Source: Methanotrichaceae archaeon
GTDB lineage: Archaea > Halobacteriota > Methanosarcinia > Methanotrichales > Methanotrichaceae
Assembly (NCBI GenBank): GCA_963813075.1
Contig: CAWEXU010000007.1
Coordinates: 1-64,000 of the forward strand
Length of the DNA: 64,000 nucleotides
Direction: 5' to 3'
Position numbers and translations under genes: made by a program. Of this stretch, positions 1 to 64,000 are shown in pieces. Each line of letters starts with the position of its first letter. The first letter of the stretch is position 1. The notes below the pieces were generated by a model that saw only the letters and a program-made list of their open reading frames with translations, searched no databases and was not told the origin of the DNA.

Positions 1-28
1 TCGGGGTTATCGTGGCCATGAACATGGA

Positions 29-439
29 GTTTCAATGGGGCCACTTCTTCTCAGAAATGGATAGTACTGTTCTGTGGATTTCGGAGATGGAGCCCACGGT
101 GTTTCAATGGGGCCACTTCTTCTAAGAAATGGATAGCGAGCTTCTCCATAATAATTCGGCAAAGCCCTGCCGAAACTGTTTCAATGGGGCCACTTCTTCT
201 CAGAAATGGATAGATCGTGGGGACCTCTGGGGAAAGCGCCCGGTTCAATGAACGAGTTTCAATGGGGCCACTTCTTCTCAGAAATGGATAGGAAAAAGAT
301 GGCATTGGCATCCCCGGCAAGGACGGGAAAGTTTCAATTGGGCCACTTCTTTGCAGAAATGGAAAGTCCTGGCCGTATTATATGCCTCTGCGGCATCCTC
401 TTCGTTTCAATGGGGCCACTTCTTTGCAGAAATGGAAAG
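29..439 (-). CRISPR. CRISPR array 1, leader-distal part (6 repeats; probably continues off the window start)
   Basis: 36-bp repeats GTTTCAAT(G/T)GGGCCACTTCTT(CT/TG)CAGAAATGGA(T/A)AG at 29, 101, 178, 256, 331, 404 with unique spacers; the minus strand ends in ATTGAAAC. Confidence 0.97.
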
Positions 440-517
440 CCATACGTGGATTCCAGTGGAACCAGACCGAGTAGGGTTTCCCATGGAAAACCAAAAAAAA
501 CAAATGCAAGAGACGAG

Positions 518-1837
518 CTATCCACCTCCATCAGATGACCTTTTCCGGTCGGGCTTGTCCACAGAAATATCTTCAAGCGCTCGCATGAGAGCCTTCTTCC
601 GGTTACTTTCGCTCATTCCATAAAAGGCATCTACAATTGCAGCTACCTTATCCGTCAGATGCTCATCCTTTAAAGAAGGTTCATGGCAGGACTCATTTCG
701 ACCCTTTTTCCTCTTTCTGCAACCAACCTCTTGGTAGAACTCCTGGTTGATCAGAAGATGATAAATTAGACAGATGAGCTTCCTGGCCACGGCAACTATT
801 GCCACGTTGTGCTCCTTCTTTTTGCTCAGCCTCTTGTAGAATCTGGACAGCGTTGTATTTTTCATATTAGCTATGGTCTGGGCAGCCTGGACAAGTACAA
901 CTCGAATATACTTGGAACCGCGTTTTGTGATTCCGCATTTCCTCTTTTTGCCGGCAGATTCATTTTCACCGGGATTGAGGCCACACCACTTCGCCAGTTG
1001 ATCCGGGGTCTGAAAATCTCTGTAGTCTCCGATCTCTGACAGAATGACTGAACCTGAGATAAATGCGATTCCAGGGATGGACATAACAATAGCCAAATCC
1101 GTGTTCTTCTTTTGAATCTTTTTCAGAACCTCAAGGCTTGTCTTCTCTATTTTGGATTCGACATTGTCCATGATTTCGAGAGCATCCCTTATCAGCATTC
1201 TATTTGTATCACTCAGTTCACTGGCGAGTGCTGATCTGATCTCGTCTTGTTTTTTCCTGATCTTTCCGCAGGGTATGCCTTTCAGGATCTCTTCGGTAGG
1301 GTTGTCTTCAGCCAGACCTCTTATGATATGTGTTCCTGATTTGCAGAATATATCGTCCATAGAAGAGCTGAGTTTAACGCCATTTGATGAGAGATATTTG
1401 TGTATCCGATTCTTGAACTGAGTTCGTGTCTTGACATATCCTGCTCTGGCTCGCGTTAGGTTCCTGAGTTCTCGGTCTTCATCGCAGAAAACCCGAGATC
1501 TCTTGATTTGATTATTCAAACACAGAGTTGCAATATGCTTTGAATCTTTTGAATCTGATTTGTCATTTGGAATGGACTTTATCTGCAGAGGATTGGCAAC
1601 AATGGTATCTATGGTTCGGCTCAGAGCATCATAAATCGGGATCCAATAGACTCCAGTAGCTTCGAATGCAACCTGTTCGCATTTGTTAGCTGCAAGCCAG
1701 CTTCTAAATCTATCAAGTTCGGATTTTGTTGTCCCAAAATTCTCTCGAATCGGCAGCACTTCGTCGCCTGCTATTGTGGCAACGATCAGATCTTTATGGA
1801 CATCTGCACCGCAAACTCTTTCTCTTCGTTTTTTCAT
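518..1837 (-). CDS. IS110 family transposase/recombinase (DEDD RuvC-like plus Tnp domain), 439 aa
   Basis: Motifs GADVHKD, FEATG, KSDSKD, IPGIAFISG, GLNPGENESAG (catalytic Ser region), AVARKL; likely start MKKRRERV at 1837. Confidence 0.95.
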   Translation of the reverse strand: MKKRRERVCGADVHKDLIVATIAGDEVLPIRENFGTTKSELDRFRSWLAANKCEQVAFEATGVYWIPIYDALSRTIDTIVANPLQIKSIPNDKSDSKDSKHIATLCLNNQIKRSRVFCDEDRELRNLTRARAGYVKTRTQFKNRIHKYLSSNGVKLSSSMDDIFCKSGTHIIRGLAEDNPTEEILKGIPCGKIRKKQDEIRSALASELSDTNRMLIRDALEIMDNVESKIEKTSLEVLKKIQKKNTDLAIVMSIPGIAFISGSVILSEIGDYRDFQTPDQLAKWCGLNPGENESAGKKRKCGITKRGSKYIRVVLVQAAQTIANMKNTTLSRFYKRLSKKKEHNVAIVAVARKLICLIYHLLINQEFYQEVGCRKRKKGRNESCHEPSLKDEHLTDKVAAIVDAFYGMSESNRKKALMRALEDISVDKPDRKRSSDGGG

Positions 1838-1849
1838 ATATGTCTCTGC

Positions 1850-1996
1850 CTGATATGGGCAGATGATCATTCCCTTATTGGGGATAATTTCCCATACGCG
1901 TTCTAAGACGCAGTCCCGTATTCGAGGGATAATGGCTGGTTTCAATCGCGGGATCAAGTGTCCCATAAACTTGTCAGCCTTCACTGCCCATATCAG
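1850..1996 (-). ncRNA. Putative bridge RNA/seekRNA of the IS110 element
   Basis: Non-coding region upstream of the transposase, closed by a perfect 13-bp inverted repeat (1850-1862/1984-1996), with two internal-loop hairpins matching target and donor sequences. Confidence 0.75.
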
Positions 1997-2068
1997 ACTT
2001 AACATGGACGGGATAAAATAACTGGTTTTCCATCCGTCACGTGTGAGCCCCTGCCTGGGCTCATGGGC

Positions 2069-3075
2069 GTTTCAATTGGGCCACTTCTTTTCAGAAATGG
2101 ATAGATCAGATCTGGAGAACGATAGGCAGAATATCACTGAGTTTCAATGGAGCCACTTCTTTTCAGAAATGGATAGCTGGCATGCTGGAATGTCGACTAG
2201 CCGATCATGCAGCGTTTCAATGGAGCCACTTCTTTTCAGAAATGGATAGCTCGACGAGTCAGGATAGCTCGATGCTAGACTCATAGATGTTTCAATGGGG
2301 CCACTTCTTTTCAGAAATGGATAGACGGAATCACGGCAGACTAATGCCAGCAATGCATAAGGGTTTCAATGGAGCCACTTCTTTTCAGAAATGGATAGTC
2401 GATAGCGACAGCATGGATGCAAGCTACAGATCAGTGTTTCAATGGAGCCACTTCTTTTCAGAAATGGATAGGTACAGCTATGAGATACCGACATTGCCAT
2501 GCAGATGTTTCAATGGGGCCACTTCTTTTCAGAAATGGATAGGCTATAGTTCGATGACATGTGCAATTACCAGCTAATAGCTGTTTCAATTGGGCCACTT
2601 CTTTGCAGAAATGGATAGACGGAGGACTAGATGAGACTTCACGCAGAGATACGGGTTTCAATTGGGCCACTTCTTTGCAGAAATGGAAAGGAATACTACG
2701 GGGGACTATATCGATGATAGCTAGACGCGTTTCAATTGGGCCACTTCTTTGCAGAAATGGAAAGGATAACACTGAGTGACTATGCTGATGGTCCAGCCTA
2801 ACGTTTCAATTGGGCCACTTCTTTGCAGAAATGGAAAGGTGGCAATGCCGGATCCGGTGATAGCGAAATCTATGCAGGTTTCAATTGGGCCACTTCTTTG
2901 CAGAAATGGAAAGGCAGTATGGTATGAGATCGTAATGTAGCAATCTCAATGGATTGTTTCAATTGGGCCACTTCTTTGCAGAAATGGAAAGGGGGTCACT
3001 CATGTACAATAAGTGCCTCCAGAGCTGCCGAAGCGTGTAGTTTCAATTGGGCCACTTCTTTGCAGAAATGGAAAG
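2069..3075 (-). CRISPR. CRISPR array 1, leader-proximal part (14 repeats)
   Basis: Repeats at 2069, 2141, 2214, 2289, 2363, 2436, 2507, 2583, 2655, 2729, 2803, 2878, 2956, 3040. Confidence 0.97.
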
Positions 3076-3323
3076 GGCCACGATTTTTGGGCCTTTACAG
3101 TTATCGAAAAAATGCTGATTTGCGAGAGCCTCGCTGACCTCTTACAGAAATAAGGGATCTTTTGGGCCTCATGCCTACCTATTCGCAAAGCAGAGTCTCT
3201 GCGAGAGGTTCGTCAACTTATCAGGATATTTTGACGAGTGCGTATGTCATCACGGGAGTTTTCGTAATACTGGCCCTTCGATAGCCTCTTGACCTCCCGG
3301 ATCCACTTACTTTCCATCGCTCC
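3076..3323 (-). promoter_or_regulatory. CRISPR leader of array 1
   Basis: Between cas2 and the first repeat; shares blocks with 7319-7586, e.g. TGCGTATGTCATCACGGGAGTTTTCGTAATAC and repeated CGAGAG motifs. Confidence 0.85.
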
Positions 3324-3620
3324 TCAAACTATAATAAACTTCTGCTCTTTCTCCTCATGATGCACCCCCAGGAACTCAATCCTCTCCTCAACCCTGCCCT
3401 CCACGGGTCCCAGATCGATGATCATCACCCGGTCCTCATCCTGGTCTATAAGCTCTGTGAGGGCTGTCACCATCTCTGCCCGGCCTTTAGCAGAAAGATC
3501 GCAGCGGAAGACGGAGTAGTGAACCGGCTCCCCAAAGCCCTTCATAGCCCTATGCACCCGACACAATCTCTTCTGCTCCCGGATGTCGTAGCTCACCACA
3601 TAAGCATTCAGTCCGCTCAT
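3324..3620 (-). CDS. cas2: CRISPR-associated Cas2
   Basis: YVVSYDI...GEPVHYSVF motif, 98 aa, downstream of cas1. Confidence 0.97.
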   Translation of the reverse strand: MSGLNAYVVSYDIREQKRLCRVHRAMKGFGEPVHYSVFRCDLSAKGRAEMVTALTELIDQDEDRVMIIDLGPVEGRVEERIEFLGVHHEEKEQKFIIV

Positions 3621-3627
3621 TTGAACC

Positions 3628-5349
3628 TCACCTGGTAACGAAGGCAGGATATTGCTTCAGTTCTCCTGTGAGAACTCTGGCCAGAAGCCTAGCCTGCACC
3701 TCCAGTACTCGCCGGTAGCTCACCTTGTACCCAAAAATGGGATGAGCTATCTCAGTCTGCAAACGCTTTTCATACCCGGCCAGAACTCTCTTCTTGGCCT
3801 CGGAAACCAGAGAGATTCCAATGCCGGTCCGGATGAAGTCGTCTGGTGTCAGCTCGCGATTATTGAATAGAGTTATGGCCACGGAGTCAGCGATCAGAGG
3901 CCTGAACTCCTCCATCATGTCCAGAGCCAGGGAAGGTCTGCCGTACCGGGGATGGTGATAGAATCCCAGGTATGGCTCGAAGCCCACCGCCAGTACGGTA
4001 ACAAACAGCTCCTTGGTCAGGACCCCATAGAGATAGGATAAAACGGCATTCACTGGGTCTCGGGGTGGACGCTTATTCCTGTTCTGGAAGGAGAAGTCGC
4101 CGGTGCCCTTGAGCATGCTGTCAAAGCGGCTGAAGTAGGCCTCCGCAGCAGCCCCTTCGATTCCGAGCAAGCTCGACATGCTTGAGACGGTCTCCGCCTC
4201 CCCGGCCAGCCGCTCCAGCTGATCAAGCACCTCCTGGAAAGCCGCAGGATCGTTCCTGCGCAGCATTATCCTGCAGTTTCTTACCTTGCCAGCCACCATG
4301 CTTCTGGCCAGTGCAAGAGATTTCTCCGGGTCGCGGGCCCAGTCGAATTGTCTTATTCTCAGCTCCACGTTCTTATGGCTCATGCCCTGGCAGATGCCAT
4401 AGTACCAGCCGCCGTGGGAAAAGTGCAGCACGGGGACATTGCGCTGCATCAGCTCCATCATGGCAGGAGTGGTGATCTCAGCGCCACCATAGAGGCAGAC
4501 CTTGGAGATAGCCATGATCCGGGCCTCGCTGATTTTGCCCTGATCATGGGACCAGACCTCCAGCCGCTCGCCGCGTTTGCGGATGATATGCCCCTGCCCG
4601 ACCACGAAGAGGGGAATTGTGTCGTCCCTGTCGGGAAGGAGCCTGCGGACCTTTTCCTCCTGCTCTCCATTGGGCCTTCTTTGCCTCTCTCCATTGGCTG
4701 CCATCTCTGCATCTCTCTCCAATTGTCTCTCCTGCAATGCGGTGATCTCATCTGGCATGCATATCCCGGCCAGAGAGCAGCGATCGCACCGTGAACTCCC
4801 GTACAGGGGCGGAGGCACTTCTCCCCGCTCGACAGTGCTTCGTAGATTGGCCAGAAGCACCCTTGTCCTGTCCAGCAGGGAAGCGTCGAACTTCACAGGA
4901 ACCCTTTCCTGGGAGCGGGTGAAGTAGAGCATGCCCTCGTCACACGAAAAGCCGTTCTCCCGCAGGGCCAGGCACTGAGCGGCCAGCTGGATGAGATGCG
5001 GCTCGTAGAGACCCAGCGGGGGCTTGGGCGCCTCTCCGCGCTTGTATTCTACTGGCGTGACTTTGTTGCCATCGCCCTCCAGAAGGTCGATCCGGCAGCA
5101 CACTCCTGCCTGGGGAGCCTCAAGCGAGACTGAGCGGGCATGGAAGGGCTGGAAGTCTCCGGGGATGGGATCCGCCTGGGCATCGATCCAGGCGTGCTGC
5201 CGTCTGCCGTCCACCGTCTCAGCGCTGTCCTGATGCTCTCCCTGCACCCATTGAAGGTAGCAGAGTCGCGGGCAGTAGGCGAAGGCAGCGAGCATGCTGG
5301 CCGGGATGAGCTCGGGAGCTGTGCTCTTGCTGAGTTCCTCGTTTGCCAA
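3628..5349 (-). CDS. cas4-cas1: Cas4-Cas1 fusion (type I-G/I-U-like)
   Basis: N-terminal YCPR, IDLLE, VEYKRG, CxxCSLxxIC; C-terminal GIEG, RPPRDPVNAVLSY, LALDMMEEFR. Confidence 0.97.
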   Translation of the reverse strand: MANEELSKSTAPELIPASMLAAFAYCPRLCYLQWVQGEHQDSAETVDGRRQHAWIDAQADPIPGDFQPFHARSVSLEAPQAGVCCRIDLLEGDGNKVTPVEYKRGEAPKPPLGLYEPHLIQLAAQCLALRENGFSCDEGMLYFTRSQERVPVKFDASLLDRTRVLLANLRSTVERGEVPPPLYGSSRCDRCSLAGICMPDEITALQERQLERDAEMAANGERQRRPNGEQEEKVRRLLPDRDDTIPLFVVGQGHIIRKRGERLEVWSHDQGKISEARIMAISKVCLYGGAEITTPAMMELMQRNVPVLHFSHGGWYYGICQGMSHKNVELRIRQFDWARDPEKSLALARSMVAGKVRNCRIMLRRNDPAAFQEVLDQLERLAGEAETVSSMSSLLGIEGAAAEAYFSRFDSMLKGTGDFSFQNRNKRPPRDPVNAVLSYLYGVLTKELFVTVLAVGFEPYLGFYHHPRYGRPSLALDMMEEFRPLIADSVAITLFNNRELTPDDFIRTGIGISLVSEAKKRVLAGYEKRLQTEIAHPIFGYKVSYRRVLEVQARLLARVLTGELKQYPAFVTR

Positions 5350-5638
5350 CTTTACAGCCTCCGGTAGATAAGGAGGATTGCATCCTAGATAAAGATATTT
5401 GACTGTTCACCTGGACTGAAGTCTGTATTGATGGCTAATACAGCAGGAATGTCATTGATAATTTTATATCTCAGTTTGCTTATCTGCGACCTGTTTTTAA
5501 CGAATTAACCGGCGTTTGATATGAAAATGGGCCTCACGCATATCGGTGCAACTGTTCCTGCATGCGATTAATGTTTCACGCATGCTCTCAACCCACGACC
5601 CATTTTCATGCCTTATGGGTGCCTGGCCAGGCATGACG

Positions 5639-7318
5639 GTTTCAATTGGGCCACGACTTTTCAGTCATGGATAGGCAAGATAGAGCGCGGCATTCTTGTT
5701 TGCTACTATGGTTTCAATTGGGCCACGACTTTTCAGTCATGGATAGTGCCTGAGTTTGCAGAAAGCAAACTTAAGAAAGTGGCGTTTCAATTGGGCCACG
5801 ACTTTTCAGTCATGGATACGCGAGATGATGATCGCCTGTTCAGGATATGGATGAGTTTCAATTGGGCCACGACTTTTCAGTCATGGATAGATTCCAGTAT
5901 TAAACAGGTTGAGTTCAGGAACACGTTTCAATTGGGCCACGACTTTTCAGTCATGGATACGGTCAGACGGCGCTATGTGGCGAGGCAACACATATGTTTC
6001 AATTGGGCCACGACTTTTCAGTCATGGAGACGTCAGCCGAGTCAATGTTGGGAACAAATAACCGTTTCAATTGGGCCACGACTTTTCAGTCATGGATACA
6101 TTGCTCGAGTCCAGGCGATGCGCACTATGCACCACGTTTCAATTGGGCCACGACTTTTCAGTCATGGATACGTTATGAGCTCGGCGCCTGTGTAGGGAAT
6201 CTAGTTTCAATTGGGCCACGACTTTTCAGTCATGGAGAGTAACACGATTAGGGCTACAGTGATGCGGCATAGTTTCAATTGGGCCACGACTTTTCAGTCA
6301 TGGAGACTCGCACACATCCACATGATGCTAGAATACGCGAGTTTCAATTGGGCCACGACTTTTCAGTCATGGAGAGACTGTGCGAATGTCGATAATGTCT
6401 ATGCAGAATGTTTCAATTGGGCCACGACTTTTCAGTCATGGAGACGGCGATAATGAAACAATGATATCGCGAAATAACGTTTCAATTGGGCCACGACTTT
6501 TCAGTCATGGAGACGTCAGATGACCAGTATGGTAATTGGCGATAGTATTGCAGTGTTTCAATTGGGCCACGACTTTTCAGTCATGGAGACGGCGATTGAC
6601 GCGGATACGGCATGGCATCCTAGATACAAGTTTCAATTCGGCCACGACTTTTCAGTCATGGAGACGCAACATGGATGCGATCTCATGAGATCCAGCATAT
6701 CGTTTCAATTCGGCCACGACTTTTCAGTCATGGAGACGACATGATGACTGTGATGAATAGAATGTCCAGCGAATTGTTTCAATTCGGCCACGACTTTTCA
6801 GTCATGGAGACGATATCGACTATGCAGGAACATTCATGTTCAGCAACATGTTTCAATTCGGCCACGACTTTTCAGTCATGGAGACTGCAGTAGTGCATGG
6901 TTAGCAATATCGAAGTCATCAGTTTCAATTCGGCCACGACTTTTCAGTCATGGAGACACGGGGAGATCAGTCATGAGCACACGCAACGCGAATGCATAGT
7001 TTCAATTCGGCCACGACTTTTCAGTCATGGAGACGCTCAAGCGATTGCCAGTAAAGCATTGACGCTTATGAGTTTCAATTCGGCCACGACTTTTCAGTCA
7101 TGGAGACTCTTATGGTCGTTATGCCATGATCGTAGCATTCAGGTTTCAATTCGGCCACGACTTTTCAGTCATGGAGACGGAATATGCAGACATGGTGCGA
7201 ATTGACGATATATGGTTTCAATTCGGCCACGACTTTTCAGTCATGGAGAGCAATGTCCGGCATAAGCGGAATAAGACCTAATGTTTCAATTGGGCCACGA
7301 CTTTTCAGTCATGGATAG
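5639..7318 (-). CRISPR. CRISPR array 2 (24 repeats)
   Basis: Repeat GTTTCAATT(G/C)GGCCACGACTTTTCAGTCATGGA(T/G)A(C/G), 32-41 bp spacers. Confidence 0.97.
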
Positions 7319-7586
7319 GGCGGCCATTTTTAAGGCCTTTAATGATATCGAAAAAAGGCCGATTTTCGAGAGGTTCGCCCGCAGATAAATTATTTAATTA
7401 GCGTGAGTCATTCTCGACTATCTAATTCAATATGCAGATCCTTTTCGAGAGGGTCGCTCACTCGGTAAACTAATCGGTTATGTGCGTATGTCATCACGGG
7501 AGTTTTCGTAATACCAGTTCTTTATCTCGCTGGCAAACCTCCCGGATCCACCATTAGCGCCAGTACCTTCAAACTATAATAAACTT
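7319..7586 (-). promoter_or_regulatory. CRISPR leader of array 2 with a cas2 3' remnant
   Basis: Homologous to 3076-3341, including TCAAACTATAATAAACTT (cas2 stop region) at 7569-7586. Confidence 0.8.
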
Positions 7587-7946
7587 GCGTTAGGGCTCAA
7601 AGCGATTCCATATCTGGACTTTTTAGCACTTGGCATAATAAAAATGAATAATATGCGGATCTATATATCAGGGAGCCTAATGTGATAGCCTTTTATGCCT
7701 ATAATATATTGCTTTTTGGAGATTTATATATTTAAATATTAATCCTAAATTTGTTTTAGCATTAAGGCCTTGACGAATAAAGTGATAGAAAGTTTTATAT
7801 TATGGATTAATACTATTAGCCCATACGCCTATAGCAGCATAAGTATCCGATTTATAAGAATACTGACATATACTGTTGGAAGAATAAAACATTATGCTAA
7901 TGTTTAGGCGAAAGTTTTATACACGTTTATTTAGAGTTAGTTAGCT

Positions 7947-8822
7947 ATGGATGCATCAGCTCCGGTACCACCGGCACTATCTAACCAGGAGAAAGCCGCA
8001 GCTGAGACAACCATATACCCCAAATGGGAACCTGGACCGGATCTAAAAATTCCATCTCTGCATCAACGTTTTTTCTCAATTATTCATCACGCCCGGAGAA
8101 CCCAAACCGCACAGATAGGCATCATGCTTTTTGCTCTGTTAATCCTTATTGGTCTTATTCTAAAATGGGATGAACTTCGACCACCCATAAGCTCACATGG
8201 CTTAACCCAATTATTGGCAGAAGTTATTCAAAAATTTTCTAGCCTATGGTATTCTCCAATATTCTTCGAGAATGATAACCCAGCATCTTCTAAGAGCCCC
8301 ACCACATGGATCGGCTGGCTGCTAAATGCGCAGTCGTTATTGGGTGTTGGAACACTTCTTGTTGCTTTCTTTGTCTGGTACGGCGAGATTCGTGAAGACT
8401 GGGAGAATACTCTGCCAAAGCGTATGAGTGTCTTCTTTCTTCATAAAGGCTTGCCGGTTATCGTCTGCCGCAATGTCTGGCTGGCCGGCGAAGGCGATTT
8501 GCGTGCATGGGGACAGCAGGTGGCTGCTCAATCAGTAGGCGAGCATATCCTTCACTTTTATCCGAATGTTAAGGCTCAGGATCCAGCATTGGCAATATGG
8601 GTAGACGGAAAGATCTGCAAGCATTACTCAGTATGCTTTGATCTCAAGGATATGGATAAAGATAAGGATCGAAAGCAAAATCTCTTTTTGGAAAAGTATG
8701 CAGGCTATTGCCGCTATCAAAATATGGCGAGTGACTCCAATATAGTCTCTTCCGTTCCCCTTGAATGCCTGCAGAGAAGGGTATCAGCATCAGTATTTCC
8801 TTTCGACTGGCCGAAAAACTAA
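7947..8822 (+). CDS. Membrane protein of unknown function (2 predicted TM helices plus soluble C-terminal domain); candidate type III ancillary effector
   Basis: Hydrophobic segments IGIMLFALLILIGLIL and LLGVGTLLVAFFVWY; intact ORF inside the cas island. Confidence 0.6.
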   Translation: MDASAPVPPALSNQEKAAAETTIYPKWEPGPDLKIPSLHQRFFSIIHHARRTQTAQIGIMLFALLILIGLILKWDELRPPISSHGLTQLLAEVIQKFSSLWYSPIFFENDNPASSKSPTTWIGWLLNAQSLLGVGTLLVAFFVWYGEIREDWENTLPKRMSVFFLHKGLPVIVCRNVWLAGEGDLRAWGQQVAAQSVGEHILHFYPNVKAQDPALAIWVDGKICKHYSVCFDLKDMDKDKDRKQNLFLEKYAGYCRYQNMASDSNIVSSVPLECLQRRVSASVFPFDWPKN

Positions 8823-8882
8823 GTCCAAACTAGACTTATGCCTTGGAAGCAATTCTGATCTTGGTCACTGCTCTAAGCTGCG

Positions 8883-9698
8883 TGTCAATGGCAATCTGAA
8901 ATTCCTCAATAGTGGCAAAGTAAAATTCCCCACCTGCAAATTCCTGAGATCGATACTCAGGAGTTATGTAGATGCTAACCGGGAGGGAGTTCCACATGTT
9001 GAGAGATTTGTTCAACGAGGGTTTAAGCATCAGCGAGATAGCTCGGCAGACAGGCTATGATCGCAAAACAATAAGAAAATATATAAATTCCGAAACGCCC
9101 CCAATGAGGAAAGAGCAGCCACGGAAATCCGGAAAACTCGATCCGTTTAAGGAATATATGTTGTCCCGACTGAATGAGCATCCTTTTCCGCCATGCGCCT
9201 TTATCGAGAGATCCAGGATCAGGGATTCACAGGCAAATACGGCATAGTCAAAAACTTCGTTCGAGAAATGAGACCTAAGAACGATGTTCCTGCGGTATAT
9301 CGATATGAAACAAAGCCGGGCGTTCAGGGTCAAGTTGATTGGGCAGAATGCGGCAAGATCGAGATCGATGGCAAAATAAGAAAGCTCTACTGCTTCACTA
9401 TGGTTCTGGGCTTCTCCCGCATGAGATATGCCGAATTCACGTTGCAGATAGACATCTTTAACCTTCTCCAGTGCCATCTGAATGCATTTAATTATTTTGG
9501 AGGTTATCCCCAGGAAATTATTGTGTGACAGTAAACATAAAAGGTGATAGTTACAGGCTCAAAGAACGCAGACGCCAGGGAATGATTCAGATTGCCTCTC
9601 CCAGCGTTATTCAGCCGGAGCCGCAAAATGGAAAAGTCTTAAGTAGACCTGGGGAAATTTCATTGCCATAATTGGGGAATTTTGCTTTGCCATTGACA
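8883..9698 (+). mobile_element. istA: Internally deleted IS21-family element with truncated, frameshifted istA
   Basis: TIRs TGTCAATGGCAA/TTGCCATTGACA; 5-bp TSD CTGCG (8878-8882, 9699-9703); HTH SISEIARQTGYDRKTIRKY and ETKPGVQGQVDW; no istB. Confidence 0.92.
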
Positions 9699-9778
9699 CT
9701 GCGGCTGGGCAAGAACATTGAACGGCAACCGACTGTGATTTAATCTCGCTACCTTGACGCGGGATAGCTTACATGATC

Positions 9779-10074
9779 TTATTTGGATGGCTCAGAAGAT
9801 TTCTTTTCATGCAGAGTCACATCCACCACCTGGCCCACCTTCCACTCCGGGCTGTGCGTTGCCACCACCACCGCCCCCAGGCGCGGATCGTAGAAGGCGA
9901 TGGCTGCGGCGGGCGAGCCGTGCAGCATGTGCAGGGCCATGCCGTAGCGCCAGATGGGAGCCCGGCCCTCGACGATCACGAGCGAGCCGCGGGGGATATC
10001 GGGCAGCGGGGGCAGCGGCTCGGCGGGGGTGATGGGCGAGGAGACGGCGATGGAGTAGATGACGGGGCGGTCAT
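9779..10074 (-). CDS. csx3: Csx3/Crn3 ring nuclease
   Basis: EGRAPIWRYG and FYDPRLGAVVVATH motifs; the probable ATG overlaps the upstream stop, with a 1-bp indel. Confidence 0.9.
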
Positions 10075-11321
10075 CTTTTAACCGCCTTTCGAATTTCGAA
10101 TTCTTCAGCAACTCTTTCGGCCAGTTTAGGGCTTTTCAAGAAATAAAGCTCGGCCAGCTCCCTGAGCTTCCCGCCAGCAATGATCTTGCATTCATAAATA
10201 TCCGCCCTCCTGAGAAGAGGCTCTTTAATACCGCCTTTTTGAGGATCGATTACATTATCAGAGGTCGTTGCCAGATAGGTCTTAACCCGTGTTGCTCTAA
10301 GACCGGATTTTATTGCTTCAATTTTATAGAGCACATCCTTTCCGGCAGGGTCATGCTCCTGGCCTCCGGTCTTGCACTCCACGGTGCAAAGCGACTGATT
10401 CATCATGAAGGTGACATCCAGATCATTATCCTCTCCCGGAAAAGCCTTTCCAACTCTGACGCCTTGATTCAGGTCCCAGATCCGTTCATCTTCGACGAAG
10501 GGATTGAGCATTCCCCAGACAAAGACTTCCAGCCATTTTCCTGCCAGAAATTCCACCCGGTGCTTATCCAGGCTTCCTAAGAGCATCGAATCTTTGGTCT
10601 TCAGACCCAATTTTGATGCTATTTTTGATCTGAGAGACTCGTTATCCAGAAATACGTTCGATTCCTCGGTAAGAATGAGTCCATCTCTATTCCATCCCTT
10701 CCGATCGTTCTTCTTCTTCTCTTCCATGAGGTTCTGGATTTTCCCCAGCATTCCCCTGAGTCCATGATCCTCGCTATTGGCCGTCAACAGGGCCGCAAGT
10801 TCAAAAAGATCCTCGGCTCTTTCTTTTGATATCTTTAGATCGCCTGGATTTTGGACACCAAAACCATAGCCTTCTAAAAACTCCGCCGTGGAAAGCCGGT
10901 GTTTCAAATCTACAGACGAATCTCCAAGGAGATCTTTTGCTTCGTGTTGGTTGCCCTCAGGGACATAGAGGGTTCTCAGGTGCTTCTCTTTGGAGAACTC
11001 GTATGCACCAATGCACATGGGCTTTGTTCCACCTGTGAGATTCACAACTAACTCATCATTGAGGTGTTCCTTGTGGATCTTTTTTAGCAAGTCGTAAGTC
11101 TCAGAGATGGAATCCTCTTTCGCAAGATCCTTGATATCATGCCTTGGTCCATAATCCAGCCCACCGGCTGCCAGCGCATTCAAGAGCTGATTATGCTTAT
11201 CCCTGGCCTTCATCAATGGGGTTACAATCAGAACCAGCCGGTCGGGAACGGGAGTTTCCGACCTTATGGAGAGCAGATTGGGGACATGCTGCCCGCTGAT
11301 GAGGCAGACCATGATCTTCAT
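10071..11321 (-). CDS. CARF plus PD-(D/E)xK nuclease effector (Card1/Can2, DUF1887-like)
   Basis: LISGQHVPN, VNLTGGTKPM (CARF), GKWLE, DLDV...VECKTG nuclease motif. Confidence 0.88.
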   Translation of the reverse strand: MKIMVCLISGQHVPNLLSIRSETPVPDRLVLIVTPLMKARDKHNQLLNALAAGGLDYGPRHDIKDLAKEDSISETYDLLKKIHKEHLNDELVVNLTGGTKPMCIGAYEFSKEKHLRTLYVPEGNQHEAKDLLGDSSVDLKHRLSTAEFLEGYGFGVQNPGDLKISKERAEDLFELAALLTANSEDHGLRGMLGKIQNLMEEKKKNDRKGWNRDGLILTEESNVFLDNESLRSKIASKLGLKTKDSMLLGSLDKHRVEFLAGKWLEVFVWGMLNPFVEDERIWDLNQGVRVGKAFPGEDNDLDVTFMMNQSLCTVECKTGGQEHDPAGKDVLYKIEAIKSGLRATRVKTYLATTSDNVIDPQKGGIKEPLLRRADIYECKIIAGGKLRELAELYFLKSPKLAERVAEEFEIRKAVKR

Positions 11322-12496
11322 CTTCGCCCTCTCTTGTCCCTCGCCTGACGGGTGGGCTCTCTCTTTGCGCCAACGGCAGCAAAATTGTACAAACCCTCTT
11401 TTTCCATGACTCCATTTATTTCCAGGCGGGTCTTCTGACCCATCTCAACAGAAGGCGGCGTTCCCAGGACAACAAGTCCACCGATGCCGTCATCGGCCAT
11501 GAAATACGCTGCGCCTCTCTTCTCTTTGGGGTCGGCAACCTTGGTGACTTCTACGATATCGCCTTTTTTGTACTTCAGCTTCTTCGCAGCAGGCTGAGGC
11601 TGTTTCTGCGGTTTCTGTACATCGGGGCTGAAGCTGGAATCTTTGAATCGGCTATCTTTGACTGATGACTGGCCTCTCATCTTCGTCTGAATTCTCCAAG
11701 ACGAGCCGCCCGTAGCCTGCATTGGTCTTGCCGCCGATGCCCCATTCCTTCGAAGGCCTCAGTCAGCAGATCGAAGGCAAGCTTTGCCCACTTCTGCCTC
11801 TTCGGTTCCAGGAACATCGCAAGAGACTGCAACATGGAAGGTTCCCACGACTGAGAGAAAGGTGACCGGATTTGGATCATCGAAGTCGTCGGTGGGTGCT
11901 GCCCGCTTCATCGGAATAGTAATCGCCATGATGCGGCGTCATCACATCCGGCTGAAGTGACTTCGCCAAGGCTTTCAGGAGTGATCCAAGCATCATGAAA
12001 GATAATATGTCCTGAATCCTCAGTGGTTCCGAAGATGGCTTTGTGATGATCGCCACCAGGTTCTCCATTCGCCAGCTTGAACCTCCTGATCTGCTGCGCC
12101 CCACACTTGATCACAATAATGAGCTGCAAGACCCTTCAGAGCAGTTCCAGGAATTAAAGGAGTCCCATAGGTGTGGTGAAGAGTGAGCCCGGTCTCCAGA
12201 ACATTCTCGCCACCAAGGCCAATCACCATTCTGCCCTTAGTGCGAAAAAGCCCTTTAGGTTGGCTCTTGAAGAGAGTCTCTCTTCCGTTTGACGCAGGCT
12301 GCCCTGATAGATCTCTTCCGATTGAACCAGAGACTGGCACATTACCTCAAATAGATCCCTGCGTGCTCCTGGATGATTCTACCTTATCTTTCACTGCCAC
12401 TCGCAGATATCTATCCCTGAGGAGACCGGCATTTGCACCCGTTGGATGTTCCGCTTCCCACCAATTTGAGATGGCAGCTCGGCATGAATCTGCCAT
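11318..12496 (-). CDS. cmr6: Cmr6 RAMP (frameshifted)
   Basis: [45 protein letters not shown] fragments in several frames. Confidence 0.9.
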
Positions 12497-12499
12497 ATT

Positions 12500-12858
12500 C
12501 AATCCAGTCTCCAGTAGTGCCTCAGAGTAGCGCTTGAGCCAGGTTGCAGACTCTATGGCCTCATAAGTAGCCGCTGATATTTCATAAGATCTGAATTTCT
12601 GCTGATCGTCCCCAAATCGTCTCCTTTTTCGTCCATAACCTGAGAGATGGAACAATGTAAGTCTCTTCCTGTTGCGCCTTCTTTTGCCTGAACGAAGGCC
12701 AGAGCCTGGGCCAGCCCACAAGATTGCACTAGAGCCGGAAATCTCTTGGCAAGCTGGCTATATTCTTCATCCTTTTGTCGCCTCTTTCTGGTGGAGAGAA
12801 CACAATCGTAAGCCTTCTGCGCCCTCTTCTGCTGTCGGGTTTGATGTTTCTCGCCCAT
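12500..12858 (-). CDS. cmr5: Cmr5 small subunit (frameshifted)
   Basis: QKRAQKAY, FPALVQSCGLAQALAF, WLKRYSEALL. Confidence 0.88.
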
Positions 12859-12862
12859 GGTT

Positions 12863-13774
12863 CTAGCTCCTCGTGAACAGGCATCTAACCCGACCTTTGC
12901 CAACGGTTGCTTTTCCACCAATCTGCAGGTCGAGCTTGTCCTTCGGACAGTATGTTTCCAGCAATCCTCTTTTCATTCTTTGACCACTGTCAGCGCCCTT
13001 CTCTGCCGAAGACTCTATCACACCAGGCGATCCCTGCAAGAATCGCCTCCGCAGGAAGGGCTTCTTCATACCAGAGCACGCCCTTGGCCACGATCTTTGT
13101 ATCGTCTTCAATCCTGACGTGAGCCGTCACTTCGGTGCCAGTCTTTGACAGGAAGTTGAAACAATCATCTTGAGGATAGCAAATCGCTCTTCAAAGATGC
13201 CTTTCCAGACCGAGCTAATTCCTTTGGAAAGATGATTCACCCAGCATTTCTGCCCACTTTTCAGTTTCATCATCCTCTTTTGCATTGAAATCCAGATCTT
13301 CAAAGAAGACCTTTTCGTCCTCCGGCAATCTTCGATCCATTCACGAAGCAGCTTCGTTTCTTGCAGGATTGATAGTTGGCGGAAGGTCCTTGTAACCGGC
13401 CGCTTCGAGATCCCTCTTTAGCCTTTCTAAAACCAGTGGACTGGTGATGTAGGCAAATGTTCCATAGAGGCTTCTCACAGGCAGGCAGACGATGTGAGCA
13501 TCGGTGAGAATTAGAGAACCTGCATTAGATGAGTCATCCACGATCTGTTTTCCAAAGGCAACATGCTGCATGAATTTCTCTTGTTGTTCATTTCCCTTTC
13601 TGGGAAGTGAAGTGATCTCTCATCACACCTTTTGCTGCCGAGCCGGGAACCAGCGGCCAGTCTGTGACTTTCTCCCTCATGATAGGCATATCTATAAATC
13701 CAACTCCTTTTCCGTGCTCCAACGTGCAAAGGCGTTATCGTCTGCAACCAGTACATTCTAGTGTTATTCTCCAT
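12863..13774 (-). CDS. cmr4: Cmr4 RAMP (frameshifted)
   Basis: TPLHVGA, LTDAHIVCLPVRSLYGTFAYITSP, LQIGGKATVGKG. Confidence 0.9.
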
Positions 13775-13787
13775 GATCTTGCACCTC

Positions 13788-15012
13788 CTATTTCTGATCT
13801 TCTTCATAGCTTCATCGTTTGCATAATCCCAAATGCCCCATAGGGCCAAGCCGAAGCCGTCCCGTCGGTCCTGCTCATCATCACAGACCGATCTAAGCCA
13901 GAGGCTTTTGGCGAGAGCGGCGGCATCTACATCTCCGTTCAATCTCGAAGAAGTAGACTGAACCCGCAGGAACGAGCCTTCTAATGGGCTTCGGCCCTTG
14001 CTTGCCTTTTTCCAGGCACCAGCCTGAAATTGGCTTCCAGCGATCTATGCAAGCCGAGACTAGCTTCAGCTTCAAGCCTTTGGGCCAATAATCAGGGACT
14101 TCATCGTTTGGCCAACCATTTAGCCAACCTGGCTTCCATCCATCGGAAAAGATAGCTGGCGTTGCCAAAACCATGCGCACTTTAGTCTTTCCGTCTCAGT
14201 CCTGAGACTATTTCCTTGGGAAAGTTCCATCCGTCTTGAGTCTCATGCGGCTTTCCATTTAGCCAGTCGTCTTTCGCCTCCAAAGGTATTGAATGAATCA
14301 ATTTTCGCAGCCAGGTTACCAAATTCGCCTTGTGCCTCCAGTTTTGCTGCAAGCTGAATTTCCTTGTCCTGTGCCTTTAACAGAGAGATCAAGCCCGATC
14401 GTCTCGAAGAGCCTGCAATCTTTAGATGATCCGAGCTCTGGATCGATCATGACGTGAGTTCTAGGCTCTTTTTGGGGCAGATTTAGAAAATCCGTTCTGT
14501 TTTTGACGTCCTCAGGATCAGGAGGAGCTGCGAAGCATTCACCTTTGGCGTTTAACAGCCAATTTATCATGGTTCTCACGGACCAGAATGCAGGTATCTT
14601 TGCTGGCTTGAATTCCTCCACACTATTAGGCAACATGGACGGAAGCAGATCACCTGACGGAAGATTGCAGCCTTCTTTGTCGTTTAAAAGCCCCCTCATT
14701 GGCCGTATGGCATAAGCATGACAAATGCGCTTTTTGTTCTCCTCCTTGACTAAAAGATCCTTCGGCTTGGAAAAATAGATCCTACGATCATGAAAAGGCA
14801 GTGGCCCTGAGACAATAATGTTATTTAGCGCCGCAATAGTATAATCATCAAAGTTGCCATCCTTCATCTTGCCCAACATAGTCCTTAGGGAACCCGAGGA
14901 CCGATGGATAGGGCCAATCAAGGCCTTTCATGCGATTTCCAGCATTAAATGGGCGACCATCTCTGGCAATAATGGGATCATGTGGAGAAATGGAAAGGTA
15001 GACAACAGTCAT
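13788..15012 (-). CDS. cmr3: Cmr3 (frameshifted)
   Basis: GSLRT, RMVLATPAIFSDGWKP, ISGW, VPAGSVYFF, DGFGLAL. Confidence 0.88.
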
Positions 15013-16906
15013 GCTGAAACCTCCTTCCGACCTGGCGCATAGGCAATTTCCTTAACATCTGCGATACGTCTTGCCAAAACAAGCTCTTTTGAACGGCGAA
15101 TTAGATCGTCATAAGACTCAACACCATCCATCAGTTCATTGAGATCTACCGAGTTGATCTCCTTGGTTCCTTGCCCGGCCCTTTTGCGCTTGAGAAGTCT
15201 TTTGACATCCTTTATAAGAAAATCATGCGAAATGCCACCCCAACCACGATAATCCTCGGCCAGTTGACGCAAATCATAGGCTGCTTTGTCCGGCAGTCTG
15301 TCATTCATATGCATTTCCGTCCAAGACTTCAGGCGTTCATCCAATCCGTTTTCGCCTGCTTCCTTCCATTGCTCTCTTATAAAGATGGGTTCCCCGCCGC
15401 TTCGGGTGTGAAGGTGCACCGCCAGACCATTCCTGTCAGGATTCTTGGCGGCTTGTTCCGCCGCCCTTCCAAACAAGAGAATATCTTCAAGAGGTTCCAT
15501 TGAGTGGACAATGGCGACCCCAACTGAGAGGGTCAAAGGAATCCTTTTTTCATTATTACCGCTCGATCGCAGCTCTCCAAATTCATCGTGTAATTTTCTT
15601 GCCGTTTCCAGGCATGTATCAACTGGTAAGACTAAGATGTCGTCTCCCCCTGAAAAGACTACGCACCCGTGGTTGCCTTCTACGATCTTCCTGGCTTTTG
15701 AGGCAAACCCTGATAGACTGTTAGAGAATTTGCGATGCTCTTCTGCCGATTCTATAGTGGAGAGGGCTTTTCCCATGTGGTCTCCGTCTGCTACGATGAC
15801 TGCAAGGTAAGGATCTGGTTCACCAAATCCAAATCCACCGTTATCTTTTTTCTGAAGTCTCTGGACCTTCTCCTCTATTTGAATTAGTTTTTCCATATCA
15901 TCTGTGTAAGGATTCTCTTCTGAGGTGTCCACGAGAGATCCTTGAGATCTTTCTTGGCACTATCAAGTCGAGATGGATAGAAGATCTGCCCATCAAAGGG
16001 AAAATCCTGATAAAGCCTTTTGCCAGTTCCTGATGAGAAACTATTTTCGCCTTTGCATAATCTGCAATTTAGATCTAAAGGTTTATAATCGCATTCTGGC
16101 CTTCCTGGCAATTTGCATTGAACTTTGCAAAGATCTCGTATCTCATCAAGAAGCTGATTGGCATCTCTTCTGCGACTGCTCCTGATGGCTCGAATCCACG
16201 GGTCTGCAGCTACTCGAATTACAGATGGAAATGGGACCCGTCCTCCACCCAATCTCTTGGTCAGGCCAACGGCGCAAAGCTGTTCGCCATTACTTAAGCG
16301 CATACGCAAAACAAGCCATTTTGGAAGATCTTTACTTTTAATGAGCACGCTCTCACGAGCACCATCAAGCGATGATTTAGGTACGCCAAGTCGACCTTTG
16401 GCAGGTATAAAATCTCTAATTGATTTTCTTCCCGCCAACAGACGCATCAATCTTTTACGAGTCTCAAGATAAGTCTCTTTATCCTTTGGAAAGACCCAGG
16501 CAGAATTGAATTCAATTACATCGTCGATCTGTTCCTTCCAGATATCATGGCGAATCGCCTTTCTAGCCATTGCTCTTGCTTTTCCTGCAGATCGCTTCCA
16601 TTCTTTTTTGGCAGCCTTCTGCGCATTCTTGTCTATCGAAGCAGGATCAAGTCCCTCAGGCAGCTCTGCAAGAATTATATTTGAAACATTTAGTGCATCG
16701 AGGGAGTCTGAAGGGTCGAGATTCTCATTCCCATCTTTGAGATCCGGAAAGATCAATAATCCACCCGACTTAGCTATTTCCTTAGCAGCCGCCTTGCTGA
16801 TCTCCGAAAGCATATGAGATCCAAACCAAAGGTCTCGTGTGCGTCGGGCTGCAGCAATAAAATCCTGCACCGGGCCGATAGACAGAACATAAAGAAAAGA
16901 TGTCAC
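15009..16906 (-). CDS. cas10: Cas10/Cmr2 (one frameshift near 15900), no HD domain
   Basis: SIGPVQDFIAAARRTRDLWFGS, ADGDHMG, FSGGDD cyclase motif. Confidence 0.95.
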
Positions 16907-18281
16907 GGAATCACCTCTTCGAAGCCATTTCCTTTGTCTCTAACAAACGTGATAAACGCATCAACAGATGATCCAGTGTCAGAAAATATTGATACTGGCG
17001 AATCGACAGTTCGTTTGTCTCTTATTTGAGATTCAGTTATAATATGACCCGATGCTAAGTCCTTTTTTCCGGGTTGAACATAAGCAGACTGCAAAGGCTC
17101 TGTACCCAATCTGATAATCATCGAAGCAAATCGATCGTTACCAAATTTTATCGGTCGTAATATCAGAGAGCTTGCCATTCTATCGTGATCTTTATTCGGC
17201 TGCAATGTAGGCTTTATATCCTCTCCTCGAATCTCTATGATGATCGGCATTCCAAACTCAGCTCGCGGGAAAGCAATATCTGTTACCCGTCGATCTTGTG
17301 GATGCCATCTACTTGGTCTGCTCTTCATCCCCTTTTGTGCCGAAATCAGATTTCTAAGCGACTCTGGCTCAGGCCAACGTGAACGTCCTGGTCGTGGTCC
17401 TCTGCCAGGATCCCGTCCGATGTCTACTCCTTGACGAAACTTCTTCATAACCGAAATGCAATCTTCCCAGCAGGAAATCGAATCTCGACCGTCTTTGAGG
17501 TAAATTCTCCCTAGAGTAGTCCACTTTTTAGGAGTGATAAACGATGACACATCGTAATAAGAGATTCGCTCCGCCCACCAATTCTGAAAATCTTTGAGAC
17601 TGGGCGGAGTTATATTTTGATTCAATAGATTGGATTGAGTGCAATAAAGCGCTCCGCACCCTCTTCTAGTCTCCAGATCCAATTCCACCGAAATTGACCC
17701 ATGCCCAAATGGCCGACTCTATATCCTTTTGTATATTATTGTCAGCGTTGTTCAATAGGGGTAGTCCCTTTTTATTTCTTTGATCGTTATAATCAGACAG
17801 GAAATGATTCATATGCTCTTGATTTGGAACAAGCGCAATCAAAGTGAATCTGGCTGACCTGATCATTTTTGAAGGATCTTTTGAATCTCTTTTGCCCTGG
17901 TGCTATCCCCTGAAATGGAAATAGCACATAAGGCAGAGAACTGTTTCGCGAATCTAAAGGTTTGGACCAAATAAGGTCGTATCCTTCGCGTCCGTAGCGT
18001 TCTTTGTACCGAGCACATTCAAAAGGTTCATCGTTCGACTCGACATTAACTTCAATTCGAACCGGGCTCGAATTCTTTGTTGTCCCCCAGATCTCGCCTT
18101 CTCGCTGGCGAAGCGCCGCAACTGTCGGGTATTTTGCACCTCTCGTCGCCCTCCACCAGAATCTAAGATGCCCTCGTATGCTCGACGGCCTGATCGGTGT
18201 CACAGGATCGTTCTCGCTAGTTTTGACACCGCCTCCAAATATCGGCGTAATTATCTGGATATTGTAGATTTTCTCAATCAT
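16903..18281 (-). CDS. cmr1: Cmr1 RAMP (frameshifted)
   Basis: ITPIFGGG, RPSSIRGHLRFWWRA, FGGIG, RAEFGMPI, RMASSL. Confidence 0.92.
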
Positions 18282-18385
18282 ATCCGAATTACGATCTACA
18301 TTAGATGGCTTCTCCGGACAATCTATTATGCTGCGTGACGTTTTGCCCCACTCCTGAAATTATTCTCTTATCATTCACCAATCGA

Positions 18386-19170
18386 TTAATATTCATCATA
18401 ACTCACAAATCCCCCCATCCCGAAATGCGCCCCGTACCCCACAGCCACCGGCCCCTGTACCGCCTCCGGAAATCGAATGCGAAAGCCGTAGCCCGCCCCG
18501 TCCACCGCCGGCTTCCCCTGCCCCTCTCCCTCCGTCTAAGGAAGGCATGCCAGGGAACGTCCCGCCCGCCCAGACGCGTGCAGGGCACAGGCTCTACATC
18601 CACTAGATCGGGAAATCCTGCCAGCCGGAGGAGTCGCCGTAGATCGTGCTCCGGGCTGCCGATCTGCAGTCCAGTGGCATCTCTCTTGAGTGCACCCGCT
18701 CGTGTGACCTTGGGATGTCGCGTGGGCAGGAAGGGAGTGCGCGAGACCCACGATCTTGATTTAGCCAGGAGACGGCACTCGCTTTTTTCCTGGTCAGTCC
18801 CTCCAAAGTCCTCAGGCCTGCCCAAACCCAACAGAGCCAATTGAACGTCAGACTCTCTCACCTCATAAATCTCTTTCAACCTGTGCAGGGCCTTCTGTTC
18901 CGGAAAACGAAACCCCAAAGGAGCGTAAACTGTAATATGTGTGATCTCTCCCTGGCCATCCTGCCCCAGGCCTCGATTCGACTCGCAGAAGATGTGAGCG
19001 TGACCATGTCCCTGCAACGGCTTGTACGAGCTATCGCAGCCCGTGAAGACCGGGGAGCCATTGGAGAGTTCTACTAAAGCCCGGTGAACTATCTCCGCAA
19101 AGGCAATGGTCTCTGTAAGATGCGGCGGACTCTGGCCTGTTAAGGCGTAGCGCGCCACAGTAAGCTTCAA
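18386..19170 (-). CDS. csb2: Csb2 C-terminal (Cas6-like) domain only; frameshift near the 3' end
   Basis: VARYAL, GHGHAH, WVSRTPF, and G-rich loop GPVAVGYGAHFGMG in an alternate frame; TTG start after an AGGAG-like RBS. Confidence 0.75.
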
Positions 19171-19432
19171 GGCCGTCTCCTCGCTCCATCGAAAAGCAGC
19201 AATACAAAAACTGGTGAGAAGATGAATTCGTGCTCTTCTTTTAAGAGACAACCGGAATTGAATTCGCCGACAGACTTCAGAAAGCTCAATTCGTTCTCCT
19301 CAACAGGCAATATATTTGCTTATAGATAAAGCTTTTTATTGGATGCTTCATACATTTAATTCTGAAAAATGATAAGATCTTTAATAGATTATGTTGAAAT
19401 GCGGATTAGAAAATATTCAAAGTTGGCCACGT

Positions 19433-20543
19433 TCATCTCATAGCCATTCCCACCAGGTCCACCAGATCGATCACCCTCTCTCCTCCGCCTCCATCCCTCA
19501 GATTCCTTATGCACAACGGGCAGGAGGTGACAATGTAATCGACATCATCCGGCACATCCTCCAGCCTCCTCCTGGCCATCTGCAATGATAGATCCCTGTA
19601 TCCTGCCCTCACCCCGCCCCCTCCACCGCAGCACCGGGCATCCTTCCGGTTTGATTTCATCTCCACCAGGCGGCAGATGGCTCTTATGACCTGACGCGGC
19701 TGCTCGTAGACCCGGTTGTGCCGTCCCAGGTGGCAGGGATCGTGATAGGTCACAGTGATATCCAGGGGCTTCAGGTCAATCTCCGAGATGTGCTCGGCCA
19801 GAAATTCGGGCACGCTCAAAACCTGGAACTGATTCCCATAGCTGTTTTTCAGTGTGGTATAGCAGCCTGCACAGCCGGTGATCACCGTTCTCGTCCCGAT
19901 CTCCCTGATCTGCCTGCAGTTCTCCTCGATCAGTTCATTGGCATCAAATCCCATCCGAAGCAAGGGCGAGCCGCAGCACTGCTCTCCTGGCAGCAGGGTG
20001 ACTCCAAACTGGCTGAGGATGGAGATAGGTATGCCTGGCCGTCTCCTGGTAGCGGTAGGAGTTCATGCAGCCCACGAAGTAGACATAATCCGCCCTCTCC
20101 CTGACCAGGCTCCGGTCCTGAAGCCATGCCAGCCGGTCGTCCCCTGTGCCAAAGGTATTGCCGCTCTGGAAAATACACCGGCTGAGACTCTCCTGCTCCG
20201 GAGTCACCTTTCCCTGAATGGCAAGCAGCCTTCTCGCCCTCTCGACGATATCCGGAGGGGAAATGCCCGCCGGGCAATTCTCAGTGCACAGGCCGCAGGT
20301 GGTGCAGGTGTTAAGGCTCCTGTGCACATCTGCATCCGTCTGAAGACGCCCCGAGGTGAGCTCCTTTATGATCATCATCCGCCCTCGGGTGTTGGCCGAC
20401 TCCCAACCAGCCTCCAGGAAGGCCGGACAGACGGTGCGACAGGTACCGCAGCGAACGCACTGATTGACCGCCTCAAGATCTATAAGTTCAGGTTCCTTGA
20501 CAGGATGCCTGGAACTCCTGCGATCGGGAGAGATCTTATTCAT
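19433..20543 (-). CDS. Fe-S oxidoreductase (GlcF-like, 4Fe-4S plus CCG domains; frameshifted)
   Basis: CVRCGTC, CTTCGLC, YHDPCHLGR, CCGGGGG. Confidence 0.88.
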
Positions 20544-20550
20544 ATCAGAA

Positions 20551-21958
20551 TCACAGCCCCATCTTGCCGGGGTTGAGTATCCCCCTGGGGTCCAGAGCCT
20601 TCTTTATCGCTCGCATCAGATTTATGCTCTCTTCCCCTACCTGCTCGGCCATATACTCCGCCCGGGCCAGGCCTATGCCGTGCTCGGAGCTGACCGTCCC
20701 CCCCAGGCTCAGGGCTGCTCGGTGGATTCTGTCCGCTGCCGTCCTGAGCCGATCCCACTGATCCGGATCATTGACATCGATGAACAGAGCGACATGCAGA
20801 TTTCCGTCTCCGATATGGCCGTACTTCATGGCAGGAATGCCCAGGCCCGCAGTGATCTGCTGCACCTTTTTTATAAGCGCCGGAATCTGCTTTATGGGAA
20901 CCCCCACATCCTCGCCCATATAGATCCTGGTCTTCTTGGGGTCCAGCCGAGAGATGGCCGCTCCCACCAGCCTCCTCGCCGCCAGATGGCGCTCCATCTC
21001 ACCGCCTTTGGCCGCTTTTATGGTAATGGCCATCGGCCGGCAGACCTCCTCGATCTGCGCTGCGGCCTCTGCGGTCGAAGCCTCCGTTCCGTCCACCTCG
21101 AAGAGTATCACATCCCCGTCGTCCGGCAGGGCAAGATCGGGATCGACAAGCTTCAGGACCTTCAGAGAGATCCGGTCCAGTATCTCGCAGGCGGATGGGG
21201 TTATGCCCTGGGAGAACACCGCTATCACCGCCTGGCCGGCAGACTCTGCACTCTCGAAGCTGGCCAATACCAGCCTCCTCTCTTTGGGCAGAGGGGCAAC
21301 CTTCAGTCCGGCCCGAGTGATGATGCCCAGGGTTCCCTCTGCGCCGACGAACAGCCGGGTGAGGTCGTATCCGGCTGCGGATTTGAGGTTCCGGGAGCCG
21401 GTATGAATCACCCTGCCGTCCGCCAGCACAATTTCGAGGTCCAGGACATAATTTTTAGTGGTGCCGTATTTAACCGAGCGCATGCCGCTGCTGTTATAGG
21501 AGATCATGCCCCCGAGGGTGCAAAAGGCGCTGCTGCCCGGGTCCGGAGGAAAGAAGAATCCGTGAGGCTCCGAGGCCGATTGAGCTTTTCTGCCACCACC
21601 CCCGGCTCGACGATGACCTGCAGGTTCTCAAGATCCATCTCCAGAATGCGATTCATTCCGGACATATCCAGAATTACGCCCCCCGAACCGGCGACGCCCC
21701 ACCGGCAAGCCCGCTTCCCGCCCCCCGAGCGACAACCGGCACCTCCCTCTCATTGCATAGCATCAGAATTCGGGAGACCTCGCCGGTATTCACTGGCCGG
21801 ACGACGAAATCGGGGCGGCCGGAAACCTGGGAGGCGTCTGAGGAGTAGCAGCACCTCTCCGCCAGCGAGGAGGAGACCCTCTCCCCCACAATCTCCTGCA
21901 GGCTTTCCAGCATGGTCGAAATGTAATTCACCTTCCTCTCGATATCCTCACACTGCAA
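20551..21958 (-). CDS. FAD-binding oxidoreductase (GlcD-like; frameshifted)
   Basis: RGAGSGLAGG, GAEGTLGIIT, GHIGDGNLH, EHGIG, LNPGK. Confidence 0.9.
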
Positions 21959-21980
21959 TTACTGCGCCGTTATTGTACCC

Positions 21981-23557
21981 TTACCATAACAGGTATCCAA
22001 AATACCTGGCGGCGTAGACCAGTCCCCCCAGGGTCACCAGCAGCCCGAAGATCTTGCTGGTCCACTCTCCAGCGATTAGTACTGCTCCCCGATCCTGCCG
22101 CCCACCATTCGGGAGAAGGTGGTGATAGAGGGGATGATGGGCACTCCATGGCCGATGCCGAAGAAGAAGAGCATCGTCCCACCGACTAGGGGGGCGACGT
22201 CCTGGCTAGCCAGCCAGATCAGGACCGGCATCACCATGGAGAGGGCACAGGGAGCCCAGCCCAGGGCGAAGAAGATCCCCAGGGTGAAGGCGCCGATGAA
22301 TGCGGAATAGCGGAATAGGTTCAGCGAGAACTCCACTGCCTTTTGCATCAGGCTCTTCTTCTCCTCTATGGGCTCGGATGAGCCTGGACCATCGGATGGC
22401 TTCATCATCTCCGTGCCAGCCTGATGTATTCGAATCCGGGATGTGACCGGCTCGATGAGTCTCCCCCAGGGGCTTGAAGCTGCTGATTCCAAGGAGGACC
22501 ATGATGCTCCCGGCCAGAAGGTCGAAGATCTTTGAGTCCCGGAATAAGACCCCCACCTGGGATATGAACAGGCCGAGCACAAAGAAGACCACCGCCATAC
22601 CGAGGGTGAAGGCGATGCCGATCATGAATCCCTCCTTGAGGTGGAGGCGCTGGCTCGCAGGTATTCGTCCTTCCTGCGAACGGTCATCACATAAGAGAAC
22701 ACGGCGATCATCAGGGCGATGGAGCAGGGGGCAAGGGAGGTGAAGATGCCCAGAAGGAACATGCCAAAGGTGGTGACATCCTTTCTTGAGACCTCATTTT
22801 CCATCCTGGTCCAGAGGGTGGAGAGATACCCGTTTCTTGCCTCCGGGCCGGCATCCTGCCCTCCGGTCGAGGAAGCGCCCCTTTGCCCGAGGAGTATGCT
22901 CTCATTTAGATCCTGCAGGTCATCCAGGAGGCTGTCCGCCTTCTGCACCCCGTCTTCTACCCCCTCACCTACCCGGTAGACGTGGTAGACCGGGCCGATC
23001 CTGCCCTCTTTATCGATAAGGACGATGGTGGGATTGGAGGAGCCGCCTCTCACCGTCCAGTAGTCCAGGTATTTGCTGCCTATGGGATAGGGGTCCAGGT
23101 CCTCGGTCCAGGGCCAGGTTATATTGACCTCCCACCAGGTCTGGGCCAGCTCCCTTCCATCCATGGAGTAGGGATTCTTCCTCAGGTTCAGGGTGACTAT
23201 CTGAACGCTGGGGTCAGAGGCCTTGAGGGCTGCTAGCTCTTCTACCTGCCCTACGAGGGACTCCTCGCATTCGATGCAAAGCGGGTTCTCGATGTTGGTT
23301 ATATGCAGGACGACCGGAGAGCCCCGGAAATCGGATAGATTGAAGTTCTTTTGATCCCAGCTGGTGGCGCTGAAGTCCGGAGCCTGCACTTCATCCGCCA
23401 GCGCGGGACTGACGAATAGGGATAGGGATATTGATAGGAGTGAGAATATAGAAATAATGGAAAATAGCAAAATGAGAAAATGTGCAGGGTCCAATCTCTG
23501 CACTCTCAGCCTGCTCAGATCACCTGCCCCCTCTTTCACTGCCATTGGGCCGATCAC
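21981..23557 (-). CDS. Redoxin domain plus CcdA/DsbD transmembrane protein (frameshifted)
   Basis: APDFS, CIEC, LAPCS, WAPC, TM helices. Confidence 0.8.
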
Positions 23558-23581
23558 TGCTCCCAGTCAGCTGCATTTTGC

Positions 23582-24121
23582 TCATGGTAATAAATGGAAT
23601 CCTCTGCATAGCTTTCGATCTCGTCCAGTGCTCATGATATCGACCTCGCCATGCCAGCCTACCTCGACCTCTCCATCCTCGTTCTCAATCAGGGTAACGA
23701 AGATGGTGGTGGGAACATATTGCTTTTTGCCTGTGGGATTATAGACATTGAGGATTTCCAGAGCCTTTTTAAAGCCGTCCCCTTCAGCCAGAATATCGTA
23801 GTACAGGATATCGTCCTTATATTTTTGTACTGCATCATTTATTCTAGGGACATGAGTCTTGCATGGCACGCAGTTGTTCTGGTGGATCAGGATCATCAGG
23901 GGCTTTTCCTTTAGAGCCTCAAGGACCCAGTCCGGGTGATCGACAGCAGAGCCGGAGTTGACGTTTTTGTCAGGGTATGTGGTCCACCAATCAGAATCGT
24001 CCGAGCCAATAGAGTGCCCAGGACCATTATCATCCTCAGCCAGAGCAATGGCAAAGGGGGCAGAGATAGCCAGGAAAAAGGCAATCAACAGTATCAGGGA
24101 ATTTTTGAATCGATTAAGCAT
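23582..24121 (-). CDS. Secreted thioredoxin-family protein
   Basis: Signal peptide, CVPC, YVPT. Confidence 0.8.
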   Translation of the reverse strand: MLNRFKNSLILLIAFFLAISAPFAIALAEDDNGPGHSIGSDDSDWWTTYPDKNVNSGSAVDHPDWVLEALKEKPLMILIHQNNCVPCKTHVPRINDAVQKYKDDILYYDILAEGDGFKKALEILNVYNPTGKKQYVPTTIFVTLIENEDGEVEVGWHGEVDIMSTGRDRKLCRGFHLLP

Positions 24122-24555
24122 GATTTAGACCTCCGAAATCTTCCTGCTCTATTCTTTATTTTAATATTTAGAGATTCCCGTCAGGATCGAAGCAGTGATT
24201 TGCAGCAACACTTGCCGTGCGGGAATCGGCAGGAATCCATCCCGGGAATTCGATGTCAATCTCCGGGAAGGCTTTTTATCTTGAGAGCAAAGCCTGGCAT
24301 AGAAAAGGCAATAGCCTTTGAGAAAATCGCCAGCCATAGATCTCTTGCATCCTTTATGCAGAAACATTACGAGCCTTCAGATAATCGTGCTCGGTATTTA
24401 TTGCTTTTGGGCCGGGATCAGTATATACGTGCAATTTTGGCTCAGAATAACCTTAAATTCAAAGAAGTCCTATTAAAAAGAGGATACATATTGGAGGATA
24501 TAAAAGATGGCCAATGAAACAGTGAAGAAAACCGAGGTCTAAAAAGAAGAAAGGG

Positions 24556-24831
24556 ATGGCCGAATCAGGAGTGACAGGGGTTAAGCCGAAGAGAGCGGCC
24601 AGGAGGGTAGGGGAAATGACAGAGGAGTCTGTGGATCAGGTATTCGGCATCAACGCCGGCATCATTTGGGACCTGCTCAATCTGAAGGGCCCGATGTTGG
24701 CCAGGGATTTGGCCAGCGCCGCCGCCCTGCGGACGGAAGATGTCTACGGCGCCCTGGGCTGGCTGGGCCGGGAAGGCAAGATCAATGTGCAGAAGAAGGG
24801 GCGATCAAGGATCTATTCCCTGAGGCCCTGA
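24556..24831 (+). CDS. Small winged-helix protein (DUF2582-like)
   Basis: GINAGIIW, ALGWLGREGKI. Confidence 0.85.
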   Translation: MAESGVTGVKPKRAARRVGEMTEESVDQVFGINAGIIWDLLNLKGPMLARDLASAAALRTEDVYGALGWLGREGKINVQKKGRSRIYSLRP

Positions 24832-24982
24832 GAGATCTCGGGGCTTTAACAAACCAGCCCCGAAAGCTTACCAGGAAGGCTCATCTCCCTTTGATCCTCT
24901 CCATCAATCCTTAATCATTCCTCATCCATCCAGGGATCCAACGATTCAAGAGGTTTTAGCTGAGTGGCAGCTTCCCGAATAT

Positions 24983-25458
24983 TCAAGACATTCTGTTGCT
25001 CTTTTTCAGATACCTGAATCCGAAATCCTCATAGAATTTAATTGAATCCTTTTTCGGGTCCACGACCAAATATCTGCATCCTATCGGACCATCGAGAGCT
25101 GCACCTATGGCGAACAGAAGCAAATAGGTCCCAAGTCCACGACCGTGAAGTCTTATATCCACGGCAAGCCGAGCAATCAAGAGGCATGGATATACAGGAT
25201 ACTTGCTGGCATTTAGGCATTCGCCATCATCAAGGCGATCCACTCGAACAGAATCTGCGACTAATGCAATATAGCCTGCTACACGATCTCTGCAAAAGCA
25301 GATATGTGTCTTGTTAAGGAGGATTTGCTGTTCGCCCAGCGCATCATCTTTCAAAAATTCATTTAGATCCTTATCGCCTGAATCGAAAGGCATCAAGTTA
25401 AATCTAGCACTTAAGGGCTCGATGCTAAGCTCCTCTGGTGAGATCTTTTCTTGCCCAT
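24983..25458 (-). CDS. GNAT acetyltransferase toxin (TacT/AtaT-like)
   Basis: FDSGDKDLNEFLK, IARLAVD, HGRGLG, FYEDFGF; start overlaps the antitoxin stop with an apparent indel. Confidence 0.8.
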
Positions 25459-25610
25459 TAAAGTCGGCTGCGATTGGTTCTATAAATCTTCTTGGCTTCT
25501 TTAAACAGGGCCAACTGTTTTGGGGTAAACTCAATGGCTTTTTCGTTCTTCCAGAACTCCTTCGCAGCTTCACCTTCGAGAACCAATCCTAGCCTGATAG
25601 GTTTTGCCAT
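25458..25610 (-). CDS. Putative antitoxin, 50 aa (MAKPIRLGLVLEGEAAKEFW...)
   Basis: Hand-translated small ORF; its TAA overlaps the toxin ATG. Confidence 0.7.
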   Translation of the reverse strand: MAKPIRLGLVLEGEAAKEFWKNEKAIEFTPKQLALFKEAKKIYRTNRSRL

Positions 25611-25661
25611 ATTTAATACAACTCTAAAGATGAGTTATGTTCCTCTATTATTTAATAGTAA

Positions 25662-26363
25662 TCAATCCTTTCTTCTAATTCTCACCACGTCGCCCGCCCG
25701 GGCGAGATACAGCTCATCCAGATTATCGAATATGCCATGCTCCACCACACCCGGAATGGGGCTGATTCTGGCCGCTAAAGACGATGGCTCCTCGATGGTC
25801 CCGAAGTCGACGTCCATAACGAAGTTGCCGTTATCGGTGATCACCGGCCCGTCCTTCCTCAACCCCTGTCGCAGCACGGGCTTGCCTCCAATCTCCTCGA
25901 GCAGCCTTTCCACCAGCCTAAAAGCTATGGGAATCACCTCTACTGGCACCGGCCAGGTCAGCCTTTCCACAAACTTGGACTGGTCGGCAACGATGACAAA
26001 AGTTCGGGCCGAGCAGGATACCACCTTCTCTCGGGTATGAGCCGCTCCGCCCCCCTTGATCACCATCAAATCCCTGTCCACCTGGTCTGCCCCGTCGATG
26101 GCCAGATCGAGAACTGGATGCTGGTTTAAGCTGGTGAGCCTGATATTGGATTCTATGGCCAGCTGTTCGGCCTGAAAAGAGGTGGGAACGCCATAAAAGT
26201 CCAGCCCCTCCTCTCTTACTCTCTCTCCCAGCCTCTTTATCGTCCAGGCGACGGTGGAGCCCGTGCCCAGGCCCACCACCATGCCGTTACCGACCAGCTC
26301 TGCCGCCGCCTCGCCTGCCTCCCTCTTGGCAGCGGCATTGGATGATGCGTCCTTCATGATCAC
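25662..26363 (-). CDS. rpiA: Ribose-5-phosphate isomerase A
   Basis: GLGTGST, DGADQVD, IKGGG, TDNGN. Confidence 0.97.
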
Positions 26364-26364
26364 C

Positions 26365-27976
26365 TCAGATCAATTTGCTCTTCACCGTGGTGAAAACCGG
26401 TCCCCTCAGGTCCATCTTGTGCTTGTAGCTGGTGATGTACCTCTCCAGAGCTGGGTGGATTTTGATGTTTATATCCGCCGGGCTTCTCACAATCCGCGCT
26501 CTGGTCTCAGACTCCTGGCCATTCATCGCCGCCGCCTCGACCTCATAGGCAGCAAGAGCGGCAAAGGAATCGATGAATCGAATGCCTGTGGTCACTCCCT
26601 CATTGAACGCCTCCTCCCAGCGGGAGGTGCGGGGGATGCCCATGACGTTCTGCTTATGGACCACGACCTCATTGAGGGCAGCCGGGCCGCAGAGCTTGGT
26701 GTTCTCCTCCGGCTCGACCACCGAGACCTGAATATGCCTGCCGAAGAGCTCTCCCTCCCAGGCAGGAAACTCGCAGGGAGAGGCAGTATCGCCCTGCTCC
26801 AGGCACACCCCGACCACCGATTCGGCTATTGCCTGACCCTCTGGAGTGCAGGGGGCCTTATCAATGGTGATCATCTGGGCCATCTCCCGTGCCGAGAGCT
26901 CCCAGTTGCTCTGGAACTGGGGGTAGGAGAGCGCCCGGACATCCTGAGAGTTATGCAGGATCATGGCGATCCTCTCCACTCCCAGGCCCAGGTTCATGAC
27001 CGGATAGGGAATATCGTATTGGGACAGGGCAATGGGCGAATAGATGCCGAATGTCGCCACCTCCACCCAGCCGCTGCTGTACTTGGTGGCCGAGCCGACC
27101 AGTCCCGGATGATAAGCAAAGACCTCGATCTGAGTGCCGGGGACGTAGTACTTGCTCCTCTTTTCATCCGGCCGGAACTGGAACTTCTGGAAGCCGAACT
27201 GACTGAGCAGGCCGTCTGCAACCGCTTTCCCGTCCTCTATGGAGACATCCTCATCCATGATCACGCAGCTGGCCGAGTAGTAGCTCATCAGGCGGGCGGC
27301 ATCCTCTGCCTGCTCCCGGCGGAAGCATCGGTCCACAGAGAAGAGCTCTGATGGGCAGCTTCTGGCGGTAATGGAGGTTGGAGAGGGACAGAAACCAGCC
27401 GCTGGTCATATGGCTTCTCAGGGTGCGGGTGGTGGCCTCTGCTTTCAGGCCCTTGAACTCCGGAAACACCTTCTCCAGCACGGTGCCGATCAGAGCATCG
27501 TGAGCAGAAAGGACATGAGCGATCTCTCCTACCAGGTCGTCGCCCTCAACTTTGCCCTTCTTGTAGGAATGGAGGATCTGGCGGAAGGCCTCCACCTCCT
27601 CGACCGAAAGCTCCCGGCCAAGGAGGGCGTTTATCTGGCCGATCCTCTCGTCCGATATGCCTATGTCCGGCCGGGGCAGACCGGCGAGGTAAAAGCACCT
27701 GTCAAGCACTGCAAGAGCTTCCGAGCCGAACTGGCGGTAGACATCCTGAGCCTCGACCATTATCGGATTCATGGCCTCATTGAATCCGAGGCGAATATAG
27801 GCCTCTCGCAGCTTTTGAACGGTATCGAATATGGGGTGAACTGAGCCGAAAGAATAGCTGTTTCGCGGATATCTTTGATTTAAGGACGGCCGGCCAAGGT
27901 ACTCTCTTCCTTGCTGCCAGGTCTTATCGAAATCCTCTCGGGCCGCCTCCCTGATCTGATTGGGATCAAACTTCAT
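26365..27976 (-). CDS. sepS: O-phosphoseryl-tRNA(Cys) synthetase (frameshift near 27345)
   Basis: [36 protein letters not shown]. Confidence 0.95.
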
Positions 27977-28043
27977 GATTTAAAACTCCGTGATATTTCC
28001 ATGATTTCTCCGTGATTTCATGATTTAAGGCTTTTTGAGTTCA

Positions 28044-28688
28044 TTATTTTGAATAGTGATTATTAAGCAATGATGCTTCCATTCTGGATACTTCCAGGGC
28101 ATTGGTGAGATCTCCACGGGTTCTCTCCAGCATGGACCGGGCAAGATCGCTCTTTCTCCTCAGACCTCTGGTTATGGCATCCGGATAGTCGAATAGCATG
28201 AGCAGATAGTAGATCTCTTCCATGATCTCCAGATAGTATTCGCCATCTTTTGCCCTGCCGGAGCGAATGAGGTCCAGAATATGACGGCGAAGCTCGCCGC
28301 ACACGTCGCCTAGACCTGCCAGATAGTTCACCAATTCCACTCCCACCTCATCCGGGCTCAGGATCTCATGTCTGGTGATGATGGAATGAACTGTCAGGGC
28401 CTCGGCGAACTCCTGCTCTGCCCCGTCCACAAAGCCGGCGTAGCGCACATCCTGGTGGTCCTTTAAAAGGAGGCGGATCTTCTCCAGCTCGCCTTTTGCC
28501 TCATCGATGAGCTTTTTGGCCGGCAGAAGCTCGCTTCTGTGCACCGATCTGATGGAGGAAGAGCACAGGCGTATGACCTTCCGGGAGAGGACCAAAGCCT
28601 CCTCGCGAGCCCGGTCCTTGTCATCAAAGCTCTTGAGCAGTTTCTCAGAAATATCTTCGAATCTGGATATCATTTGGCTATGTCCCAT
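28044..28688 (-). CDS. Translin/Trax-family protein
   Basis: QEFAEA, YLAGLGDVCGELRR, LRRKSD. Confidence 0.9.
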   Translation of the reverse strand: MGHSQMISRFEDISEKLLKSFDDKDRAREEALVLSRKVIRLCSSSIRSVHRSELLPAKKLIDEAKGELEKIRLLLKDHQDVRYAGFVDGAEQEFAEALTVHSIITRHEILSPDEVGVELVNYLAGLGDVCGELRRHILDLIRSGRAKDGEYYLEIMEEIYYLLMLFDYPDAITRGLRRKSDLARSMLERTRGDLTNALEVSRMEASLLNNHYSK

Positions 28689-29448
28689 TTAGCAGCTTCT
28701 TGAGTCGGTTCACTGACCTCTGCCCCTCTTCCAGCGAGCGCGATTCAGTGACTATTCGGCCGCTGTAGCCGTTCAGTGCGGCCGCCACCTTCTTCCAGGG
28801 CACAGTGCCATTTCCCACCGGCAGGTGCTCGTCCCTCTCTCCGTGGTTGTCATGGGCATGAATGTGGACTATCTTATCCCGGAGCTTTAAAAATTCCTCC
28901 ACATTTCCATTGGTATTGGCATGGCCGATATCGAAGATGAACCCCAGGTTTTCCCGGTCCACGGTCTCAATTATGCCCTCCATCTCCTCCGGACGCCTCC
29001 CCAGGATGGCAGGCATATTCACCATATTCTCGACGGCTACCCTCATGTCCAGATTCTGGGCATGGTCGCAGATCTCCTGGATTCCCTTGATGTTCTGCAG
29101 CCAGGCAGCATCCGGCATATGCATTCCCAGGGGAGAGAAATGGCCGGGATGGACCACCGCCAGGCGGGCAAAATCGCTTGCGAGGTCCAGGCAGGTCTTC
29201 ATCTGCCGCACCGTCTCCTCCCAGATGGGCTGGTTGACTGAGGCCAAATTCAGGTCAGAATAGGGCAGGTGAATGGTGATTGTTAAATTTGTCGTCTCTA
29301 CGATCTTTTTGGCTTCGGGAAGATTCTCTGCAGTAAGCCTCTGCCTGCCTTCATTTACGATCTCCCAGCCGCTATATCCCAGATCCTCCAGCTGATAGGC
29401 CCAGTCAAAGGGCCTGTCCACCAGCTTGCTTGATGAAAAGCTAAACAT
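28678..29448 (-). CDS. Sugar phosphate isomerase/epimerase (AP endonuclease 2 TIM barrel)
   Basis: HLP, HPG, VEN, DIGHA, HAHDNHG..DEH. Confidence 0.9.
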   Translation of the reverse strand: MFSFSSSKLVDRPFDWAYQLEDLGYSGWEIVNEGRQRLTAENLPEAKKIVETTNLTITIHLPYSDLNLASVNQPIWEETVRQMKTCLDLASDFARLAVVHPGHFSPLGMHMPDAAWLQNIKGIQEICDHAQNLDMRVAVENMVNMPAILGRRPEEMEGIIETVDRENLGFIFDIGHANTNGNVEEFLKLRDKIVHIHAHDNHGERDEHLPVGNGTVPWKKVAAALNGYSGRIVTESRSLEEGQRSVNRLKKLLNGT

Positions 29449-29938
29449 CCTCCTCCACTGCGTTATTTGATGCGCTATCTGATCCGCTATCTGATCCGCT
29501 ATCTGATCCGCTATCGGGCATGCCTTCGAATAAATCGATCTCCTCTACTGGCTCCCCATTCTCTGTGACCGGTGCCAGCCAGTCGATGACCCTCACCCCT
29601 TCTGGGAACTGAATCTGGATATTCAGTGAGCCTAAGGGCTCCTCCTGTACAGGAAAGCTCACTATGCCCATATAGGCCGCCTGCTTGCTGAGATTAAACT
29701 GGATGGTATTGCCGCTAAGACCCCGCTGCAAAACGGATCGAGCCGCATCCAGAATCTTCTGGCTCCTGAGGAGCTGGTGCAGCTTTCTCAGGGATTGGGG
29801 GCCGTCATAGGCGTCGATGCGATCGGTGCGAATATCCATTATCAGGCCAGGAAATAGGTTTTCAATGGCCGAGACAACCCGTTCGACCTTTTCGGTAAGC
29901 TGGACAGCGGAATAGACTGTAACCTCGATCGTTCTCAT
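29441..29938 (-). CDS. UPF0201/DUF54 putative RNA-binding protein
   Basis: TE...V..AIENLFP, QKILDAAR, LSKQAAY. Confidence 0.85.
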   Translation of the reverse strand: MRTIEVTVYSAVQLTEKVERVVSAIENLFPGLIMDIRTDRIDAYDGPQSLRKLHQLLRSQKILDAARSVLQRGLSGNTIQFNLSKQAAYMGIVSFPVQEEPLGSLNIQIQFPEGVRVIDWLAPVTENGEPVEEIDLFEGMPDSGSDSGSDSGSDSASNNAVEEDV

Positions 29939-29956
29939 CGCCTCTTATCTTCGCCT

Positions 29957-31198
29957 CTATATGTGGCTGGTCTTGTACCTGAGTATTGCTGCTATGCCGC
30001 CAAAGGCTTTGAAGAGCTGCGCCCCTTCCTCGAACTCCGTGGAGATGATCTTGACCTCTGCCCCGCTCAGGTCGGCGAGCTTGGACAGGTCGGACACGAT
30101 ATCCGTCTCCTCCTCTATGGAGAGAGGGCTGTGGCACTTCAGGCAGCTGCCCAAAGGCTCAGATGAGCTGCTACGGGTCTGGCTGTCGGTAAAGTCGCAG
30201 CTTCGGTTGGTGCAGACGATCTTGGCCCTGGTATTCCTCAGGTCCTCGGAGAGGATAAGAACATCCACTGCCCCAAGCTCCAGGTTATGGCGGACCTCCT
30301 TCTCTCCGTATGCCGCCAGGCCTTTGTCTGAGACCAGTTCCCTCATGAACCGGCGCATGACCTCTTTATCCTGGGTGACCTCCAGGTCCACAAGCTGCTC
30401 TTGAGCGGCATCCACCAGCTCATTAAGCCCGGACTCGTCGGTGTAAGAGACATCCAGAGCCGCCAGGACTTTTCGCTGCAGCTCATGATGCAGAAAGCCT
30501 CCTTCCGCAAATTCCTCTTTGGTGGGAGAAGGACCGCCGATCAGGATTCCTTCCAGGTCCTTGGGATCAATGCTCAGAAATGCATCATTGGCCGAATCGC
30601 CTATTCTCTTGTAGAAATCATGAATGGCGATCAGACGAAGCTGCTGGAACCTGTGGCTGGACTGGCCGCCCTTCCTCTGCTTGCCCGGGACGGTAGAGGT
30701 CAGGGTCTTGAGGGGCTCGACATATTTCCCTTTCAACAGACCGATTGCCGCCTCGCGCCTGTCCAGGACGATGAGCCCGAAGGTCCTCTTGTCGGCCAGC
30801 ATCTCCTCCAGCGGCTCCAGATAAAAAGATGAGTCGCAGTGATATCTGTAGGTGACTATGGGGTCAGGCGGCTCCAGGGCGGTGCTGAAGAGCTCTGTGC
30901 GGTTAGCCCCTATGTCCACGCTGCCGATAAATACGACGACGCCATTCTCAGGGGGTTTGGGTATGAGCTTGAGCCTGGACATGGCTGACTCGAGGGAGCC
31001 CTGGACGCTGAGCCTGGTTACTCTTGACTTGATGTTGGATGCCTGTCCGTACTCCTCCCGCAATTGGCTGGTGACATCGGATATCTGCTTGTCAGGAGGG
31101 ATATAGAGGGAAATGAGCTCCGTGCCCCTGCCCTTCTTGCTCCGGAGGCCGTCTAGAAGACGCTTAAATTCATACCTTTCCTGCGCTGTAAACTCCAT
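29957..31198 (-). CDS. prf1: Peptide chain release factor aRF1
   Basis: NIKS, YHCDSSF, GGQS motifs; likely start MEFTAQ. Confidence 0.97.
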   Translation of the reverse strand: MEFTAQERYEFKRLLDGLRSKKGRGTELISLYIPPDKQISDVTSQLREEYGQASNIKSRVTRLSVQGSLESAMSRLKLIPKPPENGVVVFIGSVDIGANRTELFSTALEPPDPIVTYRYHCDSSFYLEPLEEMLADKRTFGLIVLDRREAAIGLLKGKYVEPLKTLTSTVPGKQRKGGQSSHRFQQLRLIAIHDFYKRIGDSANDAFLSIDPKDLEGILIGGPSPTKEEFAEGGFLHHELQRKVLAALDVSYTDESGLNELVDAAQEQLVDLEVTQDKEVMRRFMRELVSDKGLAAYGEKEVRHNLELGAVDVLILSEDLRNTRAKIVCTNRSCDFTDSQTRSSSSEPLGSCLKCHSPLSIEEETDIVSDLSKLADLSGAEVKIISTEFEEGAQLFKAFGGIAAILRYKTSHI

Positions 31199-31405
31199 TC
31201 TGGCCGATCTCCAAAATTGATCCTGGATCAAGGTATAAAAGGCTTCTTCAAAAGGATTTCGGGCGAGAAAGGGACAGGAGGGATGATATTCAAGAAATCG
31301 ATAGCATACGAGAGGCAGGTCATTTGCCCACAATTGAGGATCGATACTGCCATTTATATCTGCAACGATGATAAAAATCCTTTTGAGCTTTCCTGCTTCG
31401 GATGG

Positions 31406-31635
31406 GCAGAGGTTCACGAATACCCCTGACCTTCAGGTTGGTCTCGATAACTTGGAGAGTTAACGGGAGTTAGGACGCAGTCTTGACAGGATGAGGTGAA
31501 CCCTTGCACTTTGTCACGGCCCTGAAGGTGGGCGATCCAGGCCACCTGGACGGGCCGTTGGTAGGACGGAATTGCGCTGCATCTCACCCGTGTCGTTCAC
31601 GACGTGCGTGTATAGGCCCGGAGCCGTCCAGGTGT
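31406..31635 (+). ncRNA. Unidentified structured RNA-like element, copy 1
   Basis: Homologous to 33672-33902 with conserved stems and a compensatory change. Confidence 0.65.
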
Positions 31636-32191
31636 TCCGCAGGGCAGCTAAATTCGACTCGCAAGGAAAGAAGCTGTGCCCGAGCTCCGGGCAGCCTTTG
31701 AGCTAAACCGAATGCCATTTTTCCAGTGTAAGGACTTTTAAATGCGAGGGGATATTGCGACATAAATTTAGCATTGACACAATTCGACTTACTATCATGA
31801 AAGTCATATTGAGAAACACTATCATTGAGAAACACTATCTTCAAATATCGGGCAACTGCCCCCAAGGTTCTTGATATAATATTCTCGGGAGACCTTCATC
31901 TACTCAAAAGAAAACTTTAAATATACTAAACAATCATTATATTATTGAGAGCTTTTTCCTCAGGAAATTTGATCTGACAGATTATGAGAGCAGTATTCAT
32001 CTGCAGACAATAAGGCTTTGAGAGCAAGCGGGCTAAGAGAAGGGGGCAGTTGCCCTCGTCGCTCGCGGGCGCAGGAGCGCGCGCCAAAGGCGGCAAGAGG
32101 TCTCGGAGAATGAGAGCCGTAAGATATTCTTTGCCGAGATCTTTGAAACTTTTTCCCTATCTCTAATAAACCAATCGGAGGCTAAAATAAA

Positions 32192-33659
32192 ATGAGAAGA
32201 ATGATACCAACCAGTGCGTTGTTTTTAATACTGGTGATGTTAGCCACAGCTGTCGGCAAGGAAGCAGAAGACAGCGGTGATCCTTTACAGTTTCCCGTGG
32301 ATGATTATATTGAGAGAAATGTGACTGTGAATACCTTGAGCGACGGTGACGTAAAAGTCACTTACCGCCTATATCAGCACATCACCTATGTCGCCAATCC
32401 TGTGGATACAGATTATCAGAGTATGAATGTCATGGTTCCTGTCAGGATTGATTGCGAGGATGTTGATGCCACGAATGCCCCCATCCTTTTCGTAAATTCA
32501 GCTTACGGCTATAGGTCCGCCTCTGTTTGCGCCAGGGGCTTGACCAATAATAACTCCCGTCTCGCTCTGGCAGCGGGCTATGTGGTGGTCGAGTCTGGCT
32601 GCCGTGGCAGTGATAATCAGTTTGAAGACGGCATTTACTATGGCAAGGCGCCTGCTGCCATCGTGGATCTGAAGGCCGCGGTTCGCTACCTTCGCCATAA
32701 CGACGAGATCATGCCCGGCAATGCAGAATGGATTATCTCATCTGGCGGCAGTGCGGGAGGCGCCCTTTCCGCGCTCCTTGGAGCTTCCGGTAACAGCCAT
32801 CTATATGATACATATTTGGAGGAGCTTGGTGCTGCCGAAGAGGATGATAGCATTTATGCCTGCGCCGCCTTCTGTCCGATTACCGATCTGGAACATGCCG
32901 ATCTGGCTTATGAATGGGAGTTCAGAGAGACGCCTCGTCCTAACGGCGGACTGGTGAACCAGGGCCGTTCTCAGATTTTAAAAAATGCTTTTGCCGAGTA
33001 TCAGGCGTCTTTGAATCTTCAAGGTGAAATTGATTCAGAAACCATCACAGCCGACAACTATGGTGCTTATCTGGTGCAGACTTATCTGATTCCTTCCGCG
33101 AACAGTTACCTGATTAACTTGAGCGATGAAGAACGTGAAGCATATCTGGATACCAGATCCTGGATTACCTGGTCTATCACTGGCAATTCAGCCACATTTA
33201 CCTTTGAAGATTATGCCGAAAAGTCTTTATAGGGTGAAGAAACTTCCGGCTTTTGACGCCTTTAATCTGTTAGCGGTTGAGAACATTGTGTTTGGCAATG
33301 AAACGACCAATGCACGTCATTTCACAAACTACAGCATGAGGCAAACCACCGGTGACCCGAGTGCTGAGATTGACAACGACCTGAAAACGGTGGTGAACCT
33401 GATGAATCCCATGTATTTCATCTCCCAGGATTGTTGCAGCGGCTGTGCCAATTACTGGTGGATCCGCCATGGTACCAATGACACGAACACCGCGCTTTCT
33501 GTCATCACCAATCTTGCTATCATCCTGGAGAACAAAGGCAAGGATGTAAATATCTCACTTTATTGGGACGCGAGGCACTTAGCTAATGAGGATCCGGAAG
33601 ATTTCATCGCCTGGATTGGTGAAGTTACCGGTTATACACCACCAGAGCAACAGCTTTAG
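32192..33659 (+). CDS. Secreted subtype B tannase-like alpha/beta hydrolase (frameshift near 33225)
   Basis: Signal peptide, GKAPAAIVDLKAAVRYL, GGSAGG, WWIRHGTND. Confidence 0.88.
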
Positions 33660-33671
33660 AAAATTCTTCGC

Positions 33672-33902
33672 GTGTGCGGAGGGTCACGAATACCAGACCT
33701 TCAGGTTGGTCTCGCTAACTTGGAGAGTTAACGGGAGTTACGACGCAATCGTGACAGGATGAGGTGAACCCTCACACTTTATCCCGGCCCTGATGGTGGG
33801 GATCCAGGGCACCAGGACGGGCCCCTGGCAGGACGGAATTGCGATGCGTCCTGCCCGTGTCGTTCACAACGTGCAGGTATCAGCCCGGGCTGTTCAGGTG
33901 TT
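33672..33902 (+). ncRNA. Unidentified structured RNA-like element, copy 2
   Basis: See copy 1; followed by a T-rich tract. Confidence 0.65.
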
Positions 33903-34011
33903 TTGTCTTTGGTAGCAGGAGGCAGGAGAGAACTGAAAACTTCGATCCAATTTACTGGTAATCGATTGGGAAATTTTACTCTAAAAACCGTTATTCCCTG
34001 AAATGATTTTA

Positions 34012-34096
34012 TGCGGGGAAAGGGATTCGAACCCTTGAACTCCTGCGAGAATAGATCTTGAGTCTATCACCGTTGGCCTGGCTTGGTTATCCCCGC
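34012..34096 (-). tRNA. tRNA-Leu(CAA)
   Basis: GCGGGGA acceptor stem, anticodon loop CTCAAGA, long variable arm, GTTCGAATC T-loop. Confidence 0.96.
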
Positions 34097-34240
34097 ATAC
34101 GATCCGCTTTGATCCGATCGACTTTTAGCAGATCGAGGATAATGCAATCACCTGCTGGTTTATGAATCTTGCCATCCGCATTCCTCCTGGCCTGGGCCGA
34201 AATGGGGGCGAGGAGGCAATCACCACATAAAGCGAGCCTC

Positions 34241-34396
34241 TCAGGCATCCACATGATCGACGCAGATCCAGTGATAGTACCCGTGAATCCCTGTGCCCGT
34301 GACCTCGTCGAACTCCTCCAGCTCGCAGCCGCAGATCTGGCAGATCTCGCCATCCGGGACCTCGATCTCGGCATCATTGCATAGCACTATTACCAT
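34241..34396 (-). CDS. 51-aa putative zinc-binding protein
   Basis: Hand translation MVIVLCNDAEIEVPDGEICQICGCELEEFDEVTGTGIHGYYHWICVDHVDA; CxxC...HxxC. Confidence 0.7.
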   Translation of the reverse strand: MVIVLCNDAEIEVPDGEICQICGCELEEFDEVTGTGIHGYYHWICVDHVDA

Positions 34397-35761
34397 AATC
34401 GGGCTCTATATCTATCTGCAGGGGCCATGAAGCTTTCGGGCGGCTCCTTGAGCACGGGACGTATCATCCTTATAGAATTCATAGGATTATTATATTCGCG
34501 TAGGGCAGGACAGGCAGCTTGAGCAGCGCTGGCAGCAACAATAAGAAGCATCTGCAGTCTCAAAAGAGCGTGGGATCTCGTGCGGGCGATAGCGGTGCGC
34601 AATTGATCATCCCGGCCCAATTGGAGCATATTTGCTCAGAGCAACAATTGCTTCATACTCTCATGATGTGCATCATTTATGTACCTGCCGGGATTAAAAG
34701 GCGTGGCCTCCAGCCCGCCTGGCGAATACTACATTAATTATAAAATTTTGAGGGCAATCTGTCCTTATAAATGAATCTCATATTGCCTTTTCATTCTACA
34801 TCCGAGAAAATTAGTATCATTGCCGCCCAAACCCTTCAACGGCCTGTCACGATTGTATCCAAGCCTCCCCGGCGTTGAGGGGGCCAGGGCATAGCGCGGG
34901 AGGCCAGCAGGCCGACTCGCGGCGTGCACAAAAAAAAAACAGTCTATGTAGATCAATACTTAGCCTTGATAACAGCCTGGATTCAGGAACTCAACTATGC
35001 TGACGTTTGAGAGCCTTCGAGCCTCTCAAAAGCAGTTCAAACTTTCATCTGGGCCCGCCTGGCGAATTTTCGCTTTAATATATCTCAATGCAAAAACCGA
35101 TCAACTGAAATTCCGATCTCTCTGGCTTTGAGGGGCCCCGTTACCTGTCGCCCGAAGGGCCGACTCGCGGCGCCCACTGAAAATCAGCTCGCACGAATAG
35201 ACCAATTCCCTCTGAATCTCTTCGAGGTCTAACCATCCCGGACCTAATCTGGGACCACTATCGGGATCTTTTAGCTTGACCAGGATATCGATACCATTTT
35301 CCGGCGTCTATTCCCCTCTGGCAAAGGAGCCGAATACAGCAATTCGTTTGACATAAGACCAAAGAATGGACAATGCTAAAAAAAATTGAATTAAGTTTGG
35401 CCACCACAGTGCATGTCACCGCCGCTTGGCCTGCTAGAAACAATATGGCAGCAGTGAAAGGAAAACAGGCGGATCGTCTTGGTTGTATCGGGTGGTTACA
35501 GGAGCGATACATACATGGATAGCTGTCTCGCCTATAGTCTCACCTCATTAATATATTGTATCTATTGCTATTTCAACTTATTCCTCTGGTGGTATATCTC
35601 CAAGGCCAAAAGAGGATAAAGAGAGAATAAGATATGGAACGAGGGTGGTAAGGAGATGGGAACGGGAGGGTAAGGAGAGGTAAAAGATAGTAAGGCAAAA
35701 GAGAGCAAGGAGTGGGCCACGGATACTTCATCCTCCTCGATGGCCTCAACCCTTTTCATCT

Positions 35762-36229
35762 TCAAAAAACGAGGATCTTTATCCCCATCACCGTGGCGGT
35801 CACAATGCTGGCCGCGATTAGAATTCCTGTCGCCACGGCGGCAAACGCGGGCAGGAATCTGAACCCCAGGAGAAAGGCAATAGCACAGCCCGTCCAGGCC
35901 CCGGTCATGGGAAGGGGCACGGCCACAAAGACGGTCAGGGCGACCAATCCGAAATTCTCATGCTTCTGGATGGACTTATTGCGGGTGCGGGCGAACAGCC
36001 AGGTGAAGAACCTATCGCCGATAGTATAACGCCGCAAGTAATCGGATACTGGACCCAGGAATAAAAGCAGAGGAACTACTGGCAGCAGGTTTCCCAGGAC
36101 GGATATGAGAAATGCCTGATCCCATGAGTATCCGTAATATCCAATGGCCAGCGGTATGGCTCCCCGGACCTCGGAGACTGGAAGAGCGGCTACCACGAGA
36201 GTGACCAGCCATGAGGGGACTATAGGAAT
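35762..36229 (-). CDS. Small multi-drug export family protein (COG2426)
   Basis: PVSEVRGAIP, FVAVPLPMTGAWTG. Confidence 0.9.
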   Translation of the reverse strand: MPIVPSWLVTLVVAALPVSEVRGAIPLAIGYYGYSWDQAFLISVLGNLLPVVPLLLFLGPVSDYLRRYTIGDRFFTWLFARTRNKSIQKHENFGLVALTVFVAVPLPMTGAWTGCAIAFLLGFRFLPAFAAVATGILIAASIVTATVMGIKILVF

Positions 36230-36236
36230 GATTATC

Positions 36237-36737
36237 TTACTCTCCTATGGTTCCTTTAATCTCCACCTTGAAGACGGTCTCCTGGGTGGGTGAGGACACA
36301 GATATAGTCAGGTCCACGGGGATCTTCCCCAGAGCGATGGAAAGGGGGGCATCCGAGTTGGCGACATTCACCTTCACTCCTTCGGATAGCCGGGTGAGAG
36401 CGCCGATAATGGATCCGAAGTCTACCGTCTGGGCGACCTCTTTGAGGTCCGGGACCACAGTGATTGGAGCCAGCTTGATGGGCTCGATAGAAATTGGATT
36501 TTGAGAGTCGCCAGATATCCGGGCGGATATGGGGCTGGCTCCGTCTCCTGCCACCTGAACGCTCAGCGCCCCGTCCTTTCCAGAGCCCTTGACCTTGGCC
36601 ACTATGGGATGCTTTTCCAGGTCCTCTGATCCCTGAACAATAGCCTTTACATCAGCATCTGCTTTGAAGATCACCATTGTATCACGGGAAGTGATTGGAT
36701 TTTCTCCAATATAAAGGTGGCATAGTAAAGGTGACAT
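36237..36737 (-). CDS. Hypothetical protein
   Basis: Long ORF with native-looking composition; start probably MVIFK. Confidence 0.6.
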   Translation of the reverse strand: MSPLLCHLYIGENPITSRDTMVIFKADADVKAIVQGSEDLEKHPIVAKVKGSGKDGALSVQVAGDGASPISARISGDSQNPISIEPIKLAPITVVPDLKEVAQTVDFGSIIGALTRLSEGVKVNVANSDAPLSIALGKIPVDLTISVSSPTQETVFKVEIKGTIGE

Positions 36738-36787
36738 AGGCCAGGAGGCGAAAGACTGATATCATATGCGGCAGTACTGCCTTGCTG

Positions 36788-37848
36788 ATGGTTGAAGTAG
36801 GATATTTACACATTGATAATCCCATTGCCGTTATCTCTTCTCATAACCGTCCGGAGACTGACAATCTAGCCGGTTTAATCCTGCTGGATGGCTTTGACCT
36901 CGATGTCGTCAGTCCTTCCCAGATCCAATCCCGTCTGACCGATGTGAAGCAAAGGCTTTTGGAAGGGAGTCAGGGCAGGGCAAATATCCCAGATACATAC
37001 ATGATAGGCAGAGCGCTAAAAGCGAAAAGGCAGGAGAATCAGGCCGTACTGCAGCCCTGGGCCTGTGTGCAACCTGCTCAGAGGACGAGCCCCTGCTGGA
37101 GGCGGCGAGAATAGCTGCCCAGAACCTCTGTCTGCTTGAGCTGAAGATGTCAAGCATTCGGGACCCAATCAGGCTGCTGGAACTGATACCTCTTTTGAAG
37201 CGCTCCGGAGTCACCCTATCCCTCAGAATCAGGCCAGAGGATTTATCCAATACTCTACTCGAAAAGCTCAACGAGAGCGAGCTGGACCTGATTCACCTCG
37301 ACCTGCGTGGCCTGAACGGAGTCAGCCCGAAATTGGTCAAGAAGGCAGCCGATGTTCGCGGTCCGGCGATAATGGCCCTGGCGGATGTGGGAGACTTCGA
37401 GGATGCCAGAAACCTCCTGGCCATGGGGGCAGAAATTGTATCTCTGCGCGGAGCGGATCCTGAGTTCGTCCAGTGGCTCTCCGGGGCGATGATAGAGTAT
37501 GATTCCCTGAGCGGCTGGTGCAATGCTCCCAAGCATATCTGCGCCGGCGGAGACCTGCGCGGCCTGACCTTCTGCTGTCCTCCGGTCAAAAACTGCGCGG
37601 TTTTCGGCGCCCTGAAAAGAGCAGGCCTCACTCCGGAGGAGTTTGTGAACCGGAAGATCGCTGCTGCCAAAGGCACTCCTCTGGAGAAGGGAGAGGGCAC
37701 CTGCTTTGGAAGCCTGGTCTGGTGCTGCAAGATCAGCAAGCCCTGCTACCTGCGGGAAGAGGCTCTGGCCAGGGCAAGTCTATCGGAAAAGGAGTACATG
37801 GAACTGAAAAAGAAGCTGGCAGAGAAGATCCTGCCCAAGATCCACTGA
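36788..37848 (+). CDS. Methanogenesis marker protein 9 (frameshifted)
   Basis: NAPKHICAGGDLRGLTFCCPPVKNC, TCFGSLVWCCKISKPC. Confidence 0.88.
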
Positions 37849-37854
37849 TCGCTT

Positions 37855-38778
37855 ATGAGTGAATCCGGGGACAGAATCGGCCAGGTATCTGTTGAGTTAT
37901 CAGATCGAGTGGCCCAATGCGCAGTTCTGGCCATGCTCTTCGAGCTGTCCTCCAGCCCCAAGCCTGGAAATGTCGATCGCTGCCACGATTTTTCTGATAT
38001 CGGTTTTCATCACTTCCTGACCAGCGCAGTCTCTGCTTATCCCGTCTTCAGGAAGGCGGCGAGGGGCGAAGGGAGCCCCGGCTCGCTTATCCTGGAAGGG
38101 GTGCAGGCCTGGGAGGACTGGAACCTTAGGAGCAACACTCACTTCGGCTCCCTGGTGCTCATGATCCCTATCGCCCTGGCTGCTGGACAGGCGGCAGTTC
38201 ATGAACAGGCGGATGAGCCTGGCGATGGGCCGGATGACCGGCTTGAGGAGGAGCTGGCCAGGGTGCTGAGGAGCACCACCGTCCAGGATGCGAAAGAATT
38301 CTATCGGGCTTTTGATCTGGCGGGGGCGAGAGTGGTGCAGGTGGATGAGTTCAGCCTGAAGGATCCGGATTGGGAAAAGAAGCTGATTGAAGGCAACCGA
38401 TCGCTTCTCGATCTGATGGGGCTTTCGGTGGATCATGATATTGTGGCTCGCGAATGGGCCACGGACTATGAGCGATCATTCATGCTATCCAGAAGGATGC
38501 AGGAGATGATATCCATACACGGCCTCAATGATGGTGTGGTCAGGGTCTTTCTTGAAGCCCTGGCCCAGGTGCCTGACAGCCTTATTTCCGCCAAGTTCGG
38601 AAGGGAAAAAGCTTTGCAGGTCTCCCGCCGGGCAGCGGAAGCGCTTCTTGATCCGACCCTGGATAAAGCCCGGCAGATGGACATAGACCTCTTGGAAGGG
38701 GATATTAATCCCGGCTCCACCGCAGACCTGATTGCGGCATCTTTATTTATCTCCCTTCTGAGGAACTTGCGGTTTTGA
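37855..38778 (+). CDS. citG: Triphosphoribosyl-dephospho-CoA synthase-like
   Basis: PKPGNVDR, NTHFG, PDSLI, NPGSTAD. Confidence 0.9.
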   Translation: MSESGDRIGQVSVELSDRVAQCAVLAMLFELSSSPKPGNVDRCHDFSDIGFHHFLTSAVSAYPVFRKAARGEGSPGSLILEGVQAWEDWNLRSNTHFGSLVLMIPIALAAGQAAVHEQADEPGDGPDDRLEEELARVLRSTTVQDAKEFYRAFDLAGARVVQVDEFSLKDPDWEKKLIEGNRSLLDLMGLSVDHDIVAREWATDYERSFMLSRRMQEMISIHGLNDGVVRVFLEALAQVPDSLISAKFGREKALQVSRRAAEALLDPTLDKARQMDIDLLEGDINPGSTADLIAASLFISLLRNLRF

Positions 38779-39373
38779 TCATGTTCTATGGCAAAGAGGC
38801 TCTGGATGAGCTGGGAATATTAGAGGGCATAAACGAGGTAATTGCCACCACAGAGACCGACGGCAGAATTAATGCTGCTCCTATGGGCATAATCAGGAGT
38901 GAGGACCGCCTGTATATGCGTCTGTTTTTAGGGACTCACACCTATGAGAATATCCTCACCAGGAAATGGTTTGTGGCCAATGTCACCCACGATGCCTGGA
39001 TCTTCGCGGAGACCGCTTTGGAGGACCTGCCCCCGGAGTACTTCACCCATAGCGATGGCCTGCCGATCTTGAAGGATACCGAGGCCTGGCTGCTATTCGA
39101 ATGCGATCCCTTCGCCTCGGATATCATAATCGCCAATATCGAGCCGGTGAAAGGGGAGCTATTGAGAAAGGACTTTCGGGCCATCAACCGGGGGCTAATC
39201 TGGTGATAGAAGCAGCGGTGGCAGCAACCCGCTATATGTCTTTGCGTTCTGATTCCTATTTTGAGGAGCTGATAAAGACCCAGAGGATAATCAATCGCTG
39301 TGGCAACTCCAGGGAGATAGAGGCGATGGAAAGGCTGATGGACCGGATCGACGATTTCGCCCATAAGAGATAG
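38775..39373 (+). CDS. DUF447 family protein (frameshifted)
   Basis: GINEVIATT, NAAPMG, T.ENI, VIEAAVAATR. Confidence 0.85.
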
Positions 39374-39432
39374 GCAATTGAGCGATATGCAATTGAGCGA
39401 TATGCAATTGAGCGATATGCAATTGATGGATA
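39373..39432. repeat. 15-bp tandem repeat GCAATTGAGCGATAT (about 4 copies)
   Basis: Read directly. Confidence 0.9.
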
Positions 39433-39438
39433 TGCAAC

Positions 39439-40119
39439 TTGATTTCTATGAGCATGCTTGAGCGACTGCCTGTAGGCTGCCAGAGCCTGGACCTCCTTTT
39501 GGGCGGGGGATTTGAGTCGGGCATAATAACTGAGCTTTATGGTGAGTCTGGCTCAGGGAAGAGCAACATCGTCCTGCAGCTGGCGGTGGCCGCGGTGGCT
39601 CGAGGATATCGAGTGATCTTCATCGATACTGAAGGATTCTCCGCGGAGAGGTTCAAGCAGATTGCCGGACCGGGTGCGGCAGAGATGGCGGCCAAGATCA
39701 TGATCTTTGAGCCCATGAGCCTCGAGCAGCAGGCGATGGCCATCAGGGAGGCATCCAAGATCGCCGGCAGGGACCTGGGGCTGGTTGTTCTCGATTCGGC
39801 GACGTCGCTTTACCGCATGCTCCTGGAGGCGGAGGACAGCAGGCCTGCCCGTCGAGCTCTGACCGTCCAGCTCTCAGAGCTGCAGGAGATCGCCCGGAGG
39901 CACAGGATTCCTGTGGTCATAACCAATCAGGTCTATACCGATATCGAAGCCAATACCCTGCGACCATTGGGCGGGACGTATCTGGAGCACATGTGCAAAG
40001 CGATAATCTTTCTGGAGAAGACCGGAGAAGGCCTGCGGCGCGCCCGGCTGATGAAGCACCGCTCCTTGCCGGAAGGAGGATTGGCGGAGTTCAGGCTGAC
40101 CGCTCGGGGTCTGGAGTGA
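39439..40119 (+). CDS. radB: DNA repair protein RadB
   Basis: GESGSGKS, IDTEG, LDS, TNQV, KHRS. Confidence 0.95.
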   Translation: MISMSMLERLPVGCQSLDLLLGGGFESGIITELYGESGSGKSNIVLQLAVAAVARGYRVIFIDTEGFSAERFKQIAGPGAAEMAAKIMIFEPMSLEQQAMAIREASKIAGRDLGLVVLDSATSLYRMLLEAEDSRPARRALTVQLSELQEIARRHRIPVVITNQVYTDIEANTLRPLGGTYLEHMCKAIIFLEKTGEGLRRARLMKHRSLPEGGLAEFRLTARGLE

Positions 40120-40151
40120 TTGTGCCAGCCGCTTTTGGCTGCGTTCAATGA

Positions 40152-40225
40152 TTCCTTAGAGACGCGCACTCTTCTTAGAGACGAGCATTCTTCTTAGAGA
40201 CGGGCATTCTTCTTAGAGACGGGCT
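40152..40225. repeat. About 19-bp tandem repeat (TTCTTAGAGACG core, 4 copies) at the rimI stop
   Basis: Read directly. Confidence 0.85.
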
Positions 40226-40713
40226 TTCATGATGAAGGCCGCCTCCCCATCGGTGTAGTAAGAGGGCCAGATGGCCAGCATCTGGAATCCCAGGTTTGCG
40301 TAAAGAGACTGGGCCTTTCTGTTGCTTACTCTGACCTCCAGGGTGGCACCCAATGCCCCCATATTGCGGAATGCCTTGAGGATGGCGAGCATCAGCCTCA
40401 TGCCTATCCCCCGGCCCTGGTACCGCGGCCTTATTGCCAGCCAGAAGACCCGGCCCTCGAAGGGAGCATGCTTGAATCCCAGGATGAAGCCCGCCAGCTC
40501 TCCGTTAACCTCCGCGGCAAGGGTGGTGGCAGGGTGGTACTCGTAAAAAGCGGCGAATATGTTCGGGTCATAGCCTCCAAAGACCTCTCTATCGATATCT
40601 AAAGCTGCCTCCAGGTCCTGGGCCTTCATCCTCCTGATGATCACCGCATCCTTGAGGGCCGCCTCGTCAATGCCGTCCTCATATTTTTTTTCGATCTGCT
40701 CCTCGGGCCACAT
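40213..40713 (-). CDS. rimI: RimI-like N-acetyltransferase
   Basis: QGRGIG, LEVRVSN, YY.DGE. Confidence 0.85.
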   Translation of the reverse strand: MWPEEQIEKKYEDGIDEAALKDAVIIRRMKAQDLEAALDIDREVFGGYDPNIFAAFYEYHPATTLAAEVNGELAGFILGFKHAPFEGRVFWLAIRPRYQGRGIGMRLMLAILKAFRNMGALGATLEVRVSNRKAQSLYANLGFQMLAIWPSYYTDGEAAFIMKARL

Positions 40714-40761
40714 TCTATATTTGCCTGGGATTTTTCAACGGAAATAGTTTATCCGCTAGAA

Positions 40762-41742
40762 TTATCTTTTGAGCAGCTTCTCCATGCGGTTCATGCTTTC
40801 CGTTGCACCTTGTTTCATTCCCGTGCTGAACATGCCATCGCGGTCCTCTCTGCTCTGGAAGAGTTCAGAGATCGTCAACCTCGTCTTGCCGTTAAACTCT
40901 TGGAAGGTCGAGGTCTCAATCAGTACGTGTCCGGGCATGCCTTCAAATTCGAATGTATGAGACTCCCTCTCCGGCGGTACGACCTCTCGATAAACTCCCT
41001 TAAAGACGTATTCGTTGCCCTCATTATCTCTCTGGACGAAACGCCACTCTCCCCCAGGCCTCATATCCATTTTTTCCACCCTGGTCGTATAGCTCTCCGG
41101 TCCCCACCACAGGGGAATAAGATCCGGATCTGTGCTCGCCTGGAAGACCCGCTCTCGCGGGGCATCAAAGAAGCGGGTTACTACGACCTCCCGATCAGAA
41201 GGAAAATCAAACGCTGGGACATTCTCCCCGGACTCTACAGAAATTGTAGATTTTTCCTTATCAAGGTAGCTGGCAAGCTTATCGAAGGATTCATTCCAGC
41301 CTTGCCTTGCACCCTCTCTCTCCACTCCCACCGGCATGCCGGAATGTCTCAGGGTTAGCCTTGTTTGACCATCATGCTCTTCGAGCAATAACGTTATCCT
41401 CATTTCCAGAGGGAAATCCCCGCTCATCCCGTAGTAGGAGGCGGGGACGATGTTGCCCGATTCATCTGCGAATGAGTCCGTCAATACCAGTCGCTCGAAA
41501 GGAACGATTTCCAGATATGTGCCTTTGCCGCAATAGTCCTTCCCGTCGGGCGATCGCATGCAACTGAAGGATTCACCGCCCACGCGCAGATCCACCGAAT
41601 AGACTGGTGTGGTAAAATCTTTCGGCCCCCACCATATCATGATATGCTCGGGTTGGGTCCAGGCCTTCCATACGAGCTCACGGGGGGCATCGATTATGCG
41701 CGTTATGACCAGATCTGATGTATTTTCGCCTTTCATTGTCAT
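40762..41742 (-). CDS. Tandem SRPBCC/AHSA1 domain protein
   Basis: Two repeats of ITR..DAPRE.V....T.P...WWGP. Confidence 0.92.
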   Translation of the reverse strand: MTMKGENTSDLVITRIIDAPRELVWKAWTQPEHIMIWWGPKDFTTPVYSVDLRVGGESFSCMRSPDGKDYCGKGTYLEIVPFERLVLTDSFADESGNIVPASYYGMSGDFPLEMRITLLLEEHDGQTRLTLRHSGMPVGVEREGARQGWNESFDKLASYLDKEKSTISVESGENVPAFDFPSDREVVVTRFFDAPRERVFQASTDPDLIPLWWGPESYTTRVEKMDMRPGGEWRFVQRDNEGNEYVFKGVYREVVPPERESHTFEFEGMPGHVLIETSTFQEFNGKTRLTISELFQSREDRDGMFSTGMKQGATESMNRMEKLLKR

Positions 41743-41841
41743 TCACCAATATCAATACTATCAGGGCTTGACAGTCAATTAATTTATGACACAAAAAACG
41801 AATTCATAGCACGAAGTGTAAACAATTTAAAATCGATAATT

Positions 41842-41974
41842 CTATTTCCCCACCGCCAGGGTCAGATTTCCGTAGGGCATCACCAGCATCCTCGCATCCC
41901 TGCCCTGCCTCTCTTTCGCCATGGCCAAAGCCTCATCCAGAGTTTTGGCCGGGTTCATAAAGCACCTCTCGACC
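41842..41974 (-). repeat. Duplicated 3' end of the larA-like gene
   Basis: Near-identical to 42671-42803. Confidence 0.92.
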
Positions 41975-42040
41975 ATAAAAAGACCTTTTATTGATCGGAC
42001 GACAACGGATATAAATACTAAAACGAGGAGATTATTAGAT

Positions 42041-42217
42041 ATGGCGTGCTCAGATCCCCTTGAGAAAGCAAAAGAAGTGATTACCAACGCAAGAGCAACA
42101 AAGGCTGAGGATGACTTCCTTGAGGGAATAGTGGAGAGCCTAAAAGATTTTTCTAAAGGTCGTTATATTGTCTTCGAGAACGATGATGAACTGGAAGACC
42201 ATCTGATGAATCTTTAG
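42041..42217 (+). CDS. Putative antitoxin
   Basis: Small acidic ORF ending SLKDFSKGRYIVFENDDEL, upstream of a RelE-like gene. Confidence 0.65.
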   Translation: MACSDPLEKAKEVITNARATKAEDDFLEGIVESLKDFSKGRYIVFENDDELEDHLMNL

Positions 42218-42238
42218 GTTGCAATTGCATAATTCCAA

Positions 42239-42625
42239 ATGGCATATAAATCTATCACAACGACCTACTTTGATAAAAAATTCTCTAAATTAACTGGTAA
42301 GAATAGATCTTTTAAAGTACAGGTTATAAATAAAATGAAAGGCATTCGCCAAAATCCAGAAATAGGCGAACCTAAGAGCCATAACCTCAGAGGTTTTCGT
42401 GCCTTGCATATCTCTGATCATTTCGTTATTGTTTTCCTTATCTTCAAAGAATATGTTATTTTTATAAATATTGATCATCATGATAATGCGTATGATGAAG
42501 ATACCTCGAAAGGGCTAATAAGTCGTCTGCTAGAGGACGAGGAACTCCATGCTGCGCTTAAGATATCTGATATTTCCGCGGAGGACTTTGCTAGCTTCTT
42601 AAGGACTTTAGGAAAATGCAAATAA
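42239..42625 (+). CDS. RelE/ParE-family toxin
   Basis: F.KKFSKL, NPEIGEP...NLRGFRALHI, IDHHDNAY. Confidence 0.8.
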   Translation: MAYKSITTTYFDKKFSKLTGKNRSFKVQVINKMKGIRQNPEIGEPKSHNLRGFRALHISDHFVIVFLIFKEYVIFINIDHHDNAYDEDTSKGLISRLLEDEELHAALKISDISAEDFASFLRTLGKCK

Positions 42626-42670
42626 GCTAAGTCGCTGGATGCAAGCCCAAAAATATATTTAAAATATTGC

Positions 42671-43897
42671 CTATTTCTCCACCGCCAGGGTCAGATTTCC
42701 GTAGGGCATCACCAGCATCCTCGCATCCCTGCCCTGCCTCTCTTTAGCTATGGCCAAAGCCTCATCCAGAGTCCTGGCCGGGTTCATAAAGCACATCTCA
42801 ACCGTATCCCTGGGCATAGATGAGACCAGGATCAGATGATGCTCCATGGACTCTTTGGCCAGGAAGGCCGCCTTGTGCCCACCGAACTCGTACTCTCTGC
42901 CGAACCTCTCCCAGCAGTCCTCGGCAGAGGAGGCCTCACAGGCCCAGCGCTCGAAGACCGGATGGCCTAGCCCCTCGCAGCACTCCGCCAGGAGGATGAT
43001 GGTGCCACCGGGCAGGGCGGCATTCTTGGCATTGTCCAGAGCCTTCTGGGCCTGGAATAAATTGAGGTCCTTGGGCCTGCCTCCGGCACAGCTGACCACG
43101 ATCTCCGCCGGCTCCACCGGACGGCGATACATCCGGTCCACCGCCTCCGCTCCCACTCTATGCGCCTTTATGCAGTCGCCCGCAGTGGACAGGACTATCT
43201 CCTTTTTGCTGTTCAAGACGGTGTTCAGGATGAAATCCAGATCTGCGATGCGGGCAGCCTCCTCCATATCCAGACGGACGGGGCTTTTCAGGTTCCCGGT
43301 GGTTGCCGCGGGATCCCTCATCAGCTCGTGATTTTTAATCACCGAGGCCTCGGAGCTCACCCCGGGTAAGATGGCCTTTGCCCCACCGCTGTAGCCTGCA
43401 TAGTAGTGATACTCGATATTTCCCGTGGCCACAATCAGGTCCGAGGAGGCGACCGACTCTAAAACCTCCACCGGAGTTCCTCGCCTGGTCCTGCCCAGGG
43501 GAACGCAGGCTTCGGAATTGTGCTGAATATGAGGCAGACGGATGCAGTCCTTTAACAGATACTCCTCCTCGGCAGCAGTCATCTTTCGGTGGGTGCCCAG
43601 GGCGAAGACCACATTAAGATTTTTGATATCCAGCTCCTTTAGCTTCCTGACCAGAGGCGGAAGCATGAGGTGGCTGGGAGCAGGGCGGGTGATATCGCTC
43701 ACCAGAATGGAGGCAGACCTTGCCCCGGCAAACTCCTCCAGCCTCCTTCCCACCGCCTGCTCTAAGGATCTCTCGACCTCCTCCGGGCCGGCTGGCGGAA
43801 GCTCCTGGGGGAGGACGACCTCTACCTTATCGTCTGCAAGAAGCTCCAGGCAGCCCTGGCCGTAATCGAGCTTTATGGCTTTTTTATTGGATTTCAT
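42671..43897 (-). CDS. larA: Nickel-dependent lactate racemase family (LarA)
   Basis: SDITRP, ALGTHR, HYYAGYSGGAK, DLNLFQAQK, GHKA. Confidence 0.92.
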   Translation of the reverse strand: MKSNKKAIKLDYGQGCLELLADDKVEVVLPQELPPAGPEEVERSLEQAVGRRLEEFAGARSASILVSDITRPAPSHLMLPPLVRKLKELDIKNLNVVFALGTHRKMTAAEEEYLLKDCIRLPHIQHNSEACVPLGRTRRGTPVEVLESVASSDLIVATGNIEYHYYAGYSGGAKAILPGVSSEASVIKNHELMRDPAATTGNLKSPVRLDMEEAARIADLDFILNTVLNSKKEIVLSTAGDCIKAHRVGAEAVDRMYRRPVEPAEIVVSCAGGRPKDLNLFQAQKALDNAKNAALPGGTIILLAECCEGLGHPVFERWACEASSAEDCWERFGREYEFGGHKAAFLAKESMEHHLILVSSMPRDTVEMCFMNPARTLDEALAIAKERQGRDARMLVMPYGNLTLAVEK

Positions 43898-43937
43898 GGC
43901 GTGGCAGTACGATATTAGCGGTTTGAATATATATGAC

Positions 43938-44795
43938 CTACGTCTTCCAGACCACCGCTCTGGTGAGCATCTCAGAGAAGGCATCGAATATCGGCCGGTC
44001 CGTCTGGACGAGGAAATAGTTCGCACCGACCTGATTGCATGCCGCCCGGATCTTTTCATTATGCTCTGTCAGCCTCTTCAGGTACTCCGCCCGCTCTCCT
44101 TCTGTAACTCGAGTGACGAGGGATAGACCGCTCTCCAGGTCCACGAACTTCACATCTCCCCCGAACTTTAGCCCCACCTCATCCGGGGACAGAACCTGAA
44201 TTACCACCAGCTCATGCCCGGATAGGCGAAAGATGCTGGATATGACATCCTCGGTATCCTCCAGGAAATCGGATATCAGCACCACCAGGCTGGTGGTCTT
44301 GATCTGGGACGCGAATAGCTCTGAGACCAGCTTCAGACTGGTCCCGCCCCTGGGGAGAGTATCATCCAGCATGGCAACGGTTGTGATCAGATTTCTCCTC
44401 CCCCGTTTGGGATCTCCGGGGTAGAACCGGTGGCAAAAGCGCGATATGGTGTACTTCTCGTTCTCCATGGTGGCCAGATAGGCAAAGCCCGCGGCGAGGC
44501 GGGAGGCATAGGCATACTTTCCGGCATAGCTCATGCTGGCGCTGCTGTCTAAGAGGATGTGGACCACAAGGCTTCTCTCCTCCTCATGCTCCCGGATGAA
44601 GAGCTTCTCCGTCCTGCCATAGACCTTCCAGTCCACCAGCTTGAAGTCGTCTCCCTTACGGTACTCCCGGTAGCCCACCGGGCTGACGCCGTGGCCAAAG
44701 CGCATCGATTTCCTCCCTCCGCTATATGCGGTGGAGACACGCTTTCTGACGAGCAGAGTAAATCGCTCCAGCTCTTTGAAGAACTCAGTGTCCAT
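43938..44795 (-). CDS. DUF58/VWA protein
   Basis: YREY..GDD...VDWK, DSSASM, ISDF. Confidence 0.92.
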   Translation of the reverse strand: MDTEFFKELERFTLLVRKRVSTAYSGGRKSMRFGHGVSPVGYREYRKGDDFKLVDWKVYGRTEKLFIREHEEERSLVVHILLDSSASMSYAGKYAYASRLAAGFAYLATMENEKYTISRFCHRFYPGDPKRGRRNLITTVAMLDDTLPRGGTSLKLVSELFASQIKTTSLVVLISDFLEDTEDVISSIFRLSGHELVVIQVLSPDEVGLKFGGDVKFVDLESGLSLVTRVTEGERAEYLKRLTEHNEKIRAACNQVGANYFLVQTDRPIFDAFSEMLTRAVVWKT

Positions 44796-44813
44796 AATTT
44801 ATCCAAATTCATC

Positions 44814-45770
44814 TCATAGCGATAGGCTCTTCAGGATGTCACCTACCACCTGGTCGCGGGTGAGGCCCTTCCTCTCCGCCTCGAATCCCAGTATTATCCT
44901 GTGCCTGAGGACCGGATAGGCCATCTCATGCAGATCTTCTTTGGAGACGTAGTTCCTGCCCTGCAAAAATGCTCTGGCCTTGGCCGAGAGGATGAGGCCG
45001 ATCGAGGCCCTGGGGCTGGCACCGTACTGGACTCCCTCCCAGTTGCGGGTGGCCAGAACCAGGCTGACGACCGCCTTTTTCAGATCATCAGCAATCGGTA
45101 TGTCGCGACAGAGCTGCTGCAGGGCTATCACCTCTTCCCGGCTCACCTGCGGGGAAACCTTGGGCTCTGCCCGGATGGTATACCTCTCCAGGATCTCCAG
45201 CTCCTCATCCATGCTGGGATATTCCATAAAGATCTTGAGCAGGAACCTGTCCAGCTGGGCCTCGGGCAATGGGAAGGTCCCTTCCATCTCTATGGGGTTC
45301 TGGGTGGCTAAAATGAAGAAGGGCCTGTCCAGCGGATAGGTTTTGTTGCCCACTGTCACCTGCTTTTCCTGCATGGCCTCTAAAAGCGCGCTCTGAGTCT
45401 TGGGCGAGGCCCGGTTGATCTCGTCCGCCAGGACGATGTTTGAGAAGACGGGCCCCGGCTCAAAGCGGAACTTCTTTCCTCCCCCAATCTCGTCGATGAT
45501 GGTGGTGCCGGTGATATCTGCCGGCATCAGGTCCGGAGTGCACTGAATTCTGCTGAAGTCCAGGCTCATGCAGGAGGCCGTGGTCTTCACCAGCAGAGTC
45601 TTGGCCAGACCGGGATTGCTCTCCAGGAGGGCATGGCCTCCGGCGATGATTGCCACCAAAAGCTGCTCTATGGCCTTATCCTGGCCGACGATCACCTTAT
45701 CGATCTCTTTTCGGAGCCTCTGGAAAATCTCCGGAGCTCGGCTGTAGACTATTCTGAGATCCTCCGACAT
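44814..45770 (-). CDS. moxR: MoxR family AAA+ ATPase
   Basis: PGLAKT, RIQCTPDLMPAD, DEINRA, ATQNPIE. Confidence 0.96.
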   Translation of the reverse strand: MSEDLRIVYSRAPEIFQRLRKEIDKVIVGQDKAIEQLLVAIIAGGHALLESNPGLAKTLLVKTTASCMSLDFSRIQCTPDLMPADITGTTIIDEIGGGKKFRFEPGPVFSNIVLADEINRASPKTQSALLEAMQEKQVTVGNKTYPLDRPFFILATQNPIEMEGTFPLPEAQLDRFLLKIFMEYPSMDEELEILERYTIRAEPKVSPQVSREEVIALQQLCRDIPIADDLKKAVVSLVLATRNWEGVQYGASPRASIGLILSAKARAFLQGRNYVSKEDLHEMAYPVLRHRIILGFEAERKGLTRDQVVGDILKSLSL

Positions 45771-45827
45771 TATTTTCTCCTTATCATCTTCTGAAGAGTT
45801 TTTGGTCTAATTATACCTTTTCCAGGG

Positions 45828-45910
45828 AATGGGAGGTGGATGGGTGGTGGATGAGAGTGGATGAGAGTGGATGAGAGGTGGATGGGTGGTGGATGGGAGG
45901 CGGATGGGAA
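45828..45910. repeat. Purine-rich GTGGATG(A/G)G tandem repeat
   Basis: About 7 imperfect 10-11 bp units. Confidence 0.8.
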
Positions 45911-46130
45911 TAGGCGCTTCAAGCATCATTGTTCACGAAATATTCTTTTCGCGGTATTCAAATGAAGGTATTGGTGACAGTGGCTGGCAAAAAAAGCGCA
46001 GATCTGAGCAGAAGTCTTCACATTAACTCATGATGTGGCATATAAGAAGCTGGATCTCCAATGCTCAAATGCGATGTGCCTGCACAAGCCTTTTCATTTG
46101 TCACTGCAATAAGAGACTGGAGAGCTGAAT

Positions 46131-47249
46131 ATGCATAAGATAAGATCCACGGCAGGCGTAATTTTTTTGTCCACCCTACTTCTCATGACTGTTTCAGGGC
46201 AACATATTGCGGCACAATACCTATATGAGGGCAACAGCCTTCTGGAAGAGGAAAAGTACGACGAGGCGGTACTGATTTTTGATAAAGCCATTGCACTGGA
46301 CTCTCGATTTACCGCTGCCTGGAGCAATAAAGGATACGCTTTATCCGAATTGGGCGAGTATGAGGATGCTTTAGAGGCATATGACAGGGCTCTGGAGATT
46401 GGACCTCAAGAAGCACTTATGTGGAATGGGAAAGGTGGTGCCCTACTTGGGATGGAACGGTATGATGAAGCCCTTAAAGCCTTTGATAGAGCGATAGAGC
46501 TTGATCCAACATTTGCACCAGCCTGGGGCAATAAAGGCATAGCATTCGATCATTTGGGCCGCCAAGAAGATGCCATAAGAATGTATGAAAAAGTTGATGA
46601 GCTCAATAAACAGGATCCCGATCCATTGGTCTGGCTCAATAAAGGAAACTCGCTGTACAAATTGGGGGATTTTGAAGAAGCCCTCAAATCATATAACAAA
46701 TCCATTGAGATTGATCCTCAACTAGCAGATGCCTGGAACTCAAAGGGTCTGGTTCTTGGAAATTTGAGTCGCAACGATGAAGCACTGAAGGCATTCGACA
46801 AAGCAATTGAGATTGATCCAGCACTCTGGGAGGCCTGGAACAATAAAGGTGTCACCCTCAATGAAATGGACAGATATGAAGAGGCCATCGAGGCCTTTAA
46901 TCAAGCTATAGAAATTGACTCAAACCAGATGGGACTATGGTACAACAAAGGCAACACATGTCTGAGCGGCGGGGAAATTGGAAGAAGCACTCTGGTCTTA
47001 CAATAAGGCCACAGAGATCAAACCCGAACATGCTGAGTCCTGGATAGGCAAAGGCGACAGTTCTTGGTTATATGGGAAGATATGAGGATGCCATAGAAGC
47101 ATTGGAAAAAGCTATTCAGATCGATCCAGAGAATGGAAGGGCCTGGTACTTGAAAGGCTTGGTTCACGAACGAAGTTAATAGCGATGCAGGAAGCTGAAG
47201 CTGCTTTTTCCAGGGCGGAAGAGCTGGGATACGTCGGAGAGGACAGTGA
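46131..47249 (+). CDS. Secreted TPR repeat protein (frameshifted C-terminus)
   Basis: Repeated W.NKG..L..LG...EA...FDKA.EIDP. Confidence 0.92.
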
Positions 47250-47605
47250 GGACGGAGATGACTATGTTCCGACCAAGTCTCTTCTTGATTTGCTGAGAAG
47301 CCTGTTATGATGGCTAAATATGATAAGCCGGATAATAGGCAGGTGTAGCTTGCCAATGATCAATAGAAGGGAAGGGAGAATCAGAGAGAAATATCCAGAC
47401 GCACTTGAATGAACTCCCAGCCTTTCATCTATGCATCAGAGCAGCCACCAGTCATGATCCCCCCGGAATTTTTCATCTTGAATACGAGCGAGAATGATGC
47501 CTTTCCAGGAATACAGCCGAATGCCAGTCCATCAAAAGCGTTTCAACTAACAGCTATCCAGAAGATGTAAATATAGTGCATTCTATCTTATTAATGGAGA
47601 CATAG

Positions 47606-48031
47606 ATGACTGGTACTGATGCCATAAGGGCCACCGTGGATGAGCTTCTCCGGGTCCTCTCCGCCAGGAACATAATTGGCGAGCCTGTGGACCTGGAGGA
47701 CAAGATCATCATACCCATCACCAAGATGGGGATGGGATTTGGCACCGGCCAGGGAATGGAACCCGGGGGCAAGGAAACCATTAAGGTCGAAGCAGGCGGC
47801 GGTGTGGGCATCATTCCAGTCGCTATTGTGGTGGTGTTCAAGGGGATTTCTGGTGAGGATGGAGTCAAGGTGATTCCTCTGTCCGGCCACAGCTCGGGCA
47901 ACCAGCCCCTGGCCGAGCTTGCCAGTGTGGCCCAATCCATCCTGGAGAGATTCGCCGCCTCTCAGGAGAGAAAAGGAAAGGAGAGACAGGAGAAAAAGTC
48001 CTCTCGAGAGACAGCGGTGCACGTCGAATAG
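47606..48031 (+). CDS. YtfJ/GerW family protein
   Basis: IIGEPV, IIP, GFGTG, GGGVGIIPVA. Confidence 0.88.
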   Translation: MTGTDAIRATVDELLRVLSARNIIGEPVDLEDKIIIPITKMGMGFGTGQGMEPGGKETIKVEAGGGVGIIPVAIVVVFKGISGEDGVKVIPLSGHSSGNQPLAELASVAQSILERFAASQERKGKERQEKKSSRETAVHVE

Positions 48032-48082
48032 ATTCGCTCGAACAGACGCCTGGCGAATAAACCTTGAGCTTGAGGCTTTCTG

Positions 48083-49009
48083 ATGCCATTGACCTCCAAT
48101 ATTCTGGCAGGGATACAGATCACTGATATTTTGACACTGGCAGCTTTCATACTTTTGCTTTTCATTGCCCTCCTGCTAATCGTTCTGATAGTCCCCCTTC
48201 GATTTTGCCTATTTTTATACAAGAATGGGCGGCTGGTTGAGGGAAAGCTAAGAGGGTCCTGGCTGGGAATATCCGCAGGCGGAGAGCTGATAAGCAAAGA
48301 GAGCGCAACTATTGGCAGGCTATGGATATCTTTCCTTAGCATCAGGATCATTAATCGAGAGATCTCCGCTCCATCAGCTCTCGATTTTATTGGATTGGTC
48401 ACTAAAAGGGAACGGGGAAAGGAAAAGAAGGGCTATGCGGAGAGAAAGGAGGGTGCAGAGAGAAAGGAGGAAAAGGCAGAAGACAGTTGGCGGGATCTGA
48501 GCCGGCATGACAAGAGCCGGCAAGACGAAAGCCGGCACGAACAGAATAGCATCAGCAGGGAAAGCACAAGCGGGGAATCAGAGGCTATCGATGATGAAGA
48601 CGGCATCAGGACGCCCCGGCTCAGATCTATTCTGGCAGCCATGCCCGCGTTCATGAATTTCCTCCGCGACCTCACGGGATCGATCAATTTCAAGACGATC
48701 CGCTGCCGTCTGGAGCTGGGGCTTGATGATCCTTCCGAGACGGCCATACTGGCGGGACGGCTCTGGGCCATAGCCGCTTTCCTCCGCTATCTTGGAGCGG
48801 ACATCCTCATTAAGCCCTATTTCGAGGATGAAAGGCTGGAGGGAGAATTTCTGGCAGAGGCCGGAATGCGTCCGATCCATGTCCCAGTGGCATTCATCTC
48901 CGCCCTCAGCGAAAAAGGAGACGAGATCGCTGATAAAAGAAATAAGTTCTCAAAAGAGCACCATCTTCTCCTTGATGGCCCTTTGTGCGCTTTGTGTTCT
49001 TTGTGGTGA
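48083..49009 (+). CDS. DUF2953 domain protein
   Basis: N-terminal TM, GLDDPSETAILAG, I.PYF; follows YtfJ. Confidence 0.8.
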   Translation: MPLTSNILAGIQITDILTLAAFILLLFIALLLIVLIVPLRFCLFLYKNGRLVEGKLRGSWLGISAGGELISKESATIGRLWISFLSIRIINREISAPSALDFIGLVTKRERGKEKKGYAERKEGAERKEEKAEDSWRDLSRHDKSRQDESRHEQNSISRESTSGESEAIDDEDGIRTPRLRSILAAMPAFMNFLRDLTGSINFKTIRCRLELGLDDPSETAILAGRLWAIAAFLRYLGADILIKPYFEDERLEGEFLAEAGMRPIHVPVAFISALSEKGDEIADKRNKFSKEHHLLLDGPLCALCSLW

Positions 49010-49061
49010 AATAATTAGCTATGCAATAAAATTAAGAACCTATTAACCGGGGCAATGACTT

Positions 49062-49367
49062 TTGATGTCTGAAGCGATATTTGATGATGAATCGAAGAAA
49101 AGCAAATGGATCCCGAAAATACAGATGCATGTCCTGGCAGGAGCACAGATCAGGGCCGGAGAGAGGATAATTTATCCCATCATCAAGGTCTTCGTCATCG
49201 CTGCAGAAGATCGTCTGCTGGGATTGAGAATCAGCCCGATTGCGCTGCTGATAGTTGAGCCTGGAATGCAGTATGCCTTCTCACTGGAAGGAAAGAAAAT
49301 GAATGTGGAGGAGATCTATAAGCTGGATGCCTCCCTGAAGGACATCGCAGCTGCATCGAGCCCTTGA
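49062..49367 (+). CDS. Hypothetical protein (YtfJ-like)
   Basis: IIYPIIKV, ISPIALLIVE. Confidence 0.6.
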   Translation: MMSEAIFDDESKKSKWIPKIQMHVLAGAQIRAGERIIYPIIKVFVIAAEDRLLGLRISPIALLIVEPGMQYAFSLEGKKMNVEEIYKLDASLKDIAAASSP

Positions 49368-49500
49368 TTACGTGATAGTGAACTGCTGCCTCCAGAGGGG
49401 TGCGACTTCTGACTACGACGAAACTTTTTTTGATTTGAGGCTCATCTGCTCGATTATATTTGATGCCGCTTGTTGATTGCTGCCCCTCAGATCGGGCTTT

Positions 49501-52033
49501 TCAGCGCATCCAGAGGATATGGGAATCCTCCATAGGAACAAATGCATCCGGATGATAGGGCACAATGCGAGGGGTATAGTCCTCAGCTTGCCTGTTCGCC
49601 GGCACATCGGCGCAGTAGACGAACCCATTGACTGAACCGGCAAGCTCTTCCCTCTGATCCATGATGATCCTGACCGGCTTTGCCTTTTCCCCCCGGCCTG
49701 ACTGGGGCAGGGGATCAGCATAAAGCTCCACCTGAATATCATCTGGAGAGATATCGCCCAAATATGCCTCCACCTGGAAGCGCCACCGATCCTCCTCCAG
49801 GGTCACCTTCAGATTGCCGAAATGAATTCCTCTCCAGCAAAGGGCGATCCTCTCCTGCCAACCCACCAATTCCCTGGCCAGCTTTGCACCCTCTTTTGCC
49901 CTCTTTCTATAGGCATCAGCCGCCGGCTGGTAGACCTTCTCTACATACTCTTTCATCATCCGGTTGCTGCTATAGCGCGGGGTCAGCTCGGTCATGCTGG
50001 CCTTGACCTTAGCCACCCAGGATGATGGGACTCCCTGATCGTCCCGCTGGTAGAAGAGCGGAACTACCTCCTCCTCCAGCAGCCGGTAGAGCTCTCGGGC
50101 ATCTTTATCATCCCTTTCCGGGCCAAAACCATCCGGGGACTCGCTCTCATCTCCCAGCAGCCAGCCCACCCTGGGGTCGTAGGCCTCATCCCACCATCCA
50201 TCGAGGGTGGAGAGGTTCAGCCCGCCATTGGCCAGCACCTTCATGCCGCTTGTCCCGCAGGCCTCATTGGGGCGCAGTGGGGTGTTGATCCATAGATCCA
50301 CCCCCGCCTGCAGGTGCTGGGCCAGATCGATATCGTAATCCTCGAGAAATATCACCCGATCCGATATGTCCGGCCGGTCGGCGAAGTTGGCCATCTGCTT
50401 TACCATCTCTTTTCCGGCGGTATCGGCAGGATGGGCCTTGGCGGCCATCAAGAGCTGTACCGGCATATCCTGATTGCTCAGGATCCTGACCAGCCTCTCC
50501 TCGTCCCTTAAGAGGAGGTTGGTGCGCTTGTAGGCGGTGGCCCTCCTGGCAAATCCTATGGTGAGGGCATTGGGGTCCAGCACGTGCTTTGCCGCCTCGA
50601 TCTCCTCGGGCATGGCTCCATGCTCCTGCATCTGCCGGGCATGACGCCTGCGAGCATAATCGACGAGGTCTTTTCTGGCAAGCGCTCTGAAGTTCCAGAT
50701 ATCCTGGTCGTTCTGCCTGGCTATCTCTCCGATCTCATAGTCAACCCAGTCCGGACCGCAGCTTCCAGGGCAGGCTCTGCGACCACAGCTTTTGGGCGGC
50801 AGGAGAATCCCAGGTGGGAATATGGACCCCATTGGTCACGTAATCGATAGGCACCTCATTCTTCGGCCAGCGAGGATAACGGGACTGAAAGATCCTCCTG
50901 CTCACCTGGCCATGAAGCCGGCTCACGCCGTTGACAAAGCAGCTACCACTAAGGGCGAGAAAGGCGATGTTAAAGGGACTGCTGTCATCCTTTTCGCTCT
51001 TCAGTCCCATGATGGCCAGAGCATTCGGCGGCAGGCCCCGAGCATTTGTATAATGCTTTGCATATTTTCTCAGGAGATCTCTGTCAAACCGATCGAAACC
51101 CGCCTCTACTGGGGTATGGGTGGTGAAGACATTTCCCGCCCGGGTGGCCCAGAGAGCCTCCAAGAATGAGCAGCCCTCCTCTTGCATGAAGCTATAGGCC
51201 CTGGCCAGGACCACAAATGCGGCATGGCCCTCGTTCATATGGCAGACCTCCGGCTTTATTCCCATCTTCTTCAGGGCCAGCCAGCCGCCGACCCCAAGGA
51301 CGATCTCCTGGATGAGGCGCAGCTCCTGCCCGGGAGCATAAAGGCTGGCGGTGATCGCCCTATCCCAGGGGGAGTTTAAAGGATCATTGGAGTCTAAGAG
51401 AAAGAGGCTCACCCGGCCGACCTGAGCCTTCCAGACCCTTAAATAAATGTGCCTCCCCGGAAGGCCGATCTTGATTCTGAGCCTGCCACCCTCCTCATCC
51501 CAGACCGGCTCTATGGGAAGGCTATTTGGATCGTTATAGGGAAAGGCCTCGATCTGAGATCCGTCCTGGGCCAGGAGCTGACGGAAGTAGCCCTGCTGGT
51601 AGAGAAGGCCGATCCCTACCAGGGGAACTCCCAGGTCGCTGGCCGTCTTCAGGTGATCTCCGGCCAGGATGCCCAGGCCTCCAGAGTAGATAGGAAGGGC
51701 TTCAGAGAGGCCGAACTCCATGCTGAAGTAGGCGACGGAGCGCAGACTGTAGTGCTTCTCGCACCATCCAGGCTGGGCCAGAAACTGGGCGTTTTTATCC
51801 TGCCAATCTCTTATCTCCCTTCCCAGGACCTCGTCCTTCGCCAGCTCGTTCAGGCGGCTTTTTGAGATGTTTTGCAGGATTAGATAGGGATTTTTTGTCT
51901 TCTCCCAGGCCTCGGGATCCAGCAGCTCCCAGACCTTGTCCGTTGTCAGCCGGACAGTCCAGCGCAGATCAAGGGCCAGATCAGCCAGGCCCTCCAGCCC
52001 TGAGGGCAAATACAGGTCATTATGGCTATTCAT
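49501..52033 (-). CDS. glgP: Alpha-glucan phosphorylase (frameshift near 50770)
   Basis: YSGGLGILAGD, HMNEGH, GFARRATAYKR, EACGTSGMK. Confidence 0.95.
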
Positions 52034-52117
52034 TATTCCGCCTCGAGCAATATCCTTTCTACTCTCTATATTTTCTATCTTCTATTATCTTCTATCTTCT
52101 ATAATCTTCTACCTCTC

Positions 52118-53221
52118 TTATCTTCTCTTGGTGACTATTGAGAGCACATCACAGTCCTGCAGCTCATGGTCCAGCCCAATGGACTGGCCCGGGAACTTGG
52201 CGCTCTTTCCCCAGACCAGTGCATAGCGAAAGAGGTTAACGAAGTCCCGGTGCAGATGCTCGCATACCGATTTCACTGTGCTCCCATCCAGGAGCACCAG
52301 CGGCTCCTCCAGGTCTGCTTTGCCTCCCTTCGGCTTGAGGTAGATGCGGATGAACCCCAGGGTCTCGTATATATCATCCTTCAATTCCTCCAGGCCCTCG
52401 GTAGTGGCGCAGGATATGGGCAGATAGTCCCTGCCCAGGTCTTCTGCGATCTTGTCCTCGATGCCGCCATAGCGCAGGTCGAACTTGTTTATGGCCACCA
52501 GAGATGGAATATAAACCCTGTTTCCCGCCAGGAAGTCAACCAGGCTGTCAGTGTCTATATCCTCCCGGACGGTGACATTGGCGTTCACTATTCCATAGGC
52601 GCGTATGATCTCTGCGATCTCAAACTCCGTCATCCGGGTCAGAGGAACTGTACTGCGCACGATGATGCCCCCCTTTCTCTCCTGGGTGATGTGAACGTTT
52701 GGCGGCTGCTTGTCCAGCCTTATGCCGGCTTCATACAGCTCCCGCTCCAGGACCTTTAGATTATAGTTGAAGACATCTCCTAATAAGAGGATCATATCCG
52801 CTGCTCGGGCGGCGGTTATGACCTCCCTGCCCCTGCCCTTGCCCCGTGCCGCTCCCTTTATGATTCCTGGCATATCGAGAATCTGAATCTCGGCCCCTTT
52901 GTGCTTCATCACTCCAGGGATGACCTCAAGAGTGGTGAACTGATAGGCAGCCACCTCAGACTTGGAGCCGGTCAGATAGTTGAGCAGGCTGGATTTGCCT
53001 ACAGACGGAAAGCCCACCAGGGCCACAGTGGCGTCGCCGGATTTCTTGATGTAGTATCTTCTCCCTCCGCCGCCGCCTTTGATCTTCTGAAGCTCCTGCT
53101 GGGCTCTGAGCTTGGCTATCTTGGCCTTGATCTTGCCCAGGTGATGCTCAGTGGCCTTGTTCTTCTGAGTATTGAAGATCTCCTCTTCCAGCGCTTTGAT
53201 CTGCTCCTCAATGGTTGCCAT
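52118..53221 (-). CDS. DRG/OBG family GTPase with TGS domain
   Basis: GFPSVGKS, FTT, DMPG, NKFD. Confidence 0.95.
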   Translation of the reverse strand: MATIEEQIKALEEEIFNTQKNKATEHHLGKIKAKIAKLRAQQELQKIKGGGGGRRYYIKKSGDATVALVGFPSVGKSSLLNYLTGSKSEVAAYQFTTLEVIPGVMKHKGAEIQILDMPGIIKGAARGKGRGREVITAARAADMILLLGDVFNYNLKVLERELYEAGIRLDKQPPNVHITQERKGGIIVRSTVPLTRMTEFEIAEIIRAYGIVNANVTVREDIDTDSLVDFLAGNRVYIPSLVAINKFDLRYGGIEDKIAEDLGRDYLPISCATTEGLEELKDDIYETLGFIRIYLKPKGGKADLEEPLVLLDGSTVKSVCEHLHRDFVNLFRYALVWGKSAKFPGQSIGLDHELQDCDVLSIVTKRR

Positions 53222-53343
53222 TTAACGTCCTCTTAGTCGGCAGGGCGGCCAAAAAAGCCTTCCCTGCCATCAGATAGAAGTGTGATGCGCCACTTTCCCA
53301 AAAGCAATAGGGCTCCTCCTTTATAAGCTATGGTATGGGGTAA

Positions 53344-54062
53344 TCAAAAGAATTTTGAGGCTAATGAGTGCCTCATCTCGCACATCTGCCGAGTATGGCA
53401 GGACTGGCAGGGAGATCCATCCGGCCGGTCGGGGAGCTGGCCGTCTTTGATCAGGCGGATCCTGTCGCGAATGCGCAGTACCCGGGCTTTGTCAGTGCTG
53501 TGGATCTGTGCCACCTCGCACCATCCCCAGGCCGGGATACTCCACCTGTCCCCATTCCACCTTTGTATTGCCCTTCTCCCCCAAAAGGAGGGAATAGCCG
53601 GCCAGGATAAGACGATCTCTCTTCCAGATGCCGTTCTCCGGCGGCCGGCCGGTGCGGATGATCGATGGCGTATTTCCTGGAGCCAGCCTGTCCAGCCTGC
53701 CGGAGAGGCCCAGCCTCTCTGAATAGAGCTCCACATCCGCCTCAAAGGGAATGAGCAGATCCATCTTCTCGCCAAGCCCTCTGGCCAATTGTCCGATCTG
53801 GTCATTTGCCTCCTGCAGGGCAGCCTGAAGCTCGCCCGGCTCCAGATCATAGATCAGGGGCAGCTCCACCTCCAGCCTTCCGAGAGCCTCTCTTGAGCTG
53901 GCCTTCCAGGTCGTCCTCCTGCAGCAATGAGAGGACGAGGCTGCGCATCAGGATCTGTTTTGCACTGCTGGATCTGGTCAGCTTTCCCAGGGAATCGAAA
54001 TAGACAAGCCTGGGGCAGCGCAGATAAAGGCCGATGTCGGATATCCTGACGGCAGGGTACAT
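53344..54062 (-). CDS. Solo Cas4/Dna2-like nuclease (frameshifted)
   Basis: YLRCPR, LSGRLDRL, CQSC....C. Confidence 0.8.
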
Positions 54063-54150
54063 CTGGCTGATATTCGCCCTCTATCTTTAAAAATTTTTGG
54101 ATATGACAAACTCATTTGGCTATTATGTCCTTTGGGTGATGCTCTCCATC

Positions 54151-55450
54151 CTATAGGGAGCGCGGCGGCCTGGCTCTGGATTGCAGCGATTGGGTCAGGT
54201 TCGCCAGCCTGGCAGAACTGCTCATTTCCTCCCTCAATCCCAACTTGACCAGCCAGACATCTTCCGCTCCGGATCCGTATGATGCGGTTATCCCTGCCAG
54301 GATATAGTCTCCCTCCCGGTTCTGAATGACAAAGCTGCCGATATCGTCTTTCATCCCGCCGAGGACACTTCTCCACTCCTCCTGTCCGGCGGAGTTCGTC
54401 TTTATGATCAGGCCATCCCTTCCCGATTCATCTTTATCGATTCTTCCGCCGATGACAAAGCCGCCATCGATTGTCTGCTGCAAAGAGGTGCCTGAGCTTC
54501 CAAGATATGATCTCTCCCAGATCTTCCGGCCACGCAGGTCCACCCGGATGAGAATGATCCTCTCCTCTTCCAAACCGGACTCGGACCTGCCCACCAGGGC
54601 ATAGCCGTCAGCAAGCTCCACCACCTGAAAGGCGGTGTCATCCCGATCTCCTCCGTAGGTGGCATTCCAGGTCATGATGCCCTGGCCATCGGTCTTCAAT
54701 AGCCAGATATCGTCACCTCTCGTGCCCTGTGATGCCGTCCTGCCGGCGACGATAAATCCACCCTCCCGGCTCTGAATGACGGATAATCCCACATCATCCT
54801 CTGTGCCGCCGTAGCTTCTCTCCCAGAGGAGGTCTCCAGTATCATCGGTGCGAATGAGCCAGAGGTCTTTTCTGCCGTTTCCTTTAGATTGAGTGTAGCC
54901 GGTGGCGATATATCCTCCATCATCGGCCTCATCCACTGACCAGCCACCGTCGCCTGAGGAGTGTACAAATCCGCCAAAGGTATTATCCCAGATCAGGCTT
55001 CCATTCCCATCCATCTTCACCAGCCACAGCCTCTCCTCGCCCATGCCAAAGGAGTTTGTGCTCCCGGTGATGATGTAGCCGCCATTGCTCGTCTCCCGGA
55101 CAAAATAGCCCACATCCTCGCCCGATCCACCCAGGATCCTGCTCCAGAGGGAGTTTCCGTCCAGATCGGTCCTTATCAGCCACAGGTCGCTCTTCTCCCC
55201 TCTGGTTGCGGTATTGCCTACCAGGATGTAGCCGCCTTCACCGGTCTCCTGCACAGACCAGGCACCATCGCCATACTTTCCTCCATAGGTCCTGTTCCAT
55301 TCCTCTTCTACTTCTCCGCCATAAAGAGATGCTGAGACCGGAGAGATATGATATAGAGAGATGAGGGTGAGGAGGAGAATGGAAGAAAGGATGAGAACGA
55401 ATAAACAGGAGATATGCAGGAATGGGGGATTTAGGGGATAATGGATTTTA
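54151..55450 (-). CDS. Secreted beta-propeller-like repeat protein
   Basis: Repeated GGY...G.T.S.G....DLWL..TD..G...W...YGG. Confidence 0.8.
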
Positions 55451-55464
55451 TCATTGATTCCTTC

Positions 55465-56129
55465 CTAGATCCCTCTATCCTGGAATTTCACTGACTTTTC
55501 CATAGAGAAGCTCCCGCTAAGAAATGTGCTGGAGTCAATGTCATTTTTGCCCATCTGATGCTGGGAGGAGGTGATTGCATAGTGGCCCAGGAACTTGGAA
55601 TTGCTGCTGGATCCTATCCCTTGCTGTCCGGTTGAATCATCCAGGCCGGAGTTGATGGCTTCAAGGCAGGAGGATGTCTCGGCGGAAGCAATAGTGGCAG
55701 GTCCATTGGCTCGCTGATGAGTTGATGGATGTGTTAGTAGCGGAGGAGTTGATGGCTGATGTATTGGCTGCAGATAAATTGGCTGCGGATGAGTTAATGG
55801 AAGTGTTATCGTTGGACTGGCTAATGCCGGACAATCCCGGATCATATGGGTTTGATCTTTTCGAACTGGAGGGGATAGAACCGCTATAGCCTGCCTTTCC
55901 TCCACCGGCCGAACCGCTCTGGGAGAGCATATCATTCAAGGCCCCGTTAATCCTCTCCTCCAGCCTCTTCGTGTCTGCGCTCATGATCGATAATCTGGAG
56001 TGTCTTATCTTCCGGAAGGCCGTTCTGGCCGGCTTCATTCTGGCAAACAGAAGACAATGCCGGAAAGATAAGTGCCATTATCAAGATGATCAAGACTGCA
56101 ATCTCCGCTTTCATTATCCCCACCATCAC
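55465..56129 (-). CDS. Secreted Ser/Asn-rich hypothetical protein (frameshifted)
   Basis: Signal peptide, low-complexity middle, three overlapping ORF pieces. Confidence 0.6.
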
Positions 56130-56212
56130 TGCTACGAAATAAAGATGTGATCAATACAATTTCAACTTTTCTATGGATAGCATTTATCTGTCCCTAGTGG
56201 AATCATGCCTCT

Positions 56213-58569
56213 GTGTACCTGGATTATTTCCCCTATGAGTCTCTCCGCCTCTACCAGGATAAGATGCTGGACGCAGTCTATGAAGTGGTGAGCGGAGGTA
56301 AGCAGGGGATTTTAATGATAGATGCTCCCACCGGCACAGGAAAGACCAGCTGCATCAGTGCTGCTCTGGCCGCAGCTCCGGGAAAGATCGTGGTGGCGGT
56401 GAGAACAGTCTCTCAAATCGATATCTACATCGATGAGATCAATCGCATATGGTCAAAAACCCGGCATAAGCCGGAGATCGCCTATATGGTGGGAAAGCAG
56501 AGGATCTGCCCTTTAGAGAGCGAGTTTCGGGGGGAGAGCGTCTATGCCGGCTGCTCCCGACTTCGAGAGTGGACCAAAAACTACGTCTCCTCCAGGATCG
56601 CCAAGGGCAATGCCAGCATCTACGATCCTTATGCCGATGACATGCCCGAGGAGGAGCCTGGCTACAGGACCTTCTGTCCATATTACCTGCGAAGCCGGGA
56701 GGGCTTCGAGATCAACGGGACCGTCCATTTCCGCCGCTCCGCCCGGGCCCTGGATGTGGTGGAAGACCTGAAAAAGAGAGTCACCCCGCCCTCCAGACTA
56801 GAGGACTCCTGCCAGGGCATCTGCCCCTATGAGATCATGAGCCTGTATGCCAAGAACAGCGATATAGTGATCATGAACTACTCTCACCTCTTCAGCCCCG
56901 ACTTCCAGGATATCATCTTTCAATGGCTGGAGATGGATTCCGAGAAGGTCACTCTGATCATAGACGAGGCTCATAACCTGGGAGATGCGGTGCGGGCGAT
57001 GAACTCACGCCACCTCACCCTGCGGATGATAGATCTTGCCGGGACCGAGGTGGAGAAGTTCGAGGGCACCTTAGGGCAGGCCAGGCTGGATGAGACGAAA
57101 GAGGGTGCCTCCTGGAGGAGAGAGGGAATCAGGGTCATAAGGCTGCTCCTTCCCAGGCTGAAAAGGTTCCTCTCAGAGCCGGCTGGAGAGGATGCCGGAG
57201 GGGGAGGCTCTGATGGATGCCGACCTGTTTCGCGCCTTCCTCTATGATGGGATCGATGATATCGACGAAGCACTATCCTATTTCTCAGATGTGACCGTAG
57301 CGGTCGCCGATCTTAACCTGGCGGAAGGGGACAGGGAGAACCTGCAGGGAGATATTCAGCCCAATCTCGCCCTGGTGCTGCTATTCCTCAGGGACGTGGA
57401 GACGGCGGAGACCGATATCGCTCTCCAGAGGAAGATCGTGGTCACCGGCTCGGGGAAAAGGAAGCTCGTCCGGCTGGAGGTCAATAACATCGACCCTGCG
57501 GCCAACATCCGGCGGATCACAGATAACATCAATGCCACCATCATGCTCTCCGGCACATTCTCTCCTCTTGAGGCTTATGAGCTGTACTGTCTGGGTGAGG
57601 ATGGCAGAGCAAAGAAGCTGAGCCTGCCCAATCCCTTCCCCAAAGAGAACCGCCTCCTCCTGGCGGCAAAGAAGGCCACCACCCAGCTGGAGCAGAGGGA
57701 GGATATGGACAACAGGGAGGAGATATCAGGGCACATAAGATCGCTGATCGAGTGCGTCCCGGGAAATGTGGCGGTATTTTTCACCTCTTATCCCATGATG
57801 AACAACTACCGGGACGTCTGTCTCTCATCCTCCAGGAAGGTTGGAAAGAAGCTCTGCGTCGAGCCGCGCAGTGCAGACGAGGTTCCAGAGCTGTTGGACC
57901 TGTTCTTCTCTTTAGGTGCCAGAGGGGGGGCCGTCCTGACAGGAGTGTGCGGGGGCAAGCTGGCGGAGGGGATCGACTACAAAGGCGAAGCCCTGAAGGG
58001 AGTGGCGGTGGTCGGGCTGCCACTGGCCGCATATGATGAGATCCAAAAGGAGATCAACAGCTATTACACCATGAAATATGGCAAGACGAAGGGGATGCTC
58101 ATCGCTTATACCCTGCCTGCGATAAACCGGGGGCTTCAGGCTGCAGGAAGGGTCATCCGGGCCGAATCGGAAAGAGGCGTCCTGCTGTTCTGCGACCGCC
58201 GGTTTGCAGATGACGATCTGGGGGGAGTCAATCAGTTCCTCCCCAACTGGGTGAGGGAGGAGTTGATTGTAGCGGATGCAATAGAAGGACGGGAATTGAT
58301 CAAAGAGAAGATCGCGAAGTGGAAGACAGAGGGTATTTCCGAATATGTGCCTGGCTGGCAATTCAAAGGATGTGGAGGGAATGCAATTGCAGGAGAATAG
58401 CAGAAAGGGCAGTGAACTTTTCGGAGAGAGGAGGACGAAGCCCCGAAGGGGCAGCAAGAGGGATCTGAGAGAGCTGGCAAGATCGTTAGGCCTCGGGCAG
58501 TCCAGCCCCAAAATCGATGCTACAGCCAATAGATCCGCCCCATCTGGCAGGAAGGATAGGGGAGTCTAG
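56213..58569 (+). CDS. Rad3/XPD-DinG family helicase (frameshifted)
   Basis: APTGTGKT, DEAH, SGT, EGID, QAAGRVIR. Confidence 0.93.
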
Positions 58570-58913
58570 TTGATCTGCTCAGCTTCCAGCACCCGCAGAG
58601 GGATGGTGCCCAGAGCCTTTCCCACACTGGATTTGGCTATCCTTCCCGCATGCTCCTCGCTCTCTGCATTGAATATCTTGATCTCGAACAGAAGTGCCAC
58701 CAGGGCCGTGCTGCTCACGAGAAAGACGCCGTCTAAGGATTCATTGCATTCAGGGCAATCCCACTGGCCAACCTCTACCTCTACAAAGTCCATCTTTCTC
58801 TGGTTCAATCTCTTGCCCGCCTCAGAGATGGCCACACCAATGGCATCATCCTCGGTCTTGACATCTCTGACCAGCCAGGCACCCTCCAGCAAGACGTTGA
58901 AATTCGGCATCAA
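58566..58913 (-). CDS. UPF0212/DUF555 protein
   Basis: DDAIGVAISEAGKRLN, CPEC, NAESEEHA. Confidence 0.9.
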   Translation of the reverse strand: MMPNFNVLLEGAWLVRDVKTEDDAIGVAISEAGKRLNQRKMDFVEVEVGQWDCPECNESLDGVFLVSSTALVALLFEIKIFNAESEEHAGRIAKSSVGKALGTIPLRVLEAEQIN

Positions 58914-59265
58914 CTAAGTGCTAGGATGATGTATCATATCTACTTTTTCCGCCAGAAATCGCTTTGGTTTTCCAGTCTATCGCGAAACGCATATTCATGG
59001 CAGGCGGAATTTTCAGCATAGATAGAGGTTGCCAGTCCACTTTTTGTTCGGCAATTTTTCAGTGTTTATATCTGTTTATTGCCTGCAGTATTGGAGCGAA
59101 GCATATACTATTAATAAGAGAGCATCATTCGGAACATTATGTCTGAGGAAGCACCGGCTATTCCGGGATTATCACTTTATTGCAGCATTTTTATTTCCGT
59201 TCCCTGAAAACGTTATCATACATCAAGTCGTTAATCATCAAGCATAAAAAGAGGGTCTTGCATAT

Positions 59266-61301
59266 ATGCGAGAGGATATGCAAGAGGACAGGGCGGTAGA
59301 TAACCGGAAAAAGGTCCTGGACTACATATCGGATAACCCTGGCTCACATATGAGAAAGATAGCCAGGGAGTTGGATATGCGCCTGAGCACTCTGCGCTAT
59401 CATCTCGATCATCTGGAAAAAAAGGGTTCCATTGCCTGCCAGAAGCAGAATAACTTAAAGGTATATTTCGCTCAGGGCAAGCTCAAGCCCATGGAGAAGA
59501 CACTGGCCCCGCTGCTTCAGCAGAAGCGTTTTCGCGATATCATTCTCATTCTGATTGAATCTCCCGGATTGACATTTTCCCAGATCGTCGATAGCCTCTC
59601 TATCGGGGCCTCAACCACCTCAAAATACATCAGTATACTTGAAGAGAAAAAAATATTATTTCATGAAAGGTCTGGAAGGGAGAAAAAATATTTTGTAAAT
59701 AATAAGGGGAGTGTGATTGATCTTCTCACGACCTACAAGCAGATGATGGCCGATATGAGCTACGAGATTCGCACTCCGATGAATACTATCATAGGCATGA
59801 CCAGCCTCCTTTTGGATGAGAAGCTGACAGCTGAGCAGAGGGATTTTGTGGAGACGATCAAGGTAAGCGGAGACGCTCTAATGTCCATTATCAATAACAT
59901 CCTTGACTTCTCCCGAATAGAGAGAGAAAACATAATCCTTGATATCCAGGATTTCATTCTGAGCGAATGCATCGAAGAAGCCCTGGATTCTGTGGCCTTG
60001 AGGGCAGGGGAGAAGAGGCTGAACCTGGCCTACAGGATAGAAAGAGGCACTCCGGACGGAATCTGGGGCGACCGCAAAAAGCTCTATCAGATACTGGTCA
60101 AGCTGCTGGATAATGCTGTCAAGTTCACAGAGAAGGGAGAGGTTCTGATATCGGTATCATCTAAAGATGGCGACGGCCTCAGTGAGATTCAATTTGCAGT
60201 CAAAGATACCGGTATTGGCATTTCTTCAGAGATGATGGACCATCTCTTTGAATCTTACAGCCAGGTGATGGACCGGCTATCCCAGTCCTTTCGCCAGGCC
60301 AACTTCGAGTCGTTCAGCGGCATCGATCCTGCGGGAGGATATAATCCAGGAGCCGGCATTGGGCTTGCCATCAGCCGCAGGCTGGTGGAAATGATGGGAG
60401 GGAGAATCTGGGCGGAGAGCAATCCCGGAGAGGGATCGACGATTCACTTCTATATCAGGGCAGAAAGAGCAGAGATCAAGCCCCCATATGTCGGAATCCA
60501 GCCAATGCTGGAAGGAAAGCGAATTCTCATCGTGGAGGAAAACACGACCATTAAGGATATGCTCCGCCATGTAGCTTTGGATTGGGGCATGCTCCCTGTG
60601 GCAATCGAATCGAGCGAATCGGCGCAGAAGATGATTCAAAGCGCCATTCCCTTTGACCTCATCCTCCTCGATACTTCTAGCAGCAAATTTCAGGAGCGCA
60701 AATGCCGCCAGCATTGTTCGTATGCATAACCGGTCCATTCCCCTGGTGACCCTCTCATTTGCGGGGGAGGATGTGCAGTCGGGCCTGTCGGATGCTGCCC
60801 TGACAAAACCGATAAAGATTTCCCAGCTCTATGATGTCCTCACCGGGGTTTTGGCTGCCCAGCCCCTCCTGAGTGCGAGAGCCCTCTTCACCCAGGACGG
60901 CGAGCCCGTCGGCTGGCCGGAGAGTTCTGCTGGTGGAGGACAATATCTCCAATCAAAAGGTTACTTTAGCCATGCTCAAGCGCCTGGGATATGAGGCCGA
61001 TCTGGCCGCCAATGGAGTCGAGGCGCTGAAAGCATTTGAGAATCGCGATTATGATATCGTCCTGATGGACCTGAGAATGCCGGAGATGAACGGCCTGGAA
61101 GCCACAAAGGTCATCCGGGAGCGCTGGCCGGAGAGGAGAACAAAGATAATAGCCATCACTGCATTTGCATTGCAGGGAGACAGGGAGAAGTGTCTTGCCG
61201 CCGGGATGGACGACTACATCAGCAAGCCTGTGCGGATGAACGAGCTGGAGAAGCTGCTGGAAAAGCATGTGGGCTCAAATATTATCCCTCAAGCAGCTTA
61301 A
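59266..61301 (+). CDS. Winged-helix plus hybrid kinase-like protein with two REC domains (H-box His replaced by Tyr; frameshifted)
   Basis: Double wHTH, SYEIRTPMN, NAVKFT, DTGIG, GIGLAI, VLMDLRMPEMNG. Confidence 0.88.
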
Positions 61302-61578
61302 TAAAATTCAACGAGAATTGCTTCTTAATAGCGTCAAAATCATCATTATTTATATACATTTTAGAATTTTTGGTCTAACTGATGCATTTATTTTTCTAAA
61401 ATGAGCAGCATGGACGGATATATAGTTATATTAGAAAGCTGGAATTAGCAATTGGATAAGAGCGTCAATGACTTGAAAACATCATTAATGCTTTGGGCTG
61501 AGATTTGATTTAAGCCCAGAAGCATTATGAGAGCAAATGGATGAAGGAATCAGCGAGTCGCGAATTGGATGATGGAAA

Positions 61579-64000
61579 ATGGATATTGCCGCCGAGAGTG
61601 CAAATGCTGCTGCAGACTCCCCTGACAGCGGCCTGGATAATGAGCCCCATGACTCCCAGCCGCCTGCATCCAAATGGGTCTTTCCATTTCGCTATTCACT
61701 GGCCATTGCAGGCCTGACCGTCATCTTTTTTGCCTTAATATTATTCCTTTTGAGGGACGATCCGGATAAATCCACCGCTTTCTCAGATCTCGTCCTCATC
61801 CCGATTAACGGCATAGCTGCTCTCATTCTTTTTTATGCCGCAAGGTCATCATATAAACAGAACAAAAAGTTCTACTGGGCCTGGCTGATATTCTCCCTGG
61901 CCACTTTGAGCTTTGCCTTAGGAGATGCTATCTGGGCTTATGAAGAGGCTATCTTAGGCATCGATCCATTCTACTCAATTGGAAACATCTTCTTTTTAGC
62001 GTACTACCCGCTATTTTTATTGGGGATATTCTCCCTTCCATCCCAGGAATTTTCGGTTAGAGAGCGCTCCAAGATGATCCTGGATTTCGGAATAGTGATG
62101 ATCGCTGGGACCATCATGTTCTGGGACTTCATCATCGGACCGGTCATCCAGGAATCAGCAAACTACAACCTTCCCACATTGATCATCTACATCTTCTATC
62201 CGCTTGGGGATATGATATTGCTCTTCTCGGTGCTTGAGATCCTCTACCGGAAGATCTATGGCAATGAAAAGAGGCCATTACTCTTTCTTGCTGCCGGTCT
62301 GACCGCTCTGATCATAACCGATTCCATATTCCTCCGCCAATCATGGCTGGATACATATGTAGGCGGAGGGCTTCTCGATTTGGGCTGGGCCATATCATAT
62401 GTTCTGATAGGCCTGGCAGGAATGGCTCAGGCTGACGAGATGGCGAAGAATTCTCTGAATAAGATTGCTACAAGACAACTGCGCTATGGGGAACTGACCT
62501 GGATCATCTACCTGCCCTATATTTGTGCAGCGGGAGCTTTTGCATTGCTGATTTTGAGCCATGAAAATCCCATTGGCCTGTCCTTTTCCACTCTATCCGT
62601 GGCAGTAGGGGTAATAATCGGCATGGTCATTTTGCGCCAGGTTATAGTGCTGAATGAAAATGCCAGGCTTTATAAGAAAGCTCAGGAGGATATCCGGGAT
62701 CGAGAGCTGGCCCGATCGGAAGTCATACGGCTCAACGAAGAGCTTGAAGAGCGGGTAGCCCAGCGCACTATGGAGCTTGAGAATGCCAATAAAGAGCTTC
62801 AGAGCGAGGTAGTGGAGAGAATTCAGGCAGAAGCAGCTATGAGGGATTCCGAGCGCAGAATGGCGGACATCATCAACTTCCTCCCCGATGCTACTTTCGT
62901 CATAAACAAGGATGGAGTGGTGATCGCCTGGAACCGGGCCATAGAGAAGATGACCTCGGTCGAGGCAGAGGATATGCTGGGAAAGGGCAATTACGAGTAT
63001 TCTCTGCCCTTCTATAAAGAACGAAGGCCTATTCTGGTCGACCTGGTACTGAATCCGAACCTTGATCTGGAGAGCCGCTACGAAGAGCTCAAAAGGCACG
63101 AAGACAACAGCCTGGTCGGCGTCAGCTTCATCTCTAACCTCAAGGGGAGCCTGATCTATCTTCTGGGCAGTGCAGCAGTCCTTTACGATTCCGAAGGGAA
63201 GGTCTATGGGGCAATAGAGTCCATTCGTGACATCACCGACCGGAAGATGGTAGAGGAGGATCTCAAGAATGAAAGAGACAGAGCCGAATCAGCCACAAGG
63301 TCCAAATCCAATTTTCTGGCCAATATGAGCCATGAGATACGCACTCCGATGAATGCGGTCATCGGCATGGCCGGCCTCCTCCTGGAATCGGATTTGAAGC
63401 CTGAGCAACGCGACTACCTGGAGACCATCCGGAACAGCGGAAACTCACTATTGGCCATCATCAACGATATCCTGGATTATTCCAAGATAGACGGTGAGAA
63501 GATGGAGCTGGAGATCCTGCCCTTCGATCTCATGGGCTGCATTGAGGTTTCTATGGACCTGGTGGCAGCAAAAGCGGCAGAGAAGGGGCTGGAGCTGACG
63601 TACTTCCAGGATGATCTTGTTCCCAGGGTGATAATGGGAGATGAGATTCGTCTGCGTCAGGTGCTGGTCAATCTCCTGGGAAATGCCACAAAATTTACTG
63701 AAAAGGGCGAGATCGTCTTATCCTTGAGTTCCACCCCACTGGAAGAGGGAAAAGTAGAGCTGCATTTTAGAGTTATGGATACCGGAATCGGCATATCTCA
63801 GGAGAATTTAAGCCGGCTCTTTCAGTTCTTCACCCAGGTCGATTCCTCGACCACCAGGCATTACGGAGGAACCGGTCTGGGACTGGCCATAAGCAGGAGG
63901 CTGGTGGAGATGATGGAGGGAAAGATCTGGGTGGAGAGCGAGACGGAAATAGGGAGCACATTCCATTTCACCATTCGCTGTCGGGCGTGTCCTGATGAAG
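61579..64000 (+). CDS. Membrane PAS histidine kinase (runs off the window end)
   Basis: Open frame from ATG at 61579: multiple TMs, PAS (FLPDATFVI...WNRA), [31 protein letters not shown]. Confidence 0.92.

What the first reader, a model, noticed from the sequence alone, without database searches (positions are those of the whole stretch)
440..2104. IS110 element whose bridge/seekRNA appears programmed to target CRISPR repeats
Seen: after a normal 36-bp spacer (440-475) the repeat starts GTTTC (476-480), is cut off by the IS, and resumes as a full GTTTCAATT... repeat at 2069, so GTTTC is duplicated at both ends. The upstream non-coding region is closed by a 13-bp inverted repeat (1850-1862/1984-1996). 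On the transcribed (minus) strand it contains GGCUG-[ACAAGUUUAU]-GGGA-loop-UCCC-[GCGAUUGAAAC]-CAGCC. One arm of this internal loop, AUUGAAAC, is the reverse complement of the repeat start GTTTCAAT (1939-1946); the other contains GUUU, the junction core. A second hairpin carries AUGGGAAA (1888-1895), complementary to the element's own junction TTTCCCAT (477-484). Known: IS110/IS1111 recombinases use such target- and donor-binding loops, and ATTGAAAC/G is a widely conserved repeat 3' handle. Inference: an RNA-guided transposon that homes into CRISPR arrays, gaining many sites per genome and possibly silencing distal spacers. Caveat: I see no clear left-donor guide match.
Basis: partly seen in the sequence, partly recalled or inferred. 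Interest (0 to 1): 0.93.

Follow-up and report, generated by a model that had tools for sequence, protein, structure and literature searches.

The report
Bridge-RNA transposon that lands in CRISPR repeats
An archaeal jumping gene carries a small guide RNA whose 8-letter address equals the conserved end of CRISPR repeats, so it repeatedly lands inside the immune-memory arrays of methane-producing archaea.

Summary
Window 481-2068 is an intact IS110-family element on the minus strand. It sits in a CRISPR repeat exactly at ATT|GAAAC, in the 14th repeat from the leader, and points the same way as the pre-crRNA.

All 3 copies in this genome lie at the same position in CRISPR repeats. In related Methanothrix genomes 12 of 23 intact left junctions are in repeats. 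Among 72 unique metagenomic left flanks, 48 are in four different repeat families. The remaining copies lie at non-CRISPR sites that carry ATTGAAAC or a near match.

The 5' non-coding end encodes a bridge/seekRNA. Across 26 relatives with 14 different guides, the 8 nt on the 3' side of the first internal loop equal the left flank in 21 of 26. A second segment equals the element's right end, and the 5' side of the loop is complementary to the right flank. Two metatranscriptome runs of one study show a discrete RNA of about 140 nt over exactly this domain.

So the RNA-guided mechanism is supported. What is recognised is the 8-mer ATTGAAAC (best fit ATTGAAACTTG), not CRISPR context. In a complete relative, the sites used are not visibly biased toward CRISPR.

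Two IS110-family copies on Thermus HB8 pTT27 also sit in CRISPR repeats. I found no paper that describes IS110 targeting of CRISPR repeats.

The parts
1..3075 (-). CRISPR array of 36-nt repeats. Read on the minus strand the repeat is CT[AT]TCC...GGCCC[CA]ATTGAAAC. The leader-like sequence is 3076-3323, next to cas2.
   Evidence: One search gives the repeat families and shows that leader-like 3084-3134 recurs at 7328-7378 after the second array. One search identifies cas2 at 3324-3620 and cas4g/cas1g at 3628-5349.
2069..2104 (-). The interrupted repeat, 14th from the leader. Its last 8 nt on the minus strand, ATTGAAAC (2076 to 2069), are the left target plus core.
481..2068 (-). IS110-family element of 1588 bp between the two GAAAC. 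The left end (LE) starts (C)GCCCATGAG and the right end (RE) stops at ...TTTTCCATGG(G).
   Evidence: Searches find 3 copies at 97.6-100% identity. Searches show identical ends in all copies.
476..480 (-). Right junction GAAAC: the RE's last G, the core AAA, and the C of the original repeat. The spacer follows at 440-475.
   Evidence: and the junction variants.
518..1837 (-). Transposase/recombinase gene of 439 aa (P0001), stop codon included.
   Evidence: One search aligns it to IS621 (8wt6, E 5e-8) with the D, E, D, D residues and the ES(G) serine in register.
1852..1992 (-). Bridge/seekRNA of about 140 nt. It is a multi-helix domain closed by the 13-bp stem 1850-1862/1984-1996.
   Evidence: Searches support the structure. 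One search gives RNA-run depth of 2138-6766 in bins 1875-1992 and adapter-bearing contig ends at 1989-1994 and at 1852.
1939..1946 (-). Left-target guide AUUGAAAC, on the 3' side of the first internal loop, directly next to the outer stem.
   Evidence: guide equals left flank 8/8 in 21 of 26 elements, with 14 distinct guides.
1967..1973 (-). Right-target guide CAAGUUU, on the 5' side of the same loop. It is complementary to AAACTTG.
   Evidence: read by eye: L038 9/9, L043 and L046 8/8 with an A/T covariation, L035 8/9. The non-CRISPR sites L055 and L074 have TTG after GAAAC.
1888..1895 (-). Left-donor guide AUGGGAAA, equal to the RE end ATGGG plus the core AAA.
   Evidence: the 8-9 nt after GAACGCGN match the RE end in the relatives whose RE was found (variants ATGCGAAA, ATAGGAAT, ATGTGAAG, ATGGTAA).
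1913..1923 (-). RNA segment GAAUACGGGAC. It has the same sense as LE DNA 2035-2045 (CACACGTGACG). Its role is unknown; it may recognise the LE.
   Evidence: mean 8.08 of 11 within an element against 5.28 of 11 between elements.
2024..2035 (-). Sub-terminal inverted repeat GGATGGAAAACC inside the LE. Its partner is the RE terminus, 481-492 (CCATGGAAAACC on the + strand).
   Evidence: Read directly. The motif is conserved in the alignment.
2013..2021 (-). TATA-like TTATTTTAT, about 25 nt upstream of the RNA's apparent 5' end. This is an inference only.
   Evidence: Sequence, RNA end.

Best explanation
This is an active, RNA-guided IS110-family insertion sequence. Its 5' non-coding end is transcribed into a structured RNA of about 140 nt. 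One internal loop of that RNA carries two target guides. The 3' side, AUUGAAAC, has the sequence of the target's top strand (left target ATTG, core AAA, then C), so it pairs with the bottom strand. [quoted passage not shown] A multi-loop segment, AUGGGAAA, pairs in the same way with the element's own right end. The DEDD/Ser recombinase exchanges strands inside the AAA shared by the RE-LE junction and the target. No target-site duplication results.

The left guide together with GUUU is enough to give insertion. ATTGAAAC is also the conserved 3' end of the type I/III CRISPR repeats of these archaea. Every repeat is therefore a landing site whatever spacer follows, and arrays hold most copies of the 8-mer: about 94 of 119 in this genome. 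As a result the element accumulates in CRISPR arrays, always right at the repeat/spacer boundary and always pointing the same way as the pre-crRNA. It also uses scattered ATTGAAAC sites elsewhere, including the guide-coding DNA of other copies.

Shown here: the family membership, the insertion sites, the guide-flank covariation, and the presence of the RNA in RNA libraries. Inferred: base pairing as the cause of site choice, the internal promoter, the position of the crossover, and any effect on immunity.
For: 1. Own genome: 3 of 3 copies (97.6-100% identical) sit at ATT|GAAAC of CRISPR repeats, each with a different spacer beside it.
2. Related genomes: 12 of 23 intact left junctions are in repeats of 3 families. 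7 of the 11 others have exact ATTGAAAC and the other 4 differ by 1-2 bases.
3. Metagenomes: the scan gave 115 hits, of which 80 were fetched, yielding 72 unique left flanks. 48 fall in four repeat families. 43 of 71 testable flanks have a second copy of the last 24 nt 71-78 nt upstream. 61 of 72 have exact ATTGAAAC.
4. Covariation: over 26 elements of 40-100% protein identity with 14 distinct guides, guide equals flank 8/8 in 21. The mean is 7.73 against 4.53 between elements. In the four variable positions it is 3.77 against 0.89. The donor guide tracks the RE end. The 5' side of the loop tracks the right flank.
5. Structure: 83.6% of cells are paired against 30-42% when the 3' partners are slid. 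The closing stem is 95.6% paired with 3 pairs changed on both sides, and both loop-flanking stems are 89% paired.
6. Self-targeting: two independent copies are inserted right after the ATTGAAAC of another copy's guide DNA (L073, L096).
7. Expression: in RNA runs X15 and X16 the contig depth over 1875-1992 is 2138-6766, against 6-150 over the gene. DNA run X1 is flat at 16-21. Contig ends run into sequencing adapter at 1989-1994 and at 1852.
8. Enzyme: both Pfam domains are present and the catalytic residues align to IS621.
9. A metagenome contig of two unit lengths carries the RE-GAAAC-LE junction, which fits a circle or a tandem (L127/L128).
Against: No experiment: the pairing is inferred from covariation among related elements. 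These elements share ancestry, and the count of independent guide changes is closer to 10 than to 26.

The second donor guide was not found (and inspection).

The RNA evidence rests on assembled contigs from one study. The tool warns that contig depth is a poor measure of level, and a run from a second study (X17) shows no enrichment.

No joint across the circle junction and no empty site appeared in the four runs laid.

I see no preference for CRISPR beyond site supply. In G035, 4 of 6 full copies are outside arrays. Non-CRISPR ATTGAAAC is not depleted in this genome: about 22 sites, against 25 for the reversed word and a median of 49.5 for permuted words.

4 of 11 non-CRISPR junctions in genomes and 11 of 72 metagenomic flanks deviate from the exact 8-mer.
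Confidence: 0.85

Rival explanations
1. The element is a dedicated CRISPR homing element. On this view, site choice needs CRISPR context (repeat structure, Cas1-Cas2, Cas6 or array transcription) in addition to the 8-mer, and the guide was selected because arrays are safe, multi-copy and mobile.
For: About two thirds of unique metagenomic sites (48 of 72) and all 3 copies here are in arrays, and up to 4 copies sit in one array. The right-target guide is not matched by spacers, as if it had been relaxed. The insertion sits exactly at the repeat/spacer boundary and co-oriented with the leader. An unrelated IS110-family lineage on Thermus HB8 pTT27 also sits in repeats, 2 of 2 copies.
Against: Non-CRISPR ATTGAAAC sites are used freely: 11 of 23 junctions in genomes, and 4 of 6 full copies in G035, where arrays supply a large share of the 162 sites. 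Insertion into the element's own guide DNA needs no CRISPR context. Sister lineages with other guides land in non-CRISPR DNA.
Confidence: 0.1
2. The recombinase protein alone recognises ATTGAAAC. On this view the matching RNA segment is a coincidence or serves only as scaffold.
For: Only 8 nt are involved. GAAAC-like cores are shared by several sister lineages, which could reflect a protein preference for AAAC.
Against: The four variable positions upstream of the core change together in the RNA and in the flank across 14 guides (3.77 of 4 against 0.89 of 4). The same holds for the donor end. Relatives in this family have been shown experimentally to use such RNAs (PMC11208160 and PMC11187229, passages read).
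Confidence: 0.03
3. The ATTGAAAC inside the element is a captured piece of CRISPR repeat, for instance from imprecise excision, and not a guide.
For: It is identical to the repeat end. Elements that live in arrays could pick up repeat fragments.
Against: Only 8 nt match, not the neighbouring repeat bases. The segment sits at a fixed position in a conserved RNA fold. In relatives the same position holds whatever their own flank is.
Confidence: 0.02

Closest known systems
IS621 and other IS110-group bridge-RNA elements (Durrant et al. 2024, PMC11208160; structures 8wt6 and others)
   Same: The recombinase has the same DEDD plus Ser/Tnp architecture. The non-coding RNA is upstream of the gene. 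An internal loop holds two guides that pair with opposite strands of the target and overlap at a short core. A further guide addresses the element's own end. The natural target is a multi-copy sequence (REP elements for IS621).
   Different: The guide order is reversed. [quoted passage not shown] The donor guide lies in a multi-loop, not in a second simple internal loop. The core is A-rich rather than CT. The target is the end of CRISPR repeats. Protein similarity is low (E 5e-8, matched mainly in the Tnp domain). The host is an archaeon.
IS1111-type seekRNA elements such as ISEc11, ISPa11 and ISKpn4 (Siddiquee et al. 2024, PMC11187229)
   Same: The order of the target matches is the same: the complement of the top strand lies 5' of the bottom-strand match, as that paper states for IS1111 types. 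Sub-terminal inverted repeats are present (here 483-492 and 2024-2033). The abundant short RNA is about 70-170 nt.
   Different: In IS1111 types the non-coding region is downstream of the transposase gene; here it is upstream, as in IS110 types. This element therefore combines features of both groups. The known IS1111 targets are attC sites and transposon ends, not CRISPR repeats.
Tn7-like transposons that target CRISPR arrays in Cyanobacteria (Chacon Machado and Peters 2025, PMC11837452; abstract and passages read)
   Same: These are small, cargo-free transposons found repeatedly in CRISPR arrays on chromosomes and plasmids. The authors argue that arrays are safe and mobile landing sites.
   Different: That system uses a TnsD/TniQ protein to read the repeat and inserts at a fixed position in the spacer. 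It is a multi-gene DDE transposon in bacteria and has no guide RNA.
IS1000A/B of Thermus thermophilus (IS110 family; Blesa et al. 2019, PMC6352166, passages read)
   Same: The paper noted that 32 bp at one end of the ISfinder entry equal a CRISPR repeat. Here, both IS110-family copies on HB8 pTT27 sit in CRISPR repeats at one position (GTCG|CA|ATCCCC). Their LE contains GGGATTG, complementary to the repeat, and ACAGTATC, equal to their own RE end.
   Different: It is a different lineage, in a bacterium, with a different repeat and insertion point, and it lies antisense to the repeat orientation that ends ...ATTGCGAC. The paper did not read the identity as targeting.

Membership tests
IS110 family (DEDD transposases) | N-terminal RuvC-like DEDD domain plus C-terminal Tnp domain | tested here: met
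   PF01548 at 9.5e-22 (residues 65-206 of the long ORF) and PF02371 at 1.8e-25.
IS110 family (DEDD transposases) | Catalytic D, E, D, D residues and the Tnp-domain serine | tested here: met
   Alignments to IS621 (8wt6) and ISCro4 (9t56) put GADVHK, FEATG, KSDSKDS and NESAG opposite IDVSK, IEATG, KTDTVDA and YESGS. Which of these residues are catalytic is recalled, not tested.
IS110 family (DEDD transposases) | Site-specific insertion with no target-site duplication, with a short core shared by target and circle junction | tested here: met
   Ends are the same in all copies. Junction variants confine the shared bases to AAA.
IS110 family (DEDD transposases) | Circular intermediate with abutted ends | tested here: inconclusive
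   One metagenome contig of 3197 bp (two unit lengths) carries RE-GAAAC-LE (L127/L128). A tandem copy or an assembly loop would look the same.
Bridge RNA / seekRNA | A structured RNA from the long non-coding end is made | tested here: met
   Fold z-score -4.06. The conserved structure is supported. RNA-run contigs have depth 2138-6766 over 1875-1992, with adapter at both ends. The RNA data are contigs only and come from one study.
Bridge RNA / seekRNA | [quoted passage not shown] | tested here: met
   The left guide is supported. The right guide is supported by inspection (for example L038 9/9, and L043 versus L046 covarying). The two overlap at AAAC.
Bridge RNA / seekRNA | Guides for both halves of the donor (the element's ends) | tested here: inconclusive
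   The guide for the RE half is met. No guide for the LE half next to the core was found. Instead, a covarying same-sense match lies 33-43 nt inside the LE.
IS621-type bridge RNA architecture | [quoted passage not shown] | tested here: not met
   Here the long guide is on the 3' side and the donor guide is in a multi-loop. The IS621 rule is taken from the text of PMC11208160.
IS1111 group | Non-coding region and RNA downstream of the transposase gene, plus sub-terminal inverted repeats | tested here: not met
   The RNA is upstream of the gene. Sub-terminal inverted repeats are present (483-492 and 2024-2033), and the guide order matches the IS1111 type (PMC11187229).
CRISPR-array-targeting Tn7-like transposons | TnsABC plus TnsD/TniQ, with insertion at a fixed position in the spacer | tested here: not met
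   There is a single IS110 gene, and the insertion is at the repeat end.

The most novel reading that the evidence does not exclude
CRISPR arrays may be a recurrent, selected landing pad for bridge-RNA insertion sequences in both archaea and bacteria: the Methanothrix lineage here, and IS1000-like elements in Thermus. On this reading, matching the guide to the near-universal repeat end gives the element a safe multi-copy site in any host with such arrays, and a ride on array-bearing plasmids and viruses. It would also affect immunity. Each insertion places 1.6 kb directly after the 8-nt crRNA handle and in the direction of array transcription, so it could cut off the leader-distal spacers. It could also give Cas6-processed RNAs that carry a crRNA handle followed by IS sequence. 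Every copy of the element is flanked by handle-like sequence.
Probability: 0.3. Interest if true: 0.85.

Novelty: new variant of a known kind. Interest (0 to 1): 0.74.

Why it matters
Bridge and seek RNAs were described in 2024, and their known natural addresses are REP elements, attC sites and transposon ends. This finding adds CRISPR repeats as a natural address. The data allow direct tests: one family provides 14 naturally reprogrammed guides with their targets, an apparently abundant RNA of about 140 nt, and a guide order and gene order that mix the IS110 and IS1111 types.

For CRISPR biology, it identifies a mobile element that splits arrays at a fixed point and can occur several times in one array. 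In one case it sits between two different repeat families, so it could rearrange or silence parts of the immune memory.

It also shows a weakness of a one-sided address. Because the left guide alone suffices, the guide-coding DNA is itself a target, and copies do insert into each other.

Tried and rejected
- Rfam: no family matched window 1-8000 at E up to 1, so no curated model covers this RNA.
- Earlier notes of this scan: none for this genome.
- Second donor guide: a column-by-column scan of RNA against LE columns gave only noise apart from the known left guide and one LE/RNA pair. The segment after hairpin 3 (AAUGAUCAU) is complementary to ATGAT in some relatives, but it does not change when the LE reads ATGAG, so I do not call it a guide.
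- Cas6 processing or leader read-through as the source of the RNA's 5' end: not needed, because the RNA contigs end inside the LE, about 75 nt from the repeat. I kept this only inside the low-probability novel reading.
- Circle junction or empty site in reads: the four runs laid showed no joint from 481 to 2068 and no IS-free version of this repeat. These are contigs, so this says nothing about absence.
- Run X17 showed no RNA enrichment.
- Depletion of ATTGAAAC outside arrays, as a possible sign of selection: not seen.
- Contig C7 as a circle: its end shares four spacers with its start but diverges beyond them, so this is not a simple overlap.
- Supplements of PMC11187229 (6 files) hold none of ATTGAAAC, GTTTCAAT, Methanosaeta, Methanothrix or CRISPR.
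- Supplements of PMC11208160 hold ATTGAAAC only in unrelated scaffold positions, barcodes or flanks in the places shown, and no Methanothrix or Methanosaeta. One PDF in each set could not be read, some files were cut when stored, and only the first places of each term were seen.
- Two calls used a wrong reading frame and were corrected.
Full report
**What is at the locus**

Window 1-3075 is a CRISPR array of 36-nt repeats. Leader-like sequence lies at 3076-3323 and recurs after the second array at 7328-7378. It is followed by cas2 and a cas4g/cas1g fusion. Type III-B genes and a type I-G fragment lie further on. Read from the leader, that is on the minus strand, each repeat ends in ATTGAAAC.

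The 14th repeat from the leader is interrupted. On the minus strand the order is:
- ...GGCCCAATT|GAAAC|GCCCATGAG...
- 230 nt of non-coding left end (LE)
- a 439-aa gene at 1837-518
- ...TTTTCCATGG|GAAAC|
- the next spacer.

The protein has both IS110 domains. It aligns to the solved IS621 and ISCro4 recombinases with the acidic residues and the ES(G) serine in register. Which of those residues are catalytic is my recollection of the IS621 work.

**Where copies sit**

The genome is a bin rated 82.8% complete. It holds three copies, 97.6-100% identical, and all three are at the same point of CRISPR repeats with different spacers beside them.

Relatives with 77-93% protein identity occur in Methanothrix/Methanotrichaceae MAGs.
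- Of 23 intact left junctions, 12 are in repeats of three families and 11 are elsewhere. Two further 5'-truncated copies lie in arrays.
- Of the 11 non-CRISPR junctions, 7 read exactly ATTGAAAC. The rest are ATTCAAAC, TATGAAAC, GATGAAAC and CCTGAAAC.

A metagenome scan with a conserved 27-nt LE pattern gave 115 hits, of which 80 were fetched, yielding 72 unique left flanks.
- 48 flanks end in one of four repeat families (15, 16, 12 and 5).
- 21 are not in arrays.
- One is the guide DNA of another copy, one is an RE-LE junction, and one is too short to classify.
- As an independent test, 43 of 71 testable flanks have a second copy of their last 24 nt 71-78 nt upstream.
- 61 of 72 read exactly ATTGAAAC.

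**Not CRISPR context, but an 8-mer**

This genome has 119 ATTGAAAC sites. About 94 are repeat ends, 3 are the elements' own guide DNA, and about 22 lie elsewhere. The reversed word occurs 25 times, and permuted words have a median of 49.5. Three of three insertions in arrays is therefore what site supply alone predicts.

In the complete relative G035 there are 162 sites against 28 for the control word. Four of its six full copies are outside arrays. I see no preference per site for arrays.

**The ends and the crossover**

The five bases repeated at both junctions are not a duplication.
- One copy has CAAAC on the left and GAAAC on the right.
- Two copies have GAAAC on the left and GAAAT on the right.

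So the first base belongs to the left target or to the right end (RE). The fifth base belongs to the LE or to the right target. The exchange lies in AAA.

The RE terminus (481-492) and an LE segment 33-44 nt inside the element (2024-2035) form a 10-of-12 inverted repeat.

**The RNA**

The non-coding end folds better than all 200 shuffles. I aligned 26 homologous regions from elements with 40-100% protein identity. Their structure has these parts:
- a 13-14-bp closing stem
- an arm with an internal loop
- three small hairpins
- single-stranded joints.

With this structure 83.6% of cells pair, against 30-42% when the 3' partners are slid. The closing stem pairs in 95.6% of cells, with three pairs changed on both sides. 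The two stems that flank the loop each pair in 89%. Hairpins 1 and 3 are less well supported (62% and 69%).

**Guide-target covariation**

- *Left-target guide.* The 8 nt directly before the 3' strand of the outer stem equal the 8 nt left of the element in 21 of 26 cases, with 14 different sequences. The mean is 7.73 against 4.53 for mismatched pairs of elements. In the four variable positions it is 3.77 against 0.89. The two closest examples differ by one base in both guide and flank: CACAAAGA against CGCAAAGA.
- *Left-donor guide.* The 8-9 nt after the invariant hairpin GAACGCGN equal the RE end plus core. The variants seen are ATGGGAAA, ATGCGAAA, ATAGGAAT, ATGTGAAG and ATGGTAA. In 6 of the elements that have the motif, no RE match was found within the stretch searched.
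- *Right-target guide.* The 5' side of the loop is complementary to core plus right flank in most relatives I could read: L038 9/9, L035 8/9, L043 and L046 8/8 with a matching A/T change, and L037 8/9. It fits poorly in L042 and L049 (by eye).

For the window's element the 5' side gives CAAGUUU, so the best target would be ATTGAAACTTG. Two non-CRISPR sites do have TTG after GAAAC. One of them has a mismatch in the left half, as if the right half made up for it. In arrays the right half is spacer, so only GUUU can pair.

**Comparison of architecture**

[quoted passage not shown] Here the order is the reverse.

[quoted passage not shown] This element has the IS1111 order and sub-terminal repeats, but its RNA is upstream as in IS110 types. 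Durrant et al. also mention donor-binding bases in a multi-loop for IS1111 types, as seen here. I could not see their figures.

**Expression**

All runs available were assembled contigs, which the tool warns cannot show level, strand or ends.

With that caveat, in two metatranscriptome runs of one study:
- the contigs over 1875-1992 have depths of 2138-2815 (X15) and 5236-6766 (X16)
- the adjacent bins are at 32-210
- the gene is at 6-150.

The DNA run is flat at 16-21. Contig ends at 1989-1994 and at 1852 continue into adapter sequence, as short inserts do. This fits a discrete RNA of about 140 nt that spans exactly the stem-closed domain. A TATA-like TTATTTTAT lies about 25 nt upstream of its 5' end; the promoter is an inference. 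A run from another study shows no enrichment.

**Self-targeting**

Because the left guide has the sequence of its target, each copy carries a target in its own RNA gene.
- In G077 one copy is followed directly by another copy that starts just after that copy's ATTGAAAC.
- A metagenome contig shows an independent case with a different neighbouring sequence.
- A degenerate copy (L018) has a deletion that starts at the same point.

**A second lineage**

Prompted by a 2019 remark that one end of IS1000 equals a CRISPR repeat (PMC6352166), I looked at Thermus thermophilus HB8 pTT27. Both IS110-family matches on the plasmid lie inside CRISPR arrays, at one position of the repeat (GTCG|CA|ATCCCC). 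Their LE contains GGGATTG, complementary to the repeat across the core, and ACAGTATC, equal to their RE end. They lie antisense to the repeat orientation that ends in ATTGCGAC.

**Literature**

Six searches combining IS110, bridge RNA, CRISPR repeat or array, insertion sequence, Methanothrix, IS1000 and target site found no paper that describes IS110-family targeting of CRISPR repeats. A seventh search also found none, nor did the passages of one preprint that I read.

The nearest reports are the Tn7-like array-targeting transposons, which are protein-guided (PMC11837452), and the Thermus remark. The library lacks most subscription journals.

**Open points**

- The guide for the LE half of the donor is not identified.
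- An RNA segment (1913-1923) matches, in the same sense, LE DNA next to the inner inverted repeat (2035-2045). It covaries with that DNA across families: 8.08 of 11 against 5.28 of 11. Its role is unknown.
- Effects on crRNA production were not tested.

**Verdict**

The mechanism is an RNA-guided IS110-family element whose address is the repeat-end 8-mer. The claim of targeting CRISPR is right in outcome but not in specificity. It is a new natural variant of a known kind of system.

Noticed in passing
window 15012-15932 and 15887-16906 (-): Cas10/Cmr2 of the type III-B module reads as two overlapping ORFs. The C-terminal part matches TIGR02577 positions 333-510 and the N-terminal part matches positions 2-181. 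This could be a frameshift, a sequencing error or a split gene.
   Followed up: no
G000 contig C7 end (about 109986-110682) versus window 23-363: The array after the third IS copy shares four consecutive spacers with the start of the window: 95.9% identity over 342 nt, with differences that are mostly homopolymer lengths. The spacers on either side differ. This could be a duplicated or recombined array or a second haplotype in the bin.
   Followed up: partly
G000 C8 about 7900-9400 (locus L022), and five copies in G035 (L065-L069): This is a second IS110 relative (41% protein identity) with the same RNA scaffold but guide CACAAAGA. It is inserted at CCACAAAG|TCACAGA, partly inside another repeated element whose flank looks to me like a TnpB-type ORF, a label read by eye that no search call supports.
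   Followed up: partly
G000 C31:103297-103348 and C13:45181-45238 (L005, L006): These are solo fragments that resemble only the first 50-55 nt of the LE, preceded by ...GAAAC. No transposase gene follows them. They may be remnants or a small derivative.
   Followed up: no
L007/L027 (G080:C5): One IS copy has a repeat of family C on its left (...CCCGATAGGGATTGAAAC) and repeats of family B on its right (...AAAACAAGGATTGAAAC). Two arrays may have been joined at the element.
   Followed up: no
window 1867 to 1974: One RNA-run contig in each of X15, X16 and X17 joins 1867 to 1974, skipping 106 nt of the RNA domain, with a short side of 21 nt. It could come from a relative, from template switching at the inverted repeat, or from a real shorter form.
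   Followed up: no
window 1913-1923 versus 2035-2045: The RNA segment just before the invariant hairpin has the same sense as LE DNA next to the inner inverted repeat, and the two change together across families. For example, L063 matches 10 of 11 and L037 and L049 match 9 of 11. No known guide role fits.
   Followed up: partly
NC_006462 (Thermus thermophilus HB8 pTT27) 132970-147298 (L191, L192): Both IS110-family copies on this plasmid sit in CRISPR repeats at the same position. Their non-coding end holds sequence complementary to the repeat.
   Followed up: partly
metagenome contig behind L127/L128: This 3197-bp contig holds two unit lengths of the element joined RE-GAAAC-LE. A circular form, a head-to-tail tandem or an assembly loop would all give this.
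   Followed up: no
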